The translations under genes were made by a program, and so were the position numbers. The notes beneath the pieces were generated by a model that was not told where the DNA came from, ran no database searches, and saw only the letters and a program-made list of their open reading frames with translations. DNA of 58,346 nt from an uncultured virus (IMG/VR IMGVR_UViG_3300044639_001309) (lineage: Duplodnaviria > Heunggongvirae > Uroviricota > Caudoviricetes): the IMG/VR virus record IMGVR_UViG_3300044639_001309, positions 62,001 to 120,346 of that record, one strand, 5' to 3'. Of this stretch, positions 1 through 58,346 are shown piece by piece; position 1 is the first letter of the stretch, and each line of letters opens with the position of its first letter.

Positions 1-1093
1 GATCAACAGTAATAGTAGGTTTCCATTTCATCCAAAAGTCTGAACGTTTGCACTCGTAAGGTGCATCCATGTTCTTGATCATGATGCCTTCATAACCTTC
101 TTGTACTGAAGCTTCGGCAAACCTGCGCATGACATCATGTCCTTCTGCTGTGTCCAAGTCCACATCCATACCGGGCATGATTTGCACACACCCATTTTCT
201 GGTAACATTGCTTGAGCACGTTTTAAGAGATCAATTCGCTTGTGCTGTTGCAAATTACAAAAGCCTTCACGGAACTCTGTCAACGGCAAGATGTCAAACA
301 CATGATACACCATGTTGTCTGTTTTAGCATTGCTCTTGCGTTGTGCTTGCTTCATCAAGTCCTGGAAATTCTTGCCCACAATCTCGCCATCCAACACAAA
401 CTGTCCACCAAAGGCAGAATCACGCTGGAATGCTTTGCGATGTTCTTCGATAAAGTCTGCAATCTGTGGGAAGTTCTCAAACTCTTTGCCATTACGGCTG
501 TACAATGTACAAGCAGATCCATTCACAACTGCCAACACACGCACACCATCCAGCTTGACTTCCAGGCGTTTGATACCTTTTAACTTTTTGGGCTGGTCTG
601 TAGAATCCTGGGCCAGTTGGCAACTGAAGATTGGTATCTTCCATTCAGTCTTGCCCAGTACTTTGTTTAGAGTTTTCTCTGAGATACCGCATCTCAAGTC
701 CTTGATCAACACCCGTCGAGCCAAGTTATTCCACTCGTCTGAGTCAAACATTTGACTGCAAGTTTCGATTGCTTCTCTTGCACGATTACCGGTGACGCTT
801 CTGGTACGTAGACTTTCTAACAAGGCCCAAAATGTAGTCCAGGGGTTAGGCATACCAGTCAGCCCGTTGGTCTCGGGTACCTGACGGATGTTAAAAGTGT
901 AGAAAGGATTATAGGCCTGGTAGCAATTAAAGAGGAAACATTGTGCATCGGCACTACCAAGTCTTGCCGCCATTAGTGCTTTTTCAATAGTTTTTTCTTT
1001 GTGTATGCGACTGTCCGAACTTTCCAGATCACGTATCCAGCCTGCGGCCATTGTGTTGTCAAACCTTTCGTCGCTAAAATTAATATCTTGCAT
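1..1093 (-). CDS. lig: ATP-dependent DNA ligase (3' end beyond window; alternative start at 1051)
   Basis: Not in the ORF track. Manual translation gives EVKLDGVR (motif I KxDG), YSRNGK, VLDGEI, YHVFD, GYEGIMIK and PYECKRS..WMKWK. Confidence 0.93.
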   Translation of the reverse strand, partial: MQDINFSDERFDNTMAAGWIRDLESSDSRIHKEKTIEKALMAARLGSADAQCFLFNCYQAYNPFYTFNIRQVPETNGLTGMPNPWTTFWALLESLRTRSVTGNRAREAIETCSQMFDSDEWNNLARRVLIKDLRCGISEKTLNKVLGKTEWKIPIFSCQLAQDSTDQPKKLKGIKRLEVKLDGVRVLAVVNGSACTLYSRNGKEFENFPQIADFIEEHRKAFQRDSAFGGQFVLDGEIVGKNFQDLMKQAQRKSNAKTDNMVYHVFDILPLTEFREGFCNLQQHKRIDLLKRAQAMLPENGCVQIMPGMDVDLDTAEGHDVMRRFAEASVQEGYEGIMIKNMDAPYECKRSDFWMKWKPTITVD

Positions 1094-1098
1094 AGTAT

Positions 1099-1593
1099 TT
1101 AACTTCCTGTAGAAAGAATAAGTGTACGTGGATCATCTTTGGCAATTTTAAAACCTTCAATGAACATGTGATGTTCATCACCGCTGTCACGGATACAGGC
1201 ATTGGCCGCAACATACAATGCCGACCAAGTTAGTCCATTGATCTCAGAACTCACTGTGTCGTCGCCCCAATGGTCTTTGTATAACACACGATCCACACCT
1301 TCAAAGGGATGACGATCGCCAAGATTGTTTGCGTCGTAGACACTCCAGACAGCTGACAATCCTAGTTGATTTTGAACATCACTATAATGCTCTTGTTTAA
1401 GTTCAAACGACTTGCTGTCTTGTTCGTATGCACTGGTAAGACCTTTGCGAATGTCTGTTGCGGCACGGGCCAGCTTGATGTACAGTTCAGGTTTGAGTAC
1501 TTCTTCAAGCTGTGTTCTGACCTGATCCAACTCCCACAAGGCGTTATGTATAGTCTTGAATTCTTCAGCAGTGAGTGTAGGGCTACAGTTCAT
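1099..1593 (-). CDS. hypothetical phage protein
   Basis: 164-aa ORF, co-oriented, AAGGA RBS upstream. Confidence 0.75.
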   Translation of the reverse strand: MNCSPTLTAEEFKTIHNALWELDQVRTQLEEVLKPELYIKLARAATDIRKGLTSAYEQDSKSFELKQEHYSDVQNQLGLSAVWSVYDANNLGDRHPFEGVDRVLYKDHWGDDTVSSEINGLTWSALYVAANACIRDSGDEHHMFIEGFKIAKDDPRTLILSTGS

Positions 1594-1599
1594 TATAAA

Positions 1600-1752
1600 T
1601 TATTCCTTAACAAACGACACACCTGATGCCATTATCATTAGACCAAATGATGCTGTCAATGCGGCATAAAATAAATCAAGATCTGTTTGACTGTGCTCAA
1701 TGCCACCAACTGCACCAAAGGCAATCAATAACCCAATCATAATTCTAATCAT
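1600..1752 (-). CDS. small two-helix membrane protein (50 aa)
   Basis: Manual translation MIRIMIGLLIAFGAVGGIEHSQTDLDLFYAALTASFGLMIMASGVSFVKE; TAATG coupling with the upstream gene; fills the gap. Confidence 0.75.
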   Translation of the reverse strand: MIRIMIGLLIAFGAVGGIEHSQTDLDLFYAALTASFGLMIMASGVSFVKE

Positions 1753-2228
1753 TATGCTGTTTCCTTTACAGTTTCCAAGGCTTCTGATAACAACACCAGT
1801 TTCTTGTAAAACTTTGTATCACTCTCGTAAGTGTTACCCACATACCAGACCCCATCTTGCATAATGTAATACCATTCTGCACAGCATCCGTCGGCACGTT
1901 CAAAGAACTTGGCAAAGGTTAAATCCACTGCAAAGTCGAAGCCTTCTTCTCCGCGGTCACGACCGTAGAACGTGCATGAATCTCCGTGGTCCAACTTGTA
2001 TTGCTCACGTTCCGCTGGCGTGAGGTCAAAGTGACTGAAGGCATGTTTTTCGCCGATGTTCTGGCGGAGGCTACTGAGGTCCCCAAGGGCCACAAGGTGG
2101 TTTGCTTTTGCTGAGTCATAGTGTTCCTGTAGAATAAGACCATTGTGTTCGAGATAGCCATCCCAGTGACAGTAAACTGATTTACATTTATCACCATGCA
2201 TAACTGCAATGCGACTACGAGTACCCAT
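1752..2228 (-). CDS. conserved phage hypothetical early protein (MGTRSRI..YCHWDGY family)
   Basis: YCHWDGY motif; own sigma70 promoter; AGGAGCTTGAT RBS. Confidence 0.85.
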   Translation of the reverse strand: MGTRSRIAVMHGDKCKSVYCHWDGYLEHNGLILQEHYDSAKANHLVALGDLSSLRQNIGEKHAFSHFDLTPAEREQYKLDHGDSCTFYGRDRGEEGFDFAVDLTFAKFFERADGCCAEWYYIMQDGVWYVGNTYESDTKFYKKLVLLSEALETVKETA

Positions 2229-2259
2229 ATCAAGCTCCTTTGTGTTTCAGTATATGTAT

Positions 2260-2288
2260 ATTATAGCAAATTGGGAATTATCGGTCAA
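2260..2288 (-). promoter_or_regulatory. early sigma70 promoter TTGACC-N17-TATAAT, extended -10
   Basis: Minus strand TTGACC GATAATTCCCAATTTGC TATAAT. Confidence 0.9.
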
Positions 2289-2707
2289 CCTAAAGGAATG
2301 ACCCTGGGATTGTTGGCCAGTACCTTTTTGGCACTTGCAAGGAATTTGGTATCACGTTTAAAATCTGCAAGACGGCTTTCGGGATAAAACTTGACAGTGA
2401 GTTGATCAATATTAAAGTGAGCTTTCTTAATCTGATCTGCTACCTTGTTATACGGCTGTGTCTCTAGCTCTTTGATTAGGGACTGTTCTTTGGCCACAGC
2501 CTTTTCAAATTTAGTTTTGTCTTTGTGATAGGTTGCAATGTAGTCTGTCCTAAGTTTAACATTAGTATGACACATGTCAATTCCCCATTGTAAATGATGT
2601 TGGGCTTCTGCTAGATTCTTGTACTGCCTGGGCGTCTTACGCTCAGTCCAGCCCATGTCATTGACCTGCAAGTAGGTACCATTGTCTAATAGGATAGTGT
2701 GTTTCAT
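2285..2707 (-). CDS. hypothetical early protein
   Basis: 140-aa ORF with promoter and AAGGAAG RBS; its TGA stop lies inside the next -35 box. Confidence 0.8.
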   Translation of the reverse strand: MKHTILLDNGTYLQVNDMGWTERKTPRQYKNLAEAQHHLQWGIDMCHTNVKLRTDYIATYHKDKTKFEKAVAKEQSLIKELETQPYNKVADQIKKAHFNIDQLTVKFYPESRLADFKRDTKFLASAKKVLANNPRVIPLG

Positions 2708-2740
2708 TTTGGTAGCTTCCTTTTTAATTGCAATACAAGT

Positions 2741-2769
2741 ATTATAACAAAACGGGAATTATCGGTCAA
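2741..2769 (-). promoter_or_regulatory. early sigma70 promoter TTGACC-N17-TATAAT
   Basis: TTGACC GATAATTCCCGTTTTGT TATAAT. Confidence 0.9.
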
Positions 2770-3050
2770 CCAGGGTACTTGGGGTACTTGGGACGTTTGG
2801 GGCAGAAGGGACAGTCAGCATCCTTGCATGTGCCTTCCAACCACTTGTTGCAAGGGTCACAATAATTGCTGTCAAATTCAAAATTATAACTGCGAAAAGT
2901 GCCACAATGGAAACATCCAATATCCTCCTTGGGGTCAAACTGTAGTCGTACCTTGGGATTGGCATTACGACGGCTGAGATTTGGATTGCGGTCATGCGCC
3001 TCCGCTTTCATTGTTGTGAGATACCCTCTACTATTTTCCCAACCATTCAT
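2766..3050 (-). CDS. small Cys-rich (putative Zn-binding) protein, 94 aa
   Basis: CFHC, CDPC, C and CPFC motifs; start chosen at the ATG just after the upstream stop. Confidence 0.65.
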   Translation of the reverse strand: MNGWENSRGYLTTMKAEAHDRNPNLSRRNANPKVRLQFDPKEDIGCFHCGTFRSYNFEFDSNYCDPCNKWLEGTCKDADCPFCPKRPKYPKYPG

Positions 3051-3054
3051 AATC

Positions 3055-3315
3055 TTACTCCGAAAACTCGTAAAACTTAACGCTGGCATCCAATTTCTGC
3101 AATTCACGTGCCGCGGCAGACAATTGACGATAGCGGGCTTGGACCTGGCTACGGGGCAGTTCGCCATCGCAGGTCAAGTTCTCTGGACTTAAATCTGCAT
3201 CCAAACTGTCAGCAACTTGCTGACGACCGGCGGCTGTGGTGATTTCATATTGACGACCATTAAAAATCGCATTCCATTTGTTTTTTTGGTCAATGTATGC
3301 TTGAAGTGCTTTCAT
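3055..3315 (-). CDS. hypothetical early protein (LSPENLTCDGE family)
   Basis: 86 aa; promoter plus AGGAGTTAGAG RBS. Confidence 0.85.
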   Translation of the reverse strand: MKALQAYIDQKNKWNAIFNGRQYEITTAAGRQQVADSLDADLSPENLTCDGELPRSQVQARYRQLSAAARELQKLDASVKFYEFSE

Positions 3316-3345
3316 CTCTAACTCCTTTTTAATTACTATACAAGT

Positions 3346-3374
3346 ATTATAGCAAAAGAGAAATTATCGGTCAA
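3346..3374 (-). promoter_or_regulatory. early sigma70 promoter TTGACC-N17-TATAAT
   Basis: TTGACC GATAATTTCTCTTTTGC TATAAT. Confidence 0.9.
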
Positions 3375-3382
3375 CCAAAAGA

Positions 3383-3409
3383 AAAAACCCTAGAATTACT
3401 AGGGTTTTT
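3383..3409. terminator. intrinsic terminator, potentially bidirectional
   Basis: aaaaaccctag-aatta-ctagggttttt hairpin with A/T tracts on both sides. Confidence 0.85.
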
Positions 3410-3429
3410 GTTGTAAAAAAGCCACAATT

Positions 3430-3630
3430 TTAGGTTGACAAGCAACGAAATAATTGGGAATTTAGATCGTCGATTTCTTCGCGGGGAACATAGAAATCTG
3501 TAGTACTATCGTAGTACTCACCGGCTTTGGGGTCATAGTACAATACCCTGCCATTGACATAATGAAACGGACCTTCTAACCCTTTGCGGGGCAAAAAGCG
3601 ATCATCCTTTTGAAACTTTACCCAGGCCAT
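3430..3630 (-). CDS. small hypothetical protein (GLEGPF..YYDPKAGEYYD family)
   Basis: Start at ATG 3630 with AAGGAG RBS. Confidence 0.75.
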   Translation of the reverse strand: MAWVKFQKDDRFLPRKGLEGPFHYVNGRVLYYDPKAGEYYDSTTDFYVPREEIDDLNSQLFRCLST

Positions 3631-3835
3631 TTCGGAACTCCTTGTCAACATAAAATTGGATTAGTTCTCGTTGAATTTGTGTGATTAAATCACCATGGTC
3701 TTCGTTGACAACAAAGCGAACAGGACAGTCGCCCCATTTGGCTGTGCGATTGAACTCGGCAAACCATTGTCGATGTTCTTTGTTGTAGGGGTTAAAAACA
3801 ACCCAGGGACGACCGTGCAATGCTAGTCTGCTCAT
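3602..3835 (-). CDS. small hypothetical early protein
   Basis: 77 aa; GGAG RBS; consensus promoter upstream. Confidence 0.75.
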   Translation of the reverse strand: MSRLALHGRPWVVFNPYNKEHRQWFAEFNRTAKWGDCPVRFVVNEDHGDLITQIQRELIQFYVDKEFRNGLGKVSKG

Positions 3836-3874
3836 TTAATAGGCTCCATGTTCTAAAGTTTTAAACATAACGCA

Positions 3875-3903
3875 ATTATAAAATAATTCCAATTTTGTGT
3901 CAA
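3875..3903 (-). promoter_or_regulatory. sigma70 promoter TTGACA-N17-TATAAT (perfect consensus)
   Basis: Plus strand attata at 3875-3880 and tgtcaa at 3898-3903. Confidence 0.88.
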
Positions 3904-3922
3904 CCTCTAAGTTAGTAACCGC

Positions 3923-5800
3923 TTACAATTGGGTATCTGTGGGGACACCGACAGCACCTAAAGCGGCGATATTTCTAGCTTCACGCATGGATGCAATAAT
4001 TGCCTGTCCTGTTTGGTTGCTGACATCAGCCACGCTGTTGATATAGTCTGCGGCCTGACCGGGCTCTACATCCTTGCCATAAGAGGCCAGACTTGATGCA
4101 AACGACAGTACAGAAGATGTTGCGTTTGGCTGTAGGTTAGCAAAGTCAATCTGTGCTTTGGCTTGATTGGTTTTTTCTCTTTCCAGCTGAGCTGCCATAT
4201 TACCAAATGCTGATGTTGTTATGGCAACATTGGTAGAATTTGTTGTGGCAATGTTTGAAATATCGCTGGCCGCAATTGGGATTAGTACATCAAAAACACT
4301 AGCATACAAACTTGGAGCAGAGTTTGCTGGCCCATACGTTCCTGCACCAGGCTGTGGTGCTGGTATTATAATTTCTCCCAGTTCCGCCGGAGGTGGCGAC
4401 GGATTTGGATTAGATTGATTGTAGGCGCCGTTTAACACATAATTCATCACAGTAAACACGCCAAGTTTGACAGCACTATTTGGATTTCCGTCGTCAAATG
4501 TCAGAGTATAAAATGCATTTGCCGTTGCAAGGTTTGACATGGTTGCTGTCACAATTGGCAATTCTATATTTTGTACTGCTCCGGCAGCTGTGCCAATCAC
4601 ATCATTTAATACAAGAGTATTCCCTGGACCTGTTCCTGATCCCAGTTGTGATTGTAATGTAGAACCAACTGAAGCCGGCACTGGAGTTGTTAAAGCATTT
4701 ATATCTCCAAGACCTGTGTTGGTTTCTAGACTGGTAACTGCTTTGCTCATTGATACCAGCGTGGAATTAAAAATCCCTTTAATCTGCATCAGCGATGCTA
4801 CCAGTGCTTTGTTGGCCAATGCCTGGTCCTGCGGAATAATTTTTTGTAACGTGTTATAAAGATCAATGTATGTCTGTGGCAGTAGTGTTGCCAACTGTTG
4901 ATTAACGCTGCCTGACTGGTCTACATAAATTTTTTGTAATCCGTTGGCAGTAGGTGCAGTAAATCCGCCAAAGCTGGTAGGAAAAATTTTGACAGGATTT
5001 AGTAAATCAGCCATTGTTGAAATATTACTTGTGGTAACTTTCATAATAGCGTTGACCTGTGATAGTGCATCACCTGTGATTTTTGTCATGCCTTCGTACA
5101 AGGCTTTGTTTACATTTTCAGCGAACTCGACTTTGGCTATACTGTTTAATTGACTGTCAGTGGCACCGGCAGCAATGGCCATGGCACGGATAGCAGGTGT
5201 TAGTCCTGCTACGTTTACAAACTGTTTTAGCAATGCGGCAGGACTTCCAAGACTATTAAGGTCTTTAAGATTGATCAGGCTGCCAAGCTTTTGCAGATCT
5301 TCACCAAACTTTTGCAAATTTGAATTAACACTGGAAAATCCACCAGTGGTCAGATCATCCATGTTGGTAAAAGTGGTTGCAAGTGTTTTGGATTTTTCGT
5401 TGGCTTTTAAGAATTGGTTAGCCTGTGAAATATACCCCTGTGACTGAGAAAAAATTTGTGTGAACTTGCTGACATCACTGTTACCCGTTTCTGTATTGGC
5501 AATCATTGTGATATAGCCAGTGAACCCAGTGGTATAGGTATTGCCTAATGCATTGGCCGCAGATGATGGAATAGCATTGGTAACAGCAGGAAAGTTTGAT
5601 GCTCCCAGCGTCTGAAGATCTGCTATTGTGGCATTGCCAATATTGCCAGCAATGGCATTGGCCACCACACCCATAAACTGCTTAACAACAGCAACGTTGT
5701 TGTAATTGGTAATATTCAAAGTTAGATTGCCACTGACAGTGATGCCTTGATTTTCTGTAAGGCCTGCGCTGGCAATCAATTGAGTAGGACTTAGACCCAT
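3923..5800 (-). CDS. putative virion structural protein (baseplate/tail-associated)
   Basis: 625 aa, Ala/Asn/Ser/Thr-rich, directly downstream of PAAR; function inferred from context. Confidence 0.65.
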   Translation of the reverse strand: MGLSPTQLIASAGLTENQGITVSGNLTLNITNYNNVAVVKQFMGVVANAIAGNIGNATIADLQTLGASNFPAVTNAIPSSAANALGNTYTTGFTGYITMIANTETGNSDVSKFTQIFSQSQGYISQANQFLKANEKSKTLATTFTNMDDLTTGGFSSVNSNLQKFGEDLQKLGSLINLKDLNSLGSPAALLKQFVNVAGLTPAIRAMAIAAGATDSQLNSIAKVEFAENVNKALYEGMTKITGDALSQVNAIMKVTTSNISTMADLLNPVKIFPTSFGGFTAPTANGLQKIYVDQSGSVNQQLATLLPQTYIDLYNTLQKIIPQDQALANKALVASLMQIKGIFNSTLVSMSKAVTSLETNTGLGDINALTTPVPASVGSTLQSQLGSGTGPGNTLVLNDVIGTAAGAVQNIELPIVTATMSNLATANAFYTLTFDDGNPNSAVKLGVFTVMNYVLNGAYNQSNPNPSPPPAELGEIIIPAPQPGAGTYGPANSAPSLYASVFDVLIPIAASDISNIATTNSTNVAITTSAFGNMAAQLEREKTNQAKAQIDFANLQPNATSSVLSFASSLASYGKDVEPGQAADYINSVADVSNQTGQAIIASMREARNIAALGAVGVPTDTQL

Positions 5801-5803
5801 TTT

Positions 5804-6094
5804 TTATCCTGCAAATACATCGCCGGATCCCTGACTAATTTGTGTGCATTCTGGACCAAGGGCGTCGCCAACTCTGGCAATGGGTTTACCGTTCACAAAC
5901 ACAGATCCTGACCCACCGGTGACTTTTGATTCGTGGATGGGGCATCTGCCCTTTTTAAGTTTGTGTGGGTCTGTGCTGTCTCCTTGGCGCACAACGCCAA
6001 CGCCGTTTACTTTTACATCTCCACTGCCTGATATTAAAGTAGGCGGGCTACAATCAACCACACATTTATCACCGATTCTTGCTACTGCTGGCAC
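5804..6094 (-). CDS. PAAR-repeat spike tip protein (T4 gp5.4-like)
   Basis: PAVARIGD, VVRQGD and PIARVGD repeats; GTG start with GGAGAG RBS. Confidence 0.9.
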   Translation of the reverse strand: MPAVARIGDKCVVDCSPPTLISGSGDVKVNGVGVVRQGDSTDPHKLKKGRCPIHESKVTGGSGSVFVNGKPIARVGDALGPECTQISQGSGDVFAG

Positions 6095-6284
6095 GTTCTC
6101 TCTCCATAAGATCTTTAAATCTACTTTTCCAAAGATCAATTTCATCGTGATCTTTGTCATTGTGTGGTGGCGGAGGAATCTCCGGGTCAAACTCAATAAC
6201 GTGATCAAGAATTTCGGGAATGTCTTCGTATCTAAGATAGGTATCGACTTTCCCGTTAACCATGATTTTAAAGCAATGAGGCAT
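6069..6284 (-). CDS. small hypothetical protein found beside PAAR in T4-like phages
   Basis: HVIEFDPEIPPPPH motif; coupled to neighbours. Confidence 0.7.
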   Translation of the reverse strand: MPHCFKIMVNGKVDTYLRYEDIPEILDHVIEFDPEIPPPPHNDKDHDEIDLWKSRFKDLMERERASSSKNR

Positions 6285-6583
6285 TAGCCTGTGATAATTT
6301 GCTTGCTAATTGGCGCAATTCCAGTAGTAGCCTGAATGTAACTGTTACGAACATCCTCACGAGCTTCGGCAATCATTGCCCAACTAGAATTATTTAGTCG
6401 CATATCTTTGTCCTTGTTTGCACTAAACAAAGTTGGCATCATTTGTAAACCTTGTGGGCTTAGTACGCAACTAATTGGTTCTTTGATAATCATGTAATCA
6501 GCATGAATTTCAAGTATTTTTGCAACTAGTTCTTCTCCGGTGATAAGTTTGAATGTATAAGTTTCGTTAATTTCTGGTTTCAT
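6284..6583 (-). CDS. Sm-like fold protein (putative)
   Basis: TFKLITGEELVAKI...IKEP pattern resembling an Sm1 motif. Confidence 0.55.
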   Translation of the reverse strand: MKPEINETYTFKLITGEELVAKILEIHADYMIIKEPISCVLSPQGLQMMPTLFSANKDKDMRLNNSSWAMIAEAREDVRNSYIQATTGIAPISKQIITG

Positions 6584-6849
6584 AATGTTCCTAGGTTATT
6601 AGTAATACCCAAACGTGTTTTAATTTCGTCTGCGTTAAGCTTACTTAAACCTTGAAAGCCACCATCAACAAATAATTTGTCACCATTATAAATTTGCGGA
6701 ACTGTGCGGTGTCCTTCACTGACAATGAACTCACGAGCACTGGTGTCTTGGTCAATTTTAACTTCATCAAATGGAATTTCCCATTTTGTTAATAGTGCTT
6801 TTGCTTGATCGCAAAACGGGCAATGATTTTTTGAATATACTGTTATCAT
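6580..6849 (-). CDS. grx: glutaredoxin
   Basis: CPFC active site, TVPQI, GGF; follows nrdB. Confidence 0.95.
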   Translation of the reverse strand: MITVYSKNHCPFCDQAKALLTKWEIPFDEVKIDQDTSAREFIVSEGHRTVPQIYNGDKLFVDGGFQGLSKLNADEIKTRLGITNNLGTL

Positions 6850-6875
6850 TATTGTTTTCCTTATTAAAACTGATT

Positions 6876-8003
6876 TTATAAACTCAATCCTGTAAATGTG
6901 TTTGAGTCAACATCTTGTCTTGTGCCACCAACAATATAACTAGAAATTTCTGTTTCCTGAGGTGCCACTTGTACGTCGGCGCCGGCAATCCATTTGGCAG
7001 TCCAAGGCAACGGATTACTTCCTGTTTTTATTCCACAGTCTAATCCTATTGCAGTCATACGTTTACAGGTCAACCAGTCCACATAATCAGACAACAGTTT
7101 TTCATTGAGTCCGATCATTGACCCATCTTTAAACAAATAACGAGCCCAGGATTTTTCTTGTGCGGCAGCGGCCAAAAACATTTTTTCACATTCAACTTTG
7201 GTTTCTTCTCTAATACGAGCAAAGTCAGGATCATCTTTAGGTAGGATTTTAATTAATGTTTGTGTAGATGCCAGGTGCAGATTTTCGTCGCGGGCAATTA
7301 ATTTAATAATCTTGGCATTGCCTTCCATTTTCTTGAGTTCTGCAAATGCCCAACTACAAGCAAAACTAACATAAAAACGAATGCCTTCCAATGCATTGAC
7401 GCTATTAATAGCCAACCATAGTTTTTTCTTAAGTTCATATTCATTCACCACAATATCTTTGCCATTGACAACGTGATTTCCTGCACCTAAATATTGATAC
7501 GCAGTACTTGCTTCAATGCAGTCATCATAGTACTTGCTAATATCCTTGGCGCATTCTATGATTTCGTCGACGTTGGTTAAGTCATCAAATACTGTACTCG
7601 GATCCGAAAACACATTTCGAATAATATGAGTGTAGCTACGACTGTGAATGGTTTCGCTGAATGCCCAGGTCTCGATCCAAGTTTCTAATTCTGGAATTGA
7701 TACCAATGGTAAAAAAGCAAGATTAGGACTACGGCCTTGCACACTATCTAATAAGATCTGTCGTTTTAAATTACTAGTAAAAATATGTTGTTCAAAATCA
7801 GTCAAGTCTTTAAAGTCTTTGGCATCTCGTAATACATCAACTTCTTCGGGTCTCCAAAAGAAACCCAATTGTTTGTCAGTTAACTTGTCAAATTGTTTGT
7901 ACTTTAGTGTTTCGTATCGTTGTACATTAACCGGTCCAGTAGGGTCCAGAAAAGCTAATTTTTCCGTGTGATGTTTTGTTGTTATTGGATTGAATACTGA
8001 CAT
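6876..8003 (-). CDS. nrdB: ribonucleotide reductase class Ia beta subunit
   Basis: [48 protein letters not shown]. Confidence 0.98.
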
Positions 8004-8015
8004 GTTATTTCTCTT

Positions 8016-10334
8016 TTAAATCTTGCAACTGTCACAATCATCCGCAGATTGATCGACAGTAGTATCAACACTTTCTAACAGTATTGACTTTCCTTGCGAC
8101 AGTCTTTCAGCGTCAATTTCTCCGCTACCATCGTATGTATTGAAATAGTATAGCTGTTTGCCACCATACTTAAAGAACATGATAAGATGCTTGAGCATTT
8201 CGCTCATTGGAATCTTTTCATCTTCGAAAAATTGTGGATTGTAACTTGTGTTAACGCTAATACCCTGATCAATATATTTTTGCAGGACTGCCATAATTTT
8301 CAAATATCCCTCTGGGCTTTTTTGACTCCATAGCAGTTCATATTTGTTTTTTAGTCGACGATACTCTGGTACAACCTGCTTGAGCACACCATCTTTACTT
8401 TGTTTAATAGAAACATAGCTACGAGGTGGTTCAACCCCGTTGGTACTGTTGCTAATTTGCGCACTAGTCTCTGCTGGCATTAGAGCCATCAGTGTACTAT
8501 TACGAATACCATGCTCGCGTAATTGACTACGTAGACCTTCCCAGTTAACATAGTCAACATGCGGGACTAGTTCGTCAACTTCATGTTTATATGTGTCGAT
8601 TGGAAGAATACCATCACCGTATTTGGTTTCATTGTTCTTGGGACATGCTCCTCTTTCCTTGGCAAGATCTGCGCTGGCTTTAATTAGGTAATAACTCCAG
8701 TACTGTGCCCATTTGTCAACCACTGGTAATGCCCTTGGGTCAGTATAGGTTAAATCATTTTTTGCTAACCAGTAGGCAAAATTAATAATGCCAACGCCTA
8801 ATGGTCTGCGATTTTGTGTAGCAAGTTCGGCAGCAATAATAGGATAACTTTGATAGGATAACAAATTGTCTAGTCCTCGAACAGCAAGTGTACAGGCTTT
8901 TTCCATGTCTTCGGGTTCTCTAAACACTCCCCAGTTGATAGCACTCAATGTACATAGTGCAATTTCGCCTTCGGTGTCGTGTATGTCTTTAAGAGGTTTA
9001 GTCGGCAAATCAATTTCACAGCAAAGATTGCTTTGTTTAATTGGTGCAAGTTCAGGTTTGAAACTGCTGTGACTGTTGGCGTGGTCAACGTTCTGCAAGT
9101 ACACACGACCTGTATCTTTACGTTCTTGCATGAATGCAGTAAACAGATCAATTGCCTTGACTTTCTTTTTACGCAACTTGGTATTACGTTCGGCTGTTTC
9201 GTATAGTTCTCTGAAACGATCTACATCAGCATAAAACGCATCAAACATTTCAGGAACATCGTGTGGACTAAACAACGTGATGTCACCTCCACTGAGTAAT
9301 CGTTCGTACATGACTTTGTTGAACTGTACTCCGTAGTCCATGTGTCGAACACGATTGTCTTCGGTGCCTTTGTTGTTTTTAAGAACCAACAGGTCTTCAA
9401 CTTCTAAATGCCATACTGGATAATACAATGTTGCCGCTCCATTACGAACGCCACCTTGGCTACAACTGCGTGTGCCAGCCTGGAACATTTTATAAAAGGG
9501 AATAACACCAGTGTGGTAAGCATCTCCATTACGGATGGGACTACCAATAGCACGGATGCGTCCGGCGCCGATGCCAATACCGGCCTTTTGACTTACATAT
9601 TTTACAATACTAGATGTCGTAGCGTTGATGCTGTCTAGGCTATCATCTGTTTCAATGAGAACGCAGGAACTGAATTGACGTTGCGGTGTTCTAACTCCAG
9701 CCATTACTGGAGTAGGCAAACTAATTTGATGTGTGCTAATTGCATCGTAGTAATCCTTAACCCACATCATCCGTGCTTCTTTGGGATATTTGCTAAACAA
9801 TGTTGCCGCAATAAGCATGTATGCAACCTGTGGTGTTTCTAATATCTCTTTGGTCACACGATTTTGTACAAGATATTTGCCGCGGAACTGTTCCATAGCC
9901 GCATAGGTCAATTGGTCGTCGCGATCATGTTTAACATGTCCATTTAAACGTTCCCACTCTTCTGAACTATAATCAGCTAGTAGCTCATGATCATAAAACC
10001 CACGAGCTACATTTTGTTCTACCAACTGAAAAAGATCACATGGTTCATATTTGCCATAGACTTCTTTACGCAAGTGATAGTTGATTAACCGACCAGCAAC
10101 ATATTGATAATTTGGAGTTTCTTCACTGATTAGATCAGCGGCACTTTTTATTAGAGTTTCTTGAATGCTTGCAGTTGGGATTCCGTTGTAAAACTGTAAA
10201 TGGCTTTTGATTTCTAATTCACTAGCACTGACTCCTGTGATTCCTTCTGTGGCCCAAAAAACTACTTTATGCATTTTTTCGAGATTGAGTGGTTCTCGAT
10301 TACCATCTCTTTTTGTTACTTGTATTTGTGTCAT
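8016..10334 (-). CDS. nrdA: ribonucleotide reductase class Ia alpha subunit with ATP cone
   Basis: VTKRDG ATP cone, PTPVMAG, FSSCVL, SNLCCEI, LYYFN, C-terminal CDSC. Confidence 0.98.
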   Translation of the reverse strand: MTQIQVTKRDGNREPLNLEKMHKVVFWATEGITGVSASELEIKSHLQFYNGIPTASIQETLIKSAADLISEETPNYQYVAGRLINYHLRKEVYGKYEPCDLFQLVEQNVARGFYDHELLADYSSEEWERLNGHVKHDRDDQLTYAAMEQFRGKYLVQNRVTKEILETPQVAYMLIAATLFSKYPKEARMMWVKDYYDAISTHQISLPTPVMAGVRTPQRQFSSCVLIETDDSLDSINATTSSIVKYVSQKAGIGIGAGRIRAIGSPIRNGDAYHTGVIPFYKMFQAGTRSCSQGGVRNGAATLYYPVWHLEVEDLLVLKNNKGTEDNRVRHMDYGVQFNKVMYERLLSGGDITLFSPHDVPEMFDAFYADVDRFRELYETAERNTKLRKKKVKAIDLFTAFMQERKDTGRVYLQNVDHANSHSSFKPELAPIKQSNLCCEIDLPTKPLKDIHDTEGEIALCTLSAINWGVFREPEDMEKACTLAVRGLDNLLSYQSYPIIAAELATQNRRPLGVGIINFAYWLAKNDLTYTDPRALPVVDKWAQYWSYYLIKASADLAKERGACPKNNETKYGDGILPIDTYKHEVDELVPHVDYVNWEGLRSQLREHGIRNSTLMALMPAETSAQISNSTNGVEPPRSYVSIKQSKDGVLKQVVPEYRRLKNKYELLWSQKSPEGYLKIMAVLQKYIDQGISVNTSYNPQFFEDEKIPMSEMLKHLIMFFKYGGKQLYYFNTYDGSGEIDAERLSQGKSILLESVDTTVDQSADDCDSCKI

Positions 10335-10337
10335 TGT

Positions 10338-10763
10338 TTAACCTATTAAATAGCGTACTTTTTCGCTGTCAAGCGTTTTTTTAATTTTGATGTTTGCGGT
10401 AGAGATATTTAACAACTCTTCCGGGGACCAATTCAGTATATATTTCCCTTGGTTGATCAGGACTAAATTAGTCTCGTCACAACTGGCCAATTCAATTTTG
10501 TCAATATCTGGATGGTCTATCATCATAGTAGTATACACTATTCCTAGTGATCTTGCAAGATCACAGAACAGATTATCTGACAAAAGTTCCCAGGGATTTG
10601 GCCATGTTTCCAGATCGTCCCAATGTAGGTGGTACGGAGACCAAGGTGTTTGTTGCCACCAATGGTTTATTTTGTTTAAAGATGATTCAAGGCTAAGATT
10701 CTTAGCCTCTTCTCGAAGAATGGACCATTGTACTAAACGGTCCTCAAATTTTACAGGCCACAT
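10338..10763 (-). CDS. hypothetical protein (Trp-rich)
   Basis: 141-aa ORF tightly packed in the operon. Confidence 0.75.
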   Translation of the reverse strand: MWPVKFEDRLVQWSILREEAKNLSLESSLNKINHWWQQTPWSPYHLHWDDLETWPNPWELLSDNLFCDLARSLGIVYTTMMIDHPDIDKIELASCDETNLVLINQGKYILNWSPEELLNISTANIKIKKTLDSEKVRYLIG

Positions 10764-10766
10764 TAA

Positions 10767-12353
10767 TTAAGCAAGGTGAGCAATAGAATAAGTTAGTGTT
10801 CCGGGATCCCCGGTGTTGGTTGTGGTGTATTTTACAGACACAGTATTAACTACCTGTGTTGCAGAAAGCGTGACACCAGCAGTTAAGTTTTCAGTGTAGT
10901 CATCACTGTAGGATAATGTTAAACTACTGTCATCGCTGATCTGTGCAGTAACAATCATTGTGCCGTGTCTAATCGAACTAGAACGAGAGATAGTATAATC
11001 AAATCTAAAAGCCTTGGTGTCAATTGAATTGACACTAAAAATTGTTTGGTTGGACTGATTATTACCTAGCGTAAAAGTTTTTCCTGATTCTCTGGCATAT
11101 CTACCCAGCTGAATCAATGTAGTAGTATCCACTGACCCGCCAATGATGTCTATCCGTGGGTAGATGTTGTTGTCAGCATCTGTTCTTGCAAACAAATCAC
11201 TGACTGAAATATTATTGTCATTGCCAAATTTAACAACTGAGCAAGCTGGACTAGTTGTGTAATTGTTACCAACATCTAAGAATGCATTATATGCACTAAC
11301 GTTTAATCCGACTTCGTCATAATATATGCCTTCGGCATAGATTCTATCAAATATATTGTGTACGGCACGGAAGCCCGTAGGACCTCCATTGATAGGTGTT
11401 CCTTCTCCAAGCACAATACCCCTATAGAGTGTGTCAAACTTACTGTTGCTAACTGTTATACCTGAGATTTGATAATCTGTGTTCATACCATATGTTAGGC
11501 CTTGGAATTGACATTTATCAAATACTATTTGATTGCAAACTAAATTGGTAGTACTGTAAAATCTTACGCCGGCAATATCATCAAGACTTTGGTTTGTGCT
11601 AATGTCAGTGTCTGACAATGGTCCAATAAAGTTAACACTATCAAACCAACATTGTGTTGCATCTTCAACATTGAAAATATCTGTTACCACTGAACTTTCA
11701 AAAGTCATTGAAGAAATTTCAATGTTGCGAGGAGCAACTGCTCCGTTGTTTCCAATGTTTGCACCGGTTTGTTGCTGACTATCACCGTAACGTGCAACGT
11801 AAGCAGATAAGCTACTTAAATCAGTAGAGATATCAAGTTGAATAATAGAACAGTTGGCACCTTCGCCAACTAGTTTTGCGTAGGTTGGAATAATCAGTGA
11901 TTCTGTAATTCTATATGTTCCGGCAGGAAAATACAAAGTTCGACGTATTTGGCTATTGGTGTCTCTACAATAAAGTTGGAACAATGCTCGATTAATAGCT
12001 TCTGTATCATCAGCGGCGCCGTCGCCTTTTGCGCCAAAATCCCGTACGTCAGCAATGTCATCAAGCTTGGCCTGAAGCGTTCTAATGGTTGGATCGTCGG
12101 GGGTTGGTCCAGTCTGTGCGGCATACCCTACAGCAATATCTTGATAAGTGTAATTACTTAAAACAGTGATGTCTGAGAATTCTGTTAAAATTTCAGTGTT
12201 GCCGATGACCGGGGCACCTTCGTCGGGTGTTCCGTTGCCTATAAAAAGTTGGCGACTGTCAATACACCAGCCGAATTCAGCTCCTGAAAGCTGTGGAAGG
12301 TTCTCCTGGAGACCTTTCCGATTTGTAATTCTTGATACTTGTACTATAGCCAT
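10767..12353 (-). CDS. virion protein with pectate-lyase-like beta-helix domain (tail/baseplate)
   Basis: N-terminal LPQL..AEFGW..D..QLFIGNG motif; DVRDFGAKGDG..DDTEAI..A and LYFPAGTY (Pectate_lyase_3-like); TAAATA upstream. Confidence 0.8.
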   Translation of the reverse strand: MAIVQVSRITNRKGLQENLPQLSGAEFGWCIDSRQLFIGNGTPDEGAPVIGNTEILTEFSDITVLSNYTYQDIAVGYAAQTGPTPDDPTIRTLQAKLDDIADVRDFGAKGDGAADDTEAINRALFQLYCRDTNSQIRRTLYFPAGTYRITESLIIPTYAKLVGEGANCSIIQLDISTDLSSLSAYVARYGDSQQQTGANIGNNGAVAPRNIEISSMTFESSVVTDIFNVEDATQCWFDSVNFIGPLSDTDISTNQSLDDIAGVRFYSTTNLVCNQIVFDKCQFQGLTYGMNTDYQISGITVSNSKFDTLYRGIVLGEGTPINGGPTGFRAVHNIFDRIYAEGIYYDEVGLNVSAYNAFLDVGNNYTTSPACSVVKFGNDNNISVSDLFARTDADNNIYPRIDIIGGSVDTTTLIQLGRYARESGKTFTLGNNQSNQTIFSVNSIDTKAFRFDYTISRSSSIRHGTMIVTAQISDDSSLTLSYSDDYTENLTAGVTLSATQVVNTVSVKYTTTNTGDPGTLTYSIAHLA

Positions 12354-12398
12354 GTTGTGAGATCCGTTTAGTTCTAGTATTTATTCAGGATCGCAGGC

Positions 12399-13118
12399 TT
12401 ACTGTTGTAGATAAAATTGCTCTACTTTGCGCCACCACAAATCTCGATAGCGGTCAAACTCTGCACCTTCTAACACAAACTCTTGGTATTCTGGGGGTTT
12501 AATGATATTGAATTGGTCGTCAAGATCGGGTTTGACGCACATAAGCACCACACCCTTGCGTATTTTTGTGCCGTGTATTTCATTATGAGCTTCGGCATAA
12601 GCGCACAACTGCACAAAATAGTCGTCAATCCATTCACGCTTTTTGGGCTTGTTGGTTTGCTTGTAATCTAAAATAGCTTCTTCGTTCAAGTGTATGCCGG
12701 CGCCGTCTGTTGTGCCTGCGTAGATGCTGGGAAAGTACAAGGGTACTTCGATTCCCCAGAACTCATTGACATTTTTTAAACCATTGTCCACAACAACCTT
12801 GGCCATGGCATGACTGGGCCAAGAGTAAGGATTTGAACCAGGTTCTTTGATGGTGCCATCACGTACATACTGTTCAAGATATGTGTGCATTCTAGTGCCG
12901 CGATTGGCAGCTTCTGTGGTGATCTGCTGTGCTTTTTCTACCCCTACACTTCGGCGCCAACGATTTAGAGCTTCGACTTTTTCTTGTGGTTTTGTCTTGT
13001 CTAAGATTGTGGTTACACTGGGAAGATTCTTGCCATCGGGTGTGGCATAAAAACGTTTACCATCAACAGTAACTCGAGGAATTGGTTGGTAGTTGTATCG
13101 GTTAATTAATTTTGTCAT
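12399..13118 (-). CDS. PD-(D/E)XK exonuclease
   Basis: PSVTTIL, RGTRMH, IEVPL, AGTTD, LDYKQT, QLCAYA; start placed at the second Met (uncertain). Confidence 0.88.
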   Translation of the reverse strand: MTKLINRYNYQPIPRVTVDGKRFYATPDGKNLPSVTTILDKTKPQEKVEALNRWRRSVGVEKAQQITTEAANRGTRMHTYLEQYVRDGTIKEPGSNPYSWPSHAMAKVVVDNGLKNVNEFWGIEVPLYFPSIYAGTTDGAGIHLNEEAILDYKQTNKPKKREWIDDYFVQLCAYAEAHNEIHGTKIRKGVVLMCVKPDLDDQFNIIKPPEYQEFVLEGAEFDRYRDLWWRKVEQFYLQQ

Positions 13119-13713
13119 TGTAAATTTTATCAAGTTGATTTTCTTTAAGTGGATTGTATGCTGTGTGAGGTCTGAACACTTCGGATTCCATTAATGAATC
13201 AAACGTGTCTTTGCACTGATTATAATTTTTAATTAAAGTTTTAATATTATGTGGGGATTTTGGAGTTTCTTGTATTTTTCTAACTGGAACAATGTTTAGT
13301 CTATCAAATACTGTTTGATGGTTATTGATGAAATCTTCAAAATAAAAAACTTCTATGTTCTTGTATAATTTTGCAGTTTCAGAAGTTGTGCAACTTTGTT
13401 GATACCAACGATGCCAACTAAACTGATATGCAAATTCTGAATTGGAACCATTGCAATCAATATCAAATGGTTCTATAGTTTTTCCTGAATATTCAACATA
13501 TTCGTCTGTTCGTTTAGCAATACACATTGATAAAATAGATGCAAGAAGGTCTCTGCGATCGCAGATTACTAAAACTGAATTTTTATTGATAGTCGGTAAT
13601 ACAAGATCATGTGTATGTGTAACTTGGTGCCAGTCAACACAACATCCGATAAGTTTGCTTAAAAATATACTGCCGGACCTGCCAGCAGATGTAACCAGGT
13701 ACTCAACACTCAT
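13102..13713 (-). CDS. sulfotransferase-like / P-loop protein
   Basis: TSAGRSGS 5'-PSB-like loop, RRDLLASILS, YFEDF; TAATG coupling with iscA. Confidence 0.6.
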   Translation of the reverse strand: MSVEYLVTSAGRSGSIFLSKLIGCCVDWHQVTHTHDLVLPTINKNSVLVICDRRDLLASILSMCIAKRTDEYVEYSGKTIEPFDIDCNGSNSEFAYQFSWHRWYQQSCTTSETAKLYKNIEVFYFEDFINNHQTVFDRLNIVPVRKIQETPKSPHNIKTLIKNYNQCKDTFDSLMESEVFRPHTAYNPLKENQLDKIYNDKIN

Positions 13714-14036
13714 TACACTCTGAAACTTTCTCCACAACCACAGCGATCTCTTTCATTGGGATTGATAAAATCCATGCCTTGTTTGAGACCATCGCTTTTC
13801 CATACCATGGTTAGTCCATTTAAATAAGGCATATCTTTTGGACTAACATAAACTTTAAAACCGCTTGGATCTTCATAGTCTACTACATCATCCAGTGGGT
13901 TGTCAACGAATTCGACACGGTAAGCTAATCCACTACACCCAGTGGTGTGTACGCTTATTCGTATTCCTAGACCTTTGCCTCGACCGATTAGTGCTTGTTG
14001 TATTTTTTGAGAAGCATCATCAGATATATTAATCAT
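13713..14036 (-). CDS. iscA: Fe-S cluster assembly A-type carrier IscA
   Basis: TTGCSGLAY and NPNERDRCGCGESF; start MINISD at 14036. Confidence 0.93.
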   Translation of the reverse strand: MINISDDASQKIQQALIGRGKGLGIRISVHTTGCSGLAYRVEFVDNPLDDVVDYEDPSGFKVYVSPKDMPYLNGLTMVWKSDGLKQGMDFINPNERDRCGCGESFRV

Positions 14037-14619
14037 TTTTAAAATAACCTCCGCAGGCAAAGCTAACACGTAATATATCATCAACCACAGGGCCAAGTGG
14101 TTGGTGTAGGCAAGAGCCGTTGTGCCCAACTAGCTGACCCGGCTCGGGTAAAATTCTTTCTGTAACATTTAACTCAGTGTCGTAATAGAGTAATGGGCCA
14201 CCCCAGCTTTTTTCCCAAGTTGGGTTTAAATAAATCACAGTTGATTCGTAGCTGGAAATATCATCTTCCAGGTCTCTATGAATTACATCATCCTGTCCTT
14301 TTGTTAGCCCGTTAATCACAAAATTAAATATTTGAAAATTTGGGCCATATGCCTGCATAACTTTATCTAGAATTGTAACCCAGATTGGAGATATAGTTGA
14401 CTGCCAATTGGGCTGATTTACAAACCATGTGCTAGGGTCTGATTGTAATATTTTACCTGAGTAACTAGAAAACACACGATAACGCCATACATTTTTAGTT
14501 ACACTATTATCAAAAGAACATCTCTTAGAATATTGCCACTTTGGATTGTTTGTAATTTCTGCCCAGGCCAAATCTAATTCATCTTTTGTTAAAAAATTTG
14601 GAATGTTTCTTAAAATCAT
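14029..14619 (-). CDS. 2OG-Fe(II) oxygenase (prolyl-hydroxylase-like)
   Basis: HRD..., YLNPTW...WGG.L, H...R.S double-stranded beta-helix motifs. Confidence 0.85.
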   Translation of the reverse strand: MILRNIPNFLTKDELDLAWAEITNNPKWQYSKRCSFDNSVTKNVWRYRVFSSYSGKILQSDPSTWFVNQPNWQSTISPIWVTILDKVMQAYGPNFQIFNFVINGLTKGQDDVIHRDLEDDISSYESTVIYLNPTWEKSWGGPLLYYDTELNVTERILPEPGQLVGHNGSCLHQPLGPVVDDILRVSFACGGYFKND

Positions 14620-15002
14620 CTAGCATGTCTTTTTTTATAATCTTCCACAGCCGCTTTGATTGCGTCTTCAGCTAGAATACTACAGTGAATCTTAACAGGA
14701 GGCAGAGCTAGTTCTTCGGCAATTTCGGAATTTTTGAGTTGGCTGGCTTGGTCGATGTGCATGCCTTTGACCCATTCTGTAACGAGGCTCGAACTCGCAA
14801 TAGCCGATCCGCAGCCATACGTTTTAAATTTTGCATCTGTAATAATACCTGTATCATTATCAACCTTTATCTGTAGTTTCATCACGTCACCGCAAGCAGG
14901 TGCGCCAACCATACCAGTACCAATATCAGTATCAGCCTTGTCAAAAGATCCGACATTCCTGGGATTTTCATAGTGATCAATTACCTTGTTTGAGTACGCC
15001 AT
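14616..15002 (-). CDS. iscU: Fe-S cluster scaffold IscU
   Basis: MAYSNKVIDHYENPRNVG, APACGDVM, GCGSAIAS, LPPVKIHCS. Confidence 0.97.
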   Translation of the reverse strand: MAYSNKVIDHYENPRNVGSFDKADTDIGTGMVGAPACGDVMKLQIKVDNDTGIITDAKFKTYGCGSAIASSSLVTEWVKGMHIDQASQLKNSEIAEELALPPVKIHCSILAEDAIKAAVEDYKKRHAR

Positions 15003-15126
15003 GTGATTTCTTAATTTAATATTCCGTAGGCTATGCACCATAGCTCTAAACTTATCTTATACAATAAGTATGTGCTCAATAATCCTGTTGTTACTAACAG
15101 GATCTTGTTTTGTAATAATTTTTCTA

Positions 15127-15441
15127 TCATTGATAACAGGTCCGTGTGCGTGTGATTGTTCCATCAGAGTGTTGTGTTTCTGTCCACAGACTACAACTTT
15201 GTTGCGCAACCACTGGAGGATTTTGTACAATTACCGGCTGTTGAACAATGACACGCTGTTGTTTGGCAATTTCATAACCAATCATACCTGTTACAACAGG
15301 TGCAACCCACCAACCAATACTTGATCCGCCGTGGTGTCTGTGGTGGTAAGATCCAAGCCCTTTACCGTGGTATCCATGATGTTGTGCCACAGCTGGCAAT
15401 GTTGCACAGGCTAATGCCAGAGTGATGAATAATTTTTTCAT
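15127..15441 (-). CDS. secreted/periplasmic His-rich small protein
   Basis: Signal peptide MKKLFITLALACATLPAVA; His/Gly-rich segment; GGAG RBS. Confidence 0.75.
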   Translation of the reverse strand: MKKLFITLALACATLPAVAQHHGYHGKGLGSYHHRHHGGSSIGWWVAPVVTGMIGYEIAKQQRVIVQQPVIVQNPPVVAQQSCSLWTETQHSDGTITRTRTCYQ

Positions 15442-15522
15442 AACATTTCTCCAAAAGTATTATAATATAACGCCTAAGAACTGTTATTAGTTTACAGGAT
15501 TTAACTGATTAAGTCAAGTCTT

Positions 15523-15858
15523 TTATAAACCTTTTTTGTTCAAAGCTCGTTTGGCCATTTTGTCAACTGTGTCTCTAGCCTTGTCTACAGACATAGTAGA
15601 GTCTGGGACTTGTGCTCCTGCAAAAACGATGTCGTTGCCCTGAATATTATCTATTAGATTACTAAGGGGAGGTTGTTGTATTGCTGTTATCAATTGATCC
15701 TTACTAAGACTAATTCCCATACTTTGGGCTAATCTTAAAAAGGCATCAACTGATATTTGTTTTTGGGCGTTGGTGTCACCCGCACGACCAATTAAAAATT
15801 GTGTTAACGCTTCAAGTTCAGAATTATTAACACCTTGTTCAATCTCGTCTAGTCGCAT
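15523..15858 (-). CDS. hypothetical head-associated protein
   Basis: MRLDE N-terminus; TAATG coupling. Confidence 0.7.
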   Translation of the reverse strand: MRLDEIEQGVNNSELEALTQFLIGRAGDTNAQKQISVDAFLRLAQSMGISLSKDQLITAIQQPPLSNLIDNIQGNDIVFAGAQVPDSTMSVDKARDTVDKMAKRALNKKGL

Positions 15859-16751
15859 TATCGACGATCACGACCCAGTGACGACGCTGGAGGTAAATCA
15901 TCTTCGGCAGCGTCGACATCTAAGTCTGCGGCATCTGCGTCAAGATCAGCGGCATCGCCATCTAGGTCAGCACTAGCATCAAGATCGGCAGCTGGGTCAG
16001 CGGCTAAATCTTCTTCGCCAGGAACAACAGGTGCTTGTCCAGTTAATACGGCTTGGGCGCCTTCGAGTTGAGTTTTGCCTGCTTGCACAGCACCTAGTAA
16101 TGTGCTCAATGCGGCTGTGGCATCAGCTTGGAACTTGGTGGCTTGATCAACACCCATGTCATTACGAATGCTGTCAGTTAATGCTGGTAAGTCTTTGAAC
16201 TGCATTTCAGAGATCTGTTCAAGCATTTTCTGAATCTGGTCAACCATGTCCTGTGCGGCTAAAACAACCTGAGCTTGTTGAATTTCGCTTTCTCTTAATC
16301 GACGTTTTGCAATTCTTGTTGTCTCTGCCATGCCTAGATTAGGTTGGCTTATTTGCTTTTGAATATTACGAACTTGCTCCTGCGCTGCCTTCAGTTGATC
16401 TTGTAGAGCTTTTTTCTGCTTGGCAATTTGCATACCCATCTGTGCAGGATTAACTGCTGGCTGACCAGGGACAGCCCCGGCTGTGCCAGGTGCTGGAGGA
16501 ATTTGCTCTGAAAGTTTACTAGCAAGTCCTTGCTCAAGCATGATCAGCTTTAGGTAAGCGGGCTGTCTTTCACTCTTGTGAAAAGCAGGAGTGCTTTGAT
16601 GCTCCTTGATTAGGTTTCTAACCTGTGCGAGCATCTGGCGTGTTTGGCCAGTGTTCAACCGGTCAAAGTGTACAGAATAACCTAAACGGTTTTCAAGTAC
16701 CTTTTCGGTCTGTTTTGAAATTTGACGTGCGTCCAGTTCTTGCAGTTTCAT
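15858..16751 (-). CDS. putative prohead core/scaffold-like coiled-coil protein
   Basis: MKLQEL start, coiled coil, very acidic Asp/Ala C-terminus ending LGRDRR. Confidence 0.65.
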   Translation of the reverse strand: MKLQELDARQISKQTEKVLENRLGYSVHFDRLNTGQTRQMLAQVRNLIKEHQSTPAFHKSERQPAYLKLIMLEQGLASKLSEQIPPAPGTAGAVPGQPAVNPAQMGMQIAKQKKALQDQLKAAQEQVRNIQKQISQPNLGMAETTRIAKRRLRESEIQQAQVVLAAQDMVDQIQKMLEQISEMQFKDLPALTDSIRNDMGVDQATKFQADATAALSTLLGAVQAGKTQLEGAQAVLTGQAPVVPGEEDLAADPAADLDASADLDGDAADLDADAADLDVDAAEDDLPPASSLGRDRR

Positions 16752-17220
16752 TATTGAATCCTCTAATTTGCCAGTATTTAGCCAGATTTACACATTTGTC
16801 TAGCTGTTCTTTTATAGATACTATGTGCATCTTTTTGTTTTGAACTTTAAGATATGCAATTTCTCTATGATTTTGATCTTTAAAACTTCGAGCCAGTAAT
16901 TCACGTACACTGACGTCCCTAGATAAATGTGTGATTTTTTCATCTAGCATTTTTATAGTATTAGATAAGTTATACTGATTGTATTTGTCTGAGATGCACC
17001 AACTGATAGCATAGCGCATGGTTGAAAACTCCCCACAAACAGTATCTCTTATTTTAACTACAAATACGTTGTTTTCTTTAAAGATAAAGTATTTGTCAAA
17101 CACCTGGTATTGATTGCTTCCGTCTAATGGAATAATCATATTGTTTTTCAACAAATCCAGTTCAGGCTGAACCAGTTGCTCAAGACGAACCAGTGCGTTT
17201 TTTATTGTTTGTTTTTTCAT
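16693..17220 (-). CDS. hypothetical protein
   Basis: 175-aa ORF, ATGA coupling. Confidence 0.7.
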   Translation of the reverse strand: MKKQTIKNALVRLEQLVQPELDLLKNNMIIPLDGSNQYQVFDKYFIFKENNVFVVKIRDTVCGEFSTMRYAISWCISDKYNQYNLSNTIKMLDEKITHLSRDVSVRELLARSFKDQNHREIAYLKVQNKKMHIVSIKEQLDKCVNLAKYWQIRGFNNETARTGRTSNFKTDRKGT

Positions 17221-17477
17221 TTAAGTATATACTGTGTCACTAACCAAGCCACTGTAGCAGTTAGTGTTCCAATAATTCCTAAGCCCCAATTGATCAACTG
17301 AGAGTTTCGTTTTTCTGCCATTGTCTGAATCATGACATGCATTTCTTTAATGTCATTTTTAATTTCGTCTATGCAAACAATCATGCTGTCTATGCGAGTT
17401 TCCAATGCATTGTAGCGTTCTGCGCACAGTTCAACGTGCGCTTCTAAACTTTTCTTTTCAATATCAGTTGTATCCAT
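17217..17477 (-). CDS. coiled-coil plus C-terminal TM protein (holin/XhlA-like)
   Basis: LEAHVELCAERY coiled coil then a hydrophobic helix; TAAATA upstream. Confidence 0.65.
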   Translation of the reverse strand: MDTTDIEKKSLEAHVELCAERYNALETRIDSMIVCIDEIKNDIKEMHVMIQTMAEKRNSQLINWGLGIIGTLTATVAWLVTQYILK

Positions 17478-17495
17478 GATTGTTTCCCCAATACG

Positions 17496-17921
17496 TTATT
17501 TATTGTGTGCAGACTCAAAAACAATGTTTGTTCTAGGGATTAACACACCATCAAATCTATCTGTTTCTTCTAGATTAACCAGCATAGGAACACCATTACA
17601 GTCATAGTATAGGGCGCCAACGCTGTCGTTGCCTAATTGTAAGGCTGTTGGTTGTTCGACCGTGAATTCAAATTCCCAGATTTTTTTGCCATCTTCTGTC
17701 ACTGTCACAGGATCAGTAATGTCCACAGGAGAGGTTCTAAGACTAATGATTTGATTAACTGTTTCCCAGTTTCTCTGTTGATTTCTAGCATGGTGCCAGT
17801 CGCTTTGACTGTTGACAGTTGTACCTGTTTTTGTTGTTAACGGTATCTGTGAGGCTTTAAAATGACTTTTTATACCAGTTGGCGTAATGTCAAAATACGT
17901 ATAACATCTCAATCTTATCAT
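17496..17921 (-). CDS. hypothetical late protein
   Basis: Start at 17921, 4 nt after TAAATA. Confidence 0.7.
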   Translation of the reverse strand: MIRLRCYTYFDITPTGIKSHFKASQIPLTTKTGTTVNSQSDWHHARNQQRNWETVNQIISLRTSPVDITDPVTVTEDGKKIWEFEFTVEQPTALQLGNDSVGALYYDCNGVPMLVNLEETDRFDGVLIPRTNIVFESAHNK

Positions 17922-17937
17922 ATGGTATTTAACGGCC

Positions 17938-17965
17938 AAAAAAAACCCTGGAATAAATCCAGGGT
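17938..17965 (-). terminator. intrinsic terminator
   Basis: accctgga/tccagggt stem with U-tract on the minus strand. Confidence 0.85.
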
Positions 17966-17987
17966 AGTTTTACACGGTGAGTGTTGA

Positions 17988-18455
17988 TTAGGCCAACTTG
18001 AAGCCTGGGTTAGTAACAAGTGTACCTGCAACGCTAACACCAGTTACAGTACCGTCTGATGCTGTAATTTGAACGTTGCCAAGAGCTTGCAATTGTGTCT
18101 GCAAGTCTGCGGCAGTATAAGCGCCACTTGGGTAAACAGCATAGCTGATTTGACCTGTGTTGTCGCCTTCTACTTGGTAGATAGCAATAGTAGCTGTAGT
18201 CTGGATTGACTGGTTGAGTTGAACAACAACACCTGGGTTGAATACTGTGCCGCCGCCACTGTAGTTACCCAGTTGTGGACGTAGGTCAATTGCACTTGCT
18301 GAGCCGTCTTTAACTAGAACTTTGAAAAAGTCTAGTTTTGGACCTTGCATCTGCACTAGTGCATCAGCTGAAATTGTGCCAGTTTGTGAACCGTTGTTGA
18401 TGTCTAACGCAAATACCGGTTGCGCAGTACCGTTGAATGGTGGAAAATATGCCAT
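17988..18455 (-). CDS. putative abundant virion structural protein
   Basis: TAAATA promoter, TAAGGAG RBS and own terminator; beta-rich composition. Confidence 0.7.
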   Translation of the reverse strand: MAYFPPFNGTAQPVFALDINNGSQTGTISADALVQMQGPKLDFFKVLVKDGSASAIDLRPQLGNYSGGGTVFNPGVVVQLNQSIQTTATIAIYQVEGDNTGQISYAVYPSGAYTAADLQTQLQALGNVQITASDGTVTGVSVAGTLVTNPGFKLA

Positions 18456-18524
18456 TTTAAAATCTCCTTATGTTTGTGGCCTTGTTGGGCCTGCTTTTAT
18501 TTATGTCGATTCAGAAAAAATGGC

Positions 18525-20477
18525 TTATCTGGGATTGTTTTGTTGGGCGTTCCCAGCTGAAAAAACTCCACGGTTTACCAGCTTGACCAGTCCGTGCGGG
18601 GTGTTGACTACAAACCCTTCGCCTTCGGCTTTACCAGCTGTGGTTTGTTTTAATCCATTGACTTGTTGTTCAAGCTGTTGTGCCATGCCAAGCTTGGCAT
18701 TATAAATGCCATCCCAAATTTGTTGTAGGCCTGTGTATGCAGGACTAGGGACAATTTTACCTGCTCGATCTAAAGTGAACAATTTGCCTGGCAGGTTGTC
18801 AGTTTTAGCATTGTATTGTCCTTGAACATCCGGATTGCCAGCCACTAACTCAGCATATTGTTTGCCGCTGGTATTGACTTTGAGCCAGTTGTGTAGGCTC
18901 AGCGTTGTGCCGCCAATGATGCGCTGATTGAAGTAGGTTTGAATTCTCTGTCTGACAGAGCCAGGAAGCGAGTTCAACAATTCGTCTACTGCTGTGCCGT
19001 ATGCGGATACTGCTTTTTTGGCCGCCGAAAGATTGGGCTTAGACAGTTTGAATTTTGTACCCAGGGTCGGTGTTAATATAGCCACTCCACCCGGTACATT
19101 CTCTAATCCTTGTCCGTCCCATACTTGTGCTGTTTTATCACCCAGCTTGTTAAAGTGTTGATGCACAACAATGCCTCCCGACTTGCCATTGATAATTTGC
19201 CCTTCGGGGCTGTTGGCTGGAATAGAATATTGAACCAAATTGGGTCTGAACTGATATTCACCGCTGGTGGGTGTTAGCTGGCCTGCCCACAACAAATCGC
19301 CCCAGTAAAATCCTGAACCTTTAGTAGCCGCATCTAGACCTGGCCAAATAGCTTTTAACTTAGGATATAAATCTGTTCTTAAATTGCCACTTTTCTTTTG
19401 TTGATCGTATTTGATCCAATCTTCAGGGCTTTGTGCGGCATAGCCAGCGTCGAACATGTACTTGTCCATTATAGACAGACGTCCATTGGGCAAGCGCCCA
19501 AAGACCAATGCAGGTTTACCGTCCCATTTGATTGTGATATTTTTGTCATTGCTAGCGGCAGCTTCTAGGCCTTGTATGGCTCGAGATGCGGCTTGGCTAT
19601 TGCCCATAAAGAAAGCATCTTCGGGGTGCGGAATTCTTGGATCTTTCTTGGCAGGCATTGTTGTGTCGGCTTCAACCAAGGGTTGCATGCCTTGATTAAC
19701 AATTCTGTCACGAAGTTTTGCAATAAAACTTACATCACTTTCTTGCACTTGCCCTGGCTCTTGAAGGCCGTCCCTAGCTAGGTATTCTCTAAAGTCCTGT
19801 AACTTGGCTTCACGGTCAGGATCTTTAGACAATGCGGCATAGATATTTTCAACTGTGGCTAGATCTTTGGCAGTAGCTGTGGGGCCAAGTAAACTTTTTG
19901 CCGCTTGATCAGGATCCAGAGTTAACACATTTTCTGTGGCACGACTAATGATTCCTTTGGCACTGGCCTTGAGTCCCAATGCTTTGGCCACGCTACTCAT
20001 CAAGACATTTCTATACATGCCTTTGTATTCTGAACCGGCGCCTCCACCTAACCAAAAAGTACCCCAATTGAGATTGGGCATTAACATAAAGTCCGTTTGC
20101 ACAAATCCTTTTGTTGGGTCTCCTGCAATAGGAGTTTTAAAATGTACTGCTTCGCCGCTTAATTTTACCCATTCTTTTGGGTCTTGTTTCATTTTAATAA
20201 TGAACTGGTCTAGATTTGCTTTTAACTGTGGTTTACTGATTTCGTTGCTATCAACTGCAAGGTCCAGGTCTCCGGATGTGGGTTTTTTTCCTGTACTGCC
20301 CAACCAGCGTCGCGGATATCCAGTGGATGGATCTTTGTCGTCGCTTAGATCAAGACCTGTGACTCCTTCTAACCATTTAATGGTTGCTGGAACATCACCT
20401 TGACTAATACGCTGTGTTAATGGCTGACCCTGTGCATCTTTAAACACGTTGCCGCCTTCTAGCAACCTGTTGATCAT
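18525..20477 (-). CDS. two-domain protein: Pol-beta-type nucleotidyltransferase plus ligase-like (KxDG) nucleotidyltransferase
   Basis: LGSTGKK.TSGDLDLAVD and VQTDFM in the N-domain; ITIKWDG, YWGDL, EGEGFVV and LVKLV in the C-domain. Confidence 0.7.
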   Translation of the reverse strand: MINRLLEGGNVFKDAQGQPLTQRISQGDVPATIKWLEGVTGLDLSDDKDPSTGYPRRWLGSTGKKPTSGDLDLAVDSNEISKPQLKANLDQFIIKMKQDPKEWVKLSGEAVHFKTPIAGDPTKGFVQTDFMLMPNLNWGTFWLGGGAGSEYKGMYRNVLMSSVAKALGLKASAKGIISRATENVLTLDPDQAAKSLLGPTATAKDLATVENIYAALSKDPDREAKLQDFREYLARDGLQEPGQVQESDVSFIAKLRDRIVNQGMQPLVEADTTMPAKKDPRIPHPEDAFFMGNSQAASRAIQGLEAAASNDKNITIKWDGKPALVFGRLPNGRLSIMDKYMFDAGYAAQSPEDWIKYDQQKKSGNLRTDLYPKLKAIWPGLDAATKGSGFYWGDLLWAGQLTPTSGEYQFRPNLVQYSIPANSPEGQIINGKSGGIVVHQHFNKLGDKTAQVWDGQGLENVPGGVAILTPTLGTKFKLSKPNLSAAKKAVSAYGTAVDELLNSLPGSVRQRIQTYFNQRIIGGTTLSLHNWLKVNTSGKQYAELVAGNPDVQGQYNAKTDNLPGKLFTLDRAGKIVPSPAYTGLQQIWDGIYNAKLGMAQQLEQQVNGLKQTTAGKAEGEGFVVNTPHGLVKLVNRGVFSAGNAQQNNPR

Positions 20478-21472
20478 TTTTTACCTTTAGATTCAACCAC
20501 TGTTGTTTTTTTCTTTTTCTTGACTCTACTCTCTTTTAAGTCAGTACCTCCTGTGCGCATCCACATATTTCGTATGGCTGATCTCACAGCTGGAGAGCCA
20601 GTGGATCCATCAGCATCTGCAAACTCATCAAACATCTTGGTAATCTTTTCTGCAAACTCATTTGAATTTGGTTTTACTGGTGCTGCCGGGGCAGACGCAG
20701 GAGTTGCCGTTGGAGTTGTGCCGCTTGCCATTTGTTGCTGTGCGGTACCGGCGGCAGCGGTTTGCTTTTGTTGTCTAATTTGTGCAGGTGTTTGTGCTGG
20801 TGTAGTAGTTGGATTAGGCGCCATTTGTTGTTGTGCAGTGGTGGCAGCGGACGCTTGCTTTTGTTGTCTAATTTGTGCAGGTGTTGGTTGAGCAGGCGTT
20901 GCCGGAGTAGTAGCTGTTGTTGGTGTTGCTGGAGTAGTAGCCGGTGGCGTTGCTGGAGTAGTAGCTGTTGTTGGAGTAGTAGCTGTTGTTGGTGTTGTTG
21001 CTGGTGGCTTTGCAGGATTATTTCCGCCGCGTTGACCTTTGGGTTGTCTTTGTTGCATACGTGCGGCACTAGTTCTAACTGCCAACGACTGAAATGCCGC
21101 AGGTAACTCCTTGGGAGTATTTTTCTTAGATGCAACATACTGAATGGCTTGATCTACACGGGCTTTGCTGGTTGGGTCAAGTTGATTCATTTGACCACCT
21201 AGCATAACTTTGTTAACAAAATCAGTAAGGTTAGCAGTATATTCCTGATCACTAATGGGTTGTCCCATATTAGCACGTTGCAGATTTACAGTTTTGTTAA
21301 TCCAATTTTGAGAGGCAACTTGTGCTAACTTTTTCATTGACTCGTCGTTTTGCATGGCTTTGATTTTTTGATCGTAGCTCATGTTTGCCAATGCAGGATC
21401 ACGGCTCACAGCCGCTTTTAAATAATCCATAACACCTGCTTCGGTAAGTTTTGTTAGCTCATGAATCTGCAT
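20474..21472 (-). CDS. head-associated protein with Pro/Thr/Ala/Gln low-complexity repeats
   Basis: MQIHELTKLTEAG start; TTPATP and PAQIRQQKQ repeats. Confidence 0.75.
   Translation of the reverse strand: MQIHELTKLTEAGVMDYLKAAVSRDPALANMSYDQKIKAMQNDESMKKLAQVASQNWINKTVNLQRANMGQPISDQEYTANLTDFVNKVMLGGQMNQLDPTSKARVDQAIQYVASKKNTPKELPAAFQSLAVRTSAARMQQRQPKGQRGGNNPAKPPATTPTTATTPTTATTPATPPATTPATPTTATTPATPAQPTPAQIRQQKQASAATTAQQQMAPNPTTTPAQTPAQIRQQKQTAAAGTAQQQMASGTTPTATPASAPAAPVKPNSNEFAEKITKMFDEFADADGSTGSPAVRSAIRNMWMRTGGTDLKESRVKKKKKTTVVESKGKK
20728..20992. repeat. intragenic repeats: ~93-bp-period duplication plus short ggagtagtagc repeats
   Basis: 31-nt identity ttgcttttgttgtctaatttgtgcaggtgtt at 20762-20792 and 20855-20885; repeated ggagtagtagc units in ~20904-20992. 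Confidence 0.9.
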
Positions 21473-21719
21473 TTGTTCTTCTCACTGTTCTAGTAAATTT
21501 ACTTGGGTCTTTGTCCCGCATAGCATTGAACAGTTTACGAATTAGATTTTCTGACTGCTCAGGCGTAAATGATGACTCGATTTGTTCAATCAATCTTATA
21601 GCAGATGCTATAACATGGTCAGCTCGGCTTTCAATGATATAGCGTTTATCCTGATCTTTATGTCGATCATTGTATAAACCATCTAATTCTTCAAGAATGC
21701 TACGTGTTTTCTTTTGCAT
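21459..21719 (-). CDS. conserved small phage protein
   Basis: 86 aa, TAAATA upstream (21743-21748). Confidence 0.75.
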   Translation of the reverse strand: MQKKTRSILEELDGLYNDRHKDQDKRYIIESRADHVIASAIRLIEQIESSFTPEQSENLIRKLFNAMRDKDPSKFTRTVRRTNADS

Positions 21720-21782
21720 AATTTGCTCAGGACCTTTGATATTATTTATTTGATTATAACATAGTTTGTCTGTAAATACAAT

Positions 21783-22844
21783 ATGGATACATTTTGCGTA
21801 TTACCGTGGTTTAGTAAAGAAATTGATTATAACAATAACAAAACACCCTGTTGTTTATTGCCCAAGAATCACAATCTTGAAGAAATTAAAAAAGATTTAT
21901 TATCTGGTCAAAGATCATCTGCTTGTCAAAAATGCTGGTCATTGGAAGATCAAGGTTTAAAAAGTGATCGTCAGGTTAAAAACAAATCTTTAGATTTTTA
22001 TTGGGATAAAGACTTAACAAAAATCATACAAGATGCCACACACGGTATTACTCCTACCCGCATACTAAAATTAACAACCAGTTACACCTGTAATGCTACC
22101 TGTGTAAGCTGTGGCGCCGGAGCCAGTAGTAGTTGGGCACAACTCGATCGTCAGACAGACCCAACTATACCAATTAAAAAATACAAATTCATTGACATAG
22201 AAAAAATCAAACAAGATGTAGATTTTAAAGAATTAAAAATGCTAAGTTTGCTAGGTGGTGAACCGCTGTACGAAAAGAAAAACTTCGAATTATTAGAACA
22301 TTTAATTGATACAGGTAACGATCAACTATTTGTAAGTATGATAACAAACGGAAGTGTTGTACTGTCAGATAAACAAAAAAGAATACTGTCAAAATTTAAA
22401 AATCTTAATTTTTCTCTCAGTATCGACGGAGTCGGACCTGTGTTCGAGTATCTCAGATTTCCATTGAAATGGGACCAGCTGAACCAAAATCTTCAATTCT
22501 TTAAAGAAATTTCAAAAAATGTTAGTTCAAATTACACATTAAGTAACTTGAATGTGCTGTACCATAACCAAACAAAAAAATGGTTTGACCAAAATAATAT
22601 AGTATATTCTGTAAATCCAATTTATAATCCAAAATGGTTACAACCGAGAGCCTTGTCCGCAGACATCAAACAAGTGCTTAAAGAAAAGCTCAGACCAATG
22701 GACTATAACATGTTTGTGGGGGCAGTACACACAGACCAAGACCAACAAAATTTTAATTTAATGTTGGAAAATATCAAATTACAAGATTCTTCAAAGAATA
22801 TCTTAATCAAAGACTATCTGCCAGAACTTGTTAATTTGTTTTGA
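21783..22844 (+). CDS. radical SAM protein with N-terminal Cys-rich (twitch-like) region
   Basis: C..PW, PCC, CQKCW; CNATCVSC (CX3CX2C); GGEP; SIDG. Confidence 0.9.
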   Translation: MDTFCVLPWFSKEIDYNNNKTPCCLLPKNHNLEEIKKDLLSGQRSSACQKCWSLEDQGLKSDRQVKNKSLDFYWDKDLTKIIQDATHGITPTRILKLTTSYTCNATCVSCGAGASSSWAQLDRQTDPTIPIKKYKFIDIEKIKQDVDFKELKMLSLLGGEPLYEKKNFELLEHLIDTGNDQLFVSMITNGSVVLSDKQKRILSKFKNLNFSLSIDGVGPVFEYLRFPLKWDQLNQNLQFFKEISKNVSSNYTLSNLNVLYHNQTKKWFDQNNIVYSVNPIYNPKWLQPRALSADIKQVLKEKLRPMDYNMFVGAVHTDQDQQNFNLMLENIKLQDSSKNILIKDYLPELVNLF

Positions 22845-22848
22845 TAAT

Positions 22849-23985
22849 TTAAGAAATTCTCAATGATTCTGCCAATGTTGGTAACTGATCTTTCCAGTTA
22901 ATATGTCGTCGAGCAGACAGTTCATCTAAGTACTCAACCCACAAGTCATTACCGTTGGCATTTAATAAGCTATTCTCAATGGCTGACCAGATGCCGTATT
23001 TTTTTATTTCAATTAATTGCGGTAATATGCATGTGGCAAGATTTTTACTGATAGTATTTAATTTTAGTACAGTTCCACCGTGGCTGATTGGGCCAGCCAT
23101 TTGAAAATTAAGACCTACTGGATCTCCTTGCGCATTGGTTGATAAATTAGTTTTTTGCCATGCAATTAATTTATCAACTTCTAAAATATTGTGGATGCCA
23201 ACTGTGCAAGTTATATCAATAATGATATTAAATGATTGCTGATTTATAAATTCAATAAAAGTTAAAATTTGCTCCCATTTGGCGGGCCAACGTATAAAAT
23301 CAAAAGCTTGAGTAGTTGCATCTATGCTAATAGAAATTCTCAGTAGTCCAACATTTTTCCAATAATCTAATACTTCGTCGTTGGGAATAATTGTTCCGTT
23401 GGTATTATAAGAAAGCTCAAGTTCTGATAACTGTCCTATCTCTCTTAGATGAGACAATATTTCTTTGTGATCAGAATTCATCAACGGTTCGCCTCCGTTA
23501 AAATATAATCTTTTAAGATGGCGCAAATCTAACGATTTCCAAAATTTATTATCTTTAAGATTGTTAATATATTTTTCTGACGACAGGTTGTTAAAACTAT
23601 AATTTAAAATTTCTTGACGCCAGCGACTGCTATACTTTGGGCCACAGGAAATACATGCAAGATTGCAAACATTTTCACTATTCCAATCTAGAGATATTAG
23701 TTTGTTGTCGGTATTATTATCTATCTGATTATTATCAAACCAATCAATCGAAGCATGCCTGCGACTGGGTGATCCAGTTTTTTCAATTCTCCAGCAATTG
23801 TTACATTGCGTCGGTTCTGAATTGTTTTTAAAATCGTGTTGTTTTTTTTCTATAGTTGAGCGAAGCTCTTCTATATTGGCCGGAATGTAAACAACCTGAT
23901 TTTGACAACAAAATCCCACACCGATTGTATTTTTAGATTTTTTCTCTATGTATAAACTTTTCCAAACATCCGGGCAGTATTTCAT
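22849..23985 (-). CDS. radical SAM protein, paralog of 21783-22844
   Basis: YCP, FCC, CNNCW; CNLACISC; GGEP; TNGT. Confidence 0.9.
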   Translation of the reverse strand: MKYCPDVWKSLYIEKKSKNTIGVGFCCQNQVVYIPANIEELRSTIEKKQHDFKNNSEPTQCNNCWRIEKTGSPSRRHASIDWFDNNQIDNNTDNKLISLDWNSENVCNLACISCGPKYSSRWRQEILNYSFNNLSSEKYINNLKDNKFWKSLDLRHLKRLYFNGGEPLMNSDHKEILSHLREIGQLSELELSYNTNGTIIPNDEVLDYWKNVGLLRISISIDATTQAFDFIRWPAKWEQILTFIEFINQQSFNIIIDITCTVGIHNILEVDKLIAWQKTNLSTNAQGDPVGLNFQMAGPISHGGTVLKLNTISKNLATCILPQLIEIKKYGIWSAIENSLLNANGNDLWVEYLDELSARRHINWKDQLPTLAESLRIS

Positions 23986-25424
23986 GACTGTTTAATTTGT
24001 CCCAACAGTTGTTTTAATTTGGCACTTTGCACATCAGCTGATACCTTAGGTGGTTGTTCCCATGCTGGTGTTCCTGTAGGCCTTTCCCATTTAGTTGATG
24101 ATGTGGTTTCAGCCGTATTGTCAGTTACTGTACTTTTTGTTTTGAATGAGTCCATGATACTAGGTTTTGCACCGCCACGGAAATTATCGTTGTCAGACAC
24201 TCCTGGGTCAGTAATACGCATGGTTTCAATGTTGTATTCCAAATCAATCTTTTGTCCTACGCCTGTAGAACTACGACTTTTCATACACTGGATCTGATAC
24301 TTGCCACGCTCTTTCATAGCACGTGACGTAAAGATACCAAACACGTTGTCAGCAGTATTAATCTTGGAAATACCACCTGAAATGTGCGAGTGATCAAACT
24401 CAATTTCTTCCACAGCACTACGATTCAACTGTGACGCTGTTACCATTAACATACCTAGCTCTTTGGCCAAGTTTCGTAGTTCTTCACTCACATACTTGTC
24501 TTTTACAAACAAATCGTTTGGACTGACCTTTGCACTAACAGGCATCAACAAGTCCAGATAGTCAATCATCATAAAGTCAATTTTGATACCTGTTTGTATC
24601 TGCACTTCTTTGACATAACTGCGGATATCATTAATGTTGCTCTGTGCCGGCAATGCCTTGACTCGATATTGACCAGATTTTTTACTGACCAGGCGAACCT
24701 TCATTGTAGTAGTGTCAATGTCTTTGCGGATGTCTTTGGTACTCATGCTGGTTAACATAGCATCTGTTCTTAAACTAGTAAGCTCTTCCGAAAGTTCTAG
24801 TGTAATGTATACTCCACTGAGACCTTGTTGCAACCAGTTTAATGCAATGTTCATCATCACAAGTGATTTGCCAGATCCTGATCCACCTGCAAAGATGTTT
24901 AGTTCACCGCGACTGAATCCACCATACAACAACTTGTCCAGTTGTGGCCATCCTGTTGACACTTGTCCACCTGAATTAAAGTATTTGTTGATGCGAGCCG
25001 CAGGATCAGCAAAGTAGTCTGTGCCCATGTCTTTGGTTAAACTAATCTGCACAGCATCTTTGATCAGTTTCTCAACTGGTTCAAACTCGCCTTTTTCTAA
25101 CAAGTCTGCTGATTTAAGAATAGCACGTTCAAGTTCCTGACGTTTAGTAAACAATTCAAACTCGCCCATGAACCAATCGTAATGACCTTCGTTCAAGTCC
25201 GGCACTGGTGCAAGTTTAACGCCTGTGGTGGCTGAAATCTGCAGCCTGTCTGGCATGGTCTTGTGCTTGTCTGAGTGTTCTTTAATGAACTCAGCCGCAG
25301 GTCTCAAACTCTTGTCAAAGTTTGCTGGGTTATAAATATTTTGAACACGCACATAACTCGATGCGTCTTCTAACATCATCTCTAGGAATAATCGTTGGAC
25401 ATCAAGTCCGTAATCTTTTAACAA
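23982..25424 (-). CDS. dnaB: replicative DNA helicase (DnaB/T4 gp41 family)
   Basis: GGSGSGKS Walker A, ITLELSE, IDYLDL, TASQLNR, KSR. Confidence 0.95.
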   Translation of the reverse strand: MLKDYGLDVQRLFLEMMLEDASSYVRVQNIYNPANFDKSLRPAAEFIKEHSDKHKTMPDRLQISATTGVKLAPVPDLNEGHYDWFMGEFELFTKRQELERAILKSADLLEKGEFEPVEKLIKDAVQISLTKDMGTDYFADPAARINKYFNSGGQVSTGWPQLDKLLYGGFSRGELNIFAGGSGSGKSLVMMNIALNWLQQGLSGVYITLELSEELTSLRTDAMLTSMSTKDIRKDIDTTTMKVRLVSKKSGQYRVKALPAQSNINDIRSYVKEVQIQTGIKIDFMMIDYLDLLMPVSAKVSPNDLFVKDKYVSEELRNLAKELGMLMVTASQLNRSAVEEIEFDHSHISGGISKINTADNVFGIFTSRAMKERGKYQIQCMKSRSSTGVGQKIDLEYNIETMRITDPGVSDNDNFRGGAKPSIMDSFKTKSTVTDNTAETTSSTKWERPTGTPAWEQPPKVSADVQSAKLKQLLGQIKQS

Positions 25425-26391
25425 GTTGCTTTTTCCTTATTTCAATTTTTATCTTACTGGTCTCTTTTGCTTGCATAATAGTTAGCAAGGCTCCTAACTT
25501 GCCCAACTTTATCACTGCATCATTAACGTCTTTACAGTCGTCTGGCCATGTAGGTATACTAACACTATATCCTAATTCTACAGCACGGTCAATCAGTTCT
25601 ACACCTGCTGTGTCTTGGTCCGGAACCACAACTACTTCCTTGCCCAAGCTACGTATCAGTCTAGCTTGACTGTCGCTGATGGTGTTGTGCATTAGTGCAA
25701 GGCCGCTAATGCTTAGTGCATCAAATATACCTTCTGTAACAATCACATACTGCCAGTCATTATGTTGTAGGTCTGTGCCAAATACATAGCCCGGTTGGCT
25801 ATGATTGATATACTTGGGAATCTTGTTATCTAAGAATCTAGCACACCAACCTATTACTTTGTTGTCGTATGTAAACGGTATCAACACATACGGTCTGGTC
25901 CAATGAACTCCATCAGTCTTGATAGAAGTCATTACAGGAAAATCTTCTGGCACGCCGCGATGGCGGATGTAGTCCCAGTATGTTGGAAATTCTGGAGTAA
26001 CTACTTCTGCGTAAGGCGGAAAGTCATCGGACTCACCAAACTCAATTGCGCTCAGTGTGTTGGATACTCGTTGTCTATCTTCTAAAATTCCGTGTATGTT
26101 GCGATGTCTTAGACTTTCAAGATTGAGCATTTCAATCTCGTTGTCCGGCACACCCATCCAACCTAGCAATCGTTTGGCTTTAAAACTTAAAGTACGCCCT
26201 AGTACAAAGCTAGCTGTGTAGCCGCAATTGAAGCAGTGGTAACTCCAACCTTGGTCGGTGACTTTGATGCCGCCTCGGCCACGTTTGTCTTGTGAGTTAC
26301 CATTATGGGTGCAACACACAGCATTAAAACTAGTCCAGCCCTGTGGACTAGTTTTTCTTTTAGCAGGCAGGTAATTGATTATGTCTATCAC
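25402..26391 (-). CDS. dnaG: DNA primase (Zn-binding plus TOPRIM, gp61-like)
   Basis: CC..H and YHCFNC Zn ligands; TEGIFDA, PDQD..G, KDVND; adjacent to helicase. Confidence 0.9.
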   Translation of the reverse strand: MIDIINYLPAKRKTSPQGWTSFNAVCCTHNGNSQDKRGRGGIKVTDQGWSYHCFNCGYTASFVLGRTLSFKAKRLLGWMGVPDNEIEMLNLESLRHRNIHGILEDRQRVSNTLSAIEFGESDDFPPYAEVVTPEFPTYWDYIRHRGVPEDFPVMTSIKTDGVHWTRPYVLIPFTYDNKVIGWCARFLDNKIPKYINHSQPGYVFGTDLQHNDWQYVIVTEGIFDALSISGLALMHNTISDSQARLIRSLGKEVVVVPDQDTAGVELIDRAVELGYSVSIPTWPDDCKDVNDAVIKLGKLGALLTIMQAKETSKIKIEIRKKQLVKRLRT

Positions 26392-27125
26392 TTAGACATT
26401 ATAACACAATCTATCTCTTGTTGCAACATATCTCGCAGTATTATGTGTCCGTTTTCATTAGGGTGGCCGCCCGGAAACGTTAATTCCATTTCGTTTGGAT
26501 GTCGTCGTAGCCAATGTACAAAATTAAATCCTGGCAATATCTTAGAAGGAACTGTAATTTCTTCTTGTGGCGGGCTTATGTCCCAGATCAACATTGGTAG
26601 ATTTCTTCTGGCTGCCACACCATCAAAAAAGTACAACGCTTGTTCGTAGTTTAGCATTGACAATGGATCACTTTCACTCAGTACCATGTATCGTTTAATC
26701 ATATCGGTCCATTCGCGAGTCACAGCACCGTCTTGGACTCCAGCATGTACCCACGAACTGTGAACAAATCTATCCCACGTAGGAGCATTAGGGTAAGTTT
26801 CATGACTAGGGTTATAAAAACTCATTCGACTACCTTCGGTTAATCCTACTAGAACAATACATTCTTCGGGACTGGGTTCGTTGCGTAACCACCACAAAAA
26901 AGTCCACATGGTGCTTTGTAAACTGCCGCCGGGTATGCCAAAGTTTTTTGTGGGCAATTGATAATGTCTACCAAGTAATCCCAGGAAGCATTTTCGTTCA
27001 CGATAAGACGTATTCTCTACTAGACTTGGATGCGCATCAGAATTGTGTTTTAACAACTCTGGATCAATTAACTCGTCGCCCCAGACCCAACTGTCCCCAA
27101 ATCCAACAATTTTTTTAAATTTCAT
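26388..27125 (-). CDS. SGNH/GDSL-like hydrolase or acyltransferase
   Basis: GFGDSW, NFGIPGGS, GHPNENGH. Confidence 0.7.
   Translation of the reverse strand: MKFKKIVGFGDSWVWGDELIDPELLKHNSDAHPSLVENTSYRERKCFLGLLGRHYQLPTKNFGIPGGSLQSTMWTFLWWLRNEPSPEECIVLVGLTEGSRMSFYNPSHETYPNAPTWDRFVHSSWVHAGVQDGAVTREWTDMIKRYMVLSESDPLSMLNYEQALYFFDGVAARRNLPMLIWDISPPQEEITVPSKILPGFNFVHWLRRHPNEMELTFPGGHPNENGHIILRDMLQQEIDCVIMSK
26398..26426 (-). promoter_or_regulatory. sigma70 promoter for primase, TTGCAA-N17-TATAAT with extended -10
   Basis: Lies within the 3' end of the upstream ORF, 6 nt before the primase GTG. Confidence 0.6.
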
Positions 27126-27913
27126 CGGTACTGTATTAAATCAATGTTCCCGTCGGACATGCCAAATGATAATCTTAGATAAGGATGATATCCTTCAACA
27201 TTGATACCCAATCTTTCAATTGCATGAATGAAGTTTATTTCTGAAACAGTATTACCTGTTTTTAAATCTTCAAAGTCCACGTCATACCACTCAACAGTAT
27301 TAGCTGTGGCATCTGATGACCCTTGTACTTGAAGTGTGCCAGTAAAGTCCACTGGATCAATTTGAAATGTAGTAATACGTGTACCATTTGTGGTAATTGT
27401 ACTGGTGTAATGGATAGAACTGTCAGGGGCTTGGCTTGGGATAGTTAATTCTTGGCTGGCAACAAAAGCTGGAAATACGCTGTCTACAATATCAATATTA
27501 CCACGGGCGCCGGCATAGTCGTCTGTGAATACTGCTTGATTTAAAACACCTGACGTAATTTCTAAACTCCAACTAGCGGGTTGTGCTTGGAAATATGTTG
27601 TCTCTTCGGCAGTGACAGTTACTTTAGCTCTGCCTGTTGGTGCATTAAGTGTCACAAGCTCTTTGGCATATAACAAATTTTCTCCGTTTTGACTAATCAT
27701 ACGGAACGTAAACGTTGCGCCTGTGATGTTTACAGGTTTTTGGTCCTGGTTTAGGAACTGGAATAAAATAACATTATCCACTCCTAAATTTAATTTTAAG
27801 TCTTTTGCGTACACTGGTTGCCACCTTCTATCAAAAGTTGAGCCAATGCCTGACGTGTCAATCAGAATTACCTGTTGGATTTGCTGATATAAATAGGCAG
27901 TGGTTGAATACAT
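27122..27913 (-). CDS. putative virion structural protein (baseplate-like beta-sandwich)
   Basis: MYSTTAYLY start with GGAG RBS and TAAATA; FQFLNQDQKPVNITG motif. Confidence 0.7.
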   Translation of the reverse strand: MYSTTAYLYQQIQQVILIDTSGIGSTFDRRWQPVYAKDLKLNLGVDNVILFQFLNQDQKPVNITGATFTFRMISQNGENLLYAKELVTLNAPTGRAKVTVTAEETTYFQAQPASWSLEITSGVLNQAVFTDDYAGARGNIDIVDSVFPAFVASQELTIPSQAPDSSIHYTSTITTNGTRITTFQIDPVDFTGTLQVQGSSDATANTVEWYDVDFEDLKTGNTVSEINFIHAIERLGINVEGYHPYLRLSFGMSDGNIDLIQYR

Positions 27914-27934
27914 TTGGATCTCCAACTAATATTT

Positions 27935-28312
27935 ATGGGTGATAATATCTTTACAAAATTGACTGAAAAGTATCCGTTTATAACTCTGTGCTTGTATGCA
28001 GGGACGGAATACGTGGGAATTATACAAAATCGAGATGACGCGATTACAACAATCTACGACTTTGGTGATGTTACTGACCCTGAACTAAAAAAGCTGTTTA
28101 TTGAGTTGGCCAATGATTGGTGGTGGGAAAGTAACCACAGTATACCTATTAACATATACTTAAAAGCAGAGTGGACTCCATTTAAGCCATATTTAAGAAC
28201 TTTTGCCAACAAAGACCTTGAAATATTACACGGACCTGTTTGCAGTTTAAGTGATATCACTCGCAGAAAAAGTAAACGTAAATCAATTACACTAGTCAGA
28301 AAGATTGATTAA
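27935..28312 (+). CDS. conserved hypothetical phage protein
   Basis: EYVGIIQN, WWWESN motifs; divergent from 27913; start uncertain (27914 or 27935). Confidence 0.75.
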   Translation: MGDNIFTKLTEKYPFITLCLYAGTEYVGIIQNRDDAITTIYDFGDVTDPELKKLFIELANDWWWESNHSIPINIYLKAEWTPFKPYLRTFANKDLEILHGPVCSLSDITRRKSKRKSITLVRKID

Positions 28313-28891
28313 TTTTTCAAGTTGATCTGCTTCGTGTAGCAAATTCATGTGTAGGGCAACTAACACAGCATAGCTAATTGCATGTGATTTTTTAAACGTG
28401 TACCCGCGACTATCATCTCCGTCCCACACACCAGCAAAGACTGTGTTCCAATCTTTATTTTGTAAGTGTGCTTTTCCTGGCCTAATAATACTGATAAACG
28501 CAGCCATCCTAGCTATTGAATCTGGTTGCATCGACTTTAACAATTCTGTATAGTTTCCGACGTGTACCAACCGAGAAGCCCATGCGTTATCTGTCCATAG
28601 TCTTGTCCATGGAGGTGCAGTTTTGATCATTTGATCATAATGTTCAGGACTTTTAACCAACTGATAAACACTCATGTTTAAAAAGTCTATCTTAAAGTAA
28701 CCACGTTGTTCGGCTTCTTCATAGTCTATGGCAGCACACTGATTCACTGGATCGAATGGAATATCAGTAACGTAAACACCACTGTTGTGTCGACGCACTT
28801 GTTCATTAACTGATTGTCGTGCAGGAATGTGCTTTACTAATTTTAATACTGTTTCTCTGTCAGCAAAGTCAATGTCGATATCTGCGCTCAT
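28292..28891 (-). CDS. minimal DnaE-like (family C) DNA polymerase catalytic core, 199 aa
   Basis: DIDID, HNSGVYV, FKIDFL, IRPG and GYTFKKSHAISYA in DnaE order; TAATG coupling. Confidence 0.8.
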   Translation of the reverse strand: MSADIDIDFADRETVLKLVKHIPARQSVNEQVRRHNSGVYVTDIPFDPVNQCAAIDYEEAEQRGYFKIDFLNMSVYQLVKSPEHYDQMIKTAPPWTRLWTDNAWASRLVHVGNYTELLKSMQPDSIARMAAFISIIRPGKAHLQNKDWNTVFAGVWDGDDSRGYTFKKSHAISYAVLVALHMNLLHEADQLEKLINLSD

Positions 28892-29565
28892 TACCATCCT
28901 GCCTTTGATAAAATGTCCTTGGCGTATTCTTGATCTGCCATATAATCTTTAAATTTTTGTTGCCATACATCTGCGTCAATGTATGACCATATCATTGCAA
29001 TTTGTTTTTCATCAAGTCCGTTTAAGAACTCCCGGCCACTGTCACAGTTGTAAATTACCCAGGGACTGATCTTGCCAGTAGTAATTGCATGACAAATTAT
29101 ATTAGTGTTACCGTATCTTAGATAATCTTTTGATGCATGACCATTCTTCTCTTCCCAGTCAATACTATGTTCAATAGACCTGGCCAATGCATCATTAACA
29201 GACTCAATTTTAAGATACCATAACAGGTATTCTGTGTAGATAGTATCCTTGCACCAATAATCAAGTTTTTTATTTTGTTTAACCACCCATTCGGTGAACC
29301 TTGCAGGATTGATTGCTCGAATATCTACACAGTATCTGCCAAACTTAGCAAATGCTCGATAATACGAACTATCAGCAAAGTCATCAAATGTTTTTAATTT
29401 AGCTGACCCTTGTGTGACTTCGTAGAATTTTAAATATGCTTGAAATCCCAGTTGGACTCCACGTTCATTCTGATCTTGTCTACGTTTCTTTTGTTCACAG
29501 ACGTGTACTGCCAAACTACTTTCTCTAGAAAAGTCTTTTTTACAATACTGGCATTGGTATGTCAT
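28891..29565 (-). CDS. protein with N-terminal C2H2/C2HC-type zinc finger
   Basis: YQCQYCKKDFSRESSLAVHVC. Confidence 0.75.
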   Translation of the reverse strand: MTYQCQYCKKDFSRESSLAVHVCEQKKRRQDQNERGVQLGFQAYLKFYEVTQGSAKLKTFDDFADSSYYRAFAKFGRYCVDIRAINPARFTEWVVKQNKKLDYWCKDTIYTEYLLWYLKIESVNDALARSIEHSIDWEEKNGHASKDYLRYGNTNIICHAITTGKISPWVIYNCDSGREFLNGLDEKQIAMIWSYIDADVWQQKFKDYMADQEYAKDILSKAGW

Positions 29566-30005
29566 TTTTCCTGACCGTGATCTTTAACGTATTCATCTAG
29601 TTCTTTTTTAGTAATTAACTTACTAAGCAATTCTATCTCGTCCATTTTTTTGGTTGGATATAATTCTGCCAACTGCTTCTTAATACTTCCAGCACCTGCT
29701 TCTTTTTTCTTTGGAGCAATCCAAGGATGTCGTGGTGTTCCTAGGTCAGGACTAATAGCAGTGGCACACAACCACTGAAGTTTGGGATGTTTGTTTATAG
29801 CAAAAAAATGTTTGTTTAAGTAATGATTACAACTACGCACATAGTATGCTTGTATCTCACTGCTATCCTCAACACTACTACCCCAACGTATCATAAGATA
29901 GTTGCTGAACTTTTTTAATTCTTCCGGAGTTAAACTATCATAGAAATTACGATTCTTGGTATCAAGCTGGCGCATTTCATTATTGATGTTTAGTTTATCT
30001 GACAT
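29562..30005 (-). CDS. putative clamp loader small subunit (gp62-like)
   Basis: NYLMIRW..., KLQW, HPWI.PKKK pattern recalled from gp62 family; remote similarity. Confidence 0.5.
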   Translation of the reverse strand: MSDKLNINNEMRQLDTKNRNFYDSLTPEELKKFSNYLMIRWGSSVEDSSEIQAYYVRSCNHYLNKHFFAINKHPKLQWLCATAISPDLGTPRHPWIAPKKKEAGAGSIKKQLAELYPTKKMDEIELLSKLITKKELDEYVKDHGQEK

Positions 30006-30198
30006 TACCAATTGCCTTTGACAATATATTAATATGGTTTTTCATACGGCCATGCTCTCGATGAATACGTTCAATTTCGCTGGCCTGTTGTTTGAGTTTT
30101 TCTTCTAGTTCTGCGATCCGAGTGTCAATGGGGTTGATTTCTTTTTTTAGAATAACCGGCACTCGTGGTCTGTCTGATTCGTCTTTGTATTGTTCCAT
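29995..30198 (-). CDS. small coiled-coil protein
   Basis: 67 aa with heptad pattern. Confidence 0.65.
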   Translation of the reverse strand: MEQYKDESDRPRVPVILKKEINPIDTRIAELEEKLKQQASEIERIHREHGRMKNHINILSKAIGNVR

Positions 30199-30402
30199 TT
30201 AATAAAACCTATTAATAAATTTTTGGTACACTGGAGAAATCCACCGAATGGTTACAAAAGCAATTGGCCAAGCTGTTATCCAATGTATTGCCCATAGTAT
30301 TGCTTCTAAGTGAAAGTAGTCTTGGTGCATGTGAGTAACTGTGAATGTAATCATTCCGGTTGCAGTTAAACTTGTTAATAATTGTAATATCAACAGTTTC
30401 AT
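30199..30402 (-). CDS. small membrane protein (DUF2798-like)
   Basis: Two hydrophobic helices, WITAWPIAF motif. Confidence 0.6.
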   Translation of the reverse strand: MKLLILQLLTSLTATGMITFTVTHMHQDYFHLEAILWAIHWITAWPIAFVTIRWISPVYQKFINRFY

Positions 30403-30903
30403 TTACCAAGCTTTGTTGTAGTCAACAATTTCACAGTTGCGACTAACATCCTTTACAAAATATATGCACTCAGGATTTTCTCCATCCTGAATTGGAACTG
30501 CTAGCATTTGCCCATTCTTGAGTTTAGGCGCATACCAAGCAACTTCGTGGTAAACATCAATGATTTCAATATCAGGAAAACTAGGTCTAAAACTGGTCAG
30601 TGGGTTAAACTGGAAGGCTTTGAAGCCACGATCATTAATAGACGTCAGAGGCAGTACCTCGAGGTCTCCTATGTCGGGTTCTCCAATTAAAATTTGCCAA
30701 TCAACTGGCATACGAATTTGATTTTCACCAATACGTAATACCAGTGCTGGACTATTAAAACTTTCCAAAAAGATCAAAGGAATATAATGATAATCTGGGT
30801 TTGATGGATCGCTGTTATCTAGTATTGCAAAACGCATGTCATCGACTTCGTCAGGCAATGTGTCTAAATCGTAGCAGGCATTATCTAGTGTTAGTATTCT
30901 CAT
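30403..30903 (-). CDS. conserved hypothetical phage protein
   Basis: MRILTLDN, PLIFLESFNSPA, WYAPKLK; promoter immediately upstream. Confidence 0.8.
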   Translation of the reverse strand: MRILTLDNACYDLDTLPDEVDDMRFAILDNSDPSNPDYHYIPLIFLESFNSPALVLRIGENQIRMPVDWQILIGEPDIGDLEVLPLTSINDRGFKAFQFNPLTSFRPSFPDIEIIDVYHEVAWYAPKLKNGQMLAVPIQDGENPECIYFVKDVSRNCEIVDYNKAW

Positions 30904-30910
30904 AGTAAGT

Positions 30911-30938
30911 ATTATACAGTATTATTGCAGAAAGTCAA
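30911..30938 (-). promoter_or_regulatory. sigma70 promoter TTGACT-N16-TATAAT, 7 nt before ATG (probably leaderless)
   Basis: Plus strand attata 30911-30916, agtcaa 30933-30938. Confidence 0.7.
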
Positions 30939-30941
30939 CAG

Positions 30942-32408
30942 TTACTTGATGGTCATCCATTCTAATTTTTCAGCAGAGAATGGGTAGTTGGCTTCTTTGT
31001 AAAACTGTTTTCGTTTGGTCATGTGCCGCTTTGCAAATTTGCAGGTACTGGTTATGTCCCAAATTTGAACATGGTCTTTATCTTCTGCTTTTCTAATGCC
31101 CCTACCAATTGATTGGATAACCCTTACAAAACTTTTTCCGGGCTCAATCAGCACCAAGTTAAAGATTCGTGGTATATTAATACCAACCGCCGCCACCCCG
31201 TAAGTGGCAACAATAATTTTGCCTGTTGATTCTGCAATTTCATCATAGTGTTCTTGCCTTTTTGTACCTTTGGTTGCGCCCGAAACAAATACTGCTTTGT
31301 CCCCAAGACGATCGGCCAGTGATTGTCCTGCACTGATACGGTCAACCAGAACCAATGTGTTACCAGTCTCGTTGACCTGTTTAACTAAGCTGGCAATTGT
31401 ATCTAGCCTGCCTGATTCTTCTAGTAGGTATTTTAACTCACTTTGGTAATTGCTGTATTCAACATGATCAACTAGCTGTACAATGTTCACATGACATTGT
31501 GCCAGCACACCCCTGTCTTGCAATTCACTGGCGGCCAACTTACTAATAACTGGTCCAAGGCTAACATGCAATGCTTCAAATTCAAATCGTTCCTTGGGAA
31601 CTGTACCGGTTAATCCCCACCGAATTGGCACTTCAGACATAACACTGGTCAACAACGTTTTTAGTGCATCTGCTTTGGCCATGTGTACTTCATCTACAAT
31701 AACGCACACCACACCCTCAATGAAATCCCCAATGCTAACTTCTGCTTCGCCGGACTTGGTGTTCTTCATCATGTTGTTTAGACTCTGCCAGGTACAGATT
31801 GTGTGTGTCTTGTTATACTCTTTTCGGTCTCCAAAATATACTCCAACGTCAAGTCCAAGATTAATGTAATCTTTTTCTGTTTGTCTCACTAGGTCTTTGT
31901 TGGGAACAATGATAATACTACGTCCGTATTGTTGTATGCTGTAACTCATAGCCGCAGTCATAATTGTCTTGCCTGCGCCTGTGGCCACTTCTTGTATGCA
32001 TTGTGGGTTTTGTAAAAAGTTGTTGACTATCTCTACCTGATAGTCACGCAACATAATTGGTTGGCCTTCCATCGGATGATTCTTGGGCCAATTTGTTTCA
32101 GCAAAGGTATCTTCCTTGACTAGCGTAAAATCAAAGGTGGTACGATATTCGCGCAAATCCTCTACGTCAATGTCGTAGTTGTAGTCTTCTAGGATGGGAA
32201 TGATCTCAGGCAGTAGATTTACATAGGTACTGCCACCTAGTTGGAAGAAGCTGACCTTACCATCCCATCTGCCCAGTCTTACCGCTGGTAGATATCGTGC
32301 ATAAGGAACATCAAACTTGAATTTATTTACTAAGGCACGCCTAGCAGTTAAATCAAGTCCTTCAATCTTTAAATTTACTTCGTCTCTGATTATTAATTTA
32401 GCCTGCAT
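30942..32408 (-). CDS. uvsW: SF2 DNA helicase UvsW
   Basis: WDGK, LRDYQ, ATGAGKT, DEVH, GLTGT, QSIGRGIR. Confidence 0.93.
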   Translation of the reverse strand: MQAKLIIRDEVNLKIEGLDLTARRALVNKFKFDVPYARYLPAVRLGRWDGKVSFFQLGGSTYVNLLPEIIPILEDYNYDIDVEDLREYRTTFDFTLVKEDTFAETNWPKNHPMEGQPIMLRDYQVEIVNNFLQNPQCIQEVATGAGKTIMTAAMSYSIQQYGRSIIIVPNKDLVRQTEKDYINLGLDVGVYFGDRKEYNKTHTICTWQSLNNMMKNTKSGEAEVSIGDFIEGVVCVIVDEVHMAKADALKTLLTSVMSEVPIRWGLTGTVPKERFEFEALHVSLGPVISKLAASELQDRGVLAQCHVNIVQLVDHVEYSNYQSELKYLLEESGRLDTIASLVKQVNETGNTLVLVDRISAGQSLADRLGDKAVFVSGATKGTKRQEHYDEIAESTGKIIVATYGVAAVGINIPRIFNLVLIEPGKSFVRVIQSIGRGIRKAEDKDHVQIWDITSTCKFAKRHMTKRKQFYKEANYPFSAEKLEWMTIK

Positions 32409-32958
32409 AGTTTTGTAGTTTCAGCCATTCTTGGTAAAAGTTATTATCCAGTTCAGGTGATTCTACATAGTTAGCAAGATCCTCAACGGCATACCCCGAT
32501 AGTATGCGTTCAAGTGTAACAATCTTTTTTGTATGTGTCTTTACCATATTAGAGTAGTCTATTAATGTTTTTGCATATCCTGCAACGTCATTTGCACCGC
32601 AAAACTGTTGCATCTCTTCCCACACATTTGGTCTGTGCAACTGTTTAAATCTTTCTGCGGCCCACAATGCTGTGTCAAATTTATTTACAGTAACAGTAAT
32701 AAAATCTTGACCAGCACTAACATGATAGGTTAAATCATGACTGGGTAAGCTATTATACACTAAACTAATGTTTTGTACATACTGAGTTTTTTCTAAATCA
32801 TTTAAAAAGGTGTGAGGTTTATTTAGACGACATCTTTCTGCAGGCATCCTAACTGCTGTTTTTGATAATTTGCAGTTGGTGGAATCTATTATGGCCGCTA
32901 ACACATGACCGCAAGTTCCTCCTGTGTAACAAATAATGTTCACGGACAATACTCCCAA
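32398..32958 (-). CDS. hypothetical P-loop/sulfotransferase-like protein
   Basis: CYTGGTCGH N-terminal loop; AT-rich insert. Confidence 0.55.
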   Translation of the reverse strand: MGVLSVNIICYTGGTCGHVLAAIIDSTNCKLSKTAVRMPAERCRLNKPHTFLNDLEKTQYVQNISLVYNSLPSHDLTYHVSAGQDFITVTVNKFDTALWAAERFKQLHRPNVWEEMQQFCGANDVAGYAKTLIDYSNMVKTHTKKIVTLERILSGYAVEDLANYVESPELDNNFYQEWLKLQNYAG

Positions 32959-33605
32959 TGTATTTTAACATTGCCATTGATCATATCATCAACCTCAGGT
33001 AGCCAGGTGTAATCAACAAGAGTGTCATTTATTTTAATCAGATCATAATTGACCCACAACAACTTAAATCCGTATTGTTCCATACTTAACAACCAGGCTT
33101 GCAGTAATATGCTAAAATTGTGTTTTAATCGATTATGAAAAATAAAGATATCCCTAAAAGAGAAAAATATTTGTGTGCCTGGCTTAAAGAACCTAGTTTG
33201 GAATTGCCAATACTCGGTATACTCATCAAATGTTTTCCACCTTAGTCTTATGGTGTTGTTAACAATAAAATTGTCAGCTTGGTTGTACAAATGTTTAACA
33301 GAATCTTCTCCTGTGTCAATAACGGCCTTTGGATACCAGGACAGTACCAAAGGTACTAGTTCGATTACTGTTAAATTGTCAATTGCAGGGTCAAGATAAT
33401 ATCCAGCACCATCATATGTAATAGTCTTACCTGGACTCAGATGATCAATGATGTACTTGTCGTAGTTGTCAAGTATGATTTCTTTTGAATGACGATTTCT
33501 TACAAAATAGTTATGTTTAGGTTTGCTAAATTTCCATCTTGTGTAACTGGTTCTAAAGTCTGTTCTTAGAACTGCGTCTGCATATTTTCCAATTACTTTC
33601 GACAT
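32940..33605 (-). CDS. hypothetical protein (possible degenerate methyltransferase fold)
   Basis: 221-aa ORF coupled to neighbours. Confidence 0.6.
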   Translation of the reverse strand: MSKVIGKYADAVLRTDFRTSYTRWKFSKPKHNYFVRNRHSKEIILDNYDKYIIDHLSPGKTITYDGAGYYLDPAIDNLTVIELVPLVLSWYPKAVIDTGEDSVKHLYNQADNFIVNNTIRLRWKTFDEYTEYWQFQTRFFKPGTQIFFSFRDIFIFHNRLKHNFSILLQAWLLSMEQYGFKLLWVNYDLIKINDTLVDYTWLPEVDDMINGNVKIHWEYCP

Positions 33606-34123
33606 AATAATAACTCACATGATGGCACTACCCAGGTAAAACAACTACCGTCTTCGACAAATATTTCGCTACGATTTAATACAACAGTATCTCGAAGATT
33701 GTTTTCTAACCATTTAACAATAGCTGTATCAAAATGCTCAGGTAACCCTGGGTCAACAAATGTTTCTGCGGCATTTAAATAATAACGGTTTAAACAAAAG
33801 TAAATCCTAGGACATAAATCCAATAACAAATTTAGTTCTGTAATCATATTTTTTACTGTGAGCCTGCTAAATCGTTGGTCAGTGATGACAACTAGTTCAG
33901 CGTCACCTGGTGATACCAGTTGAACATTGTGTTTATCAAAAAACTTATCCAATATTTTATTATCTTTGAGTACATGAACTTTGCTGATACCATTGTTAAT
34001 GATATAATCCTCAATGTTCTTTTCCCTGCGAATTTTGCACTCCTCTGCAAATAGTCGTAGCTGTAGTCTTCCCCAATTTGGGTGTCGCCATACTTTAGGA
34101 TGTTTTTCAAACGTAATATTCAT
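33593..34123 (-). CDS. hypothetical protein
   Basis: 176 aa; TAAATA 9 nt upstream. Confidence 0.65.
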   Translation of the reverse strand: MNITFEKHPKVWRHPNWGRLQLRLFAEECKIRREKNIEDYIINNGISKVHVLKDNKILDKFFDKHNVQLVSPGDAELVVITDQRFSRLTVKNMITELNLLLDLCPRIYFCLNRYYLNAAETFVDPGLPEHFDTAIVKWLENNLRDTVVLNRSEIFVEDGSCFTWVVPSCELLLCRK

Positions 34124-34160
34124 AAGATTTTGTATTTACGGCACTCGTCAACACATACAA

Positions 34161-34191
34161 ATAAAAAAAGAGGTACCCTAAGGTACCCCTT
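34161..34191 (-). terminator. intrinsic terminator of the AAA ATPase transcript
   Basis: Minus strand AGGGGUACC-UUAG-GGUACCUCU followed by UUUUUUAU. Confidence 0.9.
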
Positions 34192-34194
34192 AAA

Positions 34195-34230
34195 CGGATC
34201 ATCTAGGAGCTAGACTAAAATGATGATCCG
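34195..34230 (-). ncRNA. candidate 3'UTR antisense RNA element; hairpin loop complementary to early-gene RBS
   Basis: CGGAUCAUC-[AUUUUAGUCUAGCUCCUA]-GAUGAUCCG; loop is the reverse complement of AGGAGCUAGACUAAAAU. Confidence 0.55.
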
Positions 34231-34247
34231 GTAACCTTACCTGCTAA

Positions 34248-35279
34248 TTAGGCACTCTTCATACATGTTGTCTCGCTCATGCGCTTCCAGTTGTTAGGAA
34301 AGCTCTTGCGCAAGTCTGCAATCTTCAGCGCCATACGCAGACTTACCTCACGCAGGCGTTCTTTGTTGACATGCATAAAGTCAATAATGTCATCTTGTGC
34401 ATACTCGTTAAAGTCGTAGTCTGCAAACAACACACCATCTTTGGCAATCTGTTTGATGCGCAACAGTTTGTCACGCATGGTGTCCAGGGTCAAGTCCAGA
34501 TAGTGGCAACGACTTTGCAATGCGTCCAAGTGATCCCGCAATTTTTGCGATTTCATTTGGTCAAACTTTAAGTTTGTAATAAAGATAACACTACCTTTAA
34601 ACTCAAAACGGTCTGGGATACCTTCACGACGCAAAGCACTAGACTCTGACAGCCATGAAATAGTACGCTTCTTGCCGGAGTCCAGGGCACCCTTGAGCAA
34701 GTTAAGAGCAACGTCATCTAACAAGATGCTGTCACAGTCGTCAAAAACAACTACGCAATTGGCGTCACTAAATTTGTAAAGTGTTTGATACAAACCAATT
34801 GGAGTGGCACTACCTTTAACTACCTCGGCACGAAGTCGTTTGCTAGCCAATTTGTCAAACAAGCAGGCCTTGTCAATTTCTTGCTCCACACCAAAGCTTT
34901 TGCCTACGCCGGGTGGGCCGCTCACAATCATAGCACGGATATCGCCGCTGACACAGGCTTTGGTCATGTCGTGCAGGATATCAAATCGCTCACGAATACG
35001 ATCCATTGCTTGCTCTTCGGTTTCCACCGGAGCAGTATGTTTAAATTCTACTACCTTAGTTTCTTTTACACTGGGCATGTTATCTCCAACAATTTCTATA
35101 TCTTGAATGCTATCAACTTTGATGCGTACCACATTGTGTTCTGCGCCAAAGTAGCCATTGCTTTCTACTGTCACAAAGCCACCTCGAGCGCCTTGTGTGT
35201 AGTCTTTAACTAGTGTAAAAGTAACACCACGAACAGTTTGTTTGCGGTAGTTACCGCTACGAACGAGTACTTGCGTCAT
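34248..35279 (-). CDS. phage AAA+ ATPase (early)
   Basis: GPPGVGKS Walker A, VVVFDDCD Walker B, IFITN sensor 1, ALQSR Arg finger. Confidence 0.88.
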   Translation of the reverse strand: MTQVLVRSGNYRKQTVRGVTFTLVKDYTQGARGGFVTVESNGYFGAEHNVVRIKVDSIQDIEIVGDNMPSVKETKVVEFKHTAPVETEEQAMDRIRERFDILHDMTKACVSGDIRAMIVSGPPGVGKSFGVEQEIDKACLFDKLASKRLRAEVVKGSATPIGLYQTLYKFSDANCVVVFDDCDSILLDDVALNLLKGALDSGKKRTISWLSESSALRREGIPDRFEFKGSVIFITNLKFDQMKSQKLRDHLDALQSRCHYLDLTLDTMRDKLLRIKQIAKDGVLFADYDFNEYAQDDIIDFMHVNKERLREVSLRMALKIADLRKSFPNNWKRMSETTCMKSA

Positions 35280-35312
35280 TGATCTGGCTCCTGTTTTGTT
35301 AAGTTATGCTAT

Positions 35313-35341
35313 ATTATAGCAAACTGTGAATTACCGGTCAA
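35313..35341 (-). promoter_or_regulatory. early sigma70 promoter TTGACC-N17-TATAAT
   Basis: TTGACC GGTAATTCACAGTTTGC TATAAT. Confidence 0.9.
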
Positions 35342-35404
35342 CTGTTAGTTGATCTTGTTGCAAACAATACAAAACTTGTATTCCTTGCTACTTATTATTG
35401 TATA

Positions 35405-35433
35405 ATTATAGCAAAACCCTATTTAATGGTCAA
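35405..35433 (-). promoter_or_regulatory. second tandem early promoter TTGACC-N17-TATAAT
   Basis: TTGACC ATTAAATAGGGTTTTGC TATAAT. Confidence 0.88.
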
Positions 35434-35492
35434 CCAGGATTTTTTGCCTATTTTTTAAGCAGTTTTTGGGTGTTGTTTTTGTGCAACAAAAG

Positions 35493-35517
35493 AAAAACCC
35501 TACTAGTAGTAGGGTTT
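35493..35517 (-). terminator. intrinsic terminator
   Basis: aaaccctact-agt-agtagggttt hairpin with U-rich tail on the minus strand. Confidence 0.8.
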
Positions 35518-35546
35518 GATAAGAAAACTGCTTAATTTTTAAGCAT

Positions 35547-36113
35547 TTATTCAATAGGCAATGCCCTAACAACTTTCTGTGTGCAAGTCAATGTGCTTTC
35601 GTTAGTAATTAAATATTGCCATCTACCAACTTGTGCAGGGTCAGTTGGATTTTTATCAGGAACCGCTACTCCGTTAATCTGAACGTTTTCTCTTCCATCG
35701 GTGACATTATAATCTACTGGTACATAATTATCCACAGATGCAGTTACAAAGGTTCTTCCTGGATCATCAGCACTAAAAATTGGTCCAGCAGGAATAGAGT
35801 CGGGATTGTTTCTGTCTGGTAAACGACTTGGATCTACTGTGTATACGTCGCCGCCGTAATTAGCAGTAATTCTGCCGTAGAATAAATCACCACCGGTCAC
35901 AGTTAAAGTCAAAGGAATGTCACCATATACAGAAGTGTCTGCTTCAAATGTAAACAGTTCTGATAGGCCTTCGTTATTATTCCCAGGGGTTGCTCCTGTT
36001 GATGCAGAAACAGCGCCTGTAAACACTGGTTGATTGTTAAAATTTAAACTCACTGTTACAGGACCACCTGTAGTGAATGCTTTGCCATAAAACTTAAATG
36101 TGCGTGTAGCCAT
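35547..36113 (-). CDS. putative virion structural protein
   Basis: TATAAATA late promoter, GGAG RBS, own terminator; beta-rich. Confidence 0.7.
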   Translation of the reverse strand: MATRTFKFYGKAFTTGGPVTVSLNFNNQPVFTGAVSASTGATPGNNNEGLSELFTFEADTSVYGDIPLTLTVTGGDLFYGRITANYGGDVYTVDPSRLPDRNNPDSIPAGPIFSADDPGRTFVTASVDNYVPVDYNVTDGRENVQINGVAVPDKNPTDPAQVGRWQYLITNESTLTCTQKVVRALPIE

Positions 36114-36133
36114 TGTGTTATCTCCAATTATAG

Positions 36134-36853
36134 TTATTTATACTTGATCCAGAACTTCTGCACAACCGGGTCAGTAATTTCATGAGGTTTGGGATTTCCG
36201 TGAAAAATAGCAATACGTGTTGTGGGGTCTAACAATGTGCCTGCGCCTGGTCGACGGTATTTTCTTGTTTTAAAATCAAGTCCTCCGTCCAACAACTGCC
36301 AGCGCCAGCTTTTAATTAAATTACTGTCAAAAAACCGTATGTCTCTTGGGTTTAATATTGCGGACAAATAATCTTGGTCTCCTGGGTATTTTTTTATTAC
36401 GTCTGACAGATCTTGTGTCAAAAAATCGTTCCAGATGTAGCTAAATTTAACTGTGTCCCAAAGCATTAAACTTGAGTTAATTCCTGCCCAATCACGCCAT
36501 AGGTATTTAAAATCTTTAATTGTCCAAAAATACTTGCTACTATCGCTCCATAAACAGTCTATGTTTTCAAATATAACGGTGTCAAGATCTAGGTACAACA
36601 TTCTGCCTTGAAAATGTTCAGGGTTAAAAAGTTGTAACTTGTACCACCAACTTTGTCTAGGTCCAGAAACTCCTGGCCAATCTATTAATTCGTGTTTGAT
36701 AAAAGGTGACGGTACACCACGAGAAGCTTCTGTGTAAACATGAAACCGTACGTCCATGCTGACGTTTCTACAGATCATATGGTATAAAGTATCAACATAG
36801 GACCAGTTATATTTGTCTCCATGTATCAAACATGCACAGTCAACTGTGGTCAT
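36134..36853 (-). CDS. GT-A glycosyltransferase (GT8-like)
   Basis: WWYKL, YLDLD, INSS, GDQDYL, FHGNPKP. Confidence 0.85.
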   Translation of the reverse strand: MTTVDCACLIHGDKYNWSYVDTLYHMICRNVSMDVRFHVYTEASRGVPSPFIKHELIDWPGVSGPRQSWWYKLQLFNPEHFQGRMLYLDLDTVIFENIDCLWSDSSKYFWTIKDFKYLWRDWAGINSSLMLWDTVKFSYIWNDFLTQDLSDVIKKYPGDQDYLSAILNPRDIRFFDSNLIKSWRWQLLDGGLDFKTRKYRRPGAGTLLDPTTRIAIFHGNPKPHEITDPVVQKFWIKYK

Positions 36854-37641
36854 AAAGGTGGGTTATGCCAGAAGTGTGGATATTGTTGTAATACTTGTTG
36901 TACAGGATCAGGATACACAGTAGGCACAACATGAGTAGTACACTTGTGATTGATAGCTGATATTGTGTCTAACTGTTTAAAAGCATGTAGTACTTGTTCG
37001 GGATCTCTGTGCTGACTTTCAATACAGCTAATCACTTTGTTTTTTATTAGATCGTCACTGCCCATCCAGGTCCAATGCCAACCAACTGATTCGTTTATGC
37101 CAACACAATGATTGCGGTTTTTTCTTTTGACCACTGCTCGGTCGCCTTTGTATAAGTCATGTGGTGTTTCAAACATGCGCCGCCTGGCAACTACACTACC
37201 TTTCCAGCCACGATCTGCACGTTGATCAACTCGGTACATATACATATCAAATCCACAACTCACTGGCCGATTATGTTGATCCATCTGATTAAGAATTTTA
37301 CTCCACTTGGTTGGATCAATGACTTCGTCAAGGTCTCCGTGAATAACAATATCATCCAAACTGCAACTGCTGAGTGCAGTTTTAAATCCTTGTCTCATTG
37401 TGGTTTCGCAGATTAGGTTGGTTTGATCAGCAGTCAGTGGTTGTTGAATTACTTGTATTCTTCCCGGATACTTTTCATTGTACTTTTTCAAATTGTCAGT
37501 CAGGTGGTAGGGTTTTTCAATGCCACTGAATGTTCTACTTGCTTCCAACACTATCCAGCGATCTACATAGTGGTTGGTAATGGCTAGATGTATGTCTAGC
37601 ATGTCAAATTCGTTGTTAAACAATAAGGTATCGATGATCAT
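36850..37641 (-). CDS. glycosyltransferase family 17-like
   Basis: FNNEFDML, EASRTFSG.EKP, DLDEV, GWHWTW. Confidence 0.85.
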   Translation of the reverse strand: MIIDTLLFNNEFDMLDIHLAITNHYVDRWIVLEASRTFSGIEKPYHLTDNLKKYNEKYPGRIQVIQQPLTADQTNLICETTMRQGFKTALSSCSLDDIVIHGDLDEVIDPTKWSKILNQMDQHNRPVSCGFDMYMYRVDQRADRGWKGSVVARRRMFETPHDLYKGDRAVVKRKNRNHCVGINESVGWHWTWMGSDDLIKNKVISCIESQHRDPEQVLHAFKQLDTISAINHKCTTHVVPTVYPDPVQQVLQQYPHFWHNPPL

Positions 37642-37642
37642 T

Positions 37643-38281
37643 TTAAAACTTATAAATTATTTGGTATTCGTCGTATACAGGGTGTTTACCTTTTGACTCA
37701 AGGTATTCAACAATCCTACGACCTTTGCCAGTTCTTTGGTTTGTGTTTTTGAATCTACTGTTGTCATCTATGGCCACAATACATCCAGATTTCAAGTAAG
37801 GTTCAATTGCCTTAAATTCGCTTAAATGGTGCTCGGCGCTGTCCAGATCATTTTCCCACTTGACGTCCCACGAATCTAAGTAGAACAAATCAACTGTAGA
37901 TAAATCTGGTTGTTTGCTTAACCAAGTTACGCTGTCACTACAGGTAACTGTAAAGTTCTTGGACCGTATTGCGGCTGATGCTGAGGAACATGCACCCGGA
38001 TCAATATCTACTGACCTTACAGATCCGTTGTGAATGTCCACAAATTCAGTGAATAATTTTGCACTCTGGCCGTCTTTCCAGTTTCCGGGATTTCGTAGAG
38101 TGCCAGTTTCAATTATATGATACTGATCTTGACCGCGTGTTACCAGTTCAGCAAACATAATGTTAAATCCGTGTGCTCTTTGATATAAGCCATCGACTAA
38201 CCCTCGCTTTATTGCGCTAACACGTGGGTTTAATAAATTGTAATAGTTTTTTCGGTAAAACTCTAACCAGTCTTGTTTCAT
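37643..38281 (-). CDS. class I SAM-dependent methyltransferase
   Basis: IIETGT, SVDID, DSV, YLDS, IDD. Confidence 0.8.
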   Translation of the reverse strand: MKQDWLEFYRKNYYNLLNPRVSAIKRGLVDGLYQRAHGFNIMFAELVTRGQDQYHIIETGTLRNPGNWKDGQSAKLFTEFVDIHNGSVRSVDIDPGACSSASAAIRSKNFTVTCSDSVTWLSKQPDLSTVDLFYLDSWDVKWENDLDSAEHHLSEFKAIEPYLKSGCIVAIDDNSRFKNTNQRTGKGRRIVEYLESKGKHPVYDEYQIIYKF

Positions 38282-38288
38282 TCTTTAT

Positions 38289-38870
38289 TTAAATTAAATT
38301 ATTACCGGCTGTTGGTTTTGTGACCAACCAACAACGTCCTGATCTGCGTACTTTTATATTCATTGGTCCAAAAAAGTCCCAAACTGCTTGTTGCACTCCT
38401 GGATAACCTTTTGTGTAGTCATCACCACCAAACATGGCACCAGGGCACAGTTTTGGCCACCATGCAGTGAGATCTTTTGTTACTGCTTCGTAACTATGTC
38501 CAGCATCCACATAACAAAAATCCACAGATTCATCTTTGAATTTTTCTGCGGCGGCCCAACTCATCATGGTCAACATGGTAATTGAATCTATCACTGGATT
38601 GACATTTTTACGGAAAATATTTTCCATGTCCTGTATCACGCCTTGATCGTATGCTATGTCAGTTTCGCCCTGCCAGCTGTCTACACAATAGAATTCACCT
38701 AGTTTATCTCGATTGATTAACTCAACCACACAATATGCCGCGCTACGACCTGTCCATGATCCTAGCTCAACCCATGTGCCTTTTTTAGGAAATTGTTCTA
38801 ACACCATGTCAAGCATGATTGTGTTTCTAACGCTCATAAATCCGTCTATGTCTTGATAAAAGTGGTCCAT
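38289..38870 (-). CDS. class I SAM methyltransferase (Methyltransf_24-like)
   Basis: ELGSWTGRS, VDSW, YVDAGHSYE, GDDY; start 4 nt after TAAATA. Confidence 0.85.
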   Translation of the reverse strand: MDHFYQDIDGFMSVRNTIMLDMVLEQFPKKGTWVELGSWTGRSAAYCVVELINRDKLGEFYCVDSWQGETDIAYDQGVIQDMENIFRKNVNPVIDSITMLTMMSWAAAEKFKDESVDFCYVDAGHSYEAVTKDLTAWWPKLCPGAMFGGDDYTKGYPGVQQAVWDFFGPMNIKVRRSGRCWLVTKPTAGNNLI

Positions 38871-38907
38871 ATTATATTTACCATAATATACATAGATAAA
38901 TATTTCT

Positions 38908-39663
38908 ATGAAAATCGTACTTGTTACAGGTGGGTTTGATCCCATACACTCCGGGCACCTTGCTTACTTTAAATCAGCAAAACAACTAGGCGACATATTG
39001 ATTGTCGGACTCAACTCTGATGAATGGCTTACTCGTAAAAAAGGTAGGCCTTTTATGCCTATGAGTGAACGTTTTGAACTAATCAGTGCGTTGAGCATTG
39101 TTGACGAAGTTGTGGTTTACAACGATGATGACAACTCCAGTTGCAATGCAATTGAGTTAATCAAACAACGTTACCCAACTGATACTATTGTGTTTGCCAA
39201 CGGCGGCGATCGTACCCAGAATAACATTCCAGAAATGGTGTTCGATGACGTAGAGTTTGTGTTTGGTGTTGGTGGAGAGGACAAGAAGAATTCTAGTTCA
39301 TGGATTCTCGAGGATTGGAAGAAGCCCCGGACCTCACGTGCCTGGGGATACTATCGTGTGTTACACGAAGTAGGCGCAAACACCAAACTCAAAGAACTAA
39401 CAGTGACGCCCAAGACATGTTTGAGCATGCAACGTCATGATCAACGTGCAGAGTTTTGGTTTGTTGCTGAAGGTGAAGCCGCAGTTTATACACTAGACTC
39501 CAGCAGTGATCACGATCTGGTTGGCACATACGGTCTGCACGAATATGTGTTTATCGACAAAGGCCAATGGCACATGCTGTGTAACGAAACCAACCAGCCG
39601 TTAAAATTAATTGAAATTCAATACGGTGAGAACTGTATCGAAGAGGACATTGAAAGAAAATGA
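38908..39663 (+). CDS. cytidylyltransferase-family (HxGH) domain fused to a mannose-6-phosphate isomerase-type cupin
   Basis: TGGFDPIHSGH, ANGGDR, KKNSSS; RAWGYY, SMQRH..RAEFW, EIQYG..EEDIER. Confidence 0.88.
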   Translation: MKIVLVTGGFDPIHSGHLAYFKSAKQLGDILIVGLNSDEWLTRKKGRPFMPMSERFELISALSIVDEVVVYNDDDNSSCNAIELIKQRYPTDTIVFANGGDRTQNNIPEMVFDDVEFVFGVGGEDKKNSSSWILEDWKKPRTSRAWGYYRVLHEVGANTKLKELTVTPKTCLSMQRHDQRAEFWFVAEGEAAVYTLDSSSDHDLVGTYGLHEYVFIDKGQWHMLCNETNQPLKLIEIQYGENCIEEDIERK

Positions 39664-40337
39664 TTCCAATTTTCATAGGATACGATCCTAGAGAAGCAAT
39701 TGCGTTTCATACCTGTGCTAATAGTATTATTAGGCATGCAACACAACCAGTACAGATTATCCCGCTGGCATTAAATTTATTTAAAGACTATAAAGAAACA
39801 CACACAGATGGTAGCAATCAATTTATCTACAGTCGTTTCCTTGTGCCGCACTTGATGCAATTTACAGGGTGGGCCATTTTTATAGATGGTGATATGGTTG
39901 TGCGTGACGACATTACTAAATTATGGGAATTACAGAACCCCTACAAGGATGTATTGGTAGTCAAACATGATTATAAAACAAAGATGACTGAGAAATATCT
40001 TGGATCAAAAAATGAAGATTATCCTAGAAAAAATTGGAGTAGCGTTATCTTGTGGAACTGCGGAAGTTTTCCTAATCGTAAGCTAACCCCAGGATTTATA
40101 CAGAAAGCCACAGGGGCTGAACTACATCGATTTACCTGGATCGATGATGAACGACTTGGCGAACTGCCGCCTGAATGGAATTGGTTGCCCGATGAATACG
40201 GGCCAAACCCCGCGGCCAAGCTCTTGCACTATACCTTGGGCACTCCATGCTTCCACGAGTTTGCTGACACACCACAAAGTGAAGAGTGGCACAGAGAACG
40301 CATACTCACTGAGTATTGTTTACAAAGGACATTATAA
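39660..40337 (+). CDS. GT-A glycosyltransferase
   Basis: FIGYDPRE, FIYSRF, IDGD, KNWSSV, HYTLGTP. Confidence 0.85.
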   Translation: MIPIFIGYDPREAIAFHTCANSIIRHATQPVQIIPLALNLFKDYKETHTDGSNQFIYSRFLVPHLMQFTGWAIFIDGDMVVRDDITKLWELQNPYKDVLVVKHDYKTKMTEKYLGSKNEDYPRKNWSSVILWNCGSFPNRKLTPGFIQKATGAELHRFTWIDDERLGELPPEWNWLPDEYGPNPAAKLLHYTLGTPCFHEFADTPQSEEWHRERILTEYCLQRTL

Positions 40338-41146
40338 TGAGCGAGTGGTTATTTCTTAGTAAGAACGGCAAAGATGAATATATCAATATGTTTGCCCAAG
40401 GATGCGGAGGAAAAATAACCAACTCCGACGACTTTGATTATTATTATGATGTAGTAGTTGATGATAGGCCCGTGGTACTGCGTGGGATTTTAAAACACAA
40501 AATTATGCGCAGTTGCTGGGAAGATAATAAAACATTCTATTACATGGACAGCGGCTACTTTGGTAATCAACCAAATGATCAGAATCCGCAAGGGTGGAAG
40601 AATTGGCACAGAATTGTAAAAAATGATCTTCAACACAACGAAATAGTTCCCAGGCCTGATGATAGATGGAAAAAACTTCGAATTCAATTGCACCCAAGAA
40701 AATATGGAAAAGTAATAATTGTTGCGGCGCCTGACGAAAAACCCTGCAAGTTTTATGGAATTGATTTGGAAACCTGGCTCATTGAAACTGTGGCAACTTT
40801 AAAAAAATACACAGACCGGCCAATTATTATCAGACAACGTGAGCCAAAAAGAATAGACCGTGTACAATTGAATCCATTATCTGCTATCTTGGCAAGAGAT
40901 GTCCATGCATTAGTAACATTTAACAGCGTTGCGGCCACAGAAGCAGTCATGCAGGGAGTTCCAGCATTTGTGTTGGCTCCATCAAATGCGGCAATGCCGG
41001 TTGGCAACACAGATCTCAGCAAGATTGAAACACCCTACTATCCTGATAGAGATAAACTCCATGCATGGGCACATCATCTTGCCTATGGGCAGTTTCATGT
41101 AGACGAGTTACGAGATGGTACTGCATTTAGGATTTTGACAAAATGA
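40337..41146 (+). CDS. capsule-polysaccharide-biosynthesis-like GT-B protein
   Basis: YMDSGY, RPDDRW, TFNSVAATEAV..GVP; start at 40337 (TAATG). Confidence 0.65.
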   Translation: MSEWLFLSKNGKDEYINMFAQGCGGKITNSDDFDYYYDVVVDDRPVVLRGILKHKIMRSCWEDNKTFYYMDSGYFGNQPNDQNPQGWKNWHRIVKNDLQHNEIVPRPDDRWKKLRIQLHPRKYGKVIIVAAPDEKPCKFYGIDLETWLIETVATLKKYTDRPIIIRQREPKRIDRVQLNPLSAILARDVHALVTFNSVAATEAVMQGVPAFVLAPSNAAMPVGNTDLSKIETPYYPDRDKLHAWAHHLAYGQFHVDELRDGTAFRILTK

Positions 41147-42105
41147 AAGTTATAAGTTATCTAGCAACCTTGCCTAAGAAACAAGAGCCCACACCTGAGT
41201 CTTTGCAAAAACAAAATAACAAGGCAAATACACTAAGATATTTTATCGACGGGGTAATTAACGTCGGGGATGAAGGACAGGTGATTGAAACTATGCAATA
41301 CGAACCAGCCGATGTTGCAATGATATTGGGCTGGGTTCACGAGAACGGTAAAACTGGTGCTCATCTGGCGTTTAGACAAGAAATCATTGATCGTCAAAAA
41401 GCCATTGGTGGTAGAACTGTTATTGCAGATAGCAATTTGTTTTTGTACAAAAACACTACCAATCCTGGATACTGGTTGCGTTATAGCTACGATGGAGTTT
41501 TTCCAACCACTGGCGAGTATTGCGATCATGAACCAGATCCCATCAGATGGGAGATTATAAAACAAGCCATTGGTGTTGAACTAAGCCCCTGGCGAAAAAA
41601 TGGAGACCATATTTTGATTTGTCTTCAACGAGATGGTGGTTGGAGTATGGCAGGATGGAATGTGGTTGATTGGGCACTAAATGTCATAACAACATTAAGA
41701 AAGTTTACACAAAGAAGTATTCGTATAAGAGCTCACCCTGGAGACAAACGAGCAAAAAAATACTGCGAGCGTCTACTAAAACTTTGTAGAGGAAGAGCAT
41801 TGCTTAATGTTCATTTTAGCACCAATGAAAGATTAGAAGATGACCTTAATCGATGTTGGGCCATGGTTAATCATAACAGTAGTCCTGCAGTTGCATCTGC
41901 ATTACAGGGCATTCCGGTGTTTGTTACTGATCCGGACCGAAGTCAGTGCAAAGAAATTGCCAACATTAATCTAGCAAATATAGAAAATCCTATTATGTAC
42001 GACCGAGAGTCGTGGATAAAACGCATAAGTCAATTCCACTGGAGCCATAGTGAACTTAAATCTGGGCATTGCTGGAGACACATGAAAAGATGGGCCAACA
42101 AATGA
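41143..42105 (+). CDS. capsule-polysaccharide-biosynthesis-like GT-B protein (paralog)
   Basis: PWR..GDHILI.LQ, RAHP, HNSSPAV..GIP. Confidence 0.65.
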   Translation: MKVISYLATLPKKQEPTPESLQKQNNKANTLRYFIDGVINVGDEGQVIETMQYEPADVAMILGWVHENGKTGAHLAFRQEIIDRQKAIGGRTVIADSNLFLYKNTTNPGYWLRYSYDGVFPTTGEYCDHEPDPIRWEIIKQAIGVELSPWRKNGDHILICLQRDGGWSMAGWNVVDWALNVITTLRKFTQRSIRIRAHPGDKRAKKYCERLLKLCRGRALLNVHFSTNERLEDDLNRCWAMVNHNSSPAVASALQGIPVFVTDPDRSQCKEIANINLANIENPIMYDRESWIKRISQFHWSHSELKSGHCWRHMKRWANK

Positions 42106-42830
42106 TAGAAATTATCACTAGTTTTGATCAACGATATTATGATTTGATTGGTAAAGACTGTGTCAACTCCTGGTTGAAACATTGGAACCCATATTATAAA
42201 CTCACTTGTTATGTTGAGGATTTTTCATTTTCTAATAATTACAGAATTAAACAAATTCAATTTGATCAATTAGACAAGGACTATTACGCATTACAACAAG
42301 AAGACTTTCATAGAAGTGTTAAAAGATTTGCAAAGAAGGCATATAGTTTTATCCATGCCATGAATAACACTGACAAACAGTGGATATTATGGATCGACGC
42401 AGATGTAATTACGGAAAGTACCATGCCGTGGGATTTTTGGAATAAAATTCTTGATCCGTCACATTTATCTTTGTATTTGGGAGTATCATATACCGAAGAT
42501 AAACAAGGCAATCCAGGCAATTGGTTAGTACCCGAAACTGGGGTGTTTGCTGTTAATACGCATCATCCAAAATTTAAATTATTTAAATCTGAATACATTC
42601 GTAGATATAAGAAAAGAGACTACAAAGATCTCAGACGATTCTATGACAATGATGTATTTGGTGCGGCAATCAAATTGTCCAAGGCCGACTGCACTGATCT
42701 ATGCGCTGACTTTGCTAAACCTTATAAAACACCCATGAGACATACTGTTCTCGGCCCGTATCTGACTCATCACAAAGCCAAACACAGCAAAGAACACTAC
42801 AGTCAGACTGGTACCGACGAGGACCAATAA
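42102..42830 (+). CDS. GT-A nucleotide-diphospho-sugar transferase
   Basis: RFAKK, WIDAD, ETG, YDNDVF, H.K. Confidence 0.75.
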   Translation: MIEIITSFDQRYYDLIGKDCVNSWLKHWNPYYKLTCYVEDFSFSNNYRIKQIQFDQLDKDYYALQQEDFHRSVKRFAKKAYSFIHAMNNTDKQWILWIDADVITESTMPWDFWNKILDPSHLSLYLGVSYTEDKQGNPGNWLVPETGVFAVNTHHPKFKLFKSEYIRRYKKRDYKDLRRFYDNDVFGAAIKLSKADCTDLCADFAKPYKTPMRHTVLGPYLTHHKAKHSKEHYSQTGTDEDQ

Positions 42831-43630
42831 GATTCACTTCTAGGACGTACCAAATCTTTAAGATTACTACGTCCTACGTCTTTACGCTTGCCTTTAAGAT
42901 GATCAAGATATGCTCCCCAGGGTGTATTAATCAACGGGTGCCCTTCGCCCTTGATCAATCCCTTGGACCAATTTAGTTGTTTCCAGTCCGGATGCTTTAC
43001 CTGTACTTCTTTGCGTGTTTCATCAAATACCCAACAGTCGTTGTATTCAGCCATGGTCATAACTCGGTCCGAGTCGTATGCCAACTGGAATTCTTTAAGC
43101 CATTCTTGTGTGGTTGAGTTTTTTAAATTCATTGCATACAATCCACATTCTGTAAATTTCTTTTCGCGACCTAAAAACGCCAGGCCTACATCTGGTGTGA
43201 TTTGTTTGTTGATAAAATCTATTGTGATAGGAGTATGACATACCATGTCAGCGTCCATCCAAAACAGTATATCAGCATTGGTATTTTTCGCGGCGTGGCA
43301 CACAGAATAAATTTTATGACTAAAACGAATTGCATCCCATCTAAATCCCAGGCCAGGAGCCTTGCCTTTGTGATCTACAGGACCTGTGGCAACTAAACCG
43401 TTGGCTCGTGGATCATTGCCCCAACGCTGTTTAAATGCTACAATCTCTGGACTCACAGCATGCAGGTCTCTCACATATAAGTTAGGTGCAGATTGGGTAA
43501 TAGTGCAATCTTCTGTGTAAACATATAGGTCAACTTCTTGAGGCCAATTTTGTAAAAATGTATCAATCATGCGGCTAGCATATTTTTGATAACCAGTGGC
43601 ATGGAATGTTGTTAGTACTGAATATTTCAT
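42803..43630 (-). CDS. GT-A nucleotide-diphospho-sugar transferase (paralog)
   Basis: RFSHK, WMDAD, ECG, NDCWVFD, DHLKG. Confidence 0.78.
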   Translation of the reverse strand: MKYSVLTTFHATGYQKYASRMIDTFLQNWPQEVDLYVYTEDCTITQSAPNLYVRDLHAVSPEIVAFKQRWGNDPRANGLVATGPVDHKGKAPGLGFRWDAIRFSHKIYSVCHAAKNTNADILFWMDADMVCHTPITIDFINKQITPDVGLAFLGREKKFTECGLYAMNLKNSTTQEWLKEFQLAYDSDRVMTMAEYNDCWVFDETRKEVQVKHPDWKQLNWSKGLIKGEGHPLINTPWGAYLDHLKGKRKDVGRSNLKDLVRPRSESYWSSSVPV

Positions 43631-44343
43631 AGTGTTTGATAAATTTCTTTTTCTTTATTGTTCCAATACTGGTGATCGGAAATTTGTTGTTTTATAATAG
43701 AGGTATCTATCTGATCAAGTGTTTGATTTCTAGGAACATCTAAATTTATATCAACTCGGTCTGGGTGAAACCAAAATGCGTTTACTGCTCTTGTGTCAAA
43801 TGTAAAAAACTCATAGCCATATTGTGACCACAAGTCTTTGTACTTTGACAGTGAACAGCCATAATGAAACTTCCTATTGTATGTGCCTTTTTTCATTGTT
43901 TTTTCAACATAAGGAAAACTGGCCCAGTCGTTACCAAAGTTCTTGTTGATCTCGCAACACACAGTGGCCGGGCAGAATCCTGATTGCAATAGGACTGACG
44001 CTACTTCATAATCAAAACTGTCAATGTCTAGGCTAAAAAAGTCCGGTTGCCAATACTGTTCTGGTATGTATTGTACAACATCGTCTGGAGAAATCATTCT
44101 CTGTATTTTAATCAATTGATCTGGCCACCGTTCGATCACGGATGGATCCCAGTCCCATCCGTCTATGCCAACACCACAATACCCTTGATGTAGCAAATCC
44201 AGAGTCATATTTTGTGTTCCGTCGCCAAAGCCAATCTCTACAAAAGTTTTTTTTGGGTCAGATATTCCTGCCAACATATATTCAATAATTCCAGTTTCGT
44301 CATGTTGACTAAAACCTTGTCGTTCATACGGTAAATGTTTCAT
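43627..44343 (-). CDS. FkbM-like methyltransferase
   Basis: FSQ.DE.GII, FVEIG.GDG, SLDIDSFDY, VNAF. Confidence 0.78.
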   Translation of the reverse strand: MKHLPYERQGFSQHDETGIIEYMLAGISDPKKTFVEIGFGDGTQNMTLDLLHQGYCGVGIDGWDWDPSVIERWPDQLIKIQRMISPDDVVQYIPEQYWQPDFFSLDIDSFDYEVASVLLQSGFCPATVCCEINKNFGNDWASFPYVEKTMKKGTYNRKFHYGCSLSKYKDLWSQYGYEFFTFDTRAVNAFWFHPDRVDINLDVPRNQTLDQIDTSIIKQQISDHQYWNNKEKEIYQTL

Positions 44344-44987
44344 AATGGGGTCCAAATTGTGTTGCTCTTACTTTTAACTGGCGCGGATTCATATGGTCCG
44401 CATAAATCATTGAGCCATTGCCTGTGTTGATCTCGTTGGCCGTTGTCCTCAATTAACAACCAAGGTCTGTTCTGACGTATAGTATTGCGACTTCCTTCAA
44501 GGACTGCATTTTCAAAACCTTCAACATCAATCTTGATCCAGTCAACAGATTGAAAATTGAATCGATCCAGTGTGGTCAACACTCCAGTGTGTTGTTCAAA
44601 CTCTGGGTTGGGCACAAACTCTGCCACTTGTTTGGTATGCCCACACTTGAGAGTTTGTAATTCAAATATTGCTGTCTGATCTCTATCGCCAAGACCCAGG
44701 TTATGCAATTCCACATTTTTATAATTTTCTAGATTTTTTTGCAGGACTTCGAAGTTTTTAAGCACTGGTTCAAAACATATTACATGTTCAAAATGTTCTG
44801 CACTAGGTCTAGCAAATATGCCAATATTGGCGCCAATGTCAATCATGGTTCTTTTGCGTGGAATATTTTGAAATACATAATACCTGTAGCGTTGCTGATA
44901 ATGAACGTCTACAGCATCCTGCAAACGCTCGCTAAAGAATCCATTAAGAGGTTCGGGAGAATACCAGAGTGAATTGATTTTATACAT
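44340..44987 (-). CDS. FkbM family methyltransferase
   Basis: DIGANIG, FEP, KIDVEGFE..VLEG. Confidence 0.9.
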   Translation of the reverse strand: MYKINSLWYSPEPLNGFFSERLQDAVDVHYQQRYRYYVFQNIPRKRTMIDIGANIGIFARPSAEHFEHVICFEPVLKNFEVLQKNLENYKNVELHNLGLGDRDQTAIFELQTLKCGHTKQVAEFVPNPEFEQHTGVLTTLDRFNFQSVDWIKIDVEGFENAVLEGSRNTIRQNRPWLLIEDNGQRDQHRQWLNDLCGPYESAPVKSKSNTIWTPL

Positions 44988-45005
44988 ATATAACTATTTA
45001 CACAA

Positions 45006-45833
45006 ATGAAATTTAGTCTATTTAATAACTTTGGTGCATTGAACTCGGCACCAGTATTTGCTGCCATAGAACAAGGTCTGAAATCTCTCGGCCATCAAGT
45101 GGTCCACAACGAGTATGATGCTGATGTCGCTGTGATATGGTCGATGTTATGGACAGGTCGGATGCAAGGCAATCGAGATGTATGGAAAGCATATCAGCAC
45201 AAGCCTGTTATTGTTGCTGAAATTGGAATGTTGCGTCGGGGAGACACATGGAAAATTGGACTAAACGGTACTGGAATATCTTGTTATAATTTTATTGATT
45301 TAACTGAATCAAGGACGCTGGATCTTGGATTAACACCAGTGCCCTGGAGAACCTCAGGTGATCACATTGTGATTGCATTACAACGTCAGGACAGTCAACA
45401 ATGGGTTGGATTACCGGATACACAAACATGGGTCAATGATGTGTGCAGTCGTTTAAAAAAATACACAAATCGTCCAATTGTTATTAGATCCCACCCAAGA
45501 CAAAAAATAATATCAACAGCTATTTCTCCAAATAAAATTGCCAATTCCTACGATTGTTTTGATTTTGATCAATCATTGGAAAACGCATGGGCAGTTATTA
45601 ACTGGAGTAGCGGACCTGGACCGCAATCAATTATAAATGGTGTGCCTGCGTTTGTTGGCCCTAGCAGTTTGGCTGCACCAATTGCTGGATTTAATCTAGC
45701 AGAAATAGAAAATCCGGCAATGCCGGATCGTAGTAGTTGGTTGAATATGATAGCACATTCTGAATGGACCTTGGACGAGATTGCCAAGGGCTATCCTATT
45801 CAACGTTTATTGCCGAACTTGGTATCTCTGTAG
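45006..45833 (+). CDS. capsule-polysaccharide-biosynthesis-like GT-B protein (third paralog)
   Basis: PWR..GDHIVI.LQ, RSHP, WSSGP..GVP, EW...EI. Confidence 0.65.
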   Translation: MKFSLFNNFGALNSAPVFAAIEQGLKSLGHQVVHNEYDADVAVIWSMLWTGRMQGNRDVWKAYQHKPVIVAEIGMLRRGDTWKIGLNGTGISCYNFIDLTESRTLDLGLTPVPWRTSGDHIVIALQRQDSQQWVGLPDTQTWVNDVCSRLKKYTNRPIVIRSHPRQKIISTAISPNKIANSYDCFDFDQSLENAWAVINWSSGPGPQSIINGVPAFVGPSSLAAPIAGFNLAEIENPAMPDRSSWLNMIAHSEWTLDEIAKGYPIQRLLPNLVSL

Positions 45834-46784
45834 ATCTGCATTAACCATATCTTCAATCATTTGTTTAAATGTTGTTTTTGGTTTCCAATCTAATAAACTG
45901 CGGGCTCTGGTACTGTCCCCGCACAGACTATACAACTCAGCAGGTCTTTTAAATCGTGGATCAGTTAGTACTTTGGATTCCCAGTCAGGAATATTGACAT
46001 AATTAAACGCAACATCTAATAGTTCTCGAATAGTATGTTGTTCTCCTGTGGCAATAACGTAATCTTTAGCTTCGGCTTGCTGTAACATTAGCCACATTGC
46101 TTCAACAAAGTCTCCAGCAAAGCCCCAATCCCGACGACTGTCAATGTTACCCAGTGTAATTGTTTCCTGCAATCCTAGTTTAATACGGGCCACTGCATCT
46201 GTAACTTTGCGTGTAACAAATTCTTTCCCACGTAATGGGCTTTCGTGATTGAATAATACTCCTGAGCAAGCATAGAGACTATAGCTTTCTCGAAAGTTCA
46301 CAGTCATCCAGTGACTATACAATTTACTAACCCCATACGGACTACGAGGAGTAAATGGTGTGGTTTCGTTTTGAGTGTTTGTTATAGCATTACCAAACAT
46401 TTCGCTGGTGCTTGCTTGATAAAAACGACTATTTGGACTATGCGTTTTAATTGCGTTAAGGATATTAAGAGGGCCTATTGAATTGACTTCTGTAGTTAAC
46501 TTGTTCAAATCCCAACTAATTCCAACAAAGCTCTGTGCCGCAAGATTATATATTTCCACTGGCTTTAAACTTCTAATCAGATGATTCATTGAGTTTTCGT
46601 CGGTGATGTCACCAGTTACTAGTTCAATATCATTTTCAATTCCTAACCATTTAATATTGTCAAGATTTGGATTGCTATATCTTTTAACTAGTCCAAACAC
46701 TTGATAATCTTTTTCAAGCAATAACTTTGCCAAGTACGGACCATCCTGGCCGGTCATTCCGGTAACAAAAGCAGTTTTTTTCAT
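45807..46784 (-). CDS. gmd: GDP-mannose 4,6-dehydratase
   Basis: TGMTGQDG.YL, YNLAAQS, QASTSE, PRSPYGVSK, FNHESPLRG..FVTRK, RDWG. Confidence 0.95.
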   Translation of the reverse strand: MKKTAFVTGMTGQDGPYLAKLLLEKDYQVFGLVKRYSNPNLDNIKWLGIENDIELVTGDITDENSMNHLIRSLKPVEIYNLAAQSFVGISWDLNKLTTEVNSIGPLNILNAIKTHSPNSRFYQASTSEMFGNAITNTQNETTPFTPRSPYGVSKLYSHWMTVNFRESYSLYACSGVLFNHESPLRGKEFVTRKVTDAVARIKLGLQETITLGNIDSRRDWGFAGDFVEAMWLMLQQAEAKDYVIATGEQHTIRELLDVAFNYVNIPDWESKVLTDPRFKRPAELYSLCGDSTRARSLLDWKPKTTFKQMIEDMVNADLQRYQVRQ

Positions 46785-46793
46785 TGGTTCCTC

Positions 46794-47558
46794 TTATTCT
46801 TTACCTAACCAGGTTAACGCTTTGTTAATCCAGGGTAGTGTTAGGTCTCGTTGTTTTACGTACCCATATTTGTTTATGCTATCAACAGCCGTGACTGGCA
46901 ATAACTTTGCCTCGGCTAATTCATACCAGGTAGTGGTTTTTGGATTTTTTGGAGATTGATCACTGTTGTACACAACTGCATGTAACCAGGGACTATCTGG
47001 CTGTTTTAAAAAATAACCATCTCTGCAATCAAATCCCGAAACTGCCAGGGTATGAATTAGGCTGACCATTGTCCAATTGTAATATTGAAAATCTAACTGA
47101 TCAAACGCCTGTGTATTAAATTCCATGTTGGTAGTCTGGGGCAAGATTATGACCAATGTGGCATTTGGATTCATGACTTTTTTCCAGTTGGTCAATGTTC
47201 GAAACGGGTTTATAACATACTGAAATGAGTCATGCGACCAAATCACATCAAACATTGTTTTGTGTATTGTAATTGGGTCTTCAAAGTCTTGTCGTTGATA
47301 TTGTGTATTGTGATATTTTCTAGCCATTGGAAATTGTTCAAATTGATCAATTCCGTAACATTTAATATTTAAAGGGTCAGCACGTTCATCCCTGGTGGTT
47401 CTGGTGGCCCACCATTCAATGTCTAATCCACGTCCGCAACCCATGTCGGCTACTGTGGTAATACTTTCCATAAAGTCATCATATGCATATAACTGATTTA
47501 ATGTTTGCAAACTGTGTTGATGACTCTCTTCTGGAGAAATAAAATAAGTTTTGTTCAT
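46794..47558 (-). CDS. class I SAM methyltransferase
   Basis: ADMGCGRG, FDVIWSHD. Confidence 0.8.
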   Translation of the reverse strand: MNKTYFISPEESHQHSLQTLNQLYAYDDFMESITTVADMGCGRGLDIEWWATRTTRDERADPLNIKCYGIDQFEQFPMARKYHNTQYQRQDFEDPITIHKTMFDVIWSHDSFQYVINPFRTLTNWKKVMNPNATLVIILPQTTNMEFNTQAFDQLDFQYYNWTMVSLIHTLAVSGFDCRDGYFLKQPDSPWLHAVVYNSDQSPKNPKTTTWYELAEAKLLPVTAVDSINKYGYVKQRDLTLPWINKALTWLGKE

Positions 47559-48007
47559 ACTTGAATGTCTTCCATACCGGACGTTCGTAATCTAACAATA
47601 TGGCCCATTTGCCATTGTTTAGTATCAAGTCCTTTCATAATACCCAGCCATTTATTACGCAATAGAGCCACTTCGTTGATAATAGTTTCAAAATCAATAA
47701 CCTCATCCTCACCATCTACATATTTTTCAGCGTCTCGAGATGTTAATGCACGAGCATATCCTTCCAGATATTTTTGGAAATGGCGTCGACGGATTTTGCG
47801 TAATTGTATATTAAGAAGATTGAGTACTGCTTCTATTTCCTGAAGCTGATTAAAACGATGTTCCGTAATACCCGGCAATTCTTTAATATTTTTTTCAACT
47901 AGTCCGCCTATTACACATTCTCTCTTGGCCAAGCCTAGCTCTCGTTCATAATGTGCAATAAAATCCGGAATAGCCGAAAGACTTGCTACTACCTTGCTAT
48001 AGTACAT
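47555..48007 (-). CDS. uvsY: recombination mediator UvsY
   Basis: LTSRDAEKYVDGE..., K.WQ...IVRLR..G; close to uvsX. Confidence 0.8.
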   Translation of the reverse strand: MYYSKVVASLSAIPDFIAHYERELGLAKRECVIGGLVEKNIKELPGITEHRFNQLQEIEAVLNLLNIQLRKIRRRHFQKYLEGYARALTSRDAEKYVDGEDEVIDFETIINEVALLRNKWLGIMKGLDTKQWQMGHIVRLRTSGMEDIQV

Positions 48008-48009
48008 GA

Positions 48010-48267
48010 TTAATAATCTTCACCGTCCCAGTCCTCTTCTTCTTCATACTCTTCGTCTTCATCCTGTTCTTCAGAATCGTTTTGAATATAGTTGACTAGT
48101 GCTTTTTTAATATCGCTGTCTGATTTAAATGTTGTTCGAATGTCTTCTGGAGAATAGTCGTGGTCAATTAGCATATTGATAAAACTATCTGCCGCTTCAC
48201 TGCGATCAATTGTACCAATATAGCGTTTTAATTCGCTCCAAATTTCTGCTACTAAATCTAAATGCAT
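48010..48267 (-). CDS. small protein with acidic C-terminal tail
   Basis: 85 aa, AGGAG RBS, DEEYEEEEDW tail. Confidence 0.75.
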   Translation of the reverse strand: MHLDLVAEIWSELKRYIGTIDRSEAADSFINMLIDHDYSPEDIRTTFKSDSDIKKALVNYIQNDSEEQDEDEEYEEEEDWDGEDY

Positions 48268-48272
48268 TTGTA

Positions 48273-49331
48273 TTATTCTCCCTGATCAGATTCTTCAGTA
48301 CTTACCGTTTCTGTCTGATTACCAAAGTCTTTCATCACAACATCCAAGCATGAGTCATCGTTGCGTTCCCAACCTTTACGGAACTTCTTGATGATCTCTC
48401 CAGCACTGGTGGTAAACACAAGGCTGTTGCCTTCTTTTTTAAGCAGACCCTTTTTCTCAATCAAATCAGTAAGACCTGAGTAAGGGCTCATGCCTGTTGT
48501 GTAAGGGATTTTAACCTGAACGCCTTCAAAAGGCTTGGCATAGCGTGTTTTCATAACTTTGCAACCAGCGCGAATGCCGTTTACTTCGGATACTTTGTTG
48601 CCGTCTTCATCTTCTTTGAGTTTCATCTTCTTCATAGCAACCACAATTGAACTGGCATAGATAAAGCCTTGTCCACCTGAGATCTTGTCATCTGGATCAA
48701 ACATGTCTTGACTTGCGTATGTGTGATTGGTACATACCAGACCAACATTGTAGCTACCAAACATGTTTACACAATTACGAACAAGTGCTGTGAGTGCTTT
48801 GGGTTTACGACCCAAGTCACCTTTCATTTCGCCTGCGTCAAATTGGTTAACGTCTGTGGGAGTCAACAACATACCCAATGAGTCAATTACAAACATGACC
48901 TTGGGACGTTCACCATCGGGCAGGGCTTTGTAGTCACTCATGAATGTTGAGATTGTTTTAGCAACATCATCAATCATGGCCATACTTAACTTGAGCAGTT
49001 TACTATCACTGGTGTCAACACCTAGTGCTTTGAGCCAGTCTTCATCCAATGCATTCTCACTGTCGATTAGCACTACAAAGATACCTTGTTCTTGTGCGTT
49101 CTTGACAATGTTGCCCGAACAGATATAACTCTTGCCTGCACCCGAGTCGCCAGCAAATACTGTTACCTTGCCCAGCGGAATGCCGCGGTTGAAGTCACCA
49201 GAGATAAGATAGTTTAAGGCATAGTTGCCTGTGCTGATCCAATCTGTGGGATCATTGAAGCCAATTGAAAGGCCGTCAATGCTTTTTGTGATTTCCTTAC
49301 GGAACTTGCTTACGTCAAATGGTTTTGCCAT
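48273..49331 (-). CDS. uvsX: RecA-family recombinase UvsX
   Basis: GDSGAGKS, IDSENA, VIDSLG, TNHTY, SGG, KTR. Confidence 0.95.
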   Translation of the reverse strand: MAKPFDVSKFRKEITKSIDGLSIGFNDPTDWISTGNYALNYLISGDFNRGIPLGKVTVFAGDSGAGKSYICSGNIVKNAQEQGIFVVLIDSENALDEDWLKALGVDTSDSKLLKLSMAMIDDVAKTISTFMSDYKALPDGERPKVMFVIDSLGMLLTPTDVNQFDAGEMKGDLGRKPKALTALVRNCVNMFGSYNVGLVCTNHTYASQDMFDPDDKISGGQGFIYASSIVVAMKKMKLKEDEDGNKVSEVNGIRAGCKVMKTRYAKPFEGVQVKIPYTTGMSPYSGLTDLIEKKGLLKKEGNSLVFTTSAGEIIKKFRKGWERNDDSCLDVVMKDFGNQTETVSTEESDQGE

Positions 49332-49357
49332 TATGTTTTCCTAAAAATGTAAAGTTA

Positions 49358-49386
49358 ATTATACTAAAAATTAAGTCAAATGTCAA
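49358..49386 (-). promoter_or_regulatory. sigma70 promoter TTGACA-N17-TATAAT for uvsX
   Basis: Plus strand attata 49358-49363, tgtcaa 49381-49386. Confidence 0.85.
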
Positions 49387-50206
49387 TGTGTAATTGTATG
49401 TATTTTTGCCAAAACGCAGAGACTATGTCAGAGTTAAAATCATCGTAGCCCATTTTTAAATACAATTCTTTCATTGCATTAAGATAGTTTTCTTTGACAA
49501 AAATATTATTATCAATGTCAAATGATAAAATTTTATTTGTATGTAGTGGATAAAATTCTGTTATTTCTTCTCGAATGTTATCAGGCAAATTTGAAAATTT
49601 CTTTATATCAAATCCTGAACGTTCAAATTCTTTCCAGCTTGGCCAATTTTCACTGGCAAGAATTGCATATTTTTCTTTTGATTCGTTGTATCCGTATCCT
49701 AACACACGATCTCCAACGGTTTGTTTTAATGCTGATGCAATAGCCCAAAATTTTTCAAAATTTACTAAATTAATAATTCGAGCGTTTGGCCAAGCAGTTA
49801 AAACTTTTTTGCTAGGATTCAATTGATAAGGATGAAATGTCAAAAATAAATCAAGCCCGCTGTTCAACTGTTCCCATATAAAATCACCAGTGATTGATCG
49901 TTGCCCTCTAAGAGACCAATCTGTTATATCTTGCCTGCAGAATAAATCACTATTTTTCCACTCGTATCCATCCTGGGGATATCTAGGCACCCACTTTAAC
50001 ATTTCACTCTTGTTTGGAGGCAATGTTGTAAGTACTGCGTTTAATCTGTACTCATAATCATCAGGGTACCTTAGTAAATGTTTATTGAAATTAGGATTTT
50101 TAACCAACGTGTGACGACTTAGAGTTAAAGAATTGCAAATAAAATTCCCGCCGGTAAATGCAGGATATCTTATAATTACAAAATTGTGTGGCTCAGATTT
50201 GATCAT
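49376..50206 (-). CDS. hypothetical P-loop/sulfotransferase-like protein
   Basis: YPAFTGGNF loop, Y..L...WPSW motif; AT-rich. Confidence 0.55.
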   Translation of the reverse strand: MIKSEPHNFVIIRYPAFTGGNFICNSLTLSRHTLVKNPNFNKHLLRYPDDYEYRLNAVLTTLPPNKSEMLKWVPRYPQDGYEWKNSDLFCRQDITDWSLRGQRSITGDFIWEQLNSGLDLFLTFHPYQLNPSKKVLTAWPNARIINLVNFEKFWAIASALKQTVGDRVLGYGYNESKEKYAILASENWPSWKEFERSGFDIKKFSNLPDNIREEITEFYPLHTNKILSFDIDNNIFVKENYLNAMKELYLKMGYDDFNSDIVSAFWQKYIQLHIDI

Positions 50207-51152
50207 GAAATACTTTTAAATAATTCTTGCTGAAATAGTGATCGTAATTATACTCAATGGTATCATGCTCTAATAGATATAAATCTTGCCAATCCTCTAC
50301 TGACAATAAACTAAACTTTGATATCATTGATGCTAGTTCTAGTAATCTAATAACTGGATTCTGAATTGTGTCAAATTGATAATCAAATAATTTAGTGTAT
50401 TTTTTGAATCCATAGTATTTTTCCACATAATCATGCCAGCCAGGTTGTGCGTATGTCAAGAACAATCCTCTGGTTACTACGCTGTATAAAAATTTTTCTG
50501 TTACAAATGGATAATAACTTGTGGCCAAGGTTTCGCTTACTATATGTAAAAAACTTTGTGTTAATTTACTTTCAAGATTATATATGTTGTCTGCATGAGC
50601 AAATCTAACGTGTCCAAAACTATATACGGTTTCTTGAAAATTACTGTTGTTTACAAAAAATTTACCACTAACACGAGCTTGGTCAGGAGTTAGATAATCC
50701 AATAAGTTCCCATCAATGTTGTCAGATGTAAATTGAAAATTCTTACTGCAATACTCAGGAGTAAACCATTTAAATTTATCTAGTATTGAAACTAGTAATG
50801 TTCTACCAACGTGTGGTGATCCATTAAAACTACAAACAAAATTTTTATAATTCAGTTCCGGATGCATATTATAATTATAAAAATGACCAGTATTAATTCT
50901 TTCCTGATTTTCTATTGAAAATGTAATTTTAAGATTTGGGTACGTTGATGTTATGTTGTTGGTAAAAATTTGATGGACTGTGATGTCAAAAATCTTATTC
51001 TCTTGACTGGCAAAATCATTTAATCTTTTTAGGATTTTATTTTGCAAATTAATATCAAATCCGCCCATGTGGTCGTTGAATAAAAATTTATCAGGTACCC
51101 AACTTGGGTCTTGTAATATTTTATCATAAACACGAGGGGGCAATGATATCAT
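50193..51152 (-). CDS. glycosyltransferase-like protein (GT-B/GT10-like C-terminus)
   Basis: FNG..H..R, IVSET, FVTEK, GFK.Y..LFDY.FD, EYNY. Confidence 0.6.
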   Translation of the reverse strand: MISLPPRVYDKILQDPSWVPDKFLFNDHMGGFDINLQNKILKRLNDFASQENKIFDITVHQIFTNNITSTYPNLKITFSIENQERINTGHFYNYNMHPELNYKNFVCSFNGSPHVGRTLLVSILDKFKWFTPEYCSKNFQFTSDNIDGNLLDYLTPDQARVSGKFFVNNSNFQETVYSFGHVRFAHADNIYNLESKLTQSFLHIVSETLATSYYPFVTEKFLYSVVTRGLFLTYAQPGWHDYVEKYYGFKKYTKLFDYQFDTIQNPVIRLLELASMISKFSLLSVEDWQDLYLLEHDTIEYNYDHYFSKNYLKVFHDQI

Positions 51153-51874
51153 ATATTTTTGTATTCATCAAAGGTATTTACATAATGTTTAACATTATTT
51201 TTTAAAAATATAGCTGGCTCATACGGAGGATAGTACATTGCTTTAATAAATTGGTTAATTTGATTGTTGGACCAACCATCCTGTATAATTCCGTTAAATG
51301 GTTTTTCTTTATTATAATAACGTCCAAGTTTTGTTGGAGGTGTTCCTAAATTCTTTGTTAATACATGCTCAATTGATTCAATTGCATGGTTTAGTATTTT
51401 AAAATTTAAACTAAATGCTGTGTCTTGTTTGGAGATTAAAAATTTCTGTTGAAATATAATATTGCCAGCATCAAATTGACTGTTAACATAGTGCCAGGTA
51501 TAGCCGGTAAATTTTTCATTGTTAATTAATGCCCAGCTTGACATCCATCGTCCTCGATATTCTTCAAGCAACCCTGTATGTAAATTTATAATGCCATTTG
51601 GAAATTTTTTAATATTATCTTCAGATATTAAAAAAGGAATACCACTGATGTTTAACATCAACTCTGCAGATTGTGTAACATACTTATTAAAGTCGTTGTT
51701 ATCTGAAATTGATGTGTGCTGTATTAACAATTGGTCACAAAATTTTGTTAACAGCAACTGATTAGGCGGATGATAGACCTGAATTTCTTCAGGTCTATAT
51801 CCAAGCTCAAATAATTTACTAACTAGGGGGATACACGATGTATCAGTGCAACCAATTGATAAATTGCCCCTCAT
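51149..51874 (-). CDS. formyltransferase (sugar N-formyltransferase-like)
   Basis: INLHTGLLEEYRG, GYTWHYV...DAGNII. Confidence 0.85.
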   Translation of the reverse strand: MRGNLSIGCTDTSCIPLVSKLFELGYRPEEIQVYHPPNQLLLTKFCDQLLIQHTSISDNNDFNKYVTQSAELMLNISGIPFLISEDNIKKFPNGIINLHTGLLEEYRGRWMSSWALINNEKFTGYTWHYVNSQFDAGNIIFQQKFLISKQDTAFSLNFKILNHAIESIEHVLTKNLGTPPTKLGRYYNKEKPFNGIIQDGWSNNQINQFIKAMYYPPYEPAIFLKNNVKHYVNTFDEYKNI

Positions 51875-51886
51875 TATGAGAATTTA

Positions 51887-52876
51887 TTACTTTTGTTGAC
51901 GTGAGCGAATCATTGCCAAAATGTCTTGTGCATTTTGTCCGCCTGCAGGTTTAGCAACAGGTGCTGTGGCAATCGGTGTGTCTTCGTCGTCAAACGGAGA
52001 TGAACCAGCAGTAGGTGCTGGAGCAGGTGCTGCCTTTGCTACCGGAGCAGGTGTATCCTCATCGACTTCAGTAGAACTACCTGCAGGTGCTTGTACACCT
52101 GCTGGACGGAAGTATTGACCCCAACGTTCGAGATCGTATGGCTTGCCATCTACACTTGCTTCAAACATTTCCTTCATTACTTTCAATTCAACTTCACCAG
52201 GCTTCTTGGGTAAAAAGCTGGCAAGATCAAACAATCCGTGTGATTCAAGGGCAGTTTGTTCTGCTTCTGTCAGTGCAGATTCTTTACGTGCCCACTTAGA
52301 CGTACTGTAGTCAGCGTAACCGCCTTTGCTGGTTTTACTAACACGGAAGTCTAGGCCACGCATTAAATCTGTTGGGATTTCTTCTAGTTCAGGATCCATC
52401 AATGCACCTTTAATAATGTTAAAGATTTGAGGACCAATGATAAATCTACGGATAGGATTTTCTGGTGTCTTGTCGTCACCAATTGGGTTCTCACGAACAA
52501 AGCCTTGGAAAATGTAACTGCGTTTTTTCCAGTACTTACGACCCATGTCTTCAAGGCTCTTGTCCTTGAACCATGTGCGTACTTCTGCCAGGATTGGGCA
52601 AGCGTCGCCCCACATCTCAACACAGGGCACTTGTACCATGACCTGTTTAGAATCCATTTCTCCTTTGATGCCATTGAATGGCAGTCGAATCATGGCTCGT
52701 TCGGCCCAGAAGAATGTGTTTTTAGAGTTTGCGTCTGGTAAGAATCGAATAGTAGCATTTGCTCCTTCGTCCATGTTCCAGTGTGGGTAGATTGCGTTGT
52801 CGCCGCCTGATGATTGACCGCCTTTGTTTGACTCTGCGGCTGAGAGACGTGCGCGGATTTCTGATAATGATGCCAT
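51887..52876 (-). CDS. ssb: single-stranded DNA-binding protein (T4 gp32 family)
   Basis: IRFLPD, C..CP, YWKKRSY, GYADYSTSKW, Pro/Ala-acidic tail. Confidence 0.88.
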   Translation of the reverse strand: MASLSEIRARLSAAESNKGGQSSGGDNAIYPHWNMDEGANATIRFLPDANSKNTFFWAERAMIRLPFNGIKGEMDSKQVMVQVPCVEMWGDACPILAEVRTWFKDKSLEDMGRKYWKKRSYIFQGFVRENPIGDDKTPENPIRRFIIGPQIFNIIKGALMDPELEEIPTDLMRGLDFRVSKTSKGGYADYSTSKWARKESALTEAEQTALESHGLFDLASFLPKKPGEVELKVMKEMFEASVDGKPYDLERWGQYFRPAGVQAPAGSSTEVDEDTPAPVAKAAPAPAPTAGSSPFDDEDTPIATAPVAKPAGGQNAQDILAMIRSRQQK

Positions 52877-52932
52877 TTTAAGTTGCCTTTCTAAGTGTTA
52901 TAAAATGTTTTCTAAGTTGCCTGTGATGCTAA

Positions 52933-52969
52933 TAAAAAAGCGTGTCACTGTTGTAGTGTACACGCTTTT
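52933..52969 (-). terminator. terminator hairpin overlapping the gp32 promoter
   Basis: aaaagcgtgt-cact/agtg-t-acacgctttt stem with U-tract on the minus strand. Confidence 0.7.
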
Positions 52970-52983
52970 AGTGTCAGCGTCAA
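52955..52983 (-). promoter_or_regulatory. sigma70 promoter TTGACG-N17-TACACT for gp32
   Basis: TTGACG CTGACACTAAAAGCGTG TACACT. Confidence 0.7.
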
Positions 52984-53017
52984 TGATATTTATGACGCAT
53001 TTGCTCTAATAACTATT

Positions 53018-55480
53018 TTATGATTTCATCATGCCAGACAGTTGACGCAATCGGCTTAGAACATCTTGCTCCATATCATCAAACTTCTGTAGTTTACCAG
53101 AGTGTCCGTATTGGCCTTGTAGTGATGTTGATTCTTCAAATGTTTTCTTAAATCCTTGTACAAAGTCACTTGGGTTTGGAGTGCCCGAGCCAACCATTTT
53201 GCCAAGAGCACCCATATTGGTGTCATCGGCACCTTCGCTCATTACCTGATCAATAAGTTTCTTGCCACCGTACAGTACAGCCAATAGCAAACCTAATGGT
53301 ATTGCATACTTGGCGGCGGCCATTGCTAGCTCACCAATAGTTTTACTGTCAACTGCATTGCCAACAATACTGGTTAATGCGCTGGCAGCATCTTTTGCAT
53401 CTGTATAAACTTTGTTCATTCCTTGTGGAATGGATTTAGCAATTTCATCTGCTATGGAATATATGCCGGCGCCAACACCAACCTTGCCGGCATTTTGAGC
53501 TGTTGCTTGTGCGGCTGATTTACCAACTTCCACAGCACCTTTACCAACTCCTGTGGCTGCTTTTCCAGCAACATCAGCACCAGCTTTGCCTGTTTTGGAT
53601 GCCATACGACCCAGTGCCGGGCCAACACGAGACAGTATTGGTAGCAACATTCTTGCACCTGCGGCCAATGCAGGAACAATAGGAGCAATCTCATCAAGCT
53701 GTGCTTCTGACAGTTTGTTTTCTTTGCTTAGTTCTCTACCGGCCATTTGTCCAGCTGTTCCGCCAGCGGCACCGCCAATTACACCACCAATTGCGGCGCC
53801 AACTGGTCCACCTGCTAATGCACCCAGTGCTGATCCAGCAACTGTTCCGCTGACACCGCCGGCTGTTCCGCCTGCAAGTTCGCCTTTCCAACCTTCGTTT
53901 AATCCTGACAACTGACGCATACGTTCAACGCTTTCACTGCTCATGTTGCTGGACTTGGTCATCATTACGCCATCGGTGTCAATGTCTTCGCCAAGATCTG
54001 ATTCATGCAAACTGTCGTAGGCCAACTCATGTACAAGATCGCCATGCTCGTCGTTTAGTTGGTCCATTTCTTGATCACTTAGATCTGTTCCGTCAGTAAA
54101 TGAAGCACGGCCAATATATGCATCACTAAAATCTGGATAGTCTCTAGAATCAACGTTTTCAATTTCTAAGCTACGCATGTCAACTTCTTTACCGTTGAGC
54201 ATGATACCTTGTCTGGTTCCTTCCGCCACACCTTGTTCACCAGAGTCTGGACCCACTGTAGCGGTAATATCAATACCAAGCTCACCTAGACGATTGATAA
54301 CTTCGGGATCTTCCCAGCAGTCAGCATTGGGGTCTCGGTCAGCTAGGTCATTCAAACGATCAAACAAGATGTCATCACCAACTAGGTCATACAATTGTTC
54401 TGTTGCATTGGTTGCATCAGCACCCACAATCAACGGCTTACTCATTAATTCTTTAAGTTTTGCGTCTGATTCAGGCGTGTCAGGTAATGCCCAGGTGCCC
54501 TCCATGACGTTGTCGGCCCATGATTCAAATTGATCTACTTCTTTCATTTTATCTTCCTTATTGGCTAATTTTGCCAGAATTGGTAACGCTTCTTCTATGC
54601 GCTGGTCTATTGATTGTTCAACAAACAGGTCACGTATGGATTCTACTGCATGATCTTTTTCGCTAATTTCAGCAGGGTCAAATGTGTCACGTGTTTCTAA
54701 ATATCCACGACGGCTGATCATGTGTTTGGCTTTGTTCTTGAGTTCAGTATAATGTCTTACTGCCGACTCAACCATACCAATGGCATCATTGTTTAGGTTT
54801 TTGTGTCGTGCGGCACGAATAAATCTACCTAAAGTGTTTAGTTCTACTACCATGCCGTTGATGTGCTGTCCAAGTGCATCGTAAGGATGGCCGCCTTCGG
54901 AACAATGTCTGGCCATGACCTTGCCGCACATGAGATTCTTATGTGGCAACTTGTATCGACTGCCATCTGCTGTTTCCACAAACAAACTTTCAATGGCCCG
55001 GAATCGTGCTTCGCCTTCTGCAATGTCACGGCTGTGCTTGATCATTAGTCGTGCTTCCATAGGCTGGTCACTGTAGCTTATGTTCTTTTTACCGTAGTAG
55101 CCTTCAAACAAGCCTTCTTTGATGGCTGCCATACCTTGCATGGTGTACTTTAATCTGCTTAGATTGTTCAACTCAAAACTTAATAAATTTCTAGTTGCAA
55201 AATTTTTAAGCTGTTCTAGGAACTTGTACCAATCAGATTTATCATCACCTTCCATGGTGCGGCCAACATTGTCCCCAAAAAACACCTGTAGTGTATTGTT
55301 AGGGCCTAGTAAAACAACCACAGTTCCGTAGTTTTTATTTTCTGTTTTCCAATCAAAGCTAAAGATCTCTGTTTGATTAGGGTCAGAAACAGGCTTGCCT
55401 GAATTATCCAGTAATTCAGGATCAAGGTTGCGTGTGACTAGTAAGTCGTTAAGTTCTGTAGCTGGCGTATTCTGATTCAT
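53018..55480 (-). CDS. large modular head-associated protein with glycine-zipper segment
   Basis: 820 aa next to terL; repeated xxE-G/S/A junctions; GGxxG repeats; TAAATA 6 nt before ATG. Confidence 0.75.
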   Translation of the reverse strand: MNQNTPATELNDLLVTRNLDPELLDNSGKPVSDPNQTEIFSFDWKTENKNYGTVVVLLGPNNTLQVFFGDNVGRTMEGDDKSDWYKFLEQLKNFATRNLLSFELNNLSRLKYTMQGMAAIKEGLFEGYYGKKNISYSDQPMEARLMIKHSRDIAEGEARFRAIESLFVETADGSRYKLPHKNLMCGKVMARHCSEGGHPYDALGQHINGMVVELNTLGRFIRAARHKNLNNDAIGMVESAVRHYTELKNKAKHMISRRGYLETRDTFDPAEISEKDHAVESIRDLFVEQSIDQRIEEALPILAKLANKEDKMKEVDQFESWADNVMEGTWALPDTPESDAKLKELMSKPLIVGADATNATEQLYDLVGDDILFDRLNDLADRDPNADCWEDPEVINRLGELGIDITATVGPDSGEQGVAEGTRQGIMLNGKEVDMRSLEIENVDSRDYPDFSDAYIGRASFTDGTDLSDQEMDQLNDEHGDLVHELAYDSLHESDLGEDIDTDGVMMTKSSNMSSESVERMRQLSGLNEGWKGELAGGTAGGVSGTVAGSALGALAGGPVGAAIGGVIGGAAGGTAGQMAGRELSKENKLSEAQLDEIAPIVPALAAGARMLLPILSRVGPALGRMASKTGKAGADVAGKAATGVGKGAVEVGKSAAQATAQNAGKVGVGAGIYSIADEIAKSIPQGMNKVYTDAKDAASALTSIVGNAVDSKTIGELAMAAAKYAIPLGLLLAVLYGGKKLIDQVMSEGADDTNMGALGKMVGSGTPNPSDFVQGFKKTFEESTSLQGQYGHSGKLQKFDDMEQDVLSRLRQLSGMMKS

Positions 55481-55492
55481 ATCTTATATTTA

Positions 55493-57061
55493 TTACATCA
55501 TTGTCATAACAAACGGCAGCGGTTCGATTACCACGTCCTGGTGATCGCGCATTTGATCATCAAGATTCTGGTGATAACTCTGCAATAACTGCATCATTCT
55601 AACCACCAGCAAGGTTGACATCACTAGATCGTCTGTTTCTCCCAGTTTTGCCGCATAGCTTGCGCCCGACGCAACAAAGTTTTTAAGTTCGCTGATCAGG
55701 CTTTTACTGTTGATTTTCATGCGCTTTGATTCAACCAGATGTTTTAACTTGGCGCAAGCAGATAGCTTTGACTTGTTGGTTGTGTTAAATCCTTTACGGA
55801 ATCTACGACTAACACTAACTCCAGGTTCACTAAGGAAATAGCCTTGTATGTTTTCTTCTCCGTATTCAGCAATAGAAATTAGTGCGGCTTCTCCAATGGT
55901 GTTATTTTCTACTGAAAAATATATACTTTTTGGATCTCGCACAGTTTCGTTAATGTGTCGAATAATATCAGCTAGTATTCTAACCTGTCCAGGAATGTCA
56001 GTTTTATTATGTCTCCACTCTCCAACCTGTAGTGTAGAGTTTGCATCAAATATCTGAATTGCCGCTGGATCACCGCCGGTGCCCAGACTAGGATCAAGTG
56101 CAACAACATAGATTTTTTCAGGATCTATTCGTTGATACCATCTGACTTCACCAGTTTTATAAACTGGGTCTACACCTTGTAAGTCAATTAATGTGGTTGG
56201 GGCAATCAGCGTTTCATCATTGATGATGAATTCACAATCCATTTCACGTCGGAAACGATCTGACCCTAAGGCCGCACGTTGTTGTGTTGCCCAAGATTCG
56301 TCACGGTCAGGATGCTCATTCCAGAAGCTACGATAGGCTTTGAAGCCATTGACACCAATTTCAGTAGGATTACCAAATTCGTCTTCACAACGATTGGCGC
56401 CTTTCCATAACAGAGCAAACTGGTCTTCGTCACTGTTGGGAGTACTTGTGATAATTGCTTTACCACCAGTGGCCAGTGTGGGACTGATAGAAGTCCAAAA
56501 CTCTGTGGCAATTGTGGGTCGAACAAATGCAAATTCGTCTGCGTATAGTAATGATATACTCATACCACGACCGGTATTTTCTGTGGTTGTTGCCGACACT
56601 ATACGTGAGCCGTTGTCAAATTCCAAACTACCTTTGTTGTAGCTGGTGACACCAGCACGAATATGATCAGGTACTGATTCATAGGCGTACCTCACACGTT
56701 GCATGATCTCTTGTGCGCCTGTGTATTTGTGTGCCGCAACTAATATGGTTGAATCAGGTACAAACATTGCGTACCAGAGTAGATAGCCTGCGGCTGATGT
56801 TGACTTACCAGTTTGTCGAGGCATTAAACTAATGCTGTATCGATAATTATGATAAGTGTGAATTAGCCTGCGTTGATATTCAAATGGATGATACAACATT
56901 CGACCTTGGGTAGGGTGTTGTATGTAGAAAAAGTGGTCCATAAAATAAAGTGGACCACTAGCAGGATCGGCACAGGCAATGAATTCATCAAGCTGTTGCT
57001 CGGTATAGTTAACACGTAGATGGGGTGGCTTGATTAAAACGCCTTCTAAAGACTTACTCAT
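55493..57061 (-). CDS. terL: terminase large subunit (T4 gp17-like)
   Basis: PRQTGKS, YADEFAF, TSTPN, ALDPS.G, TDDLVMS. Confidence 0.96.
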   Translation of the reverse strand: MSKSLEGVLIKPPHLRVNYTEQQLDEFIACADPASGPLYFMDHFFYIQHPTQGRMLYHPFEYQRRLIHTYHNYRYSISLMPRQTGKSTSAAGYLLWYAMFVPDSTILVAAHKYTGAQEIMQRVRYAYESVPDHIRAGVTSYNKGSLEFDNGSRIVSATTTENTGRGMSISLLYADEFAFVRPTIATEFWTSISPTLATGGKAIITSTPNSDEDQFALLWKGANRCEDEFGNPTEIGVNGFKAYRSFWNEHPDRDESWATQQRAALGSDRFRREMDCEFIINDETLIAPTTLIDLQGVDPVYKTGEVRWYQRIDPEKIYVVALDPSLGTGGDPAAIQIFDANSTLQVGEWRHNKTDIPGQVRILADIIRHINETVRDPKSIYFSVENNTIGEAALISIAEYGEENIQGYFLSEPGVSVSRRFRKGFNTTNKSKLSACAKLKHLVESKRMKINSKSLISELKNFVASGASYAAKLGETDDLVMSTLLVVRMMQLLQSYHQNLDDQMRDHQDVVIEPLPFVMTMM

Positions 57062-57099
57062 ATCAATATATATGGTAAAAAGGCAGTTGAGCCAGAGTT

Positions 57100-57537
57100 T
57101 TAATTACACCAACTAGTTTTGGCTTCGCCGTAGTATTCACGTGCAAAACCATTGGCAATCAATTGCTGACGTAGACTGACACCGTTTAGTATGACATCGC
57201 CCAGCACACGGCCGCCATACTTGTCCCAGTCCATAAGCACAATCTGTCGCTTTTGGCTGTTGGCAATCATTTGTTTAGTAAACGCCGAAGCTGCCTCACC
57301 ACGTTGAGCTTCACTAGGACACATGGCTCTATGTCCTTTTTCAGGAGTATCAACTCCAAACACACGAATACTGAGTTCCTGTTTGAGTGGTGCAGGTAAC
57401 CAGGTGGCCTGAATACCCACTGTGTCGCCGTCTATGACTCTGGTGATCACAGCATCATAAACAACACCAGGTTTTTGTTTGGGTTGTGCAAAGGCCAAGC
57501 ATGGCACAATGAGTAAGAGAGTTAAGAGTTTTTTCAT
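57100..57537 (-). CDS. thermonuclease (SNase-like) with signal peptide
   Basis: RVIDGDT, IRVFGVDTPE, DKYGGRVLG, L..NGFA; N-terminal MKKLLTLLLIVPCLAFA. Confidence 0.9.
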   Translation of the reverse strand: MKKLLTLLLIVPCLAFAQPKQKPGVVYDAVITRVIDGDTVGIQATWLPAPLKQELSIRVFGVDTPEKGHRAMCPSEAQRGEAASAFTKQMIANSQKRQIVLMDWDKYGGRVLGDVILNGVSLRQQLIANGFAREYYGEAKTSWCN

Positions 57538-57541
57538 AATT

Positions 57542-58345
57542 TTAGTTAGTTAGTTCTTCCCAGCCCATTTTCCAAAGCAGGTCAGCGTTGGCGGCTGTGT
57601 AGGCCACTGCTAGAGTCAAGGTGCTGGGTGTTCCAGCCGCTGTTCTCCATAATTGAATTCGTTTTTTAACATCATCGCCAATTTCTACTTCGTCTCGGCT
57701 GCTGGTCAGACCAGAATAGACCACGGTGCCATCTGTGATCACATTGCTGTGTATGGCTGTTTGTACCACTGATCCAGCAACATTACTCCAGCTGGTTGTA
57801 AAGGTGGCATTTTCAATCAGTTGGAACTGGCCGTATCTAACATCAATTAACAGAAGATCCAATTGCGCTGGCACAACTACTGCGTCAGGATAAGCCGGAT
57901 TCAATCGGATACTGCACAAGGCTGTGACGGTGTTGGCCGAACTGACTCGAGTTGGAACTGTGTTGTTGGTTACATAACCTATTTTGGTAGAGGGTGTATA
58001 ACCGCCTTCGCTTATCACCGTGCTACAAATTTGTTTCATGGTACTGGCGCCTGAGGTAGCACCAGTGTTGGTTATTTCATAGCGTGGATTTAGTGTGGCA
58101 GTGGTCATGTACACCGTGGTGTTGCCCGGCTGATTGGCATGTTGGAATGTGTGACACACAATGAATTCACCGTTAATAACAAATCCTGCTCTTACATTAC
58201 CTACACCTAACCATTCAACATCATTCCAAAAGATTTGTGTTAATGTTGGATCTAATGTTATACCACTTGATCCAGCACCATTTAAGGTATCTCCATTCCA
58301 ACTTGCTTGAGCAATTCGTTCTTCAACCACTACACCAGTTGTGCT
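57542..58345 (-). CDS. putative virion structural protein (5' end beyond window)
   Basis: Frame open to the window edge; EWLGVG.VR.GF, ICSTVISEGG; beta-rich. Confidence 0.7.
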   Translation of the reverse strand, partial: STTGVVVEERIAQASWNGDTLNGAGSSGITLDPTLTQIFWNDVEWLGVGNVRAGFVINGEFIVCHTFQHANQPGNTTVYMTTATLNPRYEITNTGATSGASTMKQICSTVISEGGYTPSTKIGYVTNNTVPTRVSSANTVTALCSIRLNPAYPDAVVVPAQLDLLLIDVRYGQFQLIENATFTTSWSNVAGSVVQTAIHSNVITDGTVVYSGLTSSRDEVEIGDDVKKRIQLWRTAAGTPSTLTLAVAYTAANADLLWKMGWEELTN

Positions 58346-58346
58346 A

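Follow-up and report, generated by a model that had tools for sequence, protein, structure and literature searches.

The 3′ end of an early ATPase unit in an uncultured giant freshwater phage probably carries a module aimed at the ribosome-binding site (RBS) of the ATPase itself, and thereby a brake on ATPase translation. The module is a hairpin just before the terminator, and its loop contains a short seed complementary to the Shine–Dalgarno sequence (SD) and spacer of the ATPase gene. The initial annotation had read this loop as antisense to RBSs and had counted the ATPase RBS among its targets. Co-variation of seed and RBS across related phages supports the first of these claims and supports the second very strongly.

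The ATPase unit and the hairpin in its 3′ tail

The window, by which we mean the whole stretch of 58,346 nucleotides analysed here, is part of a 120-kb IMG/VR fragment. It is found at 100% identity as positions 267752-326097 of a 341,990-bp record that is 95%-complete (G001). By gene content the phage is a jumbo myovirus whose genes for replication and recombination are T4-like; this set includes UvsX, UvsY, a gp32-like SSB, a DnaB-type helicase, primase, RNR and terminase.

The ATPase at the centre of this analysis is a P-loop/AAA-like protein. Its Pfam matches to AAA_16 and AAA both lie under the cut-offs, and it has no match in the PDB (best E = 0.69) or in NCBIfam. Homologues are present in 1308 phage records, the best of them (42-48% identity) in PA5oct-like Pseudomonas jumbo phages, the nearest cultured ones. 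At the nucleotide level, blastn of the phage collection with 33600-35400 gave no match.

Two predicted early promoters precede the gene, and terminators flank the whole (Table 1). We therefore regard the ATPase as a single-gene early unit of ~1.15 kb with the hairpin in its tail. Most related loci have the same promoter type 5′ of the ATPase as the window's proximal promoter. The tandem promoters of the window are near-identical and lie 92 bp apart, with no intervening ORF.

Table 1. Features of the ATPase unit and candidate target sites. Positions are those of the window unless another record is named.
Feature	Position	Strand	Basis or remark
Predicted terminator just 5′ of the ATPase promoters	35517-35495	-	sequence prediction
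Upstream early promoter, sigma-70-type, TTGACC-17-TATAAT, extended TG	35405..35433	-	11/12 consensus matches; predicted from consensus match only
Proximal ATPase early promoter, sigma-70-type, TTGACC-17-TATAAT, extended TG	35313..35341	-	11/12 consensus matches; predicted
ATPase TIR segment AGGAGCCAGA (SD + spacer), proposed loop partner	35283..35292	-	9/10 positions pair
ATPase gene, P-loop/AAA-like, 343 aa	34248..35279	-	phrog_1250, E = 4.5e-84; function unknown
ATPase stop codon TAA	34250-34248	-	read from sequence
Hairpin 1, 5′ arm CGGATCATC	34222..34230	-	sequence, RNAfold, comparison of stems
Hairpin 1, 18-nt loop ATTTTAGTCTAGCTCCTA (also written AUUUUAGUCUAGCUCCUA)	34204..34221	-	read from sequence
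Anti-RBS seed UCUAGCUCCUA within the loop	34214-34204	-	complementarity to SD + spacer
Hairpin 1, 3′ arm GATGATCCG	34195..34203	-	sequence, comparison of stems
Intrinsic terminator	34158..34191	-	hairpin 34191-34168 (10 pairs, 5 G-C) and T-run 34167-34158
RBS AGGAGCTTGA	start 2228		can pair with loop over 9/10
RBS AGGAGTTAGA	start 3315		can pair with loop over 10 nt, one G·U
RBS AGGAAGCTACCAAAATG	start 2707		
RBSs with GGAG-A	starts 15441, 18455, 27913, 36113, 48267		
Holin gene	G001:70195-70778 (= L097:10195-10778), outside the window		Pfam GTA_holin_3TM (28.7 bits, cut-off 24.8); best predicted target, listed at G001:70206

The hairpin described in the initial annotation, its coordinates and the RBS strings quoted alongside it all proved correct on re-reading. 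Following the ATPase TAA, the order is a 17-nt spacer, a perfect 9-bp stem with its loop, TTT and the terminator, in a 3′UTR of ~85 nt. Both hairpins are present in the minimum-energy fold of 34155-34255 (RNAfold, -33 kcal/mol, z = -3.23), and 2 of 200 shuffled sequences fold as well. No Rfam family reached its gathering score on either strand of 33000-36500; the best scores were for sbrA (21.2 bits, cut-off 45, E = 0.44) and Atu_C8 (21.2 bits, cut-off 50).

In most relatives (loci L008-L081), the T-run of the element's terminator merges into the TTGAC of the next early promoter (TTTTTTTGAC...TATAAT or TATACT), and such fusions form compact terminator–promoter cassettes. At 34151-34146 the window does have TTGACG, but a -10 box is not recognisable. 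The gene right after the element (start 34123) lacks an SD; it is preceded by GTAAATAC at 34132-34139 (minus), ending 9 nt upstream.

Co-variation of seed, ribosome-binding site and stem

A protein-guided scan of IMG/VR returned 461 relatives, and we used the best 80 of these 461 loci (ATPase identity 74-100%). Their 3′ flanks share a recurring ...(A/G)(G/A/C)CTCC... motif that adjoins a hairpin just before the terminator. This motif is the reverse complement of the SD and spacer of the ATPase at the same locus, and a change in the RBS is accompanied by a change in the motif. At least 10 distinct pairs of translation initiation region (TIR) and seed have changed together, among them GGAGCCAACC / GGTTGGCTCC (the commonest), GGAGTTAAA / TTTAACTCC, GGAGTTGGC / GCCAACTCC, GGAGCTAAC / GTTAGCTCC, GGAGCGAAA / TTTCGCTCC, TGGAGCAACA / TGTTGCTCCA, AAGGAGCTAG / CTAGCTCCTT, AGGAGCTAGA / TCTAGCTCCT, GGAGCTAA / TTAGCTCC and CAGGAGTTAAA / TTTAACTCCTG.

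We counted these matches in two ways. The first count ignored the RBS and was anchored on the first convincing terminator, which gave 50 non-redundant rows, two of them mis-anchored on in-gene T-runs. In 43 of the remaining 48 rows, at least 7 contiguous Watson–Crick nucleotides to the locus's own ATPase TIR lie within 45 nt 5′ of the terminator. The second count was based on the motif and in part chose, among candidate CTCC sites, the best match to the own TIR; it gave exact complementarity of 7-11 nt in 47 of 52 non-redundant loci and of 6 nt in the other five, the window included. Three further loci yielded no element in this motif-based search, one of them with a flank that ends early. The loci are phylogenetically related and the counts are not independent, so that the figure of at least 10 distinct seed/TIR pairs is the safer one.

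A permutation test with one representative for each of 22 TIR classes leads to the same point. The mean extension of the match past GGAG is 3.41 nt for the true pairings; permuted pairings average 1.34 and reach 2.41 at most, and none of 10,000 permutations attained the observed value. Co-evolution of loop and RBS, which the initial annotation had put forward as a check on its own proposal, is thus found across the related ATPase loci.

The distance between the two partners is itself informative. The element lies anywhere from 4 to 1731 nt past the ATPase stop, always at the 3′ end of the unit, a spread that reflects the small genes often inserted between ATPase and element. The RBS partner is 1-3 kb further upstream, with differing genes in between, and the coupling is therefore one of function rather than of adjacency. 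Moreover, in the genomes of four relatives the ATPase TIR is the only early-promoter TIR with the full 10-mer, and over the whole genome of one relative (G002) it is the best genuine predicted target (-22.3 kcal/mol).

The window's own copy is among the five weakest of the 52 loci, with its 6-nt match. Its loop agrees with the ATPase RBS at 9 of 10 positions, with one C·A mismatch (AGGAGC-c-AGA), so that the contiguous part is 6 nt, plus 3. The RNAduplex energy of loop and ATPase TIR, -14.4 kcal/mol, ranks 6 of 437 TIRs in the 342-kb genome; five other TIRs score equal or better, and the best belongs to a holin gene. For comparison we made 300 pseudo-loops (G001) in which CUCCU was fixed and the flanks were shuffled, and 10 of these 300 pair with the ATPase site as strongly as the real loop does.

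Relatives of the window phage help to explain this modest match. The complement of the window loop includes AGGAGCTAGA, a perfect 10-nt match to the ATPase RBS of the relative L071, whose own loop is nearly identical to that of the window. The ATPase RBS of L006, a 97%-identical relative, is AGGAGCCTGA and has two mismatches to the loop. The series of a perfect match in L071, one mismatch in the window and two in L006 indicates that the loop was kept while the RBS drifted in the window's sub-lineage. With the ATPase match decayed to 9/10, regulation in the window phage may be weaker than in most of its relatives. The 'anti-AUG' part of the loop that the initial annotation proposed is a misfit: the gap from AGGAG to AUG is 10 nt in the loop complement and 8 nt in the ATPase gene.

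The stem also co-varies. A loop of 14-21 nt holds the seed, in its 3′ part, at 34 non-redundant loci, of which the window is one. The stems that close these 34 loop-type hairpins measure 6-9 bp and come in 20 distinct versions, all of them paired; the window and L071 stems differ by two fully compensatory changes (C-G to U-A and A-U to G-C). In the remaining loci the seed is single-stranded and directly 5′ of the hairpin, sometimes only 4-7 nt past the stop codon.

A covariance model trained on the loop class (34 sequences) recovers a single element at 52 of the 56 non-redundant loci, 34 of the 52 being the training sequences, which match by construction; in three loci there is a weak second hit. 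Paired cells make up 95.3% in the model-fitted alignment and 72.6% after shuffling (none of 500 shuffles as high), and compensatory changes are seen in 15 of 16 pairs; for helix 2, the terminator, the figure is 8 of 9 pairs. Being fitted to the model, this alignment leans towards it, and the hand count of the 34 loop-type hairpins agrees with it. When the partner is slid by 1-3 columns, pairing falls to 32-50%. The stem co-variation that the initial annotation had suggested seeking with such a model is therefore present, and the conserved hairpin is an RNA element and not a chance fold.

Near-complete genomes G001 and G002 each have a single copy by the covariance model, and the layout of hairpin, seed and terminator occurs only at the ATPase unit. 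A general tail/RBS rule in this phage is out: at the 36 predicted terminators, the complementarity is the same for upstream TIRs as for unrelated ones. We also dropped two further readings of the seed. Pairing with the terminator stem, as in an antiterminator, is contradicted by terminator stems that in most loci have no GGAG, and a nut-like boxA/boxB reading does not account for a seed that tracks the RBS.

Look-alikes were seen in two other places. Some 45 nt before another terminator, G001:228650-228711 (plus) contains ATTCTCCT. A gene 2.4 kb upstream has the RBS AGGAGAAT, to which this string is complementary; control pairs are equally long, so that this pairing is not distinguishable from chance. 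Further afield, PA5oct (MK797984.1 249889-249935, L117) has a hairpin arm, ATGCTACT, at +20 past the stop of the ATPase homologue, and the arm is complementary to 8 nt of the gene's leader (AGTAGCAT, overlapping the SD). Two other 8-mers in the same flank match by chance, and the covariance model finds nothing over the PA5oct region. This arm in PA5oct could be remotely analogous to the element, or could be chance. The T4-like Citrobacter phage Ci1 showed nothing of the kind.

Candidate targets beyond the ATPase

The initial annotation envisaged a wider role, in which a trans-acting small RNA from the 3′ end accumulates and represses a regulon of early mRNAs with AGGAG-C/U RBSs and so acts as an early-to-late timer. 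We consider such a regulon unlikely. It has several points in its favour. The layout is like that of 3′UTR-derived Hfq-type sRNAs, with an unpaired seed, a hairpin, a U-rich linker and a terminator, and the TIRs at 3315 and 2228 can pair with the loop over the lengths given in Table 1. The loop is indeed the exact consensus of the three RBSs singled out by the initial annotation; this is arithmetically true and has no statistical weight. As to the distinction drawn between C or U after GGAG in early genes and A in others, the strings are correct, and genome-wide (G001) the base after GGAG is C/T in 10 of 14 early-promoter genes and in 21 of 65 others (Fisher p = 0.013).

However, a search over all translation starts, which the initial annotation had named as the way to look for early-promoter enrichment, does no better with the real loop than with CUCCU pseudo-loops. 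Early genes account for 7 of the top 30 targets in G001 (pseudo-loop mean 4.6; 62 of 300 as high) and for 6 of the top 30 in G002 (pseudo-loop mean 3.6; 40 as high among 200 pseudo-loops that kept the CUCC(U) core), and the enrichment is thus not significant. A second line of evidence comes from homologous genes. We examined 33 early genes of G001, of which 23 have a homologue in G002, a genome with a different seed. A match of at least 7 nt between RBS and G002 seed is seen for the ATPase homologue alone; the others reach 6 nt at most. With no enrichment, and with only the ATPase homologue tracking the seed, the conserved partner is the ATPase's own RBS. A loop tuned to the early-gene RBS consensus, and a timer built on it, are not borne out.

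The last point in favour of a regulon concerns the 9-mer AGGAGCCAA, which the G002 seed can pair with and which is found in five early-promoter genes in G002 (ATPase included), three in G003 and two in G004. It lies within nearly identical promoter–leader cassettes, so that duplication or common descent could explain why it is shared. A lineage-specific wider reach beyond the ATPase is possible. As for the cassettes themselves, small early genes at G002:159555-160668, 193110 and 233757 (L149-L153) have nearly identical copies ending in AAAAGGAGCCAA, and from their sequences these look like duplicated or shuffled regulatory modules.

The holin gene, which does not belong to the early genes, is a different kind of candidate. 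The window loop is perfectly complementary, over 11 nt, to its RBS, TAGGAGCTAGA, the best of the 437 predicted targets (-20.0 kcal/mol); 8 of the 300 G001 pseudo-loops reach a value of this kind for any gene. G002 has another seed, and there too the RBS of the holin, AGGAGCCAAC, ranks in the top three targets (-21.9 kcal/mol). The pairing is weak in G003, G004 and G006 (-12.4 to -14.7 kcal/mol), and the G006 genome has no exact GGAGCTAGA besides the element itself. Strong in two of five genomes, the holin is not a general target, and we rejected it as a conserved one; its pairing could be chance or a lineage-specific extension. It is quite unlikely, judging from these predicted pairings, that the 3′ fragment would be a genuine phage small RNA that combines ATPase feedback with restraint of a lysis gene, as an RNA 'anti-holin'.

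Another feature of gene starts in G001 is (G/T)TAAATA, a string that we take to resemble the T4 late promoter. It ends 4-7 nt before the start codon in 21 of 437 genes, with ~0.13 expected per offset. In the window, the string concerned is the GTAAATAC ahead of the gene that starts at 34123. The genes concerned are mostly without an SD, which suggests leaderless or near-leaderless middle or late mRNAs.

Proposed mechanism and known systems

We propose that the hairpin loop before the terminator would present its seed to the SD and spacer of the ATPase, which is the first gene of the unit. After the 3′ end is made, this seed would pair with the ATPase initiation region and block binding of the 30S subunit. 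The outcome would be negative feedback, with the ATPase yield per message limited in time or in degree. The paired stretch comprises the SD and spacer that the 30S subunit needs, and for this reason a translational brake is the simplest reading.

The brake could take either of two forms. The 5′ and 3′ ends of one message might pair intramolecularly, as in icaR; alternatively, a terminator-protected 3′UTR-derived sRNA of ~70 nt might act on other molecules of that message in the manner of OppZ/CarZ. The sRNA form would agree well with the order in which seed, hairpin, U-rich linker and terminator follow one another, and co-variation with one gene would suit a cis or an sRNA form. That pairing represses translation is our inference, as is the form of the acting RNA; we take the direction of the effect by analogy from bacterial precedents only, and the opposite effect, stabilisation instead of repression, could be the true one.

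Among metatranscriptomes, each of 17 runs contained only 5-9% of the sampled words. Four runs yielded short contigs from 90-99% relatives at depth 2-20, at which ends, levels and strand are not resolvable; one contig spans the region from the loop to past the terminator.

Stabilisation would work by closing the ends of the message, with 5′–3′ pairing shielding the leader from endonuclease or 5′-end-dependent decay. The hbs mRNA of Bacillus subtilis is described as a precedent (PMC5737220), and the seed/RBS co-variation reported above fits any function that depends on pairing. However, the SD and spacer are themselves paired here and must be free for initiation, so that protection without repression is hard to picture and we regard it as very unlikely. 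Scarcely credible is the notion that the hairpin does no more than stabilise the 3′ end structurally or resemble a second terminator, with incidental anti-SD letters, or that the two sites form a DNA-level inverted repeat, for instance for cassette recombination: the window match alone is modest and T-runs leading into TTGAC recur as terminator–promoter cassettes in these genomes, but the seed/RBS pairs co-vary while stems change freely, the seed is in every case unpaired, on the transcribed strand and adjoining a hairpin just before the terminator, the link to a partner kilobases away across variable genes is functional and not physical, and 7-11 nt would be too short for homologous recombination.

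If the element is a translational brake, it matters for three reasons. Natural variation has here performed the compensatory-mutation experiment repeatedly, which places the family among the best sequence-supported cases of 5′–3′ mRNA pairing. The design is compact and portable—a loop that holds a seed of 7-11 nt, followed by a terminator—and might be used as a programmable translational brake. Finally, the ATPase, widespread in T4-like and jumbo phages and uncharacterised, is flagged as a product whose dose is tightly controlled.

To our knowledge, only a handful of bacterial messages limit themselves by means of their own 3′ end. Phages have related devices, in which a site downstream of a gene, or far from it, controls expression via RNA structure. 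The sib site of phage lambda controls int from downstream, by RNase III-triggered 3′ decay and not by RBS pairing. RNA phages such as MS2 mask RBSs over a long distance, inside the coding RNA of a single-stranded RNA genome. The open-access papers that we searched contained bacterial precedents and described no such element for phages. T4 RegB reaches early mRNAs by another route: as reviewed, this protein endoribonuclease inactivates them at GGAG SDs, and regB also curbs its own synthesis, by way of the SD of its own gene (PMC3014915). In that account RegB is a protein that acts on many early genes, whereas the phage element is RNA with one conserved gene partner.

The closest likeness in cis is icaR of Staphylococcus aureus, in which a short C/U-rich motif of the 3′UTR is described as pairing with the SD region of its own mRNA and hindering initiation, so that the message restrains itself post-transcriptionally (Ruiz de los Mozos et al. 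2013, PMC3868564). In the phage tail, likewise, a 3′UTR motif is complementary to the SD region of its own message (9/10 in the window; 7-11 nt in 47 of 52 loci). There is no sequence or structural homology between the two. The icaR 3′UTR is reported to exceed 100 nt and its duplex to be an RNase III substrate (PMC3868564), whereas the phage 3′UTR is ~85 nt long and its predicted duplex spans 7-11 bp. The phage seed of 7-11 nt sits either within the loop of a hairpin or immediately before one on the 5′ side, its pairing runs from the SD into the gene-specific spacer, and its host genome is that of a phage.

OppZ and CarZ of Vibrio cholerae offer the parallel in trans. These terminator-closed operon 3′ ends are described as pairing with their own transcript and inhibiting its translation, a negative feedback exerted by RNA (Hoyos et al. 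2020, PMC7398697). According to the same paper they are released by RNase E and act in trans, and OppZ also triggers Rho-dependent termination. The phage element differs in that its target is the RBS of the first cistron. It shares with OppZ and CarZ complementarity to a TIR of its own operon, with co-variation, and a Rho-independent terminator at the 3′ end, whose helix co-varies as well.
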